A stretch of DNA of 64,000 nt, from positions 23,250,001-23,314,000 of the forward strand of contig OZ281495.1 in NCBI GenBank assembly GCA_965637545.1, given 5' to 3'. Made by a program: the position numbers and the translations under genes. Positions 1 through 64,000 of the stretch are shown here, piece after piece. How positions within the stretch are numbered: position 1 is the stretch's first letter; every line of letters begins with the position of its first letter. The notes beneath the pieces are model-generated. The model had not been told where the DNA came from. It worked only from the letters and a program-made list of their open reading frames with translations, and made no database searches. The stretch comes from Phallusia mammillata (lineage: Eukaryota).

Positions 1-187
1 AAAATACAGCGCACAATATAGCGGTATCTAATAAAAGTCACATTGGATCCAAATTACGTCATCCCTTACTCTATCGGCACAAAATGTTTTAGGACACATC
101 AAAACACGATAAACCAACGCGAATTGAGTATTTTTTAGCTTGATTTTTTTACATATAATTTAAAAACAAATATATTTTTTAACTTAC

Positions 188-431
188 CAGAAGTGGGGTA
201 AATTCCTGGTGTCGAGGTCACGTACGGGTAGAGGTATGAGTAGCAAGCCGCCAAGCCCGAAGTGGGATAGTTGGCTGCGGCTGCCGCGGCGGCGGCACTC
301 AGGGAAGCCCGCATGTAGGGAGCCATCGACGACGATGTCGGTATTTGGGGAAGCGGAGCTGGGTCCGCGTGGGGTCTGGACTGCTCCAGCTTTCCACCCA
401 AGATATTATCGATGCTGAATTGAAGGGACAT
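188..431 (-). CDS. First coding exon of an eh1-motif developmental transcription factor, most like goosecoid (homeobox exons would lie left of the window)
   Basis: ATG at 431 follows an in-frame stop at 483-485. Encodes MSLQFSIDNILGG... with the eh1 Groucho-binding motif FSIDNIL (Gsc starts MFSIDNIL), then a poly-Ala and Pro/Ser/Tyr-rich region. Strong phase-1 donor CTG|GTAAGT at 187. The DNA-binding domain is not in the window, so the Gsc call is inference. Confidence 0.65.
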
Positions 432-844
432 GATGTCTTCTTTCTTGGTCTTGTAAAATCTTGCACGAAAAATTCTTTGAGATCAGATTACAGTGTACGA
501 GTTAAGCCTTTTCGGGGGCTACTGAAACTGGCGAGTGTTGTTGGACAATAAGAGATCTTTCGAATTACTAGCTTCACAGCTTGATGCACCTTGAAACTGA
601 CTTAACAGGTATCTGCTGAACAGATGTCACCCTGACGTCTTTTGCAAACGATTCTCGACTTCGGCAGATGCGGAAAAATAACTGGCTTCTTTCGTAGTAG
701 TAGTTGCTGTTGTACGATGATTTCAAACGATCCGATTTCCAGTGAACCAGCCACTGAATATGCGGATATCTATAATAATTTTATAATACAACAAGAGTCC
801 TGCTCCGTGGTAAAAAGAAAACGCTCGTCGCTGTAACGTGTTAC

Positions 845-1000
845 CTCGTGGTCATCTCTCGTCTGTGTGATAGCTGGCCTGGCCTCGCGCGCTGATTTAT
901 TCGGTGGGTGCGCCGCGCGCATTCAGGCGTGACGTGCGCGACGAGGCGAAGAGAGAGCGCACATTTCTCTCGGATGATGTAATGCGCTGGTGGTGCAAGA
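845..1000 (-). promoter_or_regulatory. Putative CpG-rich proximal promoter of the eh1 transcription factor gene
   Basis: Locally GC/CpG-rich (cgcgcgc, gcgccgcgcgc, tgacgt), with a TATA-like AATAAAT on the minus strand near 895-901, ~450 nt upstream of the ATG. The TSS is not demonstrable from sequence. Confidence 0.3.
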
Positions 1001-4000
1001 AAAATTGGAGGTTGTTTCCGAGATGTTGACAAACTGATTGTTGGGAACGGCATGGCGGTATGGACACTTTCGCTACGTTGGCATATTTAACAACTGCCGC
1101 TTGGTAAATCGGACAAAATACAATAGTCGTGTGAGTCAAGTTCCATAACAAACTAGGAATGTTTTGACGTTTGGTTAACGCACCCAGAAGCGAACGAGAA
1201 TTTGACGACTTGTTTACTGAAGGACCAAAATCGAATTACGTAATGTACAAACCACACATTGTAACCTAAAGCTTTGCGATGTACTGGTTTACATTGTCAA
1301 TTAAAATATATTTTGTTCAAACTGGAACATAGTTTCAAATAAATGTAGCGTTTCTAATTGTTTGTAAATGACAAAAATTTAAAACTGTTAGTTTTCTTTT
1401 TTTCTAAAATGACGTTTACCTGAGCGTTCAAGGCCTTGACAGACCAAATTAGAAGTTGCGCTTCTTGATTTCAATGTGATTCACAGAAACTGTCGCGTTT
1501 CGAGCTCTGACGCATTCAAGGTTTAATGCATCTCGCTGGTTTTTGATGAAATTTGACGCTTCTTTGCACCCCAAAGTCGACACGTACACTTGCAAGCGAC
1601 GCTTTTCCATATTAGGTGCGCTACGCGACAGAATCGACAATGGTGTCTTTTCTCCTGTGGTTTAGCAGACCGCGCTTTATCCTCAAGCTGGGGTTTAAGT
1701 CACAACCTGGGTCCAAAAATAATGACTGTAATTTTAGTTGTGTGATTCACACTCAATATAACATGTGAAAATATTTTTGAATTCAACAGCTAATGATAAG
1801 TTAAATTGTGGAGGATTTTTAGTTCTGACAAAGTATGTCCACTTTTAGCCGTAGTTAATGGTATGTTGATTATATTTCACTTATCTTACTATCCTGTAGG
1901 CTTTATAATAGAAAGAGATAACATAAACTATATTTACCCTTGTTCAGATGTAAATCAGTTATAGTTATACGTTTCAACTTCGGCACTTATGTTTTTCAGG
2001 TTTGGCCAAAATTGTGTATCGAAATCAATTATAAACGCAAGCGTTTAAAAATTTATGCGAACTTACGAACAATTGTATGTCGGGTAACGTCGGTACCTAA
2101 AAAATCCAGAAGCCGTAATCCGTAAAGCGATCAATTTTGACGAGTCAGCAATAATCTCTCAATGCGTCACTGGATCAGAGTTTAGGAGAATCGGCACCTG
2201 TTTGTGTAAACAATTGGAGTTCCGTATTCAAGTATTAATGAGTAAGTGCCAATATGTAGATGTGTTGATAGTCTGTAGTAATAGGAAAATCTCCACCAAG
2301 TGGTCCGTGAGTCGGGCGTTAGTCAACACACCTTCAAAGCTTGGCTTGGCCCGCTTCAGCCGATAAACTTCAATCACAACGGTACTTCGCCTTTGATGCT
2401 TGTTTATACGCTTATCTAAAGACGAAAGGTGCACGGTTTGCCGATGGATTTTAAGATACAGTCGCCGCAAAGCGTTCTCCTGTCCGATCCTTATGCGAGA
2501 TTGGTGAGATGGCGTCGTCGGAGTAAAGCACCAAACTTGGGTTAAATGATGTGCGACTTGAGCGTAAAATCTGACTTTAACCCTTTGGTGGCGTGAAGGC
2601 CTGATCCGATAAGAAACCAGGAGATTTAGATCCATCGAAACATAAAACTTTCTCACATGAAACTGCAAGGCGGTTTGTCTATTTTTAAGTATGGTCGTGC
2701 CCTCTACATATGCATGTTTGTTGTTTTAATATTCCGCATGTAATCGCATAGTTCAGGTCGAATTAAAACCGAATTTTCATTTTCTCGAAACGTTCAGTAA
2801 ACAGATGGGTCGGATTATTGTGATCGAGCACAGGGTTTTGTGAAGATATGGGGCAGGTCTTACGCAAATCTGCACGAGATCACAAAAAGGTCACAACAGA
2901 TCATCTTTGCTTCAAAGCAGTGTATTTTGCGTATCAGATTGCGACATGGAATGTATTCTGCCTAGGCTCCCGGGTCCACTTGTCTTTCATTTTATTTTAT
3001 CTGATTATCTTCTGCTGCCTTGCGCTGTTTGTCTTGCTCGCGTCGCCTCCGGGGGCAAGCAGGGGACAAACGAGGATCTAATGCCGTTTTCCATTTTTAA
3101 AATCGTGTTTCAGTTCTCGCGTCAATACTTAAACAAATGTAAGGCCGACAAACGAAATTTACACCTAAAAACAGTACATAAAAATATATCCTTGCCTTTA
3201 GTTTGAGTGGCAATGCGAAAATTGTTCCAAATAGAGTCGAAATGATATTTGCATTTCTTTTACCGTACGGATTCTATTGTGCAGTTTAAAAACGGGCTGA
3301 AAATTCGAGTTCTAAGTTGAGGGCATAACCCTAATGAAACCAACATTTAGATTCGTACTCGGAAGTGCCCAGGATTCGAAACACTGAAAAAAGTTTTGTG
3401 AAACACTGCTTTACATGAGATAATTATTCAAAATCCTGTTTTAAGTCAATACCATTTCCATGACCTGTGTCAAGTCAAGTTATTTACCAGCAGTGATTCA
3501 AGTCCGGTCGAGATTATCAGCATGACTTGCATATGTACCCTTGCCAAAACGTATGTTGCAAAGTGCTTTGAACCCGAAATATAAAATGCTAATCAAGTTT
3601 TGGCTTGTTTTAAGCAAAAGGTCAATTTCGACATTACACGCTTATTGGCGGACTCCTACACGTTGAAATGTCGATAATAATCTATTTAGCCACGGTATGG
3701 AGCTTGTTTGTCAATAACCTACAGTGTCGCAAACAGCGATTTCGGCCTTGTAAGAAGAAATTTACCCCAGTTCAGAGCGTCAACCCAGGATATGTACACA
3801 ACAACGATGTGTGACGCAGCCCGCATACCTTTGTCGGATCAAGGCTATTCTGTTGCCCTTAGACTGGGCGAATTAATTGTCACGCCACTGTGATTCGCTG
3901 CAGCTTTTCAGTTAAAAACGCTACACTGTGTGAATGAGGTGCAGGGCGAAATCCAAGCCCCAGGGTGGTGGAAAGACGAACGCTTTGAATCGGGGGTCGT

Positions 4001-6313
4001 CGCGGGTACTTGACGCGGCGTGTCGTTTTAGGCTAAACTGGAAACCGCGTGGCGCAGATTAGATTCTGTACTGCGGCTGGGGACTCGAGTACTCCGAATT
4101 CCAACGTAGTTTGCCTCGTTTCCTGTTTAAGGAAGCGCCTTTGTGACGCCATGGGCCGCTTGGGGAAGAATGAAGAGATTAAAAAAAATTAGCATGAGCT
4201 AACCGCGAAATGTGGTGTACAGTAAGCGATAAAGCTAAAGGCAATAGAGTTCGCAGCACCTGATTTCAACCGTCGTCAGCACTTGGGAAAGATAAAACCA
4301 AGTAGCCGGCCTTTTCACAAAGGTTGGTACTGCTCAATCCGCAGGGGGTCGACTTGGATTGATAGGCTGTGGTCAGGTTATCATCGTGTTACTGACGGAC
4401 TATAAGGCTTAATCTCGTTTGCCTTGACTTATGCAAATCGTCACGCCACACACCGCAGGGAAAAGTCTTTCAGTAATCCCGTTGAGATGTGGCTTTCCCA
4501 TGAGAACGCTAGTGAATCACGGCATACAAGGCGAATTGCCTGAAATCCATCTATCGCCAGATAAAATCATTTGTAGGAAGCTCCTTTGTCCTGTTTTTGA
4601 ACCCATCGATATTTCAACGCGATAGTAATGAAGTAGACTAGGCCTACGTATGGTCCTTATCCAAATCGGCCTTTTACACTGCAGGTTGTATTATCGCATT
4701 GGGCATTACAGGTGTCTGTTTTTATCCTATTTTTCAATTTCTCGCATAAGATACTATTGTCTGCAATACACTCGCAAGAGATTTTGTTTATCCAAATCTG
4801 AAACACTTCTTGTGCCAAACTTGGATTTTTGTTCTCAAATTAGACGCTGATGGTTCGTAACGGAAAGAATTTTCCCAAATTGAAAACACATCAAGGCATA
4901 ACTTAACTCGTAACTTGTGATTGGAGTTTTGCCAAGGCAGCAATGAAAAGCTTGAACGGTCGCAATTTAATCCCGCAAAATACCGGAACTGAAAGCGGAT
5001 TATCGCCGATGAAAAGGAAAACACCCGATCGTGATTTGCACGGCAGTCAAGAGGTTAATACCGGTGCGTATTTGCTGATGGTAGAGTGGATTACACGTTT
5101 CAAAGAGCAACTTGCTAATCTTCTCTGAGCATCTGGTGCAAGCCGCGATGCATGGGCGGATTTAACCGAAAGCGATTTCGCCAAATGAACGACTGATCGC
5201 GGCAAAATGAAAGGCACCGCAGATACACGGCTTATCGCATCTTGGTACATTATCCGTCGCTCAACGCGTTAACCCGCAAATGTTGACTAGGCGGCGGACG
5301 GATTGATCAGCAAAAGTGGCAAATCGGCAAAATGCTCGTACATAGGTCGTAGATGTAAGAATTTAGCAAAACATGGTCTGGTTTGGTGTTCCCCCAGGAT
5401 ATCAATATATTAAAGTTGCGGTAAGAATCGCACGATACATGTATCTTCCGCCAGTAGTGCTTAAGTTGGAATGATTAAGTGGTGTTTTTTGTCACTTTTC
5501 CGATTTTTTTTAAACTTACAATAATCGCAATGAAGGAAAACATATGATTCAAAGATTACCAGAAACCAAAAACATGTAAAATCGTGGTTACAATTGACCT
5601 TTGGGGTTAAGAACAAAAACTTAAACACAAAAACAAGCAACACTATCTTGCGCTGAGTGCAAAAGCCGAGAGTCGCGTGACAAGGCTCGTTAACGCATCG
5701 ATTAGCAAATGTTTAAAAGCTAATACGCGTGCTCGCAAATCGGTAACGTCATGTCTTTGCTTCTCGGGTGTTAAAAACAGTTAAAGATGAGCTGATGAGT
5801 TGCGTTCTTCGGTTCCATTTCAGCGTGTTGTGAAAATACTAGAAAACGCCATATTCGGGCGCCTTCGCTTTCCCGCGGGCTGTAATGAGGTTGACCCAAC
5901 GCTAAGGAATTACAAGCGCAGGCTCCAGTCTCGGACGTACTGGGTCTGGAGGTCCCCAAAATAGTTTGGTTTCAGTTACTTCGGTCGGTGATGGGAGGAT
6001 ATTTGTTGTCCACAAGGATTAAACAACTGTCTGACTGGAAGGAATATTTCTTTTAACCCTTGTGTGTATTGAAAGAAACGAATATAATTCAATAATAAAC
6101 ACCCACCCAAATTTGGTTGAGATTATGAATGATTTTTGTGTTAGTCGGTTCACATGAAGGTTTGGTAGGTCGTTTCCCATAACGCAGTGTCGCCTCCGCG
6201 CCTTTTTATGAATGGCGAATGCGAGTATAATGGGAAAATCTGGCTTTTAATGTACAAGATATGATCAAGTGCAGTCGCACAAACAACTTAGAACATAGCA
6301 GTACAAAATAACG

Positions 6314-9300
6314 TTATTCTTGGGATTGGTAGGAAAAAGCTGACAACTTGGATCTTGCGTCCATTTCGGAGTCTTTGATTTTTTTCAGTTTCGGTTTTTC
6401 TAATCCTTCCGTTTCGTTAGTTGGTGGAGCGTTTTCACTGTTGTCGTACTCTTCCTCTTCGCTAACGTGTTTCCGTTTCTGGGCGACAGGAACATCAGGA
6501 GGCTGCGTGGCTTTTGCACGATCGTTCCATACCTAACCAACAAATTGAATTTAATGAAACTTACTGTATGCAAAAAAATGTATTTTCGGATGACTGGAAG
6601 GGATATATATATATATATTACTCACAAGCAACTTGGAGAAGTACCCAAACATGCACATGTATTAATATGATTAATTAGTGCAGTGGTTGTTAAACGGTGG
6701 CAAGTTTTATTCGAACATCCAAGGTTAGCAATCTGATCGTTTAGTCACAAAGTGAAGTATCTTTAATCAATCAAAGAAATTAGTGTTAATGTACGGCACA
6801 AAACATCATTATGAAAACAACAGAGGAGGGAATTCGAACTTGCTGATGGCTTTAATGAGAAACGACACCAAAAAGGTTAGAACCACTGAAATTGAGGGAT
6901 CAGACCTAAACCGTTTATAAAAATCAACACAATGGCAAACTCATATATTAAACATAACACCACGGGTTTGGGAATAAACGGTTAGAAAAATAAGCCTGGA
7001 GTACCGTAACAAAAAAAAACTAAACGACTTCTCCTTTTGCCCTAACGACATTCTTCTGTTCGCTCATTTTTAGGAAATTTAATAAGGAACATACTGTTCG
7101 TCGTTATAAGTGACAATTCGTGTTTAACCGCGACAATAAAACCCACACGTATGTGTCACCGAGTAAAACTTGTACATTGTCGAGGTCGGAATTCCATTCC
7201 AAGTAAGGGGTCGACAGTAGCGTGCCAGGCAATTCACTGCCACAAGACGAGACAGGGTGTAATGACTAATGGACCAAACTTATACCTCACACATCACCGA
7301 TAAAAGATTGGTTATCACCGGAGCTTTGTCACTATTAATACCGATAAACATTACAGCAAGCGAATTTGGTTTCCGATTGGGGCACACGCCGTGAATTTTC
7401 AGGCTGCTTAAACGGCATGTTTGAAAATATTGGATTTAAAGCTGTTGTTTGAGTTGAGAAATTTCCAGTAAAACACATCAGACGTTTCGGCATCTTTCAA
7501 ATTTGCATTGACCGCAGTACACTGAACAAAGGCTCGCGTGATCCATCCCCAGACGGCGCGTGATCTTGGCATTAGCGGGGGCTGTCGGCGTCCACCGTTC
7601 CCACGCTAATATATTTGTTCAAGTCGCTGAGCTGAAAAGCAGATAGCGAGAGCAAATAGTAATGCTGTGTTCCTCCAAAGCCGCGAGTCAGATGAACGAG
7701 CGCCCCGCAGTAAACACGTTGATCAACAGTTTGGCTGCTGTGTGGTGAATATAATGGGGAATTTGTGTATCGCAAAGCAATAATCCCGCGCAAACTAAGG
7801 CATGTCTGCTATCTGGCGACATCTACACTAGCCATTCCAGTCAGAACTGCGCAAATGAGTGGTTGTGAAGCCTTTTCTGTATTTAATTTTGCTTATCGGG
7901 GTTCCAAAATTTGTAGGTTGTTTACAGTCCAAATTGGCGTATGCTTTTGGCCCCAAAAACTGTTACGTCTTCACACAAATACCAATGTAATTGGACTGTA
8001 TAAGTGATATTATACAAACCACGATACAACAACCTTTCCCAAGCAACTGCTACATCAAAATACACGATAAAACCTATTAAATATATCCGTCGTTACAAAT
8101 ATCTTCATTTCCGCCATTTTTAACGCTGAAACCAAATGTTTTTGACAAAAGGACAGAATATGGTGTATCCTGATTTTCCGAAGACAGATTTTGCTGTCGT
8201 GCAAAACTGCTTTGTTGACCCTTACAAGGCAGGAAGCATCCACGTTGTGAACAAGTGATGTGGTTACAAGTATGTGTATGGGTGCCAAAATCGGAGGTAA
8301 AAACGCCAGGCATGCCGTTAAAAGTAAGGTCGTACTCTCACACACAGTTTTGGTGATAGGGCAGCCACTTATTACCGACTTAAAAGCAAAAAAACGTAGG
8401 AGATTAGCGAAATTGCAGCCCGCGATCTCTTAATATCAGCTAGCGCGGGCACAGTCCAGCGGAGCGGCTAATTGCTAGTGTGGAAATGTCGACCTGGTTA
8501 AACATATATAGTAACGACGAGCTTAACCGTTCACATCCGACGGTGTTCCAAGCCTGGGAATCGGTTCGAGCCTTCGGGTGATGGACGTGCAAAGGCAGGA
8601 ATCATCAGCACGTCTAACGCCATATTACACGGATTACCGCGGAAAATTACTAGCTGCGTGAGTCCCAGCCTTTCGTTTCATTTCAGGCGCTTCAGTAGAA
8701 CGTATGTGGGAACACAGGCGGCATCAAAGGGAAGCGACCACAGGTATGCTATCGCACGGAGTAATACCCTTATAGCGATTAGAGCTGCTCCCATTAGCAT
8801 GCGAGATGTGAAAATCATGTAACACCTAATAGGGTAAAAAGGTCGGTATATGCCTTCCACGGCAAAGAGACATTCCAAACTATTTATATCGGAGTCGTGC
8901 CGATCGTCGGACCACCACGAAAAGTGATCTTAAACTTGTTTGTTATCATCGCACCCTGATTAACTTAAACTTAGACTAACCAGGAAATAACAGCGCGAGT
9001 CATCGAAATTAACGTGAAGATAGGGTCTAAAAACGTGATTGAAGTTAGTGACTGCTGACTGGTTGTAACCTAACCGCACCTAAGTGACAGAGATTAAAAC
9101 TTGGCTTGAGACAGTTTGCGCCACAACAGGACAAACAAGACTGATGTAACAATTAAAATATTTAAGCACTGACATGTATTGAAGTATGGGCCGGGGTGTA
9201 ACCCTTATCTAAACAAGCCAAGTCTATCTCTTGCGCCAGCCAGGATAATTTAGGTTATTACGTCACAGCACTAATAAATACTACTTGTTATCGTGTACAG

Positions 9301-12300
9301 TTCACCGCACTGAAGAGATTTGCCGACTATCCTACTGTAAGTGCATTACAGCACAAGTTATATGTGTAGTGGCAGTTGAACTTTTAGCAACCATTGGGTT
9401 GTTATTAGCCGTTCATCGTAGGTGACGATGCGTTTCAATATCAGCTAGTCGCGATGTAGCTTTCGTCACGGGGCAAAAACAAATAAACCGATCCGGGCAC
9501 TTGGAAACGTCAATAACACGAACCTGCGTCACTACGACTGGTGCGCTGCCCTCGCGTTTAAAAGAACAAGATCTTCTCTCTCAGCTAATCCAATTACAAG
9601 CTTAGTGGTGAGACATCAGTGTAGGACCAGAAGCAAAGATTCGGCAGCCTTCCTCACGTCAATCATATAAGCACAGCGTGTAATTTAATGAGAAGTTTCA
9701 AGACCGATTTGAGCCGCTTCGTAATGCCTGCTTTTATAAATTCGCTTTGGTGGTAAAGGTTGTGAAATCGTACCGTAAGAATTTTGGTCATGCTTGACGA
9801 TAATTACAGAGTGGAAAGGCGATTCGTCGAATTTAATCGTTCAAAACGTTTGACCGATCATTTCGAATAAAACTGTCGGCACTTGCGGGCGCGCCTATAA
9901 TCGCCTAAGAAATTTTGTCCAGCAATTAGCGCTATTTTGCGGCCCATAAAAGGGAGTCTAATGGGATTTAAGCAAATCCGAATTGCGTTGTCTTCATCTG
10001 ACGGCCGAAGATAATGGATTTGCGGTTTAAGGCGACAAATGGCCCTTTGCATTTACGCACAAGTCATATATGACAAAAGGCCAATTTTCACCAGTGTTTG
10101 CACCGACAGAAGATCATGTATTTAATAAACCAAAAAAAAGATGTGTTGCCAACTGCATTTGTTTGCTTTTTGCCCATATTTTGCTCTGATTACCAATGAT
10201 CCTGTTTTTCATTGATATGTTTCGTTTTGTTGCATCATGACACGACAAAGGGCAATTTTCAGTTTTCCAACTGTCGCCCAATTGTCGTCAAAAGTTAATA
10301 AAAAGGCCATTTAAAGTTCATATATAACTTGTATAGCTGCCTACGCCATATTTTTTTACAATTTTTACAAAAAAAACGCAATTGACAAACAATTGACATT
10401 AGTAATATGTAATAGCATGGCAGGCACTATCTGCAGTTAAAAAAAGTTAAAGCTTACGGTTCTGTCTTCTGGTGTGAGGTCACGAAAAGCCTGAATTGCA
10501 ATCTTCCTCGCATCCACTCCATCAACATCCGGGTTCTCCTGCTGGATGAGAGCAAGGTTTTCCTCTATGTAAAGCTGAACTCCACTATTTTTCCTGCAGC
10601 AGAAATATAGCCAGTCTTTGCATTAAAAAAATGGATAGAGCGACAAATGCATTGGTTTAAAATCTTTACTGCAGCGAGAAATAAAGGGTAAATAAAGGCA
10701 TAATGACCGATGGCACCTACCTTTGGCCGTTGAGTTTCTCTTTTAATGTCGGGATGTCACATTCTTCATTGTCATCCTTCTTACAACGTTGAACTTGTTT
10801 CTTCGGTTTGGGTGTCGAGGTGAGATTGAGTTTAGTGGAAAACAAAGTCGACTGACCAGACTGTCAAAACACATCAAAATTACCTCAATGCCTTTTTGTC
10901 AAATAATGTCAATGATTTTCTTGAATATTTGATGATCCTTGCAAGTCGCAACTAAAATGGTTAGAGTAGTGTCATAACAGAAACAGTTCAAGTCACTGTT
11001 TTCCAGACGAAAGATTGAACTGTGACACATTTTGTTGCGAAGACTCGAACAAGCAAGCCATACTCAGGTGAATAAGTTGTGTAAATAAATTGCCGTGACT
11101 TGTGACTTGTGACTCGGAAGTAAAATCTTGTCCAACACTACAAAAATCGAAAGAAAGGTACACTTAGAATTGGTAGCGACTGTTTGAGCAGTGCTGATAG
11201 GCAAGGAAGGTAATTGGACATCATATCTGTAAATGTGATCCTAATGTTTTTTACTAACTTACTTTTGGCGTTTTGGCCGAATCTTTTCCTTTAGATTTGC
11301 GCGATCCGGAATCAGATATCACAGGACCACGGCGTTGTTGGGTTGGTGTTGTTCTCTTAATGTTGTCCAGCACACTGCCGCTAGTTGGCGCTGAAGACGG
11401 GGTTGTTTGTGACTTAATTGCTGGTGATGAAGCGGCATAAGTCGATTTCTTAATGACAAAGACGAGGATTAAAATACCAACTAGTTTAGAAACAAAGGGT
11501 AAAATCCCGATCATGTACTGATTTTTCTAAATGTTAAGTTTTAGAAAATGCACAGCGCTTATATAAATGTGAATTGGTCGCGTTTCTTCGAAAACTTTCC
11601 GGAAAAATGAGGTTTTCAAAATAGCGCTAAGAGCCGGGAGTACTACCTTGAGCTGAGTTGCATGGGAAAGCCAAAGCCACAATAACTGATGTTGACAACA
11701 GTTACTAGTTAACGAGCTAACAACGTACCACAAACTCCAAAAATATTGGCGCCAGTTAGAAAACAAAAACCGCTGAGTAACGATGCACAAACAGAGCAAA
11801 CTTTAAAAATTTTAAATATGGGTTGCCTACGTGCAAATACGAAGTAAGGCATGCAGCCAAAACCATGTGGGATTTCCTTCCGAGGCATTGAACTTTGTTA
11901 ATTTGTGCCGCTTGCCAAAACCATATCCTGTCCTATCCAAAATTCAGGCTACCGTAAGCCACAACGTAAATCCGGAACATTAAGGCAAACAGGGAAATTC
12001 AATACGCGGAAATCGCCTACTGTAAATTTCAAGGCTTTGCTAACTACAACCGGATATACGCAAGATTGCCAATCGACGGGGTTGAGTTGGTTTTAAGCTT
12101 CCGTGCACAAGTTAAACCAAGATTAAGCAGACAAGTTTCAGGACCGGTGAACAAGCAGTTTACTAGAAACATAATTTTCAACGCATATTCGACCTTTAGA
12201 CAGTTCCGGGGATTGTTTGGGGCTGAATTTTCTGTTCAGTAAACAAACCTCTATTTGACAGCACGATTTGAGGTTGCGCAAAAAAGTGCTGAGGGTATGC

Positions 12301-15300
12301 TATTATATTTACTGGGAAATTTTGCCAAGTTGTATGTCAGGCCGGGTTTAGGTCTTAAAAATCGGGCCACATTCGACTTCAAACTCAAAGTATTTTCACT
12401 TCCTTTTTGTAGGCAAGCCTTTGTGGCGTTTTTTTGGCTTGTACATTCGGGTTTTGCTTAAATGTTAGGTCTGTTTCTGACTCTGCCTTGTGTCTATTAG
12501 ATGCTATTGAAGCGCAAACAGGACAAATTACTGGTGCAGTTTAACAAACCTTAAACGGGTTTCTCCTCGTTCCAGCAAGTTGAGATGACAACGAACGACC
12601 AGGTTTCGGTTTAATTTCTTGTTCTGAAAGAAGATGAAGTGTTTTAGCACTTACAATGTACGTCTTGTTTGACTAAGTTGATCACAAACCAGGTTCGGCC
12701 ACAGAGCGTTGTGACGTCACCACCTCAACGTCAGTGTCGCGATCAGTAAAGCGCGAAGCCTGCTGTGATGGCGTCACGGCAGCTTGCTGCGATCGAGCTT
12801 TTGTCCATTCCGTTTCCGAAGCGCTGTATCTGCACAATATTGCGAGTTATTTTCTTTGAAACATTTTGATCTCCTTATTTCTGCGCGATATAAACACACC
12901 CAAACTTCTGACTAAACCTTCAAATACATACAAGGCATACGAATTAAAGCAAAATCACTCTTCTTTCTTGCGTCGTTGTATATATCCATTACACCTAGAA
13001 CAGCAAAAAAAATTTAAACGCTGTTTTATTATAGTGGACGTTACCCAGATCGAAGTTCATCCCTGAAATCCTCAACATCTTCATCACTATCTTCTTCATC
13101 AACCCCTTGGTTCTCCTTCTTCTGCTTCCTGATAGCAGCTTCCATTTCATCTTGAGCTTTCTCTTGCGCCACCTGGTGTACAAATTACAAATTAAAAGCC
13201 TGATTTGTTTTTCCTTAAGCGACGCAACAACATTGAAATTGAAAATAATCTCACAGTATTTGTATGTAAGTCATCTTAGTGAAATAAACAATGTCACAGT
13301 TATTTAAGCGTGTTGTTGACACCATGAAAAACAGAACGCGGAACAGCAGTTTTACCAAGAAAATAAAGTAAACCTCGTTAAATCCGGACCCGTTTGCACC
13401 AAAAAAATTGTTCGGATTAGATGAAGATCCGGATTAACCGACATCGATTAGTTAAATCATTTGCAACTCAAGTTTTTTTCCAAATTAGGCGAAGATCCGG
13501 ATTAACAGAATCCGGATTAACCGCACGGTTTACAGTATTACCAAACAAAATAGAAGTAAAGTAGAGCCATACCTCTGATAAACGTTGGGCAAGCATAATC
13601 TTCCTGATCCGGGATGCGTATTTGATAGCAAGATTCACTGAAGAAGCACTCGGCATTAAACCACAAACTTCGTGTGCCTCGAATTCCTGATCTGTCTTGC
13701 ACAAAAGCTGCAACAAAACACTAAAATCAACCCTCAACTGATAACATTTTATAAGTGTTAAAAAACGGGTAACACCAAACACATTGTGGTTGAAGCTTTC
13801 GAAAAAATTGCAAATAGTATATTAACATGATACAATATTTTAACTGATTTAAACTGAAAAATTACCAACACAATTCATGATTTGAATGAATTTTAGGTTC
13901 GCCGTTATGTTTTGAAAAATATGCTTGGCCATTAAAATGCAGAGTGGAGTTGCGGTGAGGTGTTACATGGTCAAAAAATTTCAAGGGCCACAATCAACTT
14001 ACCGCAAACAACTTCATGAGCGTGCGTTGCGCGTTCAACTCATACTTTTGTTTCGTTTCCGCATCTTCCTCGTAACCACGTGACGTCAGATAGTCAGTGA
14101 ATGATGACATCAGCCTCGTCCTCCAATATTCTTCCTGTTGTACAGTTAAAGAGTTATAAATACACACCACAGCGCACAGTTACATCTATATTTTGAACAC
14201 GCCATGGAGAGAAAAACATCTGCTGGGGCGAGACATTTTATGGCCCCCGTTGGAACTGGAAAGATTTAATTGCGTTAAAAATTGTATCAAAGAGAGAACC
14301 AAAATGCTATGCTCGCTAATCAGCAGCAAAAATTTTTCAACTTAAAAAAAAAAGTTAAATCGTTACTGCCCATTTCAACTGTGAACTATGTTATTCTTGG
14401 ACCCCTAATGACCAGACACACCGGCTGCACACCCTTCTCGTGGGGCGTGATTGTTGAACTTATAACAAGGACTTAATAAAACCTTTGTTTGTTTTAAAAA
14501 CTTGAAGTTCTTGGTCAGTGATATAAACTCAACAAACTATTTTTACCATATGCAGTGTACCATCCTTCGATTTGATACAAGAGAATGATATTTTACACAA
14601 AAGAGTATTGTTATCCAAAAGATATTACTTTTTAGTACTTTTAGTATATACTCAGTGCAGTATTTTCGGCCAGCCGTAGCTGGGCGTCAAAGCACTAAGT
14701 AACATGGCATCGCAATTTCGGTTTTCAGTGCTCCACCACGTAATAAATAGACCGATCGATCGCGTGTATGTTTCAGTTAAACCTAGGCTTTGAGGACAAA
14801 AAAACTACCCAAACGTACTTGGTAGAGTAAAAAAACCTTACAATGAAACTCATATAAATTATAAACCAAACACATGCAATTTCAAATTTCAAATGCAGTC
14901 TCTAAATCTAAAAGTTCACCTCGTATGTCCCTTTGTCGTTCTCCATATCGCAGTATGGCATTTTGTATTGCAGCACAGTAAGGGTGGGTCTTGGCAAGGT
15001 TTGTGGGTAACTAAGTCCTTTACACAAAATACAACGAACTTGCTGTGGGTCCTGATGCAATCCGACAACCCAATAATGATCGTATCGACTCTTTGTCTGT
15101 GGGAGACAAAAACAAAGATTGCGAATAACGCACACAAACTAAACACAAACAAAAGCTTGTGCGAAAAAAGAAAAGTGTTGCAAATATGTTACAAATAATA
15201 ATCCAATTTGAATTTTTTTTGATTAGGTCGGAAGGATTGTAGGGAAGAAAATAGGTTACATTTTTTCGAATTGTTGCAAATGCAAAACACAATTGCATTG

Positions 15301-18300
15301 TTTTCTATATTTCTAAAAACTGCTGCTAACTGTTTTTTACCGCTTGTTTGGTGTTAAGCACGTTGACCCATGTCCCACAAAACGAGCGATTCATCAATCG
15401 CACAATTCCAGTACTGTCTACGGTGGCAGGCGTTCCTTCACATGTAAATCCGATCCAAGTAAGAGTGGAAGCATTGCTGATGGGAAGAGGCTGCCCACCA
15501 ACCACTTTCTTCGCTTTACATCCACTTCCTGCTCCCACTTCGAGAAGCATGAAGCCAAGACACTGGTTCGTGCTAAAACCTTTTGACAAATTTCGTTGGA
15601 CAATTATATGTAAATTATAATGTTGATGCAAATCTTAGCAAAAAAAAAAAGTTTTAATACTTCTTTTACTAAGAGATATTAAATTGTGGAAATTGTTGTT
15701 TGTATGTAAGTAAAGCAGTGATCCAAAACTTTTAATCATCATAATTATGGCACAATAAAGAAGAATGAGTGGTATAAAAGTTGAAGTACATTTTTGCCAT
15801 AGTTTTGGGAACCACTGATGTACAGCCCACAAAAATTAGGAAAGAAAAAGCATTGAAATACACAGCTTGTTTTGAGCAAAGTTTGCATTTTCTGGTTTAA
15901 ACGTGTTTGATCGTCAGGTCTGTCACATGTACTTTTGCATTTTCTTTTCAAGGCCTGGAGAAATGGATTAAAATGCTAATGAGAAACGCACTTTACCTTG
16001 TGTGATGTGATATGCGATCGACAGCTGATCGGTGTGGGCTGCCATGGCAACCACCGGTCCGGGTAGGCTAAAGATCTGACGTTGTGTTCCGCCGAGTGCA
16101 AACAATCGAACCTGCATTGCATCCGTGCATACCGCAATCCAACAATCACCTGAAGAACAATGTTATTGCATTGGAAGTAAATCTTTGTTCCAACTAAAAT
16201 AGCAAAATGGCCACTCTGTCCATTCAGACAAAATCCACACCTATAGTAACAGCTTGTATGTCTTCTCCCTCCGGCATGTCCACACTCCATTGCTTGTTGT
16301 TGTCCCACGACGAAAAGTGAACACATTTCAGTTTACTAAACGACAAAAAGCATAGAAATCAAAACGACAACAAACGATGTATTAAGAAGGGAAATGTTTA
16401 ACCTATATTATAGAGTAGATTGAACAAATCCAACTGTATTTGTTCTGCGTTAACACCGAGTATGTAACATATACTCTTTTTATAATAGTATGCCAGGCCC
16501 ATTAAATGTGTACCCACCACAGAAGTCTTTCGAGACTCGAGCCCAACTAACTTAGTTGTGAACCCGCCGAAAGTCGAATCACAACCGTTGCTCGCCTTGT
16601 ATGCTGTACATGTCAGCTTTGTAGTAGGGTATTACCAGTTCACACATTGATCACGTATGAACACACGTTCAACTGGGGTTAGTATTCAAGCGTTCATGCA
16701 GACCAGCAATCACAGCATAATGGGTTTAACCGTTCACCTTAATTCTAGCAAAATTGTTAATTGTACCTCACTGTGTCACCATCACTCTCAGCAGCAAGCA
16801 CCGCAGCATGTTGTGACAAATCGGCCATCGTGAAACGTTCATTATTTGACAGGTGAAGTGGATGGTGGGTTTGGGCGTCATGAAACTCAATGTCAATCGC
16901 ATGTTCGATTTCATCGTTGTAACACCTGATTATTCCAACTGAATTCCAAACCTTAAAGTTAAGACTAGAGTAATAACCGGTGGTCTCAATGTGGGTTCGG
17001 AGACCCCAACGGATCCGTAAATGCAAAATATTAATAAAGATTTTTTTAAATACTTTTTAAAAATACATCTCTTAGAAACATATTTTTAGCTTTCCTCGCT
17101 ACACACATTATTTAAATATGTAAAAGTATACACAAGTTAGTTTATCAAAAGAAATCAGAGAAAAGGTCTGATGATTTAATTTGAATACTTACAGAAAACC
17201 GTTCTGTTACTGCTGAAAAAAATGTCACGACATACACTGCTTTATGGTCGTAACGGTACAAGAATAAAGATTACCATAAACCGGTGAGATAAATGCACTG
17301 GAGTTGAACCGGGTTGAAATGGTGGTTGCATTGAACTTGGTTGCGCTTTGGTCAACACGGTCCCTGTCTGAGCGGTTGCCACTGACGACGCGTCATCATC
17401 CAATAGCGGCTTGCTTACGCCACCTGGCGGTGGTATAGAGGGCGGTGCCAAGTCCAAGTTGTCTTCACCGAATACGTCGAGTGTGGAAGGAATTGGGGCT
17501 GCGAATTGTACACATGTTGTTACCCTACTGTTTGCAATGGTTTACATCAGTGTTTCCCAACCTATGGGTCGTTTGGGTCGCCTGTTTTGTGACAATAAGA
17601 GCATCTACTTTTGATAATAGTTAATTCTTTGTCGTGTCATAAGTTATGTGTTAGCACACTGCTGAGCGTTGTCCGGCTGATAACGCTTTAAAGTGTTTAA
17701 ACCAGTGGTTCCCAACCTTTCGTGGACCGTGGCTCCCTGAAAGTAACTTTTGGGCTCTGTGGCCCCCTTCAAGTAACCCTGTAGTACCTGTGGCCCCCTT
17801 AAAAACGTAAATGGCAATCTCGTGTTGGAATTCGGTTCTAATTTCGGCTTTAAACAGGTCAAATAGAGTAAACAAGAATCCGAAATTGCAAAAAAACGTA
17901 ATTATAAACAAATAGTATGTGAAATAGTCGATTAAATTAGGGAATAAAGTTAAAAAGAAAATGTTTTTTAGTGGATGTTTCTGGTGAATGTACACCTGTG
18001 GCCCCCCGGAACACAGCTCGTGGCCCCCCTGGGGGGCCATGGGCCCGGGTTGGGAACCACTGGTTTAAACCATCTCTAAAGTTCGGGCTAAATGAAAATA
18101 TTTGGTCAAAAAAAAAACGAATACTACTTGTTTGAGTTTTTGATTCGCCAAACATGGCAAGTAATTTTCGAAAAGCTTGATTGCAGACAAAAATGGAAAC
18201 CGAAATAATAGTAATGCATATTCATGGGTCGCGAGAAACCACAAAACAAAATTTTGGAAAGTTTTCCTTTTTGGAAAGGGTTAAGACAAAAAAAGGTTGG

Positions 18301-21300
18301 GCACCATGGTTTAGATCGCGGTTCTCAAACTGGGGTCCGTGAGGCAATTTTGGGGGGACTGCGAAAAGGTTTAAGTAATACTATACTCTTATTTGGCGTC
18401 ATTTTGTGCCACTAAACAAGTTTAAATCAAAGTAGAATTGAAAATCGACTGTATCCATTGCTAAACAATAGTCGTTATTGCATGACAACTAACAAAAATG
18501 CAATTGTTCGCGCACAATTGTAATGTTTTTTGCCTTGTCTGTGATGTCACATGCTGTCTTTGGATGTTTGTTATGCGCAATTTTTGCATAACTAGCTAAA
18601 ATCCTGCAATAAACTTTCATTTTTCTGAAATACACATTTAGGCTTAAGGACCGCAAGCCCTCGAAATAATGGCAAAGGGAACGTTTTGAAAAAATAATGA
18701 AAAACTTTGAGAACCACTGGTTTAGATGATAAACATAAATGTGATTGCACAGAATCAATACTGAGATAAATACAAGAGCTTGGAAAGTTGTTGAAAAAAT
18801 TCAAAGTTTTTGCAATGTAGCAAAATTTGGCTGAACATAAAAGTTTTCCTTCAAATACAAAACATATACAAAATTTAACTTACGCAGATCTGGCAATTGT
18901 GAACCTTTTCTTGAAGCTGATTCGCTTTCATTGTCACTGTCGTCAAAAATATGCTTATTTTTCTTTGTTGAGGGAATGACTTCATCCTGCATTGAAAACC
19001 AAAGATTTTAGATCCAACCTTGTCAAACATTTTTCGAGATTTGGGCACATTTACTATGATTTCTGTGTTCAAGTAACTGTAATGCGATTCAAAGACAAAT
19101 GCAGGTTTTGTAAGCTCTTTGGTGTACAATCTACACAACTTGCTCTGGCTTTGTAGACTTGTAAGGTAACCTACCTTAGGTTTATCTTCTTCTGCCATCA
19201 AATCCACCATCATGTTGTCGTCCTCATCATCAAATAAAGCATCAATATCATTTTGATTACTGGGCTGTGAACATCCATTAAATAACTATGTTATATGGGG
19301 TGAAACCTACATTTAACAATTGTCTGTTGAATAGTTTATGACAATTTTACATGCTTGAACAGTGAATTGTACAAAAAATGTGATTGTGGCTAATATTTTT
19401 AAAAAACAAAAAATAAAATTGCATTTTTTCCATTTCCATTTTTTGGTCTTTGTAAAACATAAAACAATGTGGCACTTGCCTTTTTTGTAGGTTGCTCCGA
19501 TAACACAACATTGTCTAAAACCCCAATTTGTCCATGGACATCAGAAAATGCAAGTGAGTTATTTTCTTGTGGATTCCATGCAATGCTGCAAATACTAGCT
19601 TTGTGCGGACTTTGTTGCCTAAAAAACAGTTGAAAAGTCTGGCATTTCAGAAATAAGTTAAAATAAATATATAGTTCATACGTTCTGACACATTCTTGGG
19701 TTTCTGCATCCCATACCACAATCCAGCCATCTGCAGTGCCACCAGCTACAAATCTGCCACACAGAGAAAATGCACAGCACTGGAACATCTAAACAAAGCA
19801 AAAGTTGTGATTCCAGATGAAAACACATTTTGCATTTGGCAGACAGCAAAACCCACTGTGGAACAGACATCTGTTTTAAATGATTGAGCACATTGCCAGG
19901 TTATTCTTGAATAAATAGCAACCCCATCAGCAACTGGGACAGCAATGTCTTCTCCTGTTGCTGGCCTCCAACATATCCTTAAAAAAATATTGATCACTGC
20001 ATACATATAGGGGTCTCCGGCTTAATAATTCTGGGTCAAGAGTAAATCTTACATAAAGATAAATTAATGAACATAAATTTTGCAGAGAAAAAGTGCTATC
20101 TTTGTAAACAAATTGCATCATGTGACATAACAGGGAGAACCGTGATGCAACAATAACAACTGCTACCAAAAGTTTTTCACCAAAAAACACTAAACACATT
20201 CTTCCATAAATTGTACCATGTTAAATCACTGGCTAGGACCCAAGCAGAACACATAATTGCAGTTTAAGACCCTTAAGACCCTTACATATAACATCTGATA
20301 CCTCTATTTTTTAGTTAACATTGCAAAAACAAAAACCTACTTTCCCATGCTTTCAGAGTTTCCAACATCATTGGAAGGTTTCACAACCGAAATGGATGTC
20401 ACACTTTCCTGAAGAAGAAAAAACAGAGAAAATTTAACAAACATGTGGCATAAGCTTCTATTTCATTCATATCTGCACAAATCTCCATGGCTTATCTTCT
20501 ACACTATATACACAAAAACACACCTATTTTTACAATCACTGAGGATAATATCTAAGTCAAAATAAATAGTTTTACACAGGCTAATGTATGTATACTTACA
20601 AAATGATATATATATATAAGGAAACCAACTGTCTTAAAATTAAACTGCGATATCAAGAACAAGAAAGTGTTTTGCAATTTCAAAAAAAGTAAATATATAT
20701 ATTTGGATAGCAAATTGTAATTGGATTTTCACACAGCCTTAATTAAACACAAATTGCACAAAGATAAAATATTAAAACTTTTTATTGTTACTTGATTAGA
20801 TAGATTCCACACTTTCATTGTTCCATCACAGCTCATAGATGCCTAAAAGGAAATAAATGGTTGTGGGGATTAGGCACGTTTATTCTCCAACCACAGACAG
20901 TTAATCACTTACAAAGTATTCATCCATTGGATCAAGCGAGACACTTAATATAGGAGCTTGGTGACCCAAGAAACATTTTTGTTTCCCTGTTTCCATCAGC
21001 ATTACTTTCAAATCAAAATCACTAAAAATATATGAAGCTGATAAGTGCAATGTTGGTCAAAAACAGAAATTTATGGTAATCACAAAATTTCTGCATACTG
21101 AATCACAAACTATAGCATTTCAATAATAACGCAACAATATTGTTAAAAGTACATTCTTAATTGCAAGAATAAGCTTACAAATTAGAGTTGCTATTGACCA
21201 GAACTGTATGCAGCTGCAAATATGTTTGATAGTCACCTTGATCCAGCAGCTACATATTTCTTTGACTCTGACACAGCAAGGCATGTTGGGGTTCCTGTAA

Positions 21301-22584
21301 ATCGAGCCAAAATGCCATCAAGTTCACCCTTTGGAAATTCATATCGATCGACTGAGTTGTTGTCTGAACCAACATACAGTGTGGCACCCTACACAAAAGT
21401 TTAGGTTTTGAATCCTATCAAATATATATATAAGATGTTTAAAACATAAAAAAGTGTGACATGTTTTTATGTGATGTACTAAACACCACATGGTATCACA
21501 TGTTACAGCATTATGGCACAGTTTTATTGAACAGAAATATGAACAATGGGAAAATGTTAAGTTTGCGAAATTTTGAAAAGGTTAGGGCTATTTGGGGTCA
21601 TGTCTAAAACTGCGGGCCCACTTGGCCCGCCCCATGCAATAGAAAAAACTGCGGGCCCACAGTTTTTATATTTGCGAGAGACGCGACAAGCACCGGATAT
21701 AATGGGCCTGCAGTTTTTCCCTGCGAGAGACGCGACAAGCACTGGATTTAATGGGCCCGCGGTTTTTCCCTGCGAGAGATGCGACATGCACTGGATATAG
21801 TGGGCCCGCGGTTTTTATACTTGCGAGAAGCGTGCTAAGCGGGCCCGCAGTTATTTAATTGCATGAAGCGAGCCAAGTGCTGGGCCAAGCGGGCCAAGTG
21901 TTTCAAGTGGGCCGCAGTTTTAGACGTGACCAGGCTATTTGGGTTGGGTTGGGGGCTTTCATATAAAACAATATAATCTGCTCTCAGAAACATGTGGTAT
22001 CACACTTTATGACATGCTTTACCGGGCCATGAGGTATTATTTGGTGTACCACACATGTTTATGTTGTCAGAAGTTCAAGATGATTACCATGGAAGCACCC
22101 AGGGTTACTATGGAAGCATAGTACTGTTTGTAAGTAGCAATCATCTAACCTTTATAGCAACACTGTGAACTTGATCTCCCAACCTTAGTGTCTTTGGTTC
22201 ATCATCGTCAACACCTTTCCAAATCTTGACAGAACCATCAAAGCCACAGGAAACCAGGTATCTAAACCAAATGTGTCATTAGAGTTGTTGTCATCTATCT
22301 GCCAATCTGGGCTACATCGTGCAAAGATAATATTTTTTAACATTTATTTTCAGAAGCAGAACGTTTTGAAATGTACAAGTTATTAAATCTGGATTTTTTA
22401 TTTTAACCTTTCTTATTTGAACTACAAATGACATTCACCTGTACTTGTTAGTCACCAGGACTAGTCTGAATTAATTATGACAAAAAGTCATTCTTTTTAG
22501 CACTTACTTTCCTGAGTCATCATAGCACATGTCGGTTAGCCCATCACTGTGACCAATACGAATTGTCAGATCTTCGGAAGTCAT
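6314..22584 (-). CDS. WDHD1: WD repeat and HMG-box DNA-binding protein 1 (And-1/Ctf4), ~1163 aa, 26 coding exons
   Basis: Phase-consistent exons: 22508-22584, 22150-22261, 21237-21388, 20913-21021, 20792-20842, 20341-20408, 19857-19977, 19682-19788, 19480-19618, 19175-19264, 18884-18986, 17275-17498, 16767-16951, 16241-16335, 15997-16149, 15341-15579, 14920-15096, 14003-14134, 13573-13707, 13045-13172, 12690-12829, 12550-12623, 11263-11448, 10721-10860, 10458-10593, 6314-6532. Motifs: N-terminal WD40 (IGHSDGLTDMCYDDSG, GHQAPILSV), SepB region (FQPGSTPVHLSHRFMVWNSVG, DHYWVVGLHQDPQQVRC, NLAIKYASR), NPFK, HMG box, and C-terminal KLSAFSYQSQE (human KLSAFAFKQE). Confidence 0.97.
13366..13535. mobile_element. 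Degenerate Tc1/mariner-pogo-like MITE in a WDHD1 intron
   Basis: Imperfect termini (aagtaaacc / ggtttacag) flanked by TA on both sides; three internal atccggattaac repeats. Confidence 0.45.
17703..18062. mobile_element. hAT (Buster/Charlie-type) MITE in WDHD1 intron 11
   Basis: TIR CAGTGGTTCCCAAC at both ends; perfect 8-bp TSD GTTTAAAC (17695-17702, 18063-18070); subterminal tggcccc repeats. Confidence 0.92.
18317..18719. mobile_element. hAT MITE in WDHD1 intron 11
   Basis: TIR c(a)gcggttctcaaa / tttgagaaccactg; perfect 8-bp TSD GTTTAGAT (18309-18316, 18720-18727). Confidence 0.85.
21595..21932. mobile_element. Mutator/foldback-like MITE with internal ~49-bp tandem repeats in WDHD1 intron 2
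   Basis: TIR ggtca(t/c)gtctaaaactgcgg; 9-bp TSD GGCTATTTG (21586-21594, 21933-21941); ~3.5 copies of tgggcccgcggtttttccctgcgagagacgcgacaagcactggatataa. Confidence 0.85.
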
Positions 22585-22870
22585 GGTGTTGGTTAAAAGA
22601 CACAACACTGCAAAACAGAAAGTTTTTTGTTGATCAGCTCTTTGCCTCTTAACTTCTACTGAGGTTACAATCTGTCACAAGTGATGAAATAGTATTATAA
22701 AACTAAACATTTGTGACAATATTCTAAAACAGTAATAATAGATAACAAACAATATTTTTGGAACGCGAAGTTCGCGATTCGCGCCAAATGGCGGTTACTT
22801 TGACACGACCGCCAGCTGAACGTTTAATTGGCGAAGCATATCGGTGTGTAAATAATGTGGCATGTAATGG

Positions 22871-23151
22871 GGCGCCGTTGTCGAATAAATTAAGTTGCCG
22901 CAACTTAATTTTTTCGACAACGGCGCCTTAAGGCCGTTTTGAAAACAAACAAACAACTTGCAAGATAGCCAAGTTGCGGCAACTTAGCGTTGCAAGTTAG
23001 CTAAGTTTCTTTGCAAGTTAACTAAGTTGCCGCAAGATAACCTAACATGCGGCAAGTTAGCTAACTTGCAACGCTAAGTTGCCGCAAGTTAGCAATGTTT
23101 CGTTGCAAGTTAGCTATCTTGCTGCAACTTAATTTATTCGACAACGGCGCC
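22871..23151. repeat. Nested palindromic (foldback-like) element upstream of WDHD1
   Basis: 57-bp hairpin at 22871-22927 (ggcgccgttgtcgaataaattaagttgc..gcaacttaattttttcgacaacggcgcc). A second right-hand copy of the same arm ends at 23151. Internal inverted ~31-mers (ttgcggcaacttagcgttgcaagttagctaa and its reverse complement). Confidence 0.8.
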
Positions 23152-24264
23152 GCATGAGAGACAATTAAGTAAGTAGTCTCTGGTTTCATAGTTTAAAAAC
23201 GTTCAAAAACATTAACCCTTTATTTTAAATAAAAAGCAATTTACGCCCCACATTAAACCTATTATCCAGAGGCCTGGAAAATTTTGCCATTGCATGACAT
23301 TTTCTGCTCTCAACGTTAATGTTAGGCCATCATTCTCATAAAAAAAACAGAGAACAGAAACGAAGTATTCGGCAATCAACAGTAACATTTTTACAGCGTC
23401 TAAGCAATATTAAAAATTTAAGCTCACTTGGCCATTTTTTAACTTTGATTGAGCCTGCATTACCAACTTCGGATTTTTGACAGACATAATGCAAATTTTT
23501 TTTTTCTTGTCGAATTTTAGCCCAAGAAATTTTTTTGCAAGATTTTATATTCTTTTTATTGTTTAATTTGATTCCATTGTGGGCGATGTTTAAAACTATC
23601 ATTTTGTACAAGTCAATGGACTTAAACTTCACATTTTGTGCTGCAATTAAGACATGTATAGATTTGTACCCCTACAAAATAGATTTGAAGAATTTGAACT
23701 ATCGATGGATTCCTTGGTTTGCAAGTCACGTAGGTTGGTTAATTTACGAGTATAATGCTAAAAATCACGTTAGAACATTTCATTTTACGAAAACTTTGTG
23801 TTGTCTAACTGTTTTTGCGAATAAGTTACAAGTAGGCCTAGGCCTACATAAAGTAAAGTTAAGGTAAGACGTTTTATTAAGTTTTAAAAAATACACTGAA
23901 ATAGGGCGATAATAAGCAAGAAAAAACAATAAATCGTGTAGGAAAAAGTTCTTTTTATCGCAAAAGCATTGTGCGTAGAAATGAACATCAGAAATACAAT
24001 ACAAACGTACGGCGCAATATAAATGGACCAAAATAGGAAGACACTTTAATGCAGGCGATAATTTTAAACCCTGCAAATGACTTTATGTCACGCTACGGAA
24101 TCGTATTTGTAATTGCAGTTGATTGGCCAAGTTACTTTTCTCGTCCCACTGGTGTTTAGCAACGACTTCTGTTCGGATGAAAAGTCGTGGTGCCCACTAA
24201 AACAACAGGTATAAAGAAGAAGTATAAGTAAGGCGTTCTTGACATCTTGCCTACGGCGGCGGCA

Positions 24265-25291
24265 TTACAGATCCTGGACTGCGGCCACCGCCAATTGTCT
24301 GGTTGCTTTGGTTTCAAAATTACTGATGTGAAGAAATAGGTTTTTAGGCCAAGATTAATTTCTAACTTGATACACAGAATAAGGTGAACAGTCTGACCAT
24401 CAGTCGCAACTGCTTATGACGTCATAATCTATATTGTAACGCTTATGGCATATGTTTTTTCGCATTGTTTGCACACAATATGCGTACTAAAAGTCTGACG
24501 GATATAGTAATTGGCTGTCCCACAAAATCTGTTTAGAGCAGTTTGTAAATGAAATTAGTTAGCAAAAGAGTTTTATTTACGTCACGTCCGCCAGTACATA
24601 TATATTTTGATACGTTCACATCCGCATAAACTCGTCTCTGCGACCGCATGTGGCCGTACGGCCGCAAGTTGTGCACCCCTGCCCCAAAATAACCAAGTAG
24701 TATACCCTTAAAATACATTTCTGAAAAGCGTTAAATTACTGCATACTGAAGGTCAATTTTTTAGTACGATCGCAACAATCAGGTATTTGAAATACATTTT
24801 GTGTTAAGCTTAAGTGGGAGTACATATACCATTGTTGCAGATATAAAAACTTACCTCCACTGATGCGAACATAATTCCCGTCTGGTGATACAACTGAACA
24901 TAAGCCAGAATATAACACAAAACAGGACAATTATCACCAACACATAGATAAAGATTGGAAAAACGAGATCAGCCGCAAGATCATTTACCACTGGTAAAGC
25001 TGCAAACAGAGAGAAAATTTAAGGCATAAGTCGAATGGTTTCAAGTTTTAGCATGGTTGACAATAACAGTTGTTTACCACGTTGATAGGCAACTCACTTG
25101 TTTGAGCAAGTAGGCCTCGTGTTAAAAAGCTTCTTGTATTTACAACAGTATTAAACAAAATTATACCACCGTGTTGCTTCATAACGAATAACACCTTTAA
25201 CCAACTACTGAATATACGCAGTTTATTTCGTACCTGTCGATGACACGTTGAACTCTTTAGCAATTCCTTCAAACTGTACCTCTTTCTCCAT
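24265..25291 (-). CDS. Putative 86-aa single-pass membrane microprotein, 3 exons (not represented in the ORF track)
   Basis: Exons 25234-25291, 24855-24999, 24265-24322, all with canonical pyrimidine-rich AG and GTA donors, phases 1 then 2. Protein: MEKEVQFEGIAKEFNVSSTALPVVNDLAADLVFPIFIYVLVIIVLFCVIFWLMFSCITRRELCSHQWSNFETKATRQLAVAAVQDL. One ~24-aa hydrophobic span, an NVS sequon before it, and RR after it. Confidence 0.65.
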
Positions 25292-25912
25292 CACTGCATA
25301 AAACAAATGCTTATCACACAGTATACCAGTCGCTGGAACAGGTAAGTCGGCAACACAGGGTCGTTATCGGGTCAAAAATAAAAGAAGTTTGTCGCGCAAA
25401 AGCAAATGTAGGTCGTGCCCTCGGCTGCACCCGTACTTCTAACCTTGTTTACATTCGTAAGTTGACAATCACCAAACTGTTACAGGGAAAGAGGCAGCAA
25501 ACGGGCATTTCGGGCGTATCAGGTTGCATGGAGTTTTCGATTATTTGTCTGTTTTTTGATTTTGGTAATTAAAAGAATTGGTGACACCTTTGCTTGCCTG
25601 TGTCTCTCTGTCATTGATTTTCAAAGGCAAATTTTGATCCCAAAAATATCATATTTAAGCTTATAAAAGAAAAGCTTAAATAGTAAACCCAAGGTAATAG
25701 GTTTTACTAGTGATGTAAAGCTGCTTTGTCGATGTTTCGACTCGAATCTTTTTCGGTGAGTTTGTTGCATTATTTGTTTATATTCAACCCCAGTGCCATA
25801 TGCTTGATGAATTTTAAGTGGTAGAATTCTAAACAATTAAGCTTACGAAAGTTGACAAAAGACCTAACAATAATAGCTGAGCAAATTTAACAAACAAACT
25901 GGCGGTAATACA

Positions 25913-26639
25913 CAGTGCCGGATTAACCATTAGGCAAAGTAGGCACGTGCCTACAGGCCAGTTAAAAATCCAGGCCACTTCAAAATCTGTAGAAATTTAG
26001 TCATGTTTTCAAAACAATTACTTTCTAAACTAATATGTATTTACTGTAATAGGTTTTTCCAGATGAATTAAACGTTGCAAAAATCGTTAAAAAATACGAA
26101 TTGAAACATGTTGCCACCTTTTTGATGTTTTTAAAAATTCGCATTTCTGTTGAGTGACGCAACGAAACAAATCAATCTAAACATGGATGATTTTGTTAAC
26201 TGGGTATGACTTAGAGCAGGGGCGGGCAACATACGGCCCGCAGACAGTTTCAGGTCTTATATGATAATGTGGCCCGCGGCCACAGTCTGCCGCAATACCC
26301 CACTACTTGCTTACTGCGTCAAATTATAGTTATAAATGTAACGGACAGTGACGCTCCCCAATAGCAAAAAACTTTACCGCCGTTGTTGCCATTGCACCAT
26401 ACGTCCATTGTTACGACATAACTGCCAACCATGTATGGCCTGCTTTCACGGTTTCCTTTGTTTCCACACGTGTAGTCTAGTTAGTGTTTGAGCAGTATCT
26501 AAGTCTGTGGTGTATGCATTAAATTTGCTGTGGTGAATATTTTTATGTTATATCAGTCTAATTTTTTAGTTGGCAACCCTGATTTTCGGGCCACTTACAA
26601 TATGTGCCTACAGGCCAGCAGACCCTTAATCCGGCACTG
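25913..26639. mobile_element. hAT MITE containing nested fragments of other MITEs
   Basis: TIR CAGTGCCGGATTAA / ttaatccggcactg; 8-bp TSD GTAATACA vs GTAGTACA (7/8); subterminal gtgcctacaggcca repeat; another hAT-type end (caggggcgggcaac) at 26217. Confidence 0.8.
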
Positions 26640-27613
26640 GTAGTACAGGGGTAACTTCGAATCAGACGTTTCGTTTTAAATGGGGTTCAGAGACACATAT
26701 TGTTTTGCCCTGTGAATACTATTGCAGCGTCTGGTCTCCAGTGGCAAATAAGTTTCACAAAGTTGAAATGGTGATTGACGTTCCATAGGATCAGTGTATT
26801 GTCTTTTGTTTGCGTGTTTAATTGTCGGGTGTCCATCACAAATCAATCTTTGTAACGGGCATTTAACAGTTTTTATTTCAATCACAAAGCAAGTTGAGTT
26901 TAGTTTGCTTGAAGGCTACAAACTTGTTAACCGAATAATTTGCATTAAAAACCCACTGAATTTTTCATTTCTTCCAAATACATTATGATCTCATAAAAAA
27001 TCAACGGATTGCCTTTTTGTGGACAACCAAGTTGAATAATAGTTTTTCAAACTTCACAAAAAAAAGAATTGTTAAGTCTTGCAACAGAAGTTTAAACTTA
27101 AACACTTTAAAAGACATTTTTGTGCAAAAAAACGGTATCGAGATCCAATGAAAATTAACCAAACGCTTTTCAATCGGTTTTATGCCAGTGTTAAATCTTC
27201 CACGGTTTTTCAACGGTTTGTTCGGAAATATTTCAGGACACAGATATGCGACTTAACAGCAAAACAAACCTAGACGATCAGCGTGTTTTACAGACGAGTG
27301 CCAACAAGATATGTTGGTCACTGAAGCAGTCAAAACAACTTTTCAAATCCTGTCTCTCTATGATATTATAAACAAAAAATGACGAAGAGATAAAATTTGT
27401 ATTTTAAAATTTGACAATATAAAAGCACTATTAATTCGATATAACAACTCTTCACACATGTTGGGTTGCGCAAAGTAAGTAAACATCCACGAAAAAAAAT
27501 ACAATTTTCGACGATAAATTTTTTTTTCGCGAAAAATGAGAAGCACTGTGGCCGTGTAGGCGAAAAATTAACGTGTTTAAAACATACGAATAAAACTTGG
27601 ACTTTATCCAGTA

Positions 27614-30600
27614 CTATACTAACGTTAGCGATTGCTTCTTAGCGGCAGCAACTGTTGAAGGTATAGACTTTACTGAGTCATTACCGCTATCGCAGGGCGA
27701 TGATGCACGTGCTGGAGATAATTGTTTACCCAGACGTTCAGTGTTGTGTCTGATAGTTGGTTTACTACGTTGTGAAAAGGCGGTTTGACTGCTGACTGCG
27801 CTTGGCTCCGATTCAGAGGTTGGCGAAGTAGAACCTGAAGTCTCAGACGCCGAAAGGGACATAGATCTTGGTCTGGAACTCTTAACCCCATGCAAATAAT
27901 CTTCTGAAGCTATGGTGGACGCCGAGGTGGTCTCGCTTTGGCCACTAGTCCTTGCTAAAACACGCTGGTGATATTTCCGCGCCTCCAGATCGAGTGTCGC
28001 ATACGGCCGCACGTGCGCGCTATCGGGGTATATACATCTGGGCATGCCTGGTTGCCAAGTATCGTTGTACAGTACAGCATCATAGGAAGGTACAACTACA
28101 CCCACTGGCGGGGCTTGTTGTTGATAATTCATTTTTGACAGATATGAGCGTGGAATTGTTGATTGATGGAAATACTGAAGTGGTATTGACGTCATACAAC
28201 GGCCGCGCCCAAATGATTCTCGTCTTTGTTCGGCAGAAACCGGCGCTACCGGCGGCTTTGCATTGGTGTACACAGTTGATGATTTTTTGGGCGGAGAATT
28301 TGTTTCCCGTTGTTGCTTGTGAGAGCTGTCGTCTCGTTTATCTGTAGTATTGTTGCTGTTTAACGTTAAGTGAAGCGACTCGTTTTCAATTATTTCGACG
28401 CTCGACCCATCCATTTCAGTGCTTTCTTTGGTCTTGATTGGTGAGCGACGAAGGTTGTTTGACTGCTCCACTGTACTAAAAAGACATAGCATGTTTTGTT
28501 TGCATACTACAGAGAGTAACAACTTTAATGGTTTCATATGAAGTCATACCGAAAGCTGAACATTTGTAGAGAATGGGGCGTAGAACCGAATCCAGCTTGT
28601 TTTTCGCACGCAAGTGGTGACTTGCAATTAGCATAACTTACATCTTTGATTGGGTACTTGGTTCCATGTCGAAGTCTGTCAATGCATCATGTGTTAAAAA
28701 ACGTTGTCGATGCTTTTTCTACGCGGCAAAATCTCATCCACCGTGCATTAATTACAAGTATATGTGTGGTTAGCAATGGAAAGCAAAGTGTGGTGCGTGA
28801 AAAGAATTTATGGGACACTTGCAAAATATTGTGTGTACAAAAAAAATTAAAAATAATTTAAGTGTTAGCCTTTTATGTTTAAAGTTAAGCGGGCTTGTCT
28901 TTCTTTCACTTCACGTTGACCGCACAATATGCTTTAATGCATTGCTTGGGTTAAGAAGATACTAAATTATATTAGTGCATTGCCGATTCTTGCACTAATG
29001 AGTTTGCACATCCCTGATAAATGCTATCAACGCCAAAAATGCCAATGCGAAAGCAAAAACGTGATGTAACGTACTCTCTATCGGCGCCGGAGGTCAGATC
29101 AGACTGACACCGGGTCATGGCACCCAAGGGCGTCGACGTACAACCTGGTTCCGATACAAGGACGCCGTCTGGCGGTTCGCTATACTGAAGGTAGTTTTTG
29201 AATTTGCTGCAAAAAAAGAAAACAAAACGTGTGACATGCAACGGTGACCAAAAACATCAATACACACTTGTGAGTGAAGAACTAAATGCTGCGTTGTAAC
29301 ACAGATCGACTTACTCTTCAAGGTTGACTTCGGCCGAATTTCGGATTTTGCATCTTCGGTAACTCAGCCAACAGACGGCGCCCAAGAGTATAATGAACAC
29401 AAACGCACAGATGACAACAGTGACGGAGAATTCCACGATTGAAAGCTTGCCAATTTTTTCTGTACCAAAAACGACTTTCCAATTGTTTTGTACAATAAAG
29501 TTGAAACAGAAATGATTCCACTTACGTTGTGGAGGGGGAAGCTGGATGTAAGTTTCATTTGCTTCAACGTCCAAACCATTATGCACAACACAAACATACG
29601 GAGTAACACTTTCTACTTCAGATGATTCCAACCTTAATGTTGACTGATTTCCCTTCGTTTCAGTTCCTGTCGCAAAAAACGTATTTTAAGACACCCCAGA
29701 AAGAGCGACCCTATTTGATTGATCACGTCGTTTATCAAACAAGCCCTTTAGAAGAGTTTGTTCCCAAAATATCCCGTACAGGGTTCTTCGTTTAGAGGGT
29801 ATGGATAATGCATCAAAGCAGGCGCATGGTAATAAGGGATTACAGAACAGACGTGTGTGGGGAAGGTGAGAGGCAACCTGCTACCCTTTTGTGCGAGGCG
29901 CTAAATTTATCAAATATTGATTCTGGACGTACTACTGGGCGCAGTGCATTCGTCATCAAAAGTTTGACGTTTGTGAATAATGGGCTTATTAGCAATCCAA
30001 CGTCTTTAGCCTCGGCAATGAGTAAATGCATCGTTTATATTCAGGACCAGGGGGGATTTGATTGACAAGCATCCGAATTTTATACAGTTTGTTTACTATG
30101 TACAACCACAAAATTTTTTACTTTGAAAGTACTGAAAAAAACAAGGAGCATTTATTCTTACATGAGAAGTTAAAACAACTTACCATTAGGAAAAATCCAC
30201 CTGTATATTGGTGGTGGTGAGCTTCCGCCCTTAGCTGTACACGAGAGGTTGTTATCTTTTTCCCGGTGAATGCCAACATTTGACGGTGGATAATGAACTG
30301 TGACCATAATATCAGATTTAGCGCTTCCTGGCACATAGTTGTATGCAACGCATTTGTACAAGCCAGACTGAGAGCGATGGACACCAGCGAGCAACAGCTG
30401 GTTTTTCTCGGTATAATCTTCTCGCATCAGTTTTCGGTCTGTAGGGACAGAACATCTTTGATTCTTAACCGACACGCCTAATTAACAGTTTGTAAGGCAA
30501 TGTGGAAAAAAGCGAAATCAGAGGCTTGTACATTATGATACCTGTTTCAATCTATGTATTGACAAAAACAATTTTATGTTTTACAACGTCAAAATTATAT

Positions 30601-33600
30601 TAAAAAGACAACGTTAACATAAGTTTAACTCTTTAACACAAGCTAAGCGTAAAGTTTAATATTATTTGATTTATTTATTCATTTATCGAATTCGGATTCG
30701 GATTTCAAAAATTTGACCCAAATCGCCTGGATAATCAAGGAAGCACTTGTATTAACTTCACATTAATTATAGCATTGGGAAATTAAAAAGCAACACAAAA
30801 CATTTGTATTATGAAAACGCCAATAAAACATAATACGGAAATATGTGCCTGACCCCCGAAAGTACCCAGGTTGTTAATGCTGTGTATTAAAAAGTGCGTT
30901 TGCCTTACCCTGAAAATACCAATCATATGTGCATTCCGGTTGCGAAAGAACACGACAAGTAAGTTTCAGGTCTTCCCCTTCACGCACAATCGCATGTCGT
31001 GGTTCAGAAAAGATTCGAATTCCATTCGTGTCCGGTGGGTCTGCAAAAACGTATGTAAGCATCAGTCTGACCAGTCAGGCAAAGAACTGTATAATGAATG
31101 TCCCTTAAGGGACGCAGCGGCACTAAGTAGCGAGTTAACATGCATGTTTTGCGTGTCCGATCCATTAATGGCTTTGGACAAAGCCCAATTCCCACATCAA
31201 CCGACCAAAGGCGGAGGTTCGCCATAGAGCATAGGCCAAATCAACGTCCGGTATTAAGCACACATCGATCGAATACACAACGTCCCGATTGTATGGTGAA
31301 GTACGATGATGAGACGCATGCGCGGTGACAGATCTAAGAGATTAATTGATCGCCTGGTAATGGGCTAGAGATAGGAAAAAGTTGAAACAATTCCGATGGC
31401 AAGAAATAGTAACACGCCACATTTGGTTGTGCTTTGCGCACATATTATCAAATCGAAAAAGAGTATGTGCATTTGTGAACAATTTTTTTCCGAGGCGAGT
31501 GTCTTGGAATGATGCTGGCTCGTAATTGCATTGCATTAATTATTAAATTTGATAAAATCGACACGACAACGATTTTGATCCGCTACTTGTCCTCTTTGTG
31601 ACCTGCTGGAATTGAATCAAAAGCCAGATTTGAGATATTGTGTAACAGAAAATCGTTATTCGGTGGTTGCGTGTAAGATCACATCAAAAGCTAAACCACA
31701 CTTGTTGTTTGCCGTGATTCGGTGCAACCCTCTGCTAGGAGAATTCTTTTAATGCTAATCCCAGAAAGTAAAATCTTAGGTTTTTTGCCTTTGTTGCTAA
31801 TTTTCTTTGTTTAAAATACTGTTATTTCCTCAAGAAGAATTAAGGTTATACTTATCTTTAACATACATAGGTTAAATGGCCGGGGATCTTTTCCAAATGT
31901 TTTTGTAGCTGCATTCCAGAAGTTATATGAGCAAAATAGTTTACACTTTACAGCATCGTAAAAATGTTTTACAATGGCATAAACGTATTCATATTAAAAA
32001 ACAATCGAGCATCGTCCGACAATAATTTTTAACTTACAGTCGATAGAGAGTTTGTTTGTTCGTTCCACGGCTGTGACGAACCCTGTGAGCTGTGACGTAT
32101 TGGTAAGGCGACAACTGAATGTTGCGTCATCACGACCCCTTCTGACGTCAACAAATCGAAGTTGGGAAGTGATTTTGGCCTGAGACGAACTAAGTCTTGT
32201 GTATTTCGTGAAAACTGTAAAATATAAATTTAGTGATATTTCTTGAAAATACTTATATAGTGTGTGTTTTTGTTAACATCTGAAAAGGCAAACGTAAGAT
32301 TTCTATCGTTGAAAGCAATGGGTTGAGTGAAAACACGGTTTAAATTTTTTTTTAAAACTCCGATTTAAACCACAGAACAGTCAATTCTATGAAAATATTA
32401 TTTGAGTTGCTTAAAAGACAAGAATTTTAGATAATAAATTATTCGCAGTTTTATTAACGAGGAGAATTTTTTATATATATCCCGAGTTGACATTTTAACA
32501 AAGTGACAAAGAACATAAGTATAACGTGGGATGTACTGTCATATTCATTTGATGGAGTATCGATCATCCGTCCATCTTTTGTCCACTCAAAATCGAGATC
32601 GTAGTCACTTGTGGTAAGCCCGCGCGAATTGGTCACGTGAGCTATGCATTCCATGCGGTAGCCGGATGCGGAAACCGGAAGCGATGTGTTGAATTGCGTC
32701 ACAGTCCGAAACAATGTGGCTAAAATATTTGTAAACATCGTTGTCAATATAACCAAGGTTTAAAACAATATTTTGCAATTTTTGTCTATTTTAGTACTGA
32801 AGATACTATTAAAGTTAACTACTATTAAAGTTAAGTTAAAAATAACACATGTATATTGTTTGTCAATACCTTGCAGATTTCGAATTACCTGTATCTTAAC
32901 AGAGGCATTTTTATTTAATCAGCGGGCAAGTTACAAGTAGAAGTAAATTTCTCTGCAATTTTTGAACTGAACACCAACTTTTAACCAGATGTGAGTAAGA
33001 TATGTTGTATATATGTTGAGCATTTCCATTTCAATCACATCTTTCACAGAAAAATAAATTTCTAAAGCCGATACCCGTACGCAAACAAAGCCGACTCTAA
33101 ATCCCAACTTACGCAAATCGCGTGCGCGCTGCACAACCAAGGTGCTGACGGCTTCCGGCTTCAAACTACTTGAGGCGACGCAAGCGTAACGACCGTCTCC
33201 AAGAGAGGATTCGCTGAGGTAGAGGTGTTGAACATCCCGTACAACATCGCCGTTAGGAAGAATCCATCTTATCGACGGGGTCGGATTTCCTTCCGCTTCA
33301 CAAGTAAGCCGGTTTCCAAGCAATTTGATTTGTGCAAGAGGTGGATCTGAATAAACCGATTGAAAAGAACGGGTGTTTAAGTTATTCTTTCCACAGAAGC
33401 ATGCATTTTGTATGGATATACGAGCGCTTCGACACAACATTTAAAAACTAAAACCCAATCGTTGGGCCACTTTCGAAAAAGACGGTAAATCGAATCAAGA
33501 AATTAAGATCTTTCAAATACTTCCATGTGGATTTAGGAGCAAATATAACAAAATTGTTACACACAACTCATGTACGTCTACTCTAGATGATTTTAGTTGA

Positions 33601-35826
33601 TGACTGACTGCAAGCAAAATTGAATCTGCAATAACCAAGAATTTGTGGTTGACCAGATTAACATTAATTGTAATAGGCTGCACTTACAAGAAGAAGTCAG
33701 TGACGAAGAATCTTTTCATGGGGACAAATACACAAAGAAAATGTATTTTAGTCTTTGGAACTTACACAAGAGATTCACTGTGACAGTTGAGGTTTTGGCT
33801 TCAATCGAACTCAAATCATCATGATTTACGAGGCACGAAAAATCCTGTCTACTCGAGTTTCCTGCTTCAGCACCCGACCCAAGATAATCCGGTGCAAGAC
33901 CCGGTGTGAGTTTTAACACTGAGATGACGTCAAAAGAACCGTCAGGGGCCTGTGAGCTGGTCAATGTGGAATCCTGAATCTAAAGGAAAGTATGTCGAGT
34001 AAGCAATCGTTAGGATTTAACCAAAATTGAACTTCATCCACTTGAGAGCGAGAAGTACAAAGCAGTTCACCGCTAAACCTTGCCACTCGTAAGAAAACAA
34101 AGCTGTCACCATTTGTTTGAAAACATTCATTGCAAATCGAATTTATCTCTATTGTCGATGCGACAAGTACTATATAGAGCAGTGGTTCTCAACCTTTTAA
34201 GTTTGCGGACCGGTAAACTTTCGAAACAAATTTTGCGGACCGGTGGGCTTTCAAATCAACCCAAAAAGTAATCACGACAAAATTATACTATTCAAAAGAA
34301 TATAAAAAATCAATTTATGCTGTTGTCTGTTTGATATCATACGTTTTAACGCGGTTCTAAAGAAATTTCTGCAAGAAAGTAGAGCGTTGACTTCCACACG
34401 ATTTATCGGCCTTCAACATCTTGCATTTTGCAATTGAGATATAAAATTGTAATATATTTGGCGGACCGGCAGGAAAGTTGACGCGGACCGGCGGTTGAGA
34501 ACCACTGATATAGAGTACGGTAAGTAAGCACTCGACAAGAAAGCATAGTTGATTTTAAGCGTTGTATCTCTAAACGTGCATTGAATGCGGTGGTTAAGTA
34601 AATGTTTAGGTCGAAAGGTGGATAATAAGCAGATTGAATTTGTGTAGATGCAATATTCAATGTTGCACTTGCTCATGTTTTGTTGTATGAAGGATACAAA
34701 AAACATGATTGTGTCTTTGTAATGAATAGCACTGCTAGCGTATACACAATATGGCAGGAATGACCAAAACGGCAGGTTTAATTCGGGTTTGCTAAATTGA
34801 AAAAAAAATGTAAGTTGGTCTAATCAGACGCGGTTAAAAATAAAAAGCTGTTATATATAACACTATGGTATTTACGTACAGAAGAAATATGGAAAACACG
34901 ATTTTTTAATCCAAAAACGTGATTGCAGTTTGTACCTGTCCATCTGAATCTGTCCACGTGATTTGTGCTCGAGGTTTGCCTCCTATTGCTCTGCACGAGG
35001 CGGCACGATATTTTCCATCAGTTCCAACTTTTGGCGATGTAACCAATTCGGTGCTTACACTCGGCGCAGCTGAAATTAAAACACAGTTAAAAACAATGTT
35101 TAGAGCATTACAATCATTTCGTAAAACAAACCGATGATATTACTGCATTTTTTACTACACCATACATCACTGTTACTACACCATGGCATCACAGTTTTTG
35201 CAAATCTTGCAAGCAAATGTTTATTAACTCGAACAATTCTTGTTGGGCGTATAAACATATGATATTTTGTGGTTACCCGTGACGTCCAAGGTTACAACAG
35301 AGGTTGTCGCACTCTCAACTGTCAGCACAGTGCAAGAATATATTCCAGAATCGCTGATTTGCAAATTTCGTATCTGAAGGCTGGCTTCGTTGAACTGGGC
35401 TCTTCCTTCCAAGGCTTCACTACAAACATCAAATCATAAGTAAAACAGCGAATTGGTGTAACAAGCAAATCTTATTTATTGGTAAACGAGGCAAAACATA
35501 CCAAGCAGCAAAACACAGATGTAGCAGAATTCAACAAGTAATTGGGAAAATTTATCGTTATAATGTACATACTTGATGCTCGGGTTTCCTGATACAGAAT
35601 ATGCGACGGTGATAGTTTTGCCCTCAATGCTTTTAGTCCAGCTTATGGTGGGAGACGATGAAGTGTCTGCGAAGCATGTTAATGTCGCTGCTCCACCTCG
35701 CCGGGCCTTTACCGTCGTTGATGTGCCCTTTTGCCCGTCTGATAAACCAAGCGACATCCATAGCAGCACAACTATGGCAAATCGCATGTACCTGTACATA
35801 CCACCTCTGCGACTTTCATTATCCAT
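27614..35826 (-). CDS. Type I membrane Ig-superfamily adhesion receptor with six Ig domains (nectin/CADM-like N-terminus), ~993 aa, 13 coding exons
   Basis: Phase-consistent exons: 35573-35826, 35277-35419, 34936-35069, 33766-33979, 33113-33346, 32526-32719, 32038-32179, 30909-31040, 30184-30438, 29526-29666, 29315-29459, 29075-29206, 27614-28475. Signal peptide MRFAIVVLLWMSLGLSDG; V-set (LTC..ISW..DSGIYSC); C-type (CRAIGGKP..ITW..FSCLVNH); four more Cys/Trp Ig domains, with YPP linkers before domains 3, 5 and 6; TM FSVTVVICAFVFIILLGAVCWL; long Ser/Thr-rich tail ending TLV. Confidence 0.9.
34180..34507. mobile_element. hAT MITE in intron 3 of the Ig gene
   Basis: TIR CAGTGGTTCTCAAC; perfect 8-bp TSD ATATAGAG (34172-34179, 34508-34515); subterminal gcggaccgg repeats. 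Confidence 0.93.
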
Positions 35827-36369
35827 ACTGAGATGGTTTAACAGTTACAGCCCACACATAGAGCTGTACAACAGAGTTAGGTAGTTTAGTTTTCAAGAGT
35901 TATTTCAAAATTTTGCAAAAAAAAGTCAAGTGAACCCTAAAGCAGCATTTAATTAATTTCACTCTTTCTGGTTGTAAAAGGGCCTTAGTGACTCTCCTAA
36001 CTAGGCGATGTGTTAGAGATTTCCGCGTAAACATTCAGCAAGCTAATGCAAAACCGTCGCAGTTTTTATTTTGACCATATCTTCAACTACAAGAAGTTCT
36101 CCCGACATGCCAGGAACTGTATTTGTATCGATTGTTCTTCTTCTTCCTGTCGCTGTCGTTACTTTATTAATTCGTAACTTCATGTACGGCAGCCTGTTTG
36201 ACAAGACAAACATAATTTCGTCTCTACACAAAATTCCATAGCCAAGTTTTGACTGCACGGACACAGACGAACACATACATAACAAAGCTTTCTTTACGGC
36301 CTGTCAACTACATGCTTGTGTAATTCCCTCCCTTTCAACACTACAGTAAACAGAATCCACTCGTTCTCT

Positions 36370-36970
36370 GTTCTGGCTTTACAGCGATTCCTTGCAATCA
36401 TTAGTCCGGCGTTTTTTCTCTAAATTTCGGGAGCCTCTGTTCTCAAGGCGGTCACTCAGGGCCTTTCTCGCGTTCCTGATTAAAGAGAAAAAGATCAGGG
36501 TTGGAACAAGCGCGGACAAGGGCCTCGAGCACCCTTCAACGATGGCTGGAGTCGCCCCTGTCGTTGAGGTGGAGAGGGTAAACGGATTGATTATTTGCGA
36601 CGCGTGTTCCTTGAAGATTTCCACAAGAGCAACGACCTGGCGGCAACAAAGTGCCTGCCCGAAAAACATTTCCTAATAAATAATTAAGGCCCCCGCGCGC
36701 GTCCCGGGCCACGCGTGATTTGCTTCTCGGGCTCTTAGACGCCGCGTGGGACGTTAATGAGGTCACAACATGGGTGATTTGTTCAATCATTCCACGCTGG
36801 CCTCGGTGAAGCCCCGCATTAGGACCCTAAGCCGAATGGGGCGCGACTAACGTTTTTCCGATCGATGTTGAATTTGGACGTTGCGATTCATTATGGTAAA
36901 TTGCCCTCTGCTTAATCGCCGTGTCTTGATGGTGGAAATTGGGCATTACGCATCAAACGCACCGCCCTAA
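36370..36970 (-). promoter_or_regulatory. GC/CpG-rich island upstream of the Ig gene (putative promoter or 5' non-coding exon)
   Basis: Clearly higher GC and CpG than the flanks, 0.55-1.15 kb upstream of the first coding exon; the overlapping ORFs have no recognisable product. Confidence 0.3.
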
Positions 36971-39468
36971 TCGATTGCATATGTCACAGCTTGCGGTGAA
37001 TCTGTATGTTTCAACAAAAATGTTGTATGACAATAGCGGTTGAATCAAAATTAGTAATCTTTATCAGTACCATCAATAAAATAATGGACTGGAAATTTTA
37101 AAACGGGTTAACATTTTTCCGTTCATTTTTTAATAATAAACTGCCATCTAGAGACAAGAGGAATTGCCCCTATTGTGTGCAAACAACCCGAAAAAATACA
37201 GATATCACAAGCGTCACAATATAAAATGTGACGTCATAAACACATAAGACTGATCGTCAGACTGGTGTGCAGCTCAATCTGTGCATCAAGTTTAAAAATA
37301 AGGCCGCATTAAATCGTATATATATATATGTATATATATTTATGAATGACATAAACCTATTTCTTTACATCAGTAATCTAAAACAAAAACAAGCAGGGTA
37401 TTGGCGGCCGTGCGTGAAATAAGGATCTGCGATGCGGCCGCCACAGCAAAACGTTGAGCACCCCTGGCCTAGATCTTCGTCTTAATGCAGTAAAATATTT
37501 AATTTAAAAACTTAACAAACTTGCGAGTCCGATTTTAGGCGTTGGTATTTCTAATAGTTGGCATTTGAAATTGAATCATTCCATTATTTAAAATCTCGCA
37601 TTTCATTCGAATGCATTTTGACAATTTAAAACCAACAATTCATAAGGAAATCTTTCAAACACGAATGATTAACTATTTGTTTTCAAAGAATGTATTGTTT
37701 ATTTTCTGTCATAGGATTAAATTTATTTTCCGTTCTGAAAAGGTAACATTATCTGTGTTGAAATGATCGTCTGAAATGTTCCTTTTCAAATCGTTTGGCC
37801 AAATTTTGAGAAACGATGCCACGATAAATACAACTTACAATTTATATCAATAGATCCCGAAATAACAGGCTTATGTAAGATTTTGCTAATTCAAAGCCAT
37901 GAATATATATATCGGTACGAAGAGACAAAGAAAATTGAATAACAGGTTTTGATTTCATGTTCTTGTTTGCAAATTAATTGCTTATTTAGCATAAATTCGT
38001 AACCTCACGCTGCACGTTATCTGCTTACATCAGCGGGAGCTCCTAAAGAAATTCTCGAACCAATTCCAACAGAAACTTAATCCCGCTGGTTACAATTGCA
38101 AAGCAAATCGGGGTTAAGTCCACTGGAAATTGGAGTAATCCTATTTGTGAAACAATGTCGCTTTACGTTACAGTGAGAATGTTTTGTTGATCAACTGAAA
38201 TACTGGCAACGTTATATAGCACGAAAACCGTTTTTTAGATTTTTAAAAAACAACCGCCTTTCAAAGATTTCGGATAATTGCACTATGCCCTTATAACCGG
38301 CAACATTCCCTACAGGAATTTCATCACTCTGTAATTTGCATTAATCGCATTACGACCTCGCAACATCAGCAAGTCCAAAATGTGGTGGCTTTAAATCTGG
38401 TTACACGATGTTTTTTCCTGGCTAAGGTAGTTTGAAACGATTTTATGTGAAAATTCCCCTTGAAAGATCACATTTGGGCTCGAGGCCTTTAACTTGGTTT
38501 GGGAAATCAATACATGGTGTACGTCACATTCCACAGTGAAATCGCAGGTGAGAACAAGAACTCTTGCATTGTGCAGGTTACAGACAAAAATGTTGTACAA
38601 TTTCGACAAAAAAACTTACCCAAAATATGCTCAATAAATTGTACAGCGGCCTTGATGCGTATCTAATGTTTGAACATATACCAACAATTATTTATGAAGA
38701 CGTCTCGAAACAAACAATGAAAATGCTGGAGAATGTAATAATTTTAGCTTATTTGTTTTACAGCAAGCTCATGGGTATTTTTGAAGGTTTTCTAACCTGA
38801 CAAATTTTGAGGCAATTCTAGTCGAATGCACGGAGATGCCGGATGGTTCAGATTTTGGCATTGTTTTTTAAGCCGTTTAGCTCTTGGCCTATCGTTCTGA
38901 ATGTTGTGTAGCTATTATGGAGCTTGTAGGATTAGACAGAAAGGAATTGGGCAGTAAACGCGGCACTTAACTTGTCGCTCAGACTTGACTGTGAACACGG
39001 CTTCTGAATAATTTACCTCATCGATTCGCTGTGGCTGTTGGTCGTTCGTTCCTTCCGCAACACGAAAAGACCAAGTCACGTGTCAGGTTTAGGCTTATAC
39101 GGGTATGTGTCACGTGAGTGAGTCCAACACCGTGTTTTGAATATCTAGCTGTTTTTGTTTTGCCAGTGACATGAAAAGATCTTTGCCGTTGAGCCTGTTT
39201 CAAAATAAATTGTGTATGATGCAAGATGAGAAAGCTGTTAATGGCTTTACATTTACAACAAAGTCAATCAAACAGATTATCCGTAATCAGTCAATTTATT
39301 ATCTATCAATCGGTTTTTCAATCAATCGATCAAATATTTCAGATTACGGGTTTCTCTACATCGGTATCCATCAAATTTCAGTCTTAAAATACTTTTATGC
39401 AATAATGATTTGGGCAAGTTACAACTGGACTAAAATGTACACAAAAGATACAACACATATAGTGGCAC

Positions 39469-39722
39469 CAGAATTGTAAAGAGGCCTGAAATTCGAGCCC
39501 GAACCCAAAAGCACAAGCCCGAAACCCGGCCCGATCTCGAATCGTTTTTGAGAAGCCCGTTTAAGCCCAAAAGTTTGATCGACAGGCCAGTACACTAAAC
39601 GCCTCATGCAGGAAAGACAAGAGAACAAACACAATAGACAATTGGTCTTGAACAAGGCGTTTTAGGGCCATTTGGCACTAGTTCAGGTTAAAAAACTGGT
39701 TACGGCCAGACTTACAACTCTG
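39469..39722. mobile_element. hAT MITE, cccgaa-repeat family (short copy)
   Basis: TIR cagaattgtaa / ttacaactctg; perfect 8-bp TSD AGTGGCAC; internal sequence shared with the copies at 50126 and 53795. Confidence 0.88.
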
Positions 39723-39950
39723 AGTGGCACCTGTGCTTTTTCATTGCATATCAAACAAGTATTTGAACTATTTTTGTCCAGCAAAGACAACTACGGTTCT
39801 TCAAAAAGTTCTTCATAAAATTTAAAGTGGCATATAAAGCCAAGCTTTTATTGGATAGCGCATGACAAGAGTTATTTTCATGATTCAATCAGCAATACGC
39901 CACAAAGTCGGTTTCAGTGTAAAACGAACTTTGACAATGTTCTTTTTCAG

Positions 39951-41143
39951 AGGTTTGGTGGCTTTAGCCGTTTAAGCGACAAAGGGTATGTTCAACCCCG
40001 GTTCCATAGCGTCATCGAGCGGTTTATGCGACAAAGGCACACGTATGGCGTGAAATCTCATTATTTTCGATGAGGAACAAATCGATAAGGAAATATGTGG
40101 AAACCTTCAGGATTTTGCGTGTCAACCTTGCGCGATTGTTATTGACCAGTCAAACCTAACGAAAACTTTTAAATCGCTAGGTAACTGCGAAAAGCAAGCT
40201 TCACACTGAGTTAGGTTCCATACTTGTTGCTGCCCGGCAACAAAGGCCGTGTTTCAAAACAACGTTTAAATTCTCTGCAGCCATATAGTTTAAAGAAGTG
40301 CGGACAACCTGCAAAAAATACTGGCCATTAGCAATACTATGAATAATCTTACTACCAGAACGTGGAAAGCCGGTTTCCCCGAGAGCAATGGCTGGACAGA
40401 CGAAAGGTTAAACCTGGCTTGCTGTAATTTGATTTTGAGAGTAATATGTTCATTTAAAATGGTAAATACTCAAGAAGCTTTCCGCTGAGGTTAGTTCTCA
40501 TTTGCAAGTGACGGGAAAATTCGCCTGGTGTGTCCCTTTACACACTGACGGGTCACCTGAAGAAGGGGGGCGTACTAAATCTTCTTGTGTTTCGTTGCGG
40601 TCGAGGCTCAACGTTTCTGGAAAGTTTTTTACCGGCAACTGCTTCAATTTGTACCCGGTAAGCTTTACAACATGCTTGATATGTCGATCGACTTTTTCCA
40701 CCATTTGTTCTACTTTACAGGAACATCTGCAAGCGGGGCAAACTTCCAGGCGTATTTCCCGGAGGGCATTTCGGGGTGGAATGGCGCGTCAACTGGTTGG
40801 GGAAACCTACCTTACGCACCTATAACGCTACGCTCCAACAGGGTGCCAATCAGCGTTCTGTAGCATGTTTTTCCAAGAGCCTGCTTCACTTAGTGCACCT
40901 AAAAAACGCACAAACGAAAAGATTGGAATCGAATACCCCACAGCCCAATTGGACATAAGCCTTCCCAGTATCGTAAAGAGCCTCATCACGGAAGCCGACG
41001 AGGGCACTTCGTCTGATCACGAAATAGTAAAAACTCAAGACTCAATCGATAATGACATTGATCTCGAATTTATGGACATTCCCGGAAACAACTATGGTAA
41101 CAATGCGAGTTCTATGACTTTCGCCGGAAACGACAGTTTATAA
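39951..41143 (+). other. Unresolved cluster of exon-like segments (possible gene or pseudogene)
   Basis: Acceptor/donor pairs around 39951-39985, 40359-40406, 40510-40657 and 40721 onward, plus a 92-codon acidic open frame ending at 41143. No single frame assignment is unambiguous. Confidence 0.3.
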
Positions 41144-41908
41144 GTGGTAAGTAAGAGCGGTTTCATCAGGTTCAATAGCCTTAATCTAATTGTCCTACCT
41201 GCAATTAACAGACAGGATCAGATACCGAGCGTGTAAGAAGTTGCTACAGGGCCCAAAGTGAAGAAAACTGTTCCAAACTACATTGCTTGTTTTTCAATAT
41301 AATGTTACTTTTTTAGCATACATGTGTACTGTGTGTTTGTAAAAAAAAGTTTTGTAAAAAGAAATAGAGTTTCAGCCAGAGTTTTCACCCCACCTGCATT
41401 TCAATTGCAATTGGTCACATACAAAGAAGTTTAAGAAACATGAAACTGTACTTTCGCAGAACTTCGTGTAGGCACCCCGACTGTGAAAACTTTTGGACTC
41501 GGTTTGATTCGGGTTTGCATCTCTGAGCTACTACTAGCCCATGAGGATAGGATTTTACAATTTTAAGTACATGTTTTATATCGTCGTCTTGCATACTTAT
41601 ACTTAATTGTAAACAATTACACAGCGACTAGCCACCACAATTGGTATCATCAAAAACTTTTTGGCTAAACCGCGATGATTCCGCAAGCAACTAAAATGTA
41701 TTGTGATGACAACAACCGGCATTTCCGTATTTGCCTACTCATCGATACAAGGCAAAAAATAATTCTGTTTCGACATCAAGCTGTTCAAAAACAATTTATT
41801 TGCTTACGCACTCGCAGTAAAAGACAAGCAGCCTAAGATTCTTTTTTGCAGTTTTAACGAACATTTTCTTGTATTGTTTTGCGCAAGTTTGAAGATTTCT
41901 GATCCAAG

Positions 41909-43860
41909 ATGAACGTAGCGTTTTTGCTGGCGATGTTTGCTACGTTAACTCAAGGTTAATTTTAATCTCTAAAACTTAAATAAAAAAACTTTTTTGTGTC
42001 TATATGTCTAAATTAGGTTACTTAAAAAAGCATTGGTAAAAGACAAACTTGATGACAAAAAAGTCTAAGTCATTTTAACAAAGTTCGTTTGTTTCTTTAG
42101 CATGTCACGAAAAAGTGCACTACCGGAAAAAACGATCTACCGAAAGCAAAGATCTGAGCATCATTGAAATAGAGAATTTTTTTCCAAGGTGCCTCCGCCC
42201 GAAACTGAAGACTATTGAGGACGTGTCGTTCGAAAGTGTTGTTAAATTTGCGGTTGAACACACAGCATGGTATGAATACGCAAACAACATCAAATGCAGG
42301 TGGGTCGAGAAAAAATGCTTTAAAGGCGCATTGCGAGAGAGTGTTATCATTCTTGTTGCCAATCTTTGTTGCCGTTGCTGTTTCCAAATTTGTGAAAAAC
42401 CGGTTTTAACAAACATTATGATTAGCGTAGCTCTAACACCAATTCGTGGCATAGACCAACAAAATAACATTATACTTGGCCAGTGGTGAAGCCAGTCAAA
42501 AGTTTTCGGAGAGGCCAAATAATTCATTATCCAATACTAATTGCTAACGATATGCGCACCGCGTTTTTTCGGTGCTGGACTACGCTTGATACCTAATTGT
42601 GTTTTCTATCGTTTCACCCACACTGGTTTTGTAACGGTATTTATACTAATACAGTATTTCACTAATGATAAAAAATAATTGATGAAACGCCCACAATAAA
42701 AAGCTTACTCTACACTTTTTTAAGTTTGTGTTCAGTGTTCCTATATTAAACTTGTTAATTTTAATTATCATTTACGAAACAGTACTAATTTTGTTTCGAA
42801 ATAGAAGAAAACCTATATTTTAAAATTTGTAAGTAATATTCGAGCTGTAAACAGTAGAAACAATAAACAGTAAACAGCAAAAATGTTTCACATCCTGTTT
42901 CCGTCCGTGATTCAAATAATCACGCGATCACTGGATTTTGCAATCTCAATAAACCCAATTAGATATCTGGAATAATTTTGACACTCGAAACACAAATTTG
43001 TGTAATTTTTTTTATAAACTTATATAAGTTTATATGCTGGTTTTCAAGAAATCTTCTGTGCTTTGGGGACTTTTTCATGTCGAATTACAAGGCCCAACTT
43101 ACAACTCTGGTCGTGATTCCTTTTGGGGTTGTTGCGTCGAAATCCTATATACTTTGGCAAATTTATATCATTTTTTCAGAAAATCCGAAAATCGAGACAC
43201 AGTTGAATGTTGGGAAGGAGCTGTTGCAGATTTGCTTACGGACGATTCGCGAGTTTTCTTCGCAGTGATAGCATGTCTGAACCAATTCGATATCTTCGTC
43301 CAAACTGGCGATGGTTCGTACACGCTTTAGATGCTATTTAGAAGTAATGATTAACCCCGACATGTTGCACAGATTTTTCTAATGGCGAGTTTGCAGAAAC
43401 TCCTGAAGGAAAAAAACCTGTTAAAAACCAAAATTCTTGTCCGCCCCGCACCAAGACAAATTTTGATAAGTGTGTAGACGACGGATTAAAGAAGCGAGTC
43501 GAAACTAACCCTATCGATGACATGCCTTCGGTCGCTAAAGTGATAGAAAAATATTTCAAATGCAGGTACTTTAGAACTATAAACAGTTAAAATTGCACTG
43601 AGTGACATCGTTTATTTCTTGTCTTTACCTATTGCAGCCAATGCGATTGTAACAGTGTGTTAGAAGTGAACAACGAGTTTGCAAAAAGCTTCTTCAAAAA
43701 AGGTCTAACATGTGACAGCTGCTGGTCAACACGCATTGCTGGTCTGGTCAAACAAGATTCACGCTTGTTGAAACCTATTCGCGCATGTGCCACTGATTTG
43801 GAAGACGTGGACGTTGCACCTGCGACATTAGGTGACACTAGAGACGTTAATGTGGGTTAG
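41909..43860 (+). CDS. Putative secreted preproprotein, 264 aa, 5 exons, furin site and duplicated Cys-containing helical repeat
   Basis: Exons 41909-41954, 42101-42299, 43180-43313, 43373-43565, 43638-43860 join in phase (1,2,1,2) with no stops. Signal peptide MNVAFLLAMFATLTQA, then CHEKVHY-RKKR. Internal repeat ECWEGAVADLLTDDSRVFFAVIAC vs SCWSTRIAGLVKQDSRLLKPIRAC. Confidence 0.8.
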
Positions 43861-44969
43861 TTCAGTATATTTTGTTGTGTATTAAAAATGGTGTGTATAA
43901 GCTTTTTTTTTAAAAAAAGCGTCATGAATGTTTAACCCCTTGGAACAAAATTTTACTTTACGTGTGTATTCTAAAGATTCGTTAGTCAAAACGGTGTGTT
44001 AAAATAAAGATGATCGTTGCTGCAATTGTACAATTTTAATAAAAACATGGTCAGCCAAACCGCGTTTTTAGTATATTTTTTCTGTTAAAAGTACCTTAAT
44101 TGGAGTAATACATCAAAAACTAGAATAAATTCATATGTTTTCCTGTGCCGTGTTCTTGTTTTGATAGGTTATCAAACTTTTTTGCAAAACGCTGCGTCAC
44201 AATCCATTTATATTGCTGGCTTCACTTTAAAGATTTTGAGCTTTGACGTTCAAGGTTTATTACAAACTTTACGTTCTAACACAGACCTATCACAATCTTA
44301 AATGACATTTTGTAGTAATCCGTCGACCTTATTGTCACATGTTGTCATATTTCACGTTTTAAATGCCTTGACCCCACGAAATGTCTTCATATAGATTTTA
44401 TTAAAGCAATGCACAGCAAGACATGCAACTAGCAAGAAACAATTATAAAAATTAAGGCAGTCGAGGTTTTTTTATCACATGAGTCAATGTTGCACTGTTA
44501 CGTAAAGCCCCGTGATTGATAAGCATGATGCGTCGTTAAAAAGGAAATCCGCCGTTTGCCCTAACGTATTTGCCTCATGTTGCACAACGGGGATTTGAAA
44601 AAGATAAAAGGTCACATAAGTTTATGTAAATCTACAGTAAACAAACGCACCTTCCAATAGAACGATACACACTCTCGACTATTAAGATAAAACTGTACAA
44701 AGCTATGCAACAGCAACGGGCCAACTGTCATGATGCTACATGGTTGCCTTTGAAATGACTGCATTGAACATTAAATCAAAAGCACACAACGAATTAGTAC
44801 AAATTACTGCAAAAAGTACACCACAATCCATATAGTGTGGTGAGACGTTTGGCGCCATGACACGTTGGAAGAGTTAACATACATTTTACACCTGTTAGGC
44901 AGGGATGTTGGTTAGGTTAAGCAATGTACAGTAAACAATTGCTGTTTGTGCCAATGAAACGAAACCAAA

Positions 44970-45470
44970 CTACATACGTTTGAAAACATGTATGGTGTGA
45001 CGGCAGCTCGGACACACGTGGCGAATGTCCTTCAAGTCGTCGATGCAGAAGGGAATTAAGCATAAACAGCATATCCAGCCCCCGAACAAAATAATGGCTC
45101 CACAAATCAACCAGGTCAGCAGACTGGTCTCGGCAACAGTGGTAGTTACCACATTCTGGTGACAATTAGGGCAAACACATGTTGCTGGAAACTGACTAAA
45201 CCTTTGCTGCTGAACGATAACGGTCGTGGTACCCGGAGGCACTGCTACGGGTGGCTGACCAGGCTGCATGTCTTGCTTGTATTCCGGTGGAGGCACAACA
45301 CCTGGTTGACCTTGGTAGGGTCCAGCAGGTTGAGGTGGATATGGCTGCTGACCTTGGTACGGTGGTTGATCAGGCTGTGGTGGTGGACCAGCAGCATAAG
45401 GTGGTGGAACAGCAGGATAACCCGGTTGAGGAACCCCAACACCCTCTTGTAACGGTTGCTTCTCTGCCAT
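44970..45470 (-). CDS. LITAF: LITAF/CDIP1-family zinc-ribbon endosomal membrane protein, 166 aa, single coding exon
   Basis: Pro/Gln/Tyr-rich N-terminus with PPPY and PPEY motifs; LITAF domain CPNC...hydrophobic LLTWLICGAIILFGGWICCLCLIPFC...HVCPSC. Confidence 0.92.
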   Translation of the reverse strand: MAEKQPLQEGVGVPQPGYPAVPPPYAAGPPPQPDQPPYQGQQPYPPQPAGPYQGQPGVVPPPEYKQDMQPGQPPVAVPPGTTTVIVQQQRFSQFPATCVCPNCHQNVVTTTVAETSLLTWLICGAIILFGGWICCLCLIPFCIDDLKDIRHVCPSCRHTIHVFKRM

Positions 45471-46292
45471 GTTGGGTTGCAATTATAGAAAGTTTAAAAC
45501 AGTTCTGTAGACAAGCCTTTTTCAAAACAGAATATTGACGTTACATTTTTTTTCCAGTGCTACCCATGTCATTGTTGGATTATAATAATTGTAGTGTATA
45601 ATTTTGTATTTATTGAGTAGCATTAATAACAAAAGATATGGTTAATACAACGTGGCAACAAGTCCAACAACCCAGTAGCAAAACAGTGCACAACATTCTT
45701 TTTAAACGTGTACTTTTTATCGTGTGATCGGTAAATAAAGAATCTAAATTATTGGGATCTTATATTCATCACTGCATGTACAGCTGGTACCAGCAAAATA
45801 ATCAAAATGCTTGCAGACGTTTTTCAATAACAACGAAATACTAAAGGCGATTAGGGTTAACACGTACAGGTGGTCCCATGTCTGTGTAAAACGTGGCAAG
45901 GAACTTCTAAGTTCAAACTCCTAAGCTTTTTATTTTTATCACAACCTATTTAAACGCCATCCAACTGTATGTGACCTGTAATTGACTTCCTCTATACTAC
46001 CTTTAAACAGCATAAAATAGTATCAACAAAAATTAACTTGCAAATAAGGCTACAGCCTGAATATTTCGGAAAATTACTCAGAAAACCACGAAAGACTGTT
46101 GCTTCACATGACAGGGAGTTCCGTTATTGACGCTGCTCGCTATATTAGCTTCGTGGGCGAGCTAATATTTGCTCTCTGGAAGAAGAAATAAAGAGAGTAA
46201 GGGCGGGCTCGTGCACCCACTCAAGCGTACCGTCAGCCAGCCGCTCTCCACTTCTTCTAACTTCAATTGCGAAATGTTTGTGTAAACGTGCT

Positions 46293-46300
46293 TGACGTCA
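46293..46300. promoter_or_regulatory. Palindromic CRE (TGACGTCA) in the CpG-rich LITAF/SLC23 divergent intergenic region
   Basis: Exact TGACGTCA inside a GC-richer stretch (~46100-46400). Function is not shown by sequence alone. Confidence 0.3.
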
Positions 46301-48579
46301 CAGGCGCGTGGCTATGAATTGTTGATCGCTTCGGTAGAGCTACAACGACAAGAGCTCACAACACAAACTTTTGCTAACTACCGATAGATAGCGTAAAGAG
46401 CGCAGTTATTGAAATTAATAGTGAGGTTGGGTTGGAATTACGAACTAAATTTAACGCAAGGAAATAAGCAATAAAAGATTCACAGACAAATATTGTTTTT
46501 TTTTCAAACTTTTTTAGGGTTTCGTCAATGTTTCTATAAGTTTCACCCAAAGCTTTTGGCTAACCCTCTCTGTAATCAAACAAACACGCTTCAGACAATC
46601 AGTTTGATTAGTCGTCTGAATGTTTTTCGATAGTACAAACAAAGATAGTCAACCATTCGCAAAACTTAACTTTACTTTATTCAGAAATACCATTGTTCAG
46701 CCATATTTACATTTCGTTAATTTTTTTCGTAAACGAGGTGAATTAGGCGCTTCACGCCCTATTGAGGATGTCCATCCAACATTTTTAAGATCATATACTT
46801 TTGGAACCTCTTTTCGCTTGATTTTTAAGGAAGTACTGAATAGAGTGTTGCAAATGTAAACACATATATTATGTGGTCAGCTCAAACAGTTTTTTTCTGG
46901 ACAAGATGAGGTCGTATGATTGTATAAACGGCAATAGTCTTTGGTTAAACCCGCAATAAAAAGAGACCCACATGACTACAAATTATGGGTCGGATCAATC
47001 AACTAAAAATAACTTGCAGCGAATGAAGAAAAACAGGCAAAAGAAATTGTGCGTATTACTGCAGTTTAAGAAACTTAGTTTAATAAGTTTTCCGGACTGT
47101 TTCTCTTTTTCCTTTCGACAATAACAAAATGTAAAACAGGAGTTGGAATCACTTGTAAAGCTTTCCACCTTAGAACAGTTATTATTCAAATATATTTCAA
47201 GTGTTTAGTAGTAAATGTGTATGCGCGAATCCCCATCATTTTGTACATAACATAAACAAAGGTGTGCGTTTCTGCGATTGCGCCGTTTTAACACAACTTT
47301 GCTGTGTTGGTTGACTCTAAAAAAACAAACTCTGTTCAAACAAGTTGTCCAATGAAGTGCTTTTAAATCAATGCATGCAGTGAAGTCTGTAAATCATTTG
47401 TCGACAGAGAGAGAGGGTATAAACTACCGAGCAAAGTTTGCTTTCCTCGTTGTATGACGCGCATGAGGGGAGATTTTAACCACCTGAATTGGCAAACAGC
47501 CATGCGTCATTGATAGGTTTATTTTTTCCATTTTCACCTTTAAAAAATGTATTTGCCAAACGTAAGACTAAAAGTCATAGAGGTATGATGTCACGTCGAA
47601 AAGTTTGAGAGTGACTCAATTGTTTGTGTTTTCAGCGGAAATGTTTGGAACCAGTGAACCATAAAGATTGTGCCTGTTCTCAGCTGATCAGTTTGTAATC
47701 AACTGGTCAGTAGATCACGACTCGACAAGTAAAGAGAATCACATTTACTGCCCGTTCAAAGCAACATCAATGTAGTAAAGTTTAGAATCAGAAGTTTCGA
47801 AAAGCGTCAGAACAGAACAGAACTTATATTTACATTATATTTTTTGGTCTGGGTGAAATGTCATAATGACAAAATACCTAAAATGATTAATTGTTTTAAT
47901 CGACATGTAGCCTATCAGAACCGATGCTACGTTCCCCTGACGTGACTTTAAATCGTTTTGCTAAAACCCGGCTTGTAAGTGGGTGAGTTTTAAGTGAAAA
48001 TGTTATACTTTGCTTAGAATCATTTGATTGAGCGGTATCGGACCCTCTGACAGGCAGCATACTCTGCAAAAGTTGCCTTAAAATATCACGGTGGCAAATC
48101 ACGGCTCGGGAACTTTCTCTGGAGGTTTTTTAACTTTCTGTTTATCTGCGTAGAAAAAAGGAAACATGTTGTCGGATGCCAATATATGGAAATTAATTAC
48201 AGCAACGCCTCGAACTGTTTGTGTGCTTCGTTCAGCACAAAGGCAAAGGCGTTAAATTGTGTTTGGCACTAATGTTGTCAAATTTCCAGTGTTTGTCACG
48301 AGCTGTGAAAAGTAGGTTTAAATGAATTGCACATTTGGTTAAGATCGTTTGTTTTATTGATTAGTTTACGTTATTGCGAATTTGTGATAAAAACACATCG
48401 GTTTCAAAACCAATGGCAATAAAGTCTGGCTACCGAAGTTAGTGCATTGTGAGTTAGTGCATCAAGAAACGTTCAAAACCTGTACGTTTGCCTATTACAA
48501 TAAATGTATTAAGTATTTTTATCCACGTTCGTTTTGTAAACTAGTTGCATTGAAAATTGGTCTACTTCTAAAGCAAAAT

Positions 48580-51500
48580 ATGGAAGATTTAAAAAACAAT
48601 GGAAAGGATTTGCCTGAAATAACGTCATTGGCTCCAGATCAGGTAGAAATGATTGAAGAAGAAGATAAAGAAAAACAAACAATTACGGAAACTAGAAAGG
48701 ACTCTTTGATGTATGGGATAGAAGAAGTACCACCATGGTATTTGTGCATTTTACTTGGATTTCAGGTCAGTCTATCACACCCATTGCTCCTTTATTAAAC
48801 ATAAGACCGATTTTGAGGACAATTTTAAGTCATTATGATATTTATCTTTATTTGTAATTTTGTATTTTTATTTAACATTACATATAGCACACCTTTTTTA
48901 GCACTATCTTACGATGTTTGGATCGACTGTAGCAGTACCCCTAATTCTCGCTGGACCTCTTGGTATTGCCGACAACAACGTAGCAAAGGGAGAAATCATC
49001 AGCACCATATTTTTTGCTTCTGGTATTGCTACGTTGTTGCAAACCACCATCGGAAACAGGTAAACTTTAAAGTGCAAAGACCAAAGGAAACGAGTACAAA
49101 ACCAAAGGAAACGTTAAGAGTTGTTTTACTTTGTTAAACTTTTGTAGGTTGCCAATAATACAGGGTGCAGCGTTTTCATTTTTAACGCCAGCCATTGCAA
49201 TAATGACCTCAATCCCAATGCCTGTGACATCTGGTAACCAGACCGATAACTCCACAACATCACCGACGGAACCTCCAGATTTCTGGAAAGTTCGGATGGT
49301 TCAGGTAGACCTCTCCATATGAATAAAAAAGTAAAACATAAAAGCCAATTTTGCGATTGATGCTTCGTAAGTTTTTTCTACGAATGTATCAACATGTGAC
49401 ATTGATCAACAATTGACGTTAAAAACTTATCTTATTTTCGCCAGGTTCAAGGAGCGATTATGGTGGCATCACTAACCCAAGTAGTGCTGGGTATTACTGG
49501 CGTGATCGGCTTTCTTATGTCAAGAATTGGTCCTCTGACAATCGCCCCAACAATCACATTAGTTGGATTGGGACTCTTCGGACCAGCAGGAGATTTTGCT
49601 GGATCCCATTGGGGAATCGCAATGCTGTAAGCAGATTACAAATGTTTTGCCAAATTGGAATTAACGGGAAAAAACTATCTACCATTTCTTTGACTCAGGA
49701 CGAGTTTTCTTATCATATTGTTTTCGCAACATCTTCGAAACGTTGAAGTTCCGATTCCGTTCTTCAAGTTTGATGAAAAGGCTTGTCGCACTGTCAGAAT
49801 CAAATTCTTCTCTTTGTTTCCAGTAAGCAAACTACTTAAATGATTTAACCTACATAACGTAATCTGACATTGAAACATTTATGGTTTACAAAAGCGCGAT
49901 GTACATTTTTGGGGGTTGTATAAATGTTTTGAAATAATTTTAAGGTTATATTGGCGGTTTTGTTAGCGTGGGGATTCTGTGCCATTCTGACTGCGGCGGG
50001 TGCCTTTCCTACCTCGAACACGGTGTATGGGTATGCTGCACGAACAGATGGGAGAATCGGGGTCCTTTCTCAAGCTGCCTGGTTCCGTGTTCCATATCCA
50101 GGTAAACGTATAGTAACATTTTACACAGGGTTGTAAACGGGCCCGAAATCGGAGCCCGAACCCGGCCCGAACCTGAAAGTACAAGCCCGAAACTCGGCCG
50201 GAACCCGAATCGTTTTGAGAAGCCCGTTTGGTCCCAAAAGTTTGATCGACAGGCCTATACATTGAAGCCTCAGAAAAGTCCAAGACGACAAACGTATAGC
50301 AGACAATTGGTCCTTAACATGTCGTTTTCGGGCTGCTTAACATTAGGTCAGGTCCTGCAACTGGCTACTTTGTAAAAAAATACTGATACAGAGTGTAAAA
50401 TCATGCCCGAATCAGGTCCGTTTTTTTAAGAAGCCCAAACCCGAACCCGGACAGAAAAGCTCGGCACAACTTCCAGCTCTGATTTTACAACCAATCTAGT
50501 AGAAATGTTTCATTGCGCATTTCAAGTGCAGTTTAAAATACAGCAGCAACAATTCTTGTTTTTTACAGGTCAATGGGGATTACCTGTGGTCACGGCTTCC
50601 GGAGTGCTTGGCATGATCAGCGGAGTCATTGCGTCAATGATCGAGTCAATCGGCGACTACTATGCTTGTGCGCGCCTCTGTCACGTACGCCCTCCACCAA
50701 AGCACGCGATTAGCAGGTTGGAAAGCCTTTAAAATTATTAATTTACCTTTAAAATTTGGGCACAGACTTTCTCATGTTAAAGCGCTAAATAACAGTACCT
50801 GTGCAAATTGTGTGCAAATTGGCAAATGAAACCACTAACCACTAACTTGTTGTTTTTTCGTCGCTAACATATTTATGAGATTGAAAATTATCATCACCTA
50901 CTGCTGTCAACAGGGGCATTTTCATGGAAGGCGTCGGTTGTGTCATCGCTGGATCATTAGGAACAGGAAACGGAACAACGTCATACAGCGAAAACATAGG
51001 TGCCATTGGAATCACTAAGGTTGATAAATCTGTCAAAGTTTGTCAAAATCTTGGACTGAACTCAATGATCTAAAACTCGCATTTTTAGGTTGGCAGTCGG
51101 CGTGTTGTGCAAACTGGTGCAATTATTATGTTGTTGCTTGCTGTAATCGGAAAGTTCGGGGCACTGTTCACAACTATTCCTGATCCCGTGGTGGGTAAGT
51201 GCTGAAACAAATACTGTACAAAATCGAATCTATTTGCATAGACAGAAACCGACAATGTCATTTAAACCGGCAAAATTTATATTTCTGTTTCGAAAATAAA
51301 AAATACACTGATACTGATTGTTTACCGTTTTTTTTTGAGAGAGAGAGGGATCGAATATAATCGAATCGTCAATTTCTCACCAAACTGCTGCAAAATGTTT
51401 TCGGTTACTGATATTTACAGGTGGTATGTTCTGCGTTATGTTTGGTATGATTGCTGCTGTCGGAATGTCCAGTCTACAGTTTGTCGACCTGAATTCATCA

Positions 51501-52567
51501 CGCAACTTACTTGTGATGGGATTTTCGACATTTCTCGGCATCACACTGCCCGAGTGGGTCAAGAAGAATTCCACATTAATCGACACAGGTAGATTAAAAA
51601 TCTCATATTTTACGTTTGGTTTGGTTACAACACAGCTACCTTGAAAAAAAGATAACACTCGAAAACGTTTGTGCATGTTGTACATAGGATCTACAGAAGC
51701 CAACCAAGTCATTCTGGTGCTTTTGCAAACTGGAATGTTTATTGCAGGTGTCATTGCTTTTATTCTTGACAACACAATTCCAGGTACGTGGTTCCTATAA
51801 AACAGGAGTACACAACCTGCGACCGTTAACACGTGTATATTTAATATCTGGAATGGCGGCAGAACAAATCTTTTGTTAAACATTTGGTATTAAAAAACTG
51901 GTCTCAAATCGATTTCGGTGAGCTGAAACTTTCAAACGCCTATCATGTGCAAACAATTAAGTCAACTGACAATAAACAACGCAACAATACAAATCGTGAC
52001 GTCATAGAGAATTAAGACTGCTAAATCATTTTGCTGAATCAATGGATAAATAAACGAAAAACATGTGGAGACAGTTGGCGGCAATTGGTAGATCAAGGAC
52101 TATAGTGATGCGGTCGCACACGACTATAAAGTATGTGTTTTGGGAAGTTGCTGGGTCTATATATGATCTGGTGCTTGCAAAAACCACATCCGGATATGCG
52201 GTCGCACACGAAGTCATCAACTCGGCGATTGATCCACATGTTTTAAAACCTGTTTCTGTATTATAGGCACAAAGGAAGAACGAGGAATGACAACTTGGCT
52301 ACAACATGAAGGTTCTGAAGAAAGTGACGAGGATGTATATGATTTTCCAGGTATACACGGCCACCCCAGAATAAAAAATTGAACAAATAAAACATGTATA
52401 TATTTTTAGCCCCAATCCAGCGGCAAGTGGATAAAGTGAAAGCATTTCGCTACATTCCTGTTTGCCCATCCTTCAATCTACTACCGACTAGATCGGGCAA
52501 TATCTCAAGCGACGAAGTGCAAATGGCAGATTTTACATCACATACGAACGCAAATGCTTCTGGATAA
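48580..52567 (+). CDS. SLC23A: SLC23 / nucleobase-ascorbate transporter family member, ~609 aa, 13 exons
   Basis: Exons 48580-48765, 48902-49059, 49148-49304, 49445-49626, 49699-49822, 49945-50101, 50569-50716, 50914-51019, 51089-51194, 51421-51588, 51688-51783, 52267-52350, 52410-52567, all in phase. Motifs [70 protein letters not shown]. Confidence 0.96.
50126..50481. mobile_element. hAT MITE, cccgaa-repeat family, in SLC23 intron 6
   Basis: TIR cagggttgtaa / ttccagctctg; perfect 8-bp TSD ATTTTACA; starts 24 nt into the intron. Confidence 0.88.
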
Positions 52568-53071
52568 GCCGATGTCAGCGTTTTGCCAATTACTACGTTT
52601 GCTTTGTGGGGATTTGTGTTTATCGTGAAGGAAAAAAAACACATTTAAATCTATTGTGATATTGTTGTAGTTTACCACTAATAATACACATTTTACATTT
52701 TATAATGCTGTGTTTTCAAGCAGACAGGGTTATCTAGCAACGTATAGTTTTAGTAGTTTTTTTACATTTTCAGACCCCTTTACTGAAGTTATGAAATGGG
52801 AGAGGTCCTGATCAATGACAAGATTGTATGTTACAATTTAACATTTGTTATCTGTTGCGGCTTTTTGTGCTCAGTTTGCAAAGCGCTCCAGAAATATCAG
52901 TACACTATAATCATACCAAGAGGGTTTGCAGGCTAGGTAACCTTTCAAAGTCTGTGTTGTCTATAAATGATTAACTTCGTCGTGGCTAAGCATTTGGCAA
53001 AAAGGCGAAACGTCAAATCTCTATTCCCGTGCTGGGTTACAGACTAGATAAAAAACGACGCAGTTTGCAGC

Positions 53072-56000
53072 ATGTATGACGTCATAGTTGTGGGCGCAGG
53101 AATTATTGGCTCGTGGACTGCATACCACTTGGCCTTACAAAAGTATAACGTTTTGCTGTTAGACCAGGTTGGTAAGGTTTTGTGAATATCAATGAAAGAC
53201 CATAACCTGTTTCCAATTTGTTTTTTAACAGTTTTCATTGCCACATTCCAGGGGCAGCTCGCAGGGGCATGCCCGTTTGACAAAGCGGTCTCACCGCAAG
53301 CACTATTGCTCTGAATTGATTCCGGAAGCCATGCGGCATTGGGCATCGTTGGAGCGAGTATCCGGGACAGAGTTAGTACTGTAAGTGCAATGCAGCAATG
53401 CGGCAATGTAGCTGAAAAATTGCAGGTCCCAGTGCCATTTTGCTCTCTTGTTGTGAATCTGTTTTTTTGCGAATAATTTTAAAAGGGCAAAAAATACAAG
53501 CCTTTGTCTGTGCATGAAGCATCAATGACAGCAGCTATTGTCGAAATGCTGTTAATCTTTGGAACACTATATACGGATCTGTTCATAAGTTACATAATGA
53601 AAATAACGGCCCAAAATAGAAGTAGAAGGCGACATACTTTATTGTTCAAGCGTTTCGGCAAATGTTGATGCCATCAGCTGTAATTGATGCACATAATTTG
53701 GTATTTTTGCTGAGATTTGTTCGAACCATGTATTAGTTGTGTACCCAAATGTTCTTCACCAAAACCACTTTTCACTAAGATGGTGCATTTAGGCCAGAGT
53801 TGCAAGCGGGCCCGAAATCTGAGCCCGAAGCCGGCCCGAACCCGAAAGTAAGCCCGAAGCCCGGCCCGAACCCGAAACGTTTTTGCAAAGCCCGTTTAGG
53901 CCCGAAATTTTGATTGACAGCCCAATCCACAAAAGCCGTGCAACAAAGGATGAGAAAGAAAAAAGAGAAAGACAACAAACACGATGAGCAATAGTAGACA
54001 ATGGGGTAAACAATACGTTTTAGAGGAGGGTGGGCATCAGGTCAAAGCCAGAGAATTGTTACTTAGCTGAGTGATTTTATTTAAAAAACAATGGCGGACA
54101 CGGAACGTAAAGTCAGGCCCGTTTTAAGCCCGTTTTCTCACAAATACCCAAGCCCGAAGCCGAACCCGGCCCGAAAAGCCCGGTCCGACTTGCAACTCTG
54201 ATTTAGGCACACCGGACATTTGACCATTGCGGAAAAAGAAAGCACGGGAGAGCTTATCAGTCGCATGAAGCATTACATGGACCAAAATGGCGTGCGATAT
54301 ACTTCATACGCTGGGCATGAAATCGGCGCAAACTTTTTAGGCATGGACTTTGACGACAATTTTTCGGCATATTTCGAGGACAACGGTGCCGTACTGAAGG
54401 CCGATAAATGCCTGCAAACTATTTGGGTGAGAAAATAACAAGCTAAGGAATAAAACAAAACATCACTGAATAAACCAATATCTCTCTGTACCAGAAAGAG
54501 TTTCTTGATTTGGGTGGAACCATACTTGACGAGGAAAAAGTATTGGCCATTAAACCTATAAATGAAAACAACGTAACTGCAGAAACTAATAAAGGTGTAT
54601 ACAGCTCAAAATCTGTAGTCTTGGCTTGTGGACCATGGATTGCCGAAGTAATGCGGGACTTGGACGTGCAGGTGCCCGCCCAGGTAACTAAAGTTTGTTT
54701 CCCAACTTCTCACAACCAAGTGTTCAATTGCAAACTTTGTGCTATACTTTGTTTAGGCTGCAACGGTTAAAGTTCACTATTGGAAAATTCGGGATTCTTA
54801 TTCTCGTCGAGCAAAGTACGATTTTCCGTTTATGGTGTACATGTCCGGTTATCACGTGTATTCCACACCCGACTACGAATATCCCGGAATGGTAAAGGTA
54901 AACCAAATGTTCGGATGGACAAATCTTACAGCCTTTGTGTCAATTATGGAAGCAAAAATAGAACGCTTAACACACCATCACTCGCCTAACTCTGTGTTCC
55001 CTAACCTTTATCGACGAATTCCTTCCTTAACAATTCAAAGCATTTTCATTCCTCCCCAATACACTACATAGTGGAAGCTAAACACACAAATATCATTAAA
55101 ATTGAGTATTATGAATTTTACTGGTTATTTTTCCAAGGGCTTAAGTGATGTTTTACAAATCATAAGTACAAGTCAAAGTAAATTCATCCCTTATTAGGTG
55201 GAAGGTTGGGGACCACTGGCCTGACTTGTGTTGTTACTAAGATCTGCTTAACCGTTCTAACTTCGTCAGCGTTGATATACAACGATCAAATGTAACCAAC
55301 CGACCTTTTCACGAACAGGTGTGTTATCATCATCGTGTTTCCGCCGATCCGGACGCAAGAGACAGGAGGCCTTCTGATAAGCACAACGAACTAGCTGCTA
55401 AACGTTTCGCTGTCTTGAAAAACTTAGTGGCAAAACATCTCAGCTATTTGGAACCAGAACCGACGATCACTGAAACGTTTTTGCAAACGGTTGGTTTTGG
55501 TTTGGCAAGCTATAACCGTTTGTTATTAGGAAATAAACTTAGGAATATTTTTGTATCAGAACGGTGTTTATTACCTGTTTGTTACCGGACACAATGTACT
55601 AATTTGTATGTGTAAACAAAATTAGTTCCAGTGTCTTATTTGTTTTGTTGTATAATTGTACAGTAAATTGTTAATCAATTAACTGTTTTTTTGTAGTGGC
55701 ATTGTGTGATAAATCATTTCAAAGACGCAATTTTATGTGCTATTACCGTTAGCGTTCGAAGGGCAAATTCGACAGACTTTTTAACATGCAAATATCATTT
55801 CAAAGTTGAACAAGTTTAACAATGATTTTTATGCAAACCTTTATTGATACGTTAAGTGCCTATATTTGTTGTAGATGACTCCAGATAGCGACTTTATTTT
55901 AGATTACCACCCGCTGCACAAAAACATCATTTTGGGAGCAGGATTTTCAGGTAGGCTACGAGTACGACATAGTGTGCATATGTTAAATAACTTCAACAAC

Positions 56001-56277
56001 TCCTGACTTTGACATTGACATTTTAACATAAAAAGTAAGGTGATTAACTCAGTACTGAAAGGGTTGCCAACCTCTTGGGTAAAGTACGTACGCGCTGTCG
56101 TTTTGGACGCTTACAAAATCCAAAAAATAACCATTGATGTATATTCCTATAGGTCACGGATTCGGCCCCGCACCTACAATCGGAAAAATTTTGGCAAATC
56201 TTGCAACTTCTCAGCAACAAGATTATGATCTACGGCCGTTTAGCTTGAACCGGAAGTACAAACAACCCCGGCTTTAG
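53072..56277 (+). CDS. PIPOX: Peroxisomal sarcosine/pipecolate oxidase-like flavoprotein (divergent), ~388 aa, 8 exons
   Basis: Exons 53072-53167, 53232-53380, 54207-54426, 54495-54683, 54757-54897, 55319-55489, 55875-55950, 56153-56277, all in phase. Rossmann motif [12 protein letters not shown]; LPHSRGSS; VVLACGPW; [11 protein letters not shown]; [12 protein letters not shown]; GAGFSGHGF; C-terminal PRL (PTS1-like). Confidence 0.9.
53795..54200. mobile_element. hAT MITE, cccgaa-repeat family, inserted on the PIPOX intron-2 splice acceptor
   Basis: TIR CAGAGTTGCAAG at both ends; perfect 8-bp TSD ATTTAG|GC (53787-53794, 54201-54208) that contains the 3' splice site. Confidence 0.93.
54992..55218. 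mobile_element. Older hAT MITE in PIPOX intron 5
   Basis: Imperfect TIR ctgtgttccctaacc / ggttggggaccactg; TSD GCCTAACT vs GCCTGACT (7/8). Confidence 0.65.
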
Positions 56278-56285
56278 GTTTAGCC

Positions 56286-56618
56286 CAGTGGTTCCCAACC
56301 GGGGAGGAATTCCTCCCTAGGGAGGAATTTTAGGAGTTCAGGGGAGGAATTTCATAAAAACTGTAAAAAAAAAATTACATTGGAAATGTTACACAATATT
56401 TTTGTACACACATTATTATGTCCATTATAATTTGGACCCGGTTCACATTTGGAACCGGTTGTAAAGGTTTCTGAAATGGACATCCCTAATTATAAGGTCT
56501 ATTTCAAATTGCTATAATTTTTTATGTTAGCCTATTTGTTTTTCGTCTTATGGGGAGGAATGAATAGTTCGAAAATGGGCTAAGGGAGGAATGTAACAAA
56601 AAAGGTTGGGAACCACTG
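56286..56618. mobile_element. hAT MITE in the PIPOX 3' UTR, directly after the stop codon
   Basis: TIR CAGTGGTTCCCAACC; perfect TSD GTTTAGCC (56278-56285, 56619-56626); subterminal ggaggaat repeats. Confidence 0.92.
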
Positions 56619-57108
56619 GTTTAGCCATTTCTAGAGCGTTCGATATGACCAACTGTTCCACCGTATCCATGAGCGATTTTTAATGTGATTCAGTCAAGAT
56701 TAAATTATTGACATAGACTTACGTTACAAAGCGCTCCAACCACCAAACCGTTGTTACCGGATGTAAAATTACCCATAGGGAGTAATTTTGACATGTTTTG
56801 GTGGTAAGTGAGATTGTTATGTGTTTTTGGAATCAGAGTGGCAAAAATTTTGACATCTGTGAAATATGGTGGGGAAATTAAAAACATGTCTTAATTAGCA
56901 CTAGAGTACGTGCAATGGCGCGATTGACGTCGGCTATTTGCCAAAACAATGTAGCCCAGTAATTTTGGTGTCAATTGTGTGTTTTGATGCCTATTATAGC
57001 GCCCTTTTTGCATGTAGTAAAAGACTATTGTTACATAACTTAAGAAGCACAAGTTTTAGTAAATTAGCATCTCTTAAACTAAAAAAACAAGTTTTGTATA
57101 GCCTATAC

Positions 57109-57641
57109 CAGGGATGACGAACCACTGACCCGCGGGTCACAAAGTGACCCACTGCGTGAATTCCAGTGACCCACCTGTAGTTTTTAAAATTTGTATGGAT
57201 TACTATGGGTAGGGTTATTAGATTTCCAAGATTAAAAAGCTACACAACAGTTTACTTTAAGCCCTTTGAAAGATTGCCTATCGTCGCAAAATACAGATTG
57301 TTGAGTCAATTGTGAGGCAACAGATATGTTTATTCAAACGTACAACTTGAAACGATTTGTTGTACCTTTGTTGACGCTGTTCGGTTCAAACTCATGCGAA
57401 TCTTTGTTTTCACACAAGAATTTCATAAAATCGAGTGCCAGAAATCGTCCCAGCTCAGATATGACTGCTGCGTGTATTAAACTGAAAACTACCTAGGATT
57501 ACAAGACTTGCAGAAAAGATGCAGCAACAAGCATCTTAGCATTGACACTGACACATAATAAAATATGTGACCCACTTTGTTTCCTTTCCGAATTTTGATA
57601 TCATGTTTGAACCATTCAACTAAAAAGGTTCGCCATCCCTG
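57109..57641. mobile_element. hAT MITE
   Basis: TIR cagggatgacgaacc / ggttcgccatccctg; perfect TSD GCCTATAC; subterminal tgaccc repeats. Confidence 0.9.
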
Positions 57642-57649
57642 GCCTATAC

Positions 57650-57866
57650 AGTAGATCTAGTAACGTAAGAACTGCCAGTAGCCAGGTTTGGGATTTTCCG
57701 CTGGGTGGCGCAACAAAGTATAGGCGTTTACGGCGACAATAATTGTTGAGTCAGCATGTTGCAAATTGCTGTATAAATGTCACCATAAACGCCTGTGCTC
57801 CGTTGTGTCACTAAATGGAAATTCCCAAACCTGGCTACTGACAGTTCTTACGTTAGTAGCTCTACC
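57650..57866. mobile_element. Mutator-like long-TIR MITE (GGTAGAGCTACTAAC terminus family)
   Basis: ~44-bp inverted arms with ~4 mismatches; 9-bp flanks AGCCTATAC (57100-57108, now separated by the hAT insertion) and AGCCTACAC (57867-57875). Confidence 0.75.
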
Positions 57867-57877
57867 AGCCTACACAG

Positions 57878-58135
57878 CAGCGGTTCCCAACCATTCTTGT
57901 GCCGTGACCCCTTGATAACATTCGCCAAGTTGCGGTGACCCCAAGGATAAAATTAGTAGGCTCTAAATTAACATTAACTGTATTTTTTCTCAACAAACAA
58001 GTTGTCAATGAGTTTATTTTATTGGGGCTAGGGGTCCATGGCCTAAAATGAGTTGGGAACCATGCCTTAGGCGACCCCTGGCAAATTGTCAAGCGACCCC
58101 AGTTTGGGTCGCGATCCACAGGTTGGGAACCGCTG
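57878..58135. mobile_element. hAT MITE
   Basis: TIR CAGCGGTTCCCAACC; TSD CTACACAG vs CTAAACAG (7/8); subterminal gacccc repeats. Confidence 0.85.
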
Positions 58136-58533
58136 CTAAACAGGGTCATAAAAGCTTACTGTAATCAACAAGTTTATTTTTTAGTGCAAACATTTTGATG
58201 CAAAAAATTCAGTGTTTTTTTTTCATTGTACCTTTTTCATTGAATTTGGCAATAAATTGTGTATAAACGCGCTTTTGGGGTACTTGGATTTTGTCGACAT
58301 TTGGTGTCGAACAGCTGTAACTTGACAGTATAATTATTTATTTGGCTACAATTACATAAATTTACTTTTTATAAGCCGCTGCTTACAATCCAGCAAATAC
58401 GGTAGTCAGAAAAAATAGCCCTGCGGTTTTGGTATGTTTTTTAATATAATTTGTGTGAGTTGTACGAACAAATGTGAAAAAACTGTCTGATGAAGTTTGA
58501 TGTGTTTCTGTTTCCAAAATCCAAAGTTCTGGG

Positions 58534-58859
58534 GGTAGAGCTACTAACACCATACGTTTCTCCTGATCCAAAAGTGCTTAATTTTCGACAGGTGACGCAA
58601 AGAGCACTTTTTTCATTTAAAACGGTATATCTCAAAAAATGCTAACGGTTAGGGCTATTAGGGTTGGGGTAAGGTATTAGTACTTAAAATTCAATAAAAC
58701 TAACCCAAAAAATTAGTTACTAATGCAAAAATTTTATGTAAATATTTCCCAGCCCAACCCATTTATAGCCGCGAAATAAATAATTCTGCTCTTTACGCTA
58801 CCTATCGAAAATTAAGCACTTTTGGATCAGGAGAAACGTATGGTGTTAGTAGCTCTACC
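58534..58859. mobile_element. Mutator-like long-TIR MITE (GGTAGAGCTACTAAC terminus family)
   Basis: 59-bp TIR with 1 mismatch (ggtagagctactaacaccatacgtttctcctgatccaaaagtgcttaattttcga); perfect 9-bp TSD AGTTCTGGG. Confidence 0.93.
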
Positions 58860-59420
58860 AGTTCTGGGTCCACTTGTGTTGTTAAAAATAAAAATTAACC
58901 AGTTCAAGCAAAAATGTCCGCAAATGTTTTGACTTTGTGCAAGCTGAAAATAAAAAAAAACTGGAAAGAGCAAAAAAAACACAGAAACATTGTGATCAAT
59001 ATATTGAGTCGATAACGTATACGAGTGTCTTAATGGGCAACGCAGTTTGAAATTCCAAACTAAACCATTCACGGGGTTAAACTTTTTTATTTTTTTGTTT
59101 GTCTGAAAAACTTTTCTCTTTTGGATCAAGTAATGGTTGTAGTTGTACCACTTCAAGCATTTTTCACAGAAACGGCATAGCTGAAAACAATTTGGAATCA
59201 ATGGTCTGAAAATTGGCATTCGTTTCTTATGCTTTGGGCTCCTCTAAAATACACAATTTACTTATAAAACGCGTGAAACTTTTAAAAATGTTGACGGTTA
59301 GGGCTTCTACTAGGGTCTGGGTTGGGGTAAGTATTAAAAATGACACTATAATTTAATCTCAGATCCCCCTTACGGGCTTAATATTCTTATACATGTTGAG
59401 GGTGGTATGGTACCATGCAG

Positions 59421-59669
59421 CTAGTCTGCAGAGTGTGGCAGCTGCACGCGCGATTTATTTTTGAAAAAAAAATCTTGCACGCCAAGTTTTGGGTTTTGCA
59501 TGCAAAAATTTTGCACCAAAGGCATTTAATTGGGCTGTCTTGACCTCTTTTACTTGCTTTGTGCCTGCTGAAATTGGTTTTGCACGCGAACTTCTGGGTC
59601 GTGCTTGCGGGACATGTAGGTCCTGCATGCGCGAGATCTCGTCGGGAACTGCCATGTTCTGCAGACTGG
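59421..59669. mobile_element. MITE upstream of Bax, superfamily unassigned
   Basis: TIR c(t/c)agtctgcaga..tggcag; 8-bp direct repeat CCATGCAG (59413-59420, 59670-59677); internal ttgcacgc repeats. Confidence 0.7.
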
Positions 59670-59990
59670 CCATGCAGTATGTTAATGCTTGTATGAATAT
59701 TAATCCGCAAAGGGTATCTGTAATTGAATTTTAATGTTATTGCCCACCTACACCCCTACCCTAATAGCCCTAACCATCTACATTAGTTTTTTTAGTAGAT
59801 TGTGTATTTTAGAGGAGCCCTTGTGCTGTAAGTATTATGTTTATGCTGTTGAATTTATAACGATGTTTCGGTCACTTTTTAAAAGTATCTGGTTAGGTGG
59901 TTATATTAAACGTGATTCTTTATTTCAGAATTACTTTTAGGTATGTTCAGAATGTTTTTTTAAAAATTGTTTTTATTGCAAAACTTGAAA

Positions 59991-60869
59991 ATGGATGGTG
60001 AAGATTCTCCATGTTACTCAGGAGGAGGTGGAGATGCTGATAGTGAAGTACCAGAAGAAGATAAGGAGAGTCAAACAACAAGAAGGAGTCGGCCTCGTAC
60101 CGCAAATCCCTCAAGAGGGAGACAAAACCACAATAGAAACAATGCTAACATAACAAACCAGGATGGCATAAGATTTCCACATACCGATCCACATGCTGCA
60201 GGCTGTTCAACATATGATGATCCGAACTTACCAAGCACTTCAACTGGTAGACCATGTATCAATCGTCCAACAGAAAGAAGAACATTCGCAGAGCAAGTTA
60301 CTCGAGATGAGATGCTAGTTGGTGAGCAGGCCAGACTCTTGCTCAACATGTTTCTTCAACAAAGAGCCCAAACTGAACAGAATCCATTTGAGCCATGTAT
60401 TCGCGACTTATGCCGAGCAGACAAAGTTGCCACAGCTGGTTTAACTGATGAAAGTTTACATGATATTGCTAGCACGTTAAGAAGAATTGGTGATGATATG
60501 AGCAGGGATGCAACCCTGAACGATTTTATCGAAAAAGTTCCAGTGAGGTCTACAAAGGAGGTGTTCATGAAAGTCTGTTTGCAAATGTTCGAGGATGGAA
60601 ATTTTAACTGGGGGCGTATTGTTGCTTTGTTTTACTTTGCCTACAGATTATGTGTTCGTTCCTTTATGAGGGGCCTAGATAATATGCCATGGGTGAAAGA
60701 GTTACTGCGGTGGGTTGTTGATTTTATTGTGCAACATGTAGCGAAATGGATTATAAGTCGTGGGGGTTGGTGCATGATTAAGGAATGGTTTGGAATATCT
60801 GATACGACCATGGCTGTTCTCACAGTTTCTAGTGCATTACTGTTTTTCTGGTCCATTTTCAAAAAATGA
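59991..60869 (+). CDS. BAX: Pro-apoptotic Bcl-2 family effector, Bax-like, 292 aa, intronless CDS
   Basis: BH3 IASTLRRIGDDM; BH1 MFEDGNFNWGRIVALFYFA; BH2 WIISRGGW; C-terminal TM ending in KK; ~100-aa low-complexity N-terminal extension. Confidence 0.93.
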   Translation: MDGEDSPCYSGGGGDADSEVPEEDKESQTTRRSRPRTANPSRGRQNHNRNNANITNQDGIRFPHTDPHAAGCSTYDDPNLPSTSTGRPCINRPTERRTFAEQVTRDEMLVGEQARLLLNMFLQQRAQTEQNPFEPCIRDLCRADKVATAGLTDESLHDIASTLRRIGDDMSRDATLNDFIEKVPVRSTKEVFMKVCLQMFEDGNFNWGRIVALFYFAYRLCVRSFMRGLDNMPWVKELLRWVVDFIVQHVAKWIISRGGWCMIKEWFGISDTTMAVLTVSSALLFFWSIFKK

Positions 60870-61584
60870 CTAAAAGTGGAAATTGCATGCTTAAATGGCT
60901 TACTGAACTTTTACCTGAAAGTTTTGCCTCTGCCAGTCATTCTATACATTTTTTGTACAGTTTTAATTGGTCTGTAAAATCTAATCATCTCAAATCTACC
61001 ATCATGGATCAGGTTAAAATATTCTTCCATAAGTTGTTTCCTTAATGTTTTTAAATAATTTTTGATCCAAGTATGTCAGAGTAAGATCTGTGTGAATACC
61101 AACTGAACTTGGTACAAATGTGTTGTTTTGTAAAATCCTAGTTCGGTTTGCGCATTTTTTTTTGTTTCATCACCATAGCATATATTCATAACATGTGTAG
61201 GTACTAGTTTTTTGATTAAAGTAGCCAATACCAGCTTTAAAAATGAAAGGTTTTTTTATAATTAGACTGATTGGTTGAAAAAATTATTACAACTTTATGT
61301 ATGTACAGCATGTATTTGAGCCACCTCATTCCACTTAAGTGTGCTTCAAAATTGACACACTGTGATCATATATGATGCCATTCGTACCACTGTTTAACTT
61401 TGTTAAAAATGGATTTTGTAGCAACCTTTTTGGACTCACAGTTTTAACATTTTAGTACAAATCCATGTCATTATTCTACAGTATGACTTGCACTGAGGTT
61501 CATTACAGTTTTTTGGTTTGTCTGTTTTCAAAATATTTTGTGTGACATTTTGTACTACCTTTAGGATAGTTTGCATAGGAAATC

Positions 61585-62378
61585 ATGCTGTTTTGTAAGA
61601 AATGGACTGTCGTTTTTAATGGTACCTTGACTGTTGCAAATCAGATTCAATGCATTTCTACTTGTTGTAAGCGGATGGGATTCAAAATGTCAGACATTGC
61701 AATTTATCAGAATATGGATCCAAAATACAAGCAGAATATATTAGACCGCAAAAAGAGAAAACTGCAAAAACTCACTAAGGTAGCTGTGCAGAAGATTCCA
61801 ATCACAGATTTTCAAGTTAACAAAGAATGGAAAAGCCCGGAAAGGTAATGAGATGTTTGTAAATGTCAGAAAGTGTATTATATTTTATTTTACGCCCATT
61901 CCAAAGGAAACGAACTAAAGACCCTTTATCAGAAGAGATTGAAACTTCGCAACTCTTGTTGGAGAAAGATTGGAGTCGGTACACAAAGAACGTTCGGCAT
62001 CTGGAAGATGAAAAGCTTGAGAATTTCCTTGCCCAACAGGTTTACATTTTAAAAAAAAGTTTTGTATTGCAGGAATAACAATTTTATAAAATCTGTACTT
62101 TTAATACTACTATATATATATATATACTATTGGTAAATGATTTGTGTAATTAAGAACATACTATTGCTATATATAATACTAGTTGTCATATTTTTCAGGC
62201 AAAAGCCTTGAATGAACTATATTTGGAATCTCCGGCGCTACACGAAGCAGCTTTAAGTTCCGAACTAACTTTTTCAACATTTAAATGCGAAGGACCTGTA
62301 CAGACACTTCCTATTTCGAATTATCTTGCACCATTAGGTGGGTATGTGAGCTGTTCACCACCAAATGCGGATGAATAA
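61585..62378 (+). CDS. MRPL40: Mitochondrial ribosomal protein L40, ~190 aa, 3 exons
   Basis: Exons 61585-61844, 61907-62039, 62199-62378 in phase. DPKYKQNILDRKKRKLQKL, IPITDF, LLLEKDW, QQAKALNELYLESPALHEAA and EGP match the mL40 pattern. The start codon choice is less certain. Confidence 0.88.
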
Positions 62379-62924
62379 AGTAAAGGTTGGAGCTGGTGTG
62401 AATTCGGTTTTCGCATCAAGTACAAGACTCAAGGATAAGAGAGGGCGATTGATTTTTATTGGTTTTACATTGTCTGCAATAGTTTTCTTGAAAAAAAAAT
62501 CATTTCGAGCCTATGAAAAGCTGTTCCAATGACCTCACCAGATTTTTGGAAAAAGTGTCTGTTTTGAAAATATGAAAACCTTACCGTATACATAAGACTT
62601 GCCTTGTAGATTAGATGTTGCTTTACGTTTGAAACAAAAACTATTCCTGTATTACTATCACAACACAAGTTTTAAATAAAGGTATATTTAATAAGACACA
62701 GTGGAAAAAGCAAGTGTGCGTTAAAAGCTAAACACAACCAAGTTTTGGTAAAACGCAATCAGTACCCAACAGACACAAAGAATTGAAAAGCAAATAGCAT
62801 CAAGCGTTTATCGGCAAAAACTGACCAATTTTTCTTGCGAGTTTAAAAAATGGCTCCAAGGCCTGAAAGCAATAGAGAAAATTTTCCTGTAGCACAAAGC
62901 AAAAAATAGCATATTAGTAAAATG

Positions 62925-63755
62925 TTAGTCTGGCTCATGTAAGAGGGAAGACATGACAGTCTCATACTGCTGACAAAGGTTGATGGGTACGTCCACCTCT
63001 GGCATTGCTGTGTTGGATACCGAAGCCGGGCTTACATCCAGAAATTCGGTAAGTACGTTCGACAATTGTTCTCTCGATAAAACTGCAGGAAAAACATATG
63101 TTAATACGATGTTTAAAATAGGCTTCCTTGACCAACTAGGATTAATGATATAACGTGGAGCACAGGACACGGGACAAGTAGCTCTTGTGTGTATTCCCAA
63201 AAGACAAAGTTGGCTGAATACCTATAGATGGCGTAAAGAGCACAGATATTTAGATCATCAGTAAGACTGGAATAGGCTTAGAAACTAAGTTTGTATGTTG
63301 GGTTCGTTGCCATTTTTATGATAATGTCCGATCCTAATAGCCCTAACCGTTAGCGTTTTACGACAAGTTGCTTTTAAATATTCGCAAATGCTTTTTGTGC
63401 TACCTAACAGTATTTGGAAACTTTCTCTGATGTGAATTCTTACGTTATTAGAGTTTCCTTTCCTGGAAGGTTAATCAGACCACTAAATTGGATAAAAACA
63501 CCATAGTTGTTTCAAGTTTTAAACTTACCGACGTTCTGCTCAAGTAACGAACACCAATCGTCCCGCATGTTATCTGCAAGCTGCAAGTCCTGAGCTGTCC
63601 CTCCCCCCTTTTCCGTGGAAAGCAGGGCAGCTATGCAAGGTATCAACTGGCTTCTCATCATCTGAATGCCCTGCAGCGCGATTTCCTTGTCAGGGGATTG
63701 AAGTTGGCGCATTGCCTGCTCATTTACTCTCTGCTCAAACAATTTATATTTAGGC
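62925..63755 (-). CDS. USP25/28: Last two coding exons of a USP25/USP28-like deubiquitinase (5' part lies right of the window)
   Basis: Exons ~63529-63755 and 62925-63082. QGIQMMRSQLIPCI..DNMRDDWCSLLEQ..LSNVLTEFLD..NLCQQYETVM parallels the USP28 C-terminus (GINVMNELIIPCI..EVMRNHWCSYLGQ..DLCSRFAAVM). The acceptor of the upstream exon is uncertain. Confidence 0.8.
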
Positions 63756-64000
63756 CTTGTGTAGAAGATAACATTCAACGTTTTGCGGTCCTAAAGCTCA
63801 GTTTACGGGGTGCATCAAAAATATATCTTGGTTCGCTCTTGAAAAGTATAGTATCTTGGTAAAAAGTATCTTGGTTCGCTCTTATGTCACTTAGTACACA
63901 TTTATATTACTTAATGAACCTAAAAATTACTTCGTGCACATTTATATTGATTGGAATGCATATTACTACATCACTGTTTATAAATGGTGTATTAATCCAT

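What the first reader, a model, noticed from the sequence alone, without database searches (positions are those of the whole stretch)
24265..25291. Hidden three-exon 86-aa type III membrane microprotein
Seen: three small exons with good splice sites join in frame to give an N-terminal segment with an NVS sequon, a ~24-residue hydrophobic helix (VFPIFIYVLVIIVLFCVIFWLMFS), juxtamembrane Cys and RR, and a short tail. No ORF in the track gives this frame. Known: this topology (no signal peptide, N-out, glycosylated) is shared by small channel and transporter regulators such as KCNE and by many SMIM proteins. I recognise no homologue. Inference: an undescribed lineage-specific microprotein.
Basis: partly seen in the sequence, partly recalled or inferred. 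Interest (0 to 1): 0.7.

Follow-up and report, generated by a model that had tools for sequence, protein, structure and literature searches.

The report
Expressed sea-squirt single-pass membrane microprotein gene
A small three-exon gene really is transcribed and spliced here.

Summary
RNA-like contigs from two studies carry the 25234/24999 joint, and contigs from three studies carry a joint from the 24855 donor. That donor joins to 24196, not to the predicted 24322, so the predicted exon 3 (24322-24265) is intronic. The real exon 3 runs from 24196 to about 23603, with the stop codon at 24088-24090. Counted exon by exon, the product is 103 aa, not 86. It has an acidic 30-aa N-terminus with an NVS sequon, a very hydrophobic helix of about 27 aa followed by Cys and Arg-Arg, and a 46-aa tail ending in DSVA.

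Exon 2 is open in the required frame with a helix this hydrophobic in 1 of 20,000 composition-preserving shuffles. No homologue was found among 1.84 billion representative proteins, or in Pfam, the PDB, the ESM Atlas, JGI metagenome contigs or the organism's own genome, where the gene is single copy. Translation, topology and cross-species conservation are untested, because no tunicate genome collection was available.

Verdict: this is a real, probably protein-coding, apparently lineage-restricted small membrane-protein gene lying between WDHD1 and an Ig-superfamily gene. It is of modest interest.

The parts
25234..25358 (-). Exon 1: a 5' UTR of at least 40-67 nt, then the start codon at 25291-25289 and 19 codons plus 1 base of coding sequence, down to the donor at 25234
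   Evidence: RNA-like contigs reach 25331, 25337 and 25358, and the joint sits at 25234. Translation. The nearest in-frame upstream stop is at 25366-25364, with no in-frame ATG between it and 25291. The context gtgATGG has a purine at -3 and G at +4.
25291..25299 (-). Minimal upstream ORF, ATG-CAG-TGA, whose stop overlaps the main ATG. In all four runs laid it reads ATG-TAG, through a G>A difference at 25296 on the plus strand.
   Evidence: Sequence; variant table
25241..25249 (-). NVS sequon, residues 15-17, about 15 residues before the hydrophobic segment
25000..25233 (-). Intron 1, 234 nt, GT..AG
   Evidence: Joint 24999->25234 in X1 and X4, absent from X15. Intron-retaining contigs also exist, notably X2 record 20.
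24855..24999 (-). Exon 2, 145 nt: 47 whole codons that include the transmembrane segment
   Evidence: It is the only one of the three frames of this exon without a stop.
24887..24967 (-). Coding sequence for the hydrophobic helix (LVFPIFIYVLVIIVLFCVIFWLMFSCI), followed directly by TRRE
   Evidence: The Kyte-Doolittle 19-residue mean peaks at 3.31. This was matched in 1 of 20,000 shuffles.
24197..24854 (-). Intron 2, 658 nt, GT..AG.
   Evidence: Joint 24196->24855 in X1, X2 and X4, absent from X15
24382..24690 (.). Interspersed repeat of about 300 nt inside intron 2
   Evidence: The own-genome DNA search gave 1847 first-look candidates; the 39 scored copies elsewhere in the genome are 74-82% identical and lie on contigs C1-C8. 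X15 word depth rises from about 86 to as much as 17,400 here.
23603..24196 (-). Real exon 3: 1 base plus 35 codons (24195-24091), the stop codon at 24090-24088, then a 3' UTR of at least about 485 nt. The 3' end is not determined.
   Evidence: Contigs cover 23603-24196 (X2), 23626-24196 (X1) and 23816-24196 (X4). Translation. The acceptor reads ...ctgttgttttag|TGGGC.

Best explanation
This is an independent, single-copy, three-exon gene on the minus strand, between an Ig-superfamily membrane-protein gene upstream and WDHD1 downstream. Its mRNA is at least about 860 nt long. The mRNA is most likely translated from the AUG at 25291 into a 103-residue protein, counted exon by exon as 19 + 1 split codon + 47 + 1 split codon + 35. 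The protein has no signal peptide. Residues 1-30 are acidic (net -4) and carry one NVS sequon. Residues 31-57 form a strongly hydrophobic helix. After Cys and Arg-Arg comes a 46-residue tail (net +2) that ends in Asp-Ser-Val-Ala. From the charge asymmetry I infer that the helix acts as a reverse signal-anchor, putting the short N-terminus in the ER lumen or outside the cell and the tail in the cytoplasm (type III topology). I also infer that the protein works as a small accessory or adaptor subunit of a larger membrane protein, through helix packing in the membrane and tail contacts. The C-terminal S-V-A could serve as a PDZ-type ligand, and the juxtamembrane Cys could be palmitoylated. Shown here: transcription, both splice junctions, the open frame, the hydrophobicity, single-copy status and the absence of detectable relatives. 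Inferred: translation, topology, glycosylation and any partner.
For: Splicing: joint 24999->25234 in X1 and X4, and joint 24196->24855 in X1, X2 and X4, which come from three studies. Both joints are GT..AG on the minus strand and both are absent from the evenly covered DNA-like run X15.

Independence: RNA depth is zero in 25400-25799 and in 23200-23599. No listed joint links the locus to either neighbour.

Reading frame: the frame from the first in-frame AUG, which sits in a strong context, crosses both junctions and stops in the last exon. Exon 2 has stops in both other frames.

Hydrophobicity: the 19-residue peak is 3.31. Shuffled exon 2 is both open and equally hydrophobic in 1 of 20,000 trials, or 1 of the 1705 open shuffles.

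Polymorphism: coding differences between the reference and the runs are 2 synonymous and 1 non-synonymous, giving pN/pS of about 0.13.

Copy number: exon 2 and exon 3 each match only themselves in the 240-Mb genome.
Against: There is no evidence of translation. No homologue was found anywhere, so conservation of the frame is unknown. The polymorphism result is not significant (P = 0.11). The density of differences in the coding sequence (3 in 309 nt) is about the same as in the introns (7 substitutions and 2 indels in 892 nt). The ORF occupies only about a third of the transcript. A 98-codon stop-free frame with no ATG lies in the gene's own 3' UTR at 23780-24076, so open frames of this length do arise by chance in this AT-rich DNA. 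The runs are labelled RNA only as a guess, and contigs cannot give strand or transcript ends.
Confidence: 0.6

Rival explanations
1. The transcript is a spliced long non-coding RNA, or a very young de novo gene, and its 103-codon frame is fortuitous and not translated into a functional protein. The hydrophobic run would then be a by-product of the thymine-rich exon 2.
For: No relative was found in any collection. Exon 2 is 41% T on the coding strand. The coding sequence shows as many differences per base as the introns. The polymorphism ratio is not significant. A 98-codon open frame arises by chance in the 3' UTR.
Against: The frame starts at the first in-frame AUG in a strong context and crosses both junctions, with the stop in the last exon. 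The hydrophobic helix far exceeds what the exon's composition gives, at 1 of 20,000 shuffles. The charge distribution around the helix follows the positive-inside rule. Two of the three coding differences are synonymous.
Confidence: 0.27
2. The first reader's 86-aa isoform, in which exon 2 joins the acceptor at 24322, exists as a real alternative product.
For: The frame closes correctly, and an AG with a moderate pyrimidine tract precedes 24322. Contigs drop rare variants, so a minor isoform cannot be excluded. Three further joints were found but not listed.
Against: All three RNA-like runs join 24855 to 24196, and none of the listed joints ends at 24322. The only contigs over 24265-24322 are low-depth and continuous with the flanking intron (X1 record 2, X4 record 25), which is what unspliced RNA looks like. 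The acceptor at 24196 has the better pyrimidine tract.
Confidence: 0.04
3. The three exons are alternative terminal or leader exons of a neighbouring gene, either the Ig-superfamily gene upstream or WDHD1 downstream, and not a gene of their own.
For: All three genes lie on the minus strand within a few kb of each other. Contigs cannot prove that a link is absent.
Against: No listed joint leaves 25358 going upstream or 23603 going downstream. All three RNA-like runs have zero-depth gaps on both sides. The Ig gene's last exon has its own stop at 27614, and its contigs end at about 27406-27425. The contig of the downstream transcript ends at 22708.
Confidence: 0.05

Closest known systems
Small integral membrane proteins (the 'SMIM' naming bin) and other single-pass type III microproteins such as SMAGP
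   Same: About 100 residues, no signal peptide, one central transmembrane helix, a short N-terminal ectodomain with a glycosylation sequon and a short cytoplasmic tail. This comparison is from general knowledge. The architecture is read.
   Different: SMIM is a label for size and topology, not a homologous family. No sequence similarity to any Pfam family was found, nor to any of 1.84 billion representative proteins.
KCNE channel beta-subunits (Pfam PF02060, ISK_Channel)
   Same: Predicted N-out single-pass topology with an N-terminal N-glycosylation sequon, and a size of about 100-130 residues.
   Different: No match to the family profile at E <= 10 with exon 2 or exon 3. No partner channel is known. 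The resemblance is architectural only.
Adipogenin (Pfam PF15202)
   Same: A small single-pass protein. Exon 2 residues 1-35 align to profile positions 6-39 of 79.
   Different: The score is 10.6 bits (E = 0.67) against a curated cut-off of 27. That is the same level as two unrelated hydrophobic hits, YhaL and PspB. No adipogenin-like protein appeared in the search of all representatives. I treat the hit as noise.
De novo membrane proteins arising from thymine-rich DNA (described in yeast; from my own knowledge, not checked in a paper here)
   Same: An orphan ORF with no relatives, a T-rich coding exon (41% T) and a single predicted transmembrane helix.
   Different: The helix is far more hydrophobic than the exon's composition predicts, and the gene has two introns and a defined mRNA. 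Whether it arose recently could not be tested.

Membership tests
KCNE (PF02060, ISK_Channel) | Sequence match to the family profile | tested here: not met
   hmmscan of exon 2 and exon 3 against Pfam-A at E <= 10 lists no ISK_Channel hit
KCNE (PF02060, ISK_Channel) | Type I/III N-out topology with a glycosylated N-terminus, and association with a Kv channel | not testable with these tools
   Topology is inferred only from the charge asymmetry around the helix. Glycosylation and any partner need experiments.
Adipogenin (PF15202) | Score at or above Pfam's gathering cut-off of 27 bits | tested here: not met
   10.6 bits, E = 0.67
FXYD ion-transport regulators | An F-X-Y-D motif just before the transmembrane helix | tested here: not met
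   The motif is absent from the exon 1 and exon 2 translations, and there is no Pfam hit
Single-pass membrane microprotein (descriptive class) | A product of about 100 residues or fewer on a real mRNA, with one hydrophobic helix of 20 or more residues | tested here: met
   Spliced transcript; 103 codons counted exon by exon; hydropathy peak of 3.31 over 19 residues
Single-pass membrane microprotein (descriptive class) | The protein is actually made and inserted in a membrane | not testable with these tools
   No ribosome-profiling or proteomic data were available
Lineage-specific (orphan) gene | No homologue outside a narrow lineage | tested here: inconclusive
   Protein searches with exon 2 were blank, but the query is only 47 aa. 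Other ascidian genomes could not be searched at the DNA level, and a search meant to reach syntenic loci was also blank.

The most novel reading that the evidence does not exclude
A robustly expressed type III membrane protein gene restricted to ascidians, or to this one species. It would have arisen recently from thymine-rich non-coding DNA between WDHD1 and an Ig-superfamily gene, acquired two introns, and now act as an accessory subunit with a PDZ-type C-terminus.
Probability: 0.3. Interest if true: 0.4.

Novelty: new member of a known kind. Interest (0 to 1): 0.3.

Why it matters
If translated, this adds one more small single-pass membrane protein to the large and mostly uncharacterised set of animal microproteins. 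It sits in a chordate model group where knock-outs and live imaging are easy. It is also a check on method: reading raw sequence found two of the three exons and one junction exactly, but the terminal exon could not be placed correctly without RNA data. The gene answers no long-standing question, and orphan genes of this size are common in ascidian genomes.

Tried and rejected
1. Search of all 1.84 billion representative proteins with exon 2. The only hit, P0001, is the translation of a tandem repeat and not a relative.

2. Pfam on exon 2 and exon 3. Only noise-level hydrophobic hits appeared. The Adipogenin lead was rejected at 10.6 bits against a cut-off of 27.

3. PDB sequence search. Only chance matches to transmembrane helices.

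4. ESM Atlas feature search. No usable hit.

5. Own-genome search for paralogues of exon 2 and exon 3. Each matches only itself.

6. JGI metagenome contigs, using the 55-aa open frame around exon 2. The corrected query found nothing.

7. Synteny route to other ascidians. A search with the neighbouring WDHD1 exon, meant to obtain orthologue ids and then their flanking DNA, found nothing, so the route was closed. The tool's length window probably contributed.

8. Rfam over 23300-25700. Only a sub-threshold archaeal snoRNA model at E = 0.23.

9. Literature search for 'ascidian' plus 'microprotein'. Nothing relevant; the nearest paper concerns myoblast-fusion proteins.

10. All searches went exon by exon by reference. 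For that reason no structure prediction or full-length profile search was run.

Full report
WHAT THE SEQUENCE SHOWS

- Exon 1 (25291-25234) reads MEKEVQFEGIAKEFNVSST plus one base.
- Exon 2 (24999-24855) reads two bases, then 47 codons that hold the hydrophobic run, a Cys and RR, then two bases.
- The predicted exon 3 (24322-24265) reads one base, 18 codons and a stop.
- The splice-site contexts are cag|GTACG, tttgcag|C and gag|GTAAG.

RNA EVIDENCE

One stretch of 6 kb (22600-28599) was laid against contigs of four public runs.

X15 behaves as genomic DNA. Its word depth is an even 86 or so everywhere outside repeats, and it carries none of the intron-skipping joints.

X1, X2 and X4 come from three different studies and are labelled RNA only as a guess. 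They behave as RNA:
- Their coverage is patchy. It is zero in 23200-23599, 25400-25799 and 26800-26999.
- They carry joints with CT..AC on the plus strand, which is GT..AG on the minus strand.

The joint 24196->24855 appears in X1, X2 and X4.

No listed joint ends at 24322. Three further joints were found but not shown. The only contigs over 24265-24322 are low-depth ones continuous with the surrounding intron (X1 record 2 and X4 record 25), as expected of unspliced precursor. The predicted exon 3 is therefore intronic in these data.

THE CORRECTED GENE

- Exon 1 spans at least 25358-25234. Contig ends lie at 25331, 25337 and 25358.
- Intron 1 is 234 nt.
- Exon 2 is 24999-24855.
- Intron 2 is 658 nt.
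- Exon 3 runs from 24196 down to at least 23603.

The acceptor at 24196 follows a better pyrimidine tract (ctgttgttttag) than the one at 24322. In the frame set by the junction, exon 3 gives one base plus GHHDFSSEQKSLLNTSGTRKVTWPINCNYKYDSVA and a stop at 24090-24088.

Counted exon by exon, the product is 19 + 1 (split codon G|CT, Ala) + 47 + 1 (split codon AG|T, Ser) + 35 = 103 residues.

The ATG at 25291 is the first in-frame ATG after an in-frame stop at 25366-25364. It sits in the context gtgATGG.

IS IT MORE THAN CHANCE?

- Exon 2 has stops in its two other frames.
- In 20,000 dinucleotide-preserving shuffles of exon 2, the required frame stayed open in 8.5%. It was both open and had a 19-residue hydropathy peak at least as high as the observed 3.31 only once.
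- The helix is therefore not explained by the exon's 41% T content.
- The 35 codons of exon 3 before the stop are not unusual. Twelve percent of shuffles do as well.
- A 98-codon open frame without an ATG lies in the 3' UTR. ORF length alone is therefore weak evidence.

POLYMORPHISM

The runs differ from the reference at three coding positions, all in exon 2:
- two synonymous (codons 17 and 21);
- one His-to-Tyr change at codon 45 of exon 2, in the tail just after the helix. All four runs carry it.

This gives pN/pS of about 0.13, but with P = 0.11. The density of differences in the coding sequence is similar to that in the introns. This hints at constraint and no more.

ARCHITECTURE (read)

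- Residues 1-30 are hydrophilic and acidic (net -4), with N15-V-S.
- Residues 31-57 are the helix.
- Residues 58-103 start with TRRE, have net charge +2, contain three Cys, and end in D-S-V-A.
- There is no N-terminal signal peptide.

The sequon lies about 15 residues from the helix, which is close to the minimum distance usually needed for glycosylation (general knowledge). Topology, glycosylation, palmitoylation of the juxtamembrane Cys and a PDZ-type role for the C-terminus are all inferences.

CONTEXT

The gene is single copy in the 240-Mb genome.

Upstream on the same strand lies an Ig-superfamily membrane-protein gene. It has Ig domains at about 30170-35826. Its long tail exon ends at a stop at 27614, and its contigs end near 27406-27425.

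Downstream lies WDHD1 (Pfam WD40_WDHD1_1st, E = 2.5e-18). A long transcript contig, most likely the WDHD1 transcript, ends at 22708.

No listed joint links the new gene to either neighbour.

Intron 2 carries a dispersed repeat of about 300 nt at 24382-24690. The own-genome search gave 1847 first-look candidates, and the 39 scored copies elsewhere in the genome are 74-82% identical.

HOMOLOGY

- Exon 2, scored against every one of 1.84 billion representative proteins, gave only a tandem-repeat artefact.
- Pfam gave three noise-level hydrophobic hits. Adipogenin is among them at 10.6 bits against a cut-off of 27. There was no KCNE hit.
- The PDB, the ESM Atlas and JGI metagenome contigs gave nothing.
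- These blanks come from a 47-residue query and have limited reach.
- No tunicate genome collection was available. An attempt to reach syntenic loci through the WDHD1 neighbour also failed.
- Whether the gene is lineage-specific, and whether the species' own annotation already lists it, therefore remains open.

VERDICT

A real, spliced, apparently independent transcript encodes a frame for a 103-residue single-pass membrane protein with no detectable relatives. I put the probability that it is translated at about 0.6.

The main rival is a non-coding or newly arisen transcript, at about 0.27.

This is an ordinary kind of object, an orphan small membrane-protein gene. It is worth correcting in an annotation and easy to test in embryos, but a specialist would not find it surprising.

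Noticed in passing
window 25291-25299 (minus strand): A three-codon upstream ORF, ATG-CAG-TGA, overlaps the main ATG. In all four runs laid, a G>A difference at 25296 turns it into a bare start-stop, ATG-TAG. The sequence tttgttttatgcag just before 25293 also looks like a splice acceptor. It could take a trans-spliced leader, which would remove the upstream ATG.
   Followed up: partly
window 24382-24690: A dispersed repeat of about 300 nt inside intron 2. The own-genome search gave 1847 first-look candidates, and the 39 scored copies elsewhere in the genome are 74-82% identical on contigs C1-C8. No terminal inverted repeat was found, only a 12-nt palindrome at 24649-24666.
   Followed up: partly
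window 25800-26800 and 22800-23200: Very high-copy repeats flank the gene. The word depth of the DNA-like run X15 reaches about 116,000, against a single-copy level of about 86. Fragments of these repeats are also present in the RNA-like contigs.
   Followed up: no
window 24865: The reference genome encodes His at codon 45 of exon 2. All four other runs, including the DNA-like one, have Tyr. The reference individual may carry a minority allele, or this may be an assembly error.
   Followed up: partly
window 23780-24076 (minus strand): A 98-codon stop-free frame without any ATG lies inside the 3' UTR of the gene. It is a useful reminder of how long chance open frames can be in this AT-rich DNA.
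   Followed up: no
window 27406-35826 (minus strand): An Ig-superfamily single-pass membrane-protein gene with several Ig exons, a transmembrane exon at about 29311-29631 and a Ser/Thr-rich tail exon of about 286 aa. The tail exon has no Pfam match. The gene is expressed, and a 74-nt intron at 28476-28549 is confirmed in three runs.
   Followed up: partly

What the first reader, a model, noticed from the sequence alone, without database searches (positions are those of the whole stretch)
53381..54208. MITE inserted exactly on a 3' splice site, duplicating the acceptor
Seen: the 8-bp TSD is ATTTAG|GC, i.e. the PIPOX intron-2/exon-3 junction itself. The left copy (AG 53791-53792) keeps the native branch-like CACTAAG and pyrimidine tract; the right copy (AG 54205-54206) has only the TIR upstream (cttgcaactctg). 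Using the left AG adds 414 nt with an in-frame TGA at 53911-53913. Using the right AG restores the normal protein. A GTAAGC donor inside the element (~53848) could also make a 55-nt frameshifting exon. Inference: either a hypomorphic allele or a TE whose end acts as a functional acceptor, so that the element is spliced out in an introner-like way and creates an NMD-coupled switch.
Basis: partly seen in the sequence, partly recalled or inferred. Interest (0 to 1): 0.7.

Follow-up and report, generated by a model that had tools for sequence, protein, structure and literature searches.

The report
Jumping element duplicating a splice acceptor
A small jumping element of a common sea-squirt family landed exactly on an intron-exon boundary of a PIPOX-like enzyme gene and duplicated the splice signal. 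The gene still reads correctly on paper, but the landing spot fits the element's normal target taste, and which signal the cell uses could not be tested.

Summary
A 406-bp MITE (53795-54200) has 20-nt terminal inverted repeats and a perfect 8-bp target-site duplication, ATTTAGGC. That duplication is the intron-2/exon-3 junction of an 8-exon PIPOX-like gene.

- **Right AG (54205-54206):** gives a 388-aa reading frame collinear with 390-395-aa homologues, with no gap at the junction.
- **Left AG (53791-53792):** meets a TGA at 53911-53913.
- **Internal GTAAGC (53848):** could define a 55-nt frameshifting exon.

The element belongs to an abundant hAT-type family: 390 genome matches to its terminal 23-mer, and 100 of 106 two-ended copies carry 8-bp duplications. 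The family's target logo is R-T-T-Y-R-R-A-Y, and ATTTAGGC scores at the 95th percentile of that preference. AG is not enriched in the duplications. Of about 100 sampled copies, only this one was seen to lie on an acceptor of a homology-supported exon. The location therefore needs no special explanation.

The intron is old, so the element is not an introner.

The scan has already noted the same configuration at several other places in this genome, none with RNA proof.

My verdict is an ordinary, probably tolerated insertion. The evolved NMD switch is unsupported.

The parts
53232..53380 (+). Exon 2 of the PIPOX-like gene; ends in phase 2 (...GTA CT|)
   Evidence: tblastn of P0003, P0009 and P0014; translation
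53381..53786 (+). Native part of intron 2 up to the left TSD copy, starting with donor GTAAGT at 53381 (the native intron ran to the left AG at 53792, 412 nt in all)
   Evidence: Sequence. Intron position and phase are conserved in a metagenomic homologue contig, L148
53773..53779 (+). CACTAAG, a branch-point-like motif 14 nt upstream of the left AG
   Evidence: Sequence only; its function is inferred
53787..53794 (+). Left TSD copy ATTTAGGC; holds the original acceptor AG (53791-53792) with its native upstream signals
53795..54200 (+). 406-bp hAT-type MITE. TIRs lie at 53795-53814 and 54181-54200. Subterminal GCCCGAA-type repeats occur at both ends
53848..53853 (+). Donor-like GTAAGC inside the element. 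It arises from a 2-bp deletion relative to the family consensus, shared by 6 of 87 copies. Paired with the left AG it would define a 55-nt frameshifting exon
53911..53913 (+). In-frame TGA met if the left AG is used (121-aa product)
54201..54208 (+). Right TSD copy ATTTAGGC; holds the exon-proximal acceptor AG (54205-54206), preceded by the right TIR
54207..54426 (+). Exon 3 (220 nt), followed by donor GTGAGA at 54427
   Evidence: tblastn collinearity; weak match in register to monomeric sarcosine oxidase 1zov residues 105-155

Best explanation
**Shown.** A non-autonomous hAT-type transposon (MITE) of an abundant, recently active family inserted into the 8 bp that straddle the intron-2/exon-3 boundary of a PIPOX-like FAD-oxidase gene. 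hAT integration duplicates 8 bp, so the acceptor core TTTAG|GC now exists twice, 414 bp apart. The site is an ordinary good target for this family, so the position reflects target preference plus chance, not a splice-site-seeking mechanism. The intron predates the element.

**Inferred.** The insertion is a tolerated, near-neutral or mildly deleterious allele. The enlarged 826-nt intron is removed mainly with the exon-proximal AG at 54205-54206. That AG keeps the last six intron bases, and its pyrimidine content is no worse than that of the gene's other acceptors. This gives the normal 388-aa protein. Some transcripts probably use the left AG, or the 55-nt exon ending at GTAAGC, and carry a premature stop that should send them to nonsense-mediated decay. 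That leakage would be a by-product, not an evolved switch.
For: - **Structure and family:**. There are 390 matches to the terminal 23-mer against 0 in the reversed control. 100 of 106 two-ended copies have 8-bp TSDs.
- **Target preference:** the logo is R-T-T-Y-R-R-A-Y. ATTTAGGC scores 2.25 bits against a family median of 2.45, the 95th percentile of window 8-mers.
- **Gene model:** eight exons are collinear with P0003, P0009 and P0014, with no gap at ELVL-H-TGHL. The model is 1167 nt with a single terminal stop and all introns are GT-AG.
- **Acceptor quality:** pyrimidine fraction at -25 to -4 is 0.59 for both AG copies, against 0.55-0.73 for the other six acceptors of the gene.
- **Age:** the copy has 7 private substitutions in 406 bp and ranks 78th of 87 by that count. 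It is among the older copies of the family, so it is not a fresh lesion.
- **Ancient intron:** a distant homologue contig has the intron at the same position and phase, with acceptor CTTTAG| and no element.
- **Possible help from structure:** the TIRs can pair, with a duplex energy of -44.8 kcal/mol, and they pair in both the MFE and the centroid fold. This could bring the native branch region close to the distal AG.
Against:
- The left AG keeps all its native upstream signals and is the first AG after them. Standard 3' splice-site choice (first AG downstream of the branch point; established knowledge) therefore predicts substantial use of the left AG.
- No good yUnAy branch motif lies 15-40 nt upstream of the right AG. 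The only CTGAT is 5 nt from it.
- The intact reading frame does not prove selection since the insertion. Under neutrality, P(no disabling substitution) is about 0.23.
- The whole-region fold is no more stable than shuffled sequence (z = 0.11).
- Whether the insertion is fixed or polymorphic is unknown.
Confidence: 0.55

Rival explanations
1. Hypomorphic or null allele. The spliceosome still uses the original left AG with its native branch point and pyrimidine tract, or pairs it with the internal GTAAGC to include a 55-nt exon. Most mRNA then carries a premature stop and is degraded. The allele persists because the gene is a dispensable divergent paralogue, or because the insertion is polymorphic and recessive.
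For: - The left AG keeps every upstream signal and the +1/+2 exon bases.
- The AAA|GTAAGC donor is as good as the gene's own donors.
- Three more PIPOX-like exon-5 matches cluster at C2:8.19-8.21 Mb, so some redundancy is possible.
- An earlier scan note reports another MITE insertion in this genome that behaves as a presence/absence knockout allele (s1-394857; unchecked by me).
Against: - The gene shows no other lesion. All eight exons are open and all splice sites are canonical.
- The copy is among the older family members.
- The right acceptor's pyrimidine content matches that of the other acceptors.
- A 634-nt internal exon would be far larger than the gene's 76-220-nt internal exons.
Confidence: 0.3
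2. Evolved use. The TIR end plus the TSD is a selected functional acceptor. The element is removed in an introner-like way, and the choice between the two AGs is a regulated switch coupled to nonsense-mediated decay.
For: - Only the geometry supports this: two identical acceptor cores, a premature stop after the first, and possible TIR pairing.
- TSD-derived splice sites are documented for introners (PMC9860276, PMC11282704). Introners are also reported in the ascidian Styela clava (PMC12130899).
Against: - The intron pre-exists and its position is conserved. The element supplies no 5' splice site for it.
- The family's TSDs show no AG enrichment, and the site fits the ordinary target logo.
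- Among about 100 sampled copies, only this one was seen to sit on an acceptor of a homology-supported exon. The other AG-bearing TSDs were not all checked.
- There is no evidence of regulation.
Confidence: 0.04
3. Assembly artefact: a repeat copy misplaced by the assembler.
For: None specific. The family is abundant, so repeats could confuse an assembler in principle.
Against: - The 8-bp TSD is perfect and lies exactly at the family's element ends, as in 100 other copies.
- The copy has 7 private substitutions, so it is not a collapsed consensus.
- Assemblers do not create target-site duplications.
Confidence: 0.02

Closest known systems
hAT-superfamily MITEs (non-autonomous Ac/Ds-like elements)
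   Same: - 8-bp TSD.
- TIRs beginning CAGAG (the YARNG type).
- Palindromic target logo with T at position 2 and A at position 7.
- Small, non-coding and high in copy number.
- The genome holds many hAT transposase genes: 150 matches to PF05699, including six loci with identical scores and 660-aa open frames.
   Different: No autonomous partner with these TIRs was found among the 20 transposase loci checked. As far as my literature searches show, the family itself is undescribed.
Introners, i.e. intron-generating transposons that co-opt a splice site from their TSD (Micromonas, Aureococcus, Symbiodinium and others; also reported in the ascidian Styela clava). Sources: PMC9860276, PMC11282704, PMC12130899
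   Same: A TIR/TSD DNA element whose TSD supplies the AG that could end the intron, so that removal restores the mRNA exactly.
   Different: - Here the element landed in an existing, conserved intron and does not create one.
- It brings no 5' splice site for that intron.
- The family shows no sign of being specialised for genes or splice sites.
- Splicing is unproven.
Splicing of maize Ds/Ac (hAT) insertions out of host transcripts
   Same: A hAT-family element inside a gene whose damage depends on which cryptic donor and acceptor sites in or beside the element are used. This gives leaky alleles.
   Different: Those cases are exon insertions removed imperfectly through sites within the element ends. 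Here an exact native acceptor copy from the TSD is available.
MITE-derived non-canonical introns of the tunicate Fritillaria borealis (Henriet et al. 2019, as summarised in PMC11282704)
   Same: A tunicate, with MITEs carrying TIRs and TSDs at intron-exon boundaries, where the spliceosome neutralises the insertions.
   Different: Those introns are whole MITEs with non-GT/AG ends, and they depend on an altered spliceosome. Here all sites are canonical GT-AG and the element is only part of the intron.

Membership tests
hAT-superfamily non-autonomous element (MITE) | 8-bp target-site duplication | tested here: met
   ATTTAGGC is duplicated 8/8. 100 of 106 two-ended family copies have 8-bp TSDs with at most 1 mismatch.
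hAT-superfamily non-autonomous element (MITE) | Short TIRs beginning YARNG | tested here: met
   The ends CAGAGTTGCAAG...CTTGCAACTCTG are conserved in all aligned copies. That this motif defines the family is from my own knowledge.
hAT-superfamily non-autonomous element (MITE) | Weak palindromic target consensus nTnnnnAn | tested here: met
   Position 2 is T in 45% and position 7 is A in 52% of copies. The centre is Y-R (85% and 79%).
hAT-superfamily non-autonomous element (MITE) | Small, non-coding, many copies | tested here: met
   The element is 406 bp. The terminal 23-mer has 390 genome matches against 0 in the control, and the first look gave 1552 candidates.
hAT-superfamily non-autonomous element (MITE) | Autonomous partner with the same TIRs that encodes a hAT transposase | tested here: inconclusive
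   There are 150 PF05699 matches in the genome. None of the 20 fetched loci, each with 1.5-kb flanks, carries the TIR.
Introner (intron-generating transposon) | The element makes up the intron, at a lineage-specific intron position | tested here: not met
   412 nt of non-element intron (53381-53792) lie upstream of the element. The same intron position and phase occur in the distant homologue contig L148.
Introner (intron-generating transposon) | Splice sites carried by the element and/or co-opted from the TSD | tested here: inconclusive
   The 3' AG of the exon-proximal site is TSD-derived. The 5' site is the gene's own. Use of the site is unproven.
Introner (intron-generating transposon) | Removal by splicing shown in RNA | not testable with these tools
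Regulated unproductive splicing (alternative splicing coupled to NMD) | A PTC isoform is observed, regulated, and conserved | not testable with these tools
   No RNA data were available. The alternative site comes from a lineage-specific transposon copy.
PIPOX / monomeric sarcosine oxidase family (host gene) | DAO-type FAD-binding domain and overall collinearity | tested here: met
   Exons 1 and 4 hit PF01266. Exon 3 matches 1zov residues 105-155. Eight exons are collinear with 390-395-aa homologues.
PIPOX / monomeric sarcosine oxidase family (host gene) | Cysteine for covalent FAD attachment (the ...SCM.T... motif) | tested here: not met
   The window reads ETFLQT. Homologues P0003, P0009 and P0014 also lack the Cys, while P0013 has EPCMLT. 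The gene is therefore PIPOX-like, not a canonical PIPOX.

The most novel reading that the evidence does not exclude
In this ascidian, hAT MITEs whose target preference (TTYRRA) resembles the end of an intron may repeatedly land on acceptors and be neutralised by their own TSD. The TIR stem would loop the element out of the pre-mRNA, so that the native branch point works with the distal AG copy. If so, the scan's several acceptor-duplicating insertions would be a natural series showing how DNA transposons become spliceable. That would be a first step towards introner behaviour in a chordate, with the leaky proximal AG supplying raw material for NMD-coupled regulation.
Probability: 0.1. Interest if true: 0.6.

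Novelty: new member of a known kind. Interest (0 to 1): 0.3.

Why it matters
As it stands, this is one more transposon insertion in a gene, at a spot that its family's target preference and plain chance explain.

Its value is as a clean natural experiment. Two acceptor cores identical from -6 to +2 lie 414 nt apart. One has the native branch region and the other has only a transposon end. A premature stop reports which one is used.

The scan has noted several more cases of the same configuration in this genome. With RNA-seq, the set could show how ascidian spliceosomes choose 3' splice sites, and whether TSD-regenerated acceptors let DNA transposons survive in genes. That question bears on how introners arise.

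Tried and rejected
- **Transcript-derived proteins spanning the junction.**
  - The word search with exon 3 found nothing.
  - The exhaustive search with exon 3 found only homologues of at most 44% identity.
  - A note under says records of the window's own genome may be left out of these collections, so this absence means nothing.
- **An empty-site haplotig in the assembly.** Exon 3 is single-copy.
- **Selection since the insertion.** Under neutrality, P(no disabling substitution) is about 0.23, which is uninformative. The copy has no private indels.
- **Other family copies on acceptors.**
  - 16 of 100 TSDs have AG at positions 5-6 on one strand or the other.
  - The most acceptor-like of these, GTTTAGGC at C2:11.30 Mb, faces away from what looks by eye like a coding stretch on the opposite strand. 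That stretch was not confirmed by ORF or homology search.
  - A second candidate shows no coding exon downstream.
- **Autonomous partner.** None was found in the 20 hAT transposase loci checked.
- **Special RNA structure.** The TIRs pair, but the region folds no better than shuffled sequence.
- **Joined model.** Exons were searched separately by reference. The joined CDS was only counted for length, frame and stops inside a script.

Full report
**Observation**

The sequence is exactly as described.
- ATTTAGGC occurs at 53787-53794 and again at 54201-54208.
- Between the two copies lies a 406-bp element, 53795-54200.
- Its 20-nt ends, CAGAGTTGCAAGCGGGCCCG and CGGTCCGACTTGCAACTCTG, are inverted repeats.

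Exon 2 of a plus-strand gene ends at 53380 in phase 2.
- Joining it to 54207 reads ...[21 protein letters not shown]...
- Joining it to 53793 reads ...[12 protein letters not shown]... and stops at TGA 53911-53913 after 121 residues.
- The internal GTAAGC at 53848 would close a 55-nt exon (53793-53847) that shifts the frame.

**The element**

A search of the window's own genome found 40 scored full-length copies at 89-96% identity, out of 1552 first-look candidates. The left terminal 23-mer has 390 matches with at most one mismatch, against none for the reversed control.

I fetched 90 further copies to add to the 30 loci.
- Of 106 copies with both ends in reach, 100 carry an 8-bp duplication with at most one mismatch, directly outside CAGAG...CTCTG.
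- The 8-bp TSDs, the YARNG-type ends and a palindromic target logo place the family with hAT-type MITEs.
- The logo over positions 1-8 is R, T (45%), T (50%), Y (85%), R (79%), R (76%), A (52%), Y.

The genome is rich in hAT transposase genes. There are 150 matches to PF05699, including six loci with identical scores and 660-aa open frames. I found no autonomous partner with these TIRs among 20 loci checked.

This copy has 7 private substitutions among 87 aligned copies and ranks 78th by that count. Forty-one copies have none. The family has therefore been active recently, and this insertion is one of its older ones. The internal GTAAGC comes from a 2-bp deletion relative to the consensus (GTATAAGC), shared with six copies.

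**The gene**

- Exons 1 and 4 hit Pfam DAO.
- Exon 3 aligns in register with monomeric sarcosine oxidase residues 105-155.
- The exhaustive protein search with exon 3 returned full-length homologues of 390-395 aa.
- Aligned back to the window, these homologues define eight collinear exons: 53072-53167, 53232-53380, 54207-54426, 54495-54683, 54757-54897, 55319-55489, 55875-55950 and 56153-56277.
- At the junction in question, P0003 residue 84 aligns to the end of exon 2 and residue 86 to the T of TGHL. Exactly one residue spans the splice, so the right AG restores the protein without gain or loss.
- All seven introns are GT-AG. The model is 1167 nt with one terminal stop.

The protein and its closest homologues lack the cysteine that binds FAD covalently in canonical PIPOX/MSOX (ETFLQT here; P0013 has EPCMLT). 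It is therefore a PIPOX-like paralogue. Three weaker exon-5 matches cluster at C2:8.19-8.21 Mb.

**Is the position special?**

ATTTAGGC scores 2.25 bits on a matrix built from the other 99 TSDs. The family median is 2.45, and 2.25 is the 95th percentile of all 8-mers in the window. It is a typical good target.

The other acceptors of this gene, taken in the same register, fall between the 50th and 98th percentile. Intron ends of the form T-T-Y-A-G|G-N therefore tend to be above-average targets.

AG itself is not favoured.
- It occupies TSD positions 5-6 in 8 of 100 copies.
- About 14 would be expected from the logo's independent frequencies, and about 6 from base composition.
- Of the 16 copies with AG in that register on either strand, I looked closely at the two most acceptor-like.
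- One faces away from what looks by eye like a coding stretch on the opposite strand. The other shows no coding exon downstream.
- So within the sample, only the present copy was seen to sit on an acceptor of a homology-supported exon.

A rough expectation supports chance. I assume on the order of 10^5 introns, which is my assumption and not measured.
- Seven registers per acceptor would contain the AG in the 240-Mb genome.
- About 0.3% of random insertions would then duplicate an acceptor AG.
- That is one to a few for a family of 400-1500 copies, and more across all hAT families.

The scan has noted several other cases in this genome: s1-353692, s1-353711, s1-380908, s1-405557, and the related s1-361554. 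That number is what chance plus target preference would give.

**Not an introner**

Intron 2 has 412 nt of its own (53381-53792), ending in the left acceptor. A marine-metagenome contig encoding a 44%-identical homologue (L148) has an intron at the same codon and phase. It ends CTTTAG| and has no element. The intron is old and the element is a later arrival in it.

**Which AG is used?**

The protein collections may leave out records of this genome (note under), so they cannot speak to it either. What follows is inference.

For the right AG:
- It shares the last six intron bases and the first two exon bases with the original site.
- Its upstream 22 nt are 59% pyrimidine, equal to the left copy and within the range of the gene's other acceptors, 0.55-0.73.
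- It gives a 220-nt exon like its neighbours, rather than a 634-nt one.
- The TIRs pair in both the MFE and the centroid fold, with a duplex energy of -44.8 kcal/mol. This could bring the native branch region near the distal AG.
- The gene has no other lesion, although the copy is not young.

For the left AG:
- It keeps every native upstream signal and is the first AG after them.
- The right AG has no good branch motif at a usual distance.
- AAA|GTAAGC is a good donor.

Two checks carry no weight either way. The intact frame has a probability of about 0.23 under neutrality since insertion. The region as a whole folds no better than shuffled sequence (z = 0.11).

My best reading, at about 55%, is a tolerated insertion that is spliced mostly at the right AG, with some PTC-bearing leakage. 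A hypomorphic or null allele gets about 30%. An evolved switch, an assembly artefact and other readings get a few per cent each.

**Comparison with what is known**

TSD-derived splice sites are a documented feature of introners (PMC9860276, PMC11282704). Introners are now also reported in the ascidian Styela clava (PMC12130899). MITE-derived introns abound in the tunicate Fritillaria (summarised in PMC11282704). From my own knowledge, hAT elements such as maize Ds are known to be spliced out of transcripts with variable fidelity.

The present case shares the TSD trick with these. It differs in that the element sits in a pre-existing intron and supplies no donor, and its removal is unproven. 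It is a new member of a known kind.

**Verdict**

The functional part is untested and its more novel half is unsupported. Interest is low to moderate, mainly as a ready-made test of 3' splice-site choice once RNA data are laid on it.

Noticed in passing
window 55472-55489 (end of exon 6): The PIPOX-like protein reads ETFLQT where canonical PIPOX/MSOX has the FAD-linking cysteine. The closest full-length homologues P0003, P0009 and P0014 also lack it, while P0013 has EPCMLT. The loss is therefore a conserved trait of a paralogue family, not decay of this copy. This bears on scan note s1-408764.
   Followed up: partly
G000:C2:8196827-8210260 (L033-L035): Three weaker matches (34-39% identity) to exon 5 of the PIPOX-like gene cluster within 14 kb. 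They may be a tandem group of paralogues, perhaps including the canonical PIPOX.
   Followed up: no
window 39461-39722 and 43098-43109: A related, shorter MITE of about 254 bp ends in CTTACAACTCTG and is flanked by the 8-bp TSD AGTGGCAC. A second such right end lies at 43109, without an obvious left end. It sits inside the stretch of another scan finding (41909-43860).
   Followed up: partly
L128-L133 (for example G000:C1:81912-82112): Six loci on six different contigs give identical scores to the hAT dimerisation domain, each within a 660-aa open frame. This looks like a very recently active autonomous hAT transposon. Its ends were not compared with the MITE beyond a TIR scan.
   Followed up: partly
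L013, L016, L022 (for example G000:C5:16766322-16766563): In some family copies the subterminal CCCGAA/CCCGG repeats near the right end are expanded into tandem arrays with a 33-bp period. These stretch the element to 490-763 bp.
   Followed up: no
L126 (G000:C2:11304216-11304614, minus strand): Another copy of the same family has the near-identical TSD GTTTAGGC, preceded by TTCTAAC and a T-rich stretch, so it looks like an acceptor. The only stretch nearby that looks coding (judged by eye, not confirmed) is on the opposite strand, so the resemblance is probably chance.
   Followed up: partly
L148, L149, L150: Homologues of this ascidian-type PIPOX-like protein turn up in marine metagenome and metatranscriptome assemblies (ENA ERZ907791, JGI 3300018840). 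They presumably come from planktonic tunicates or larvae.
   Followed up: no
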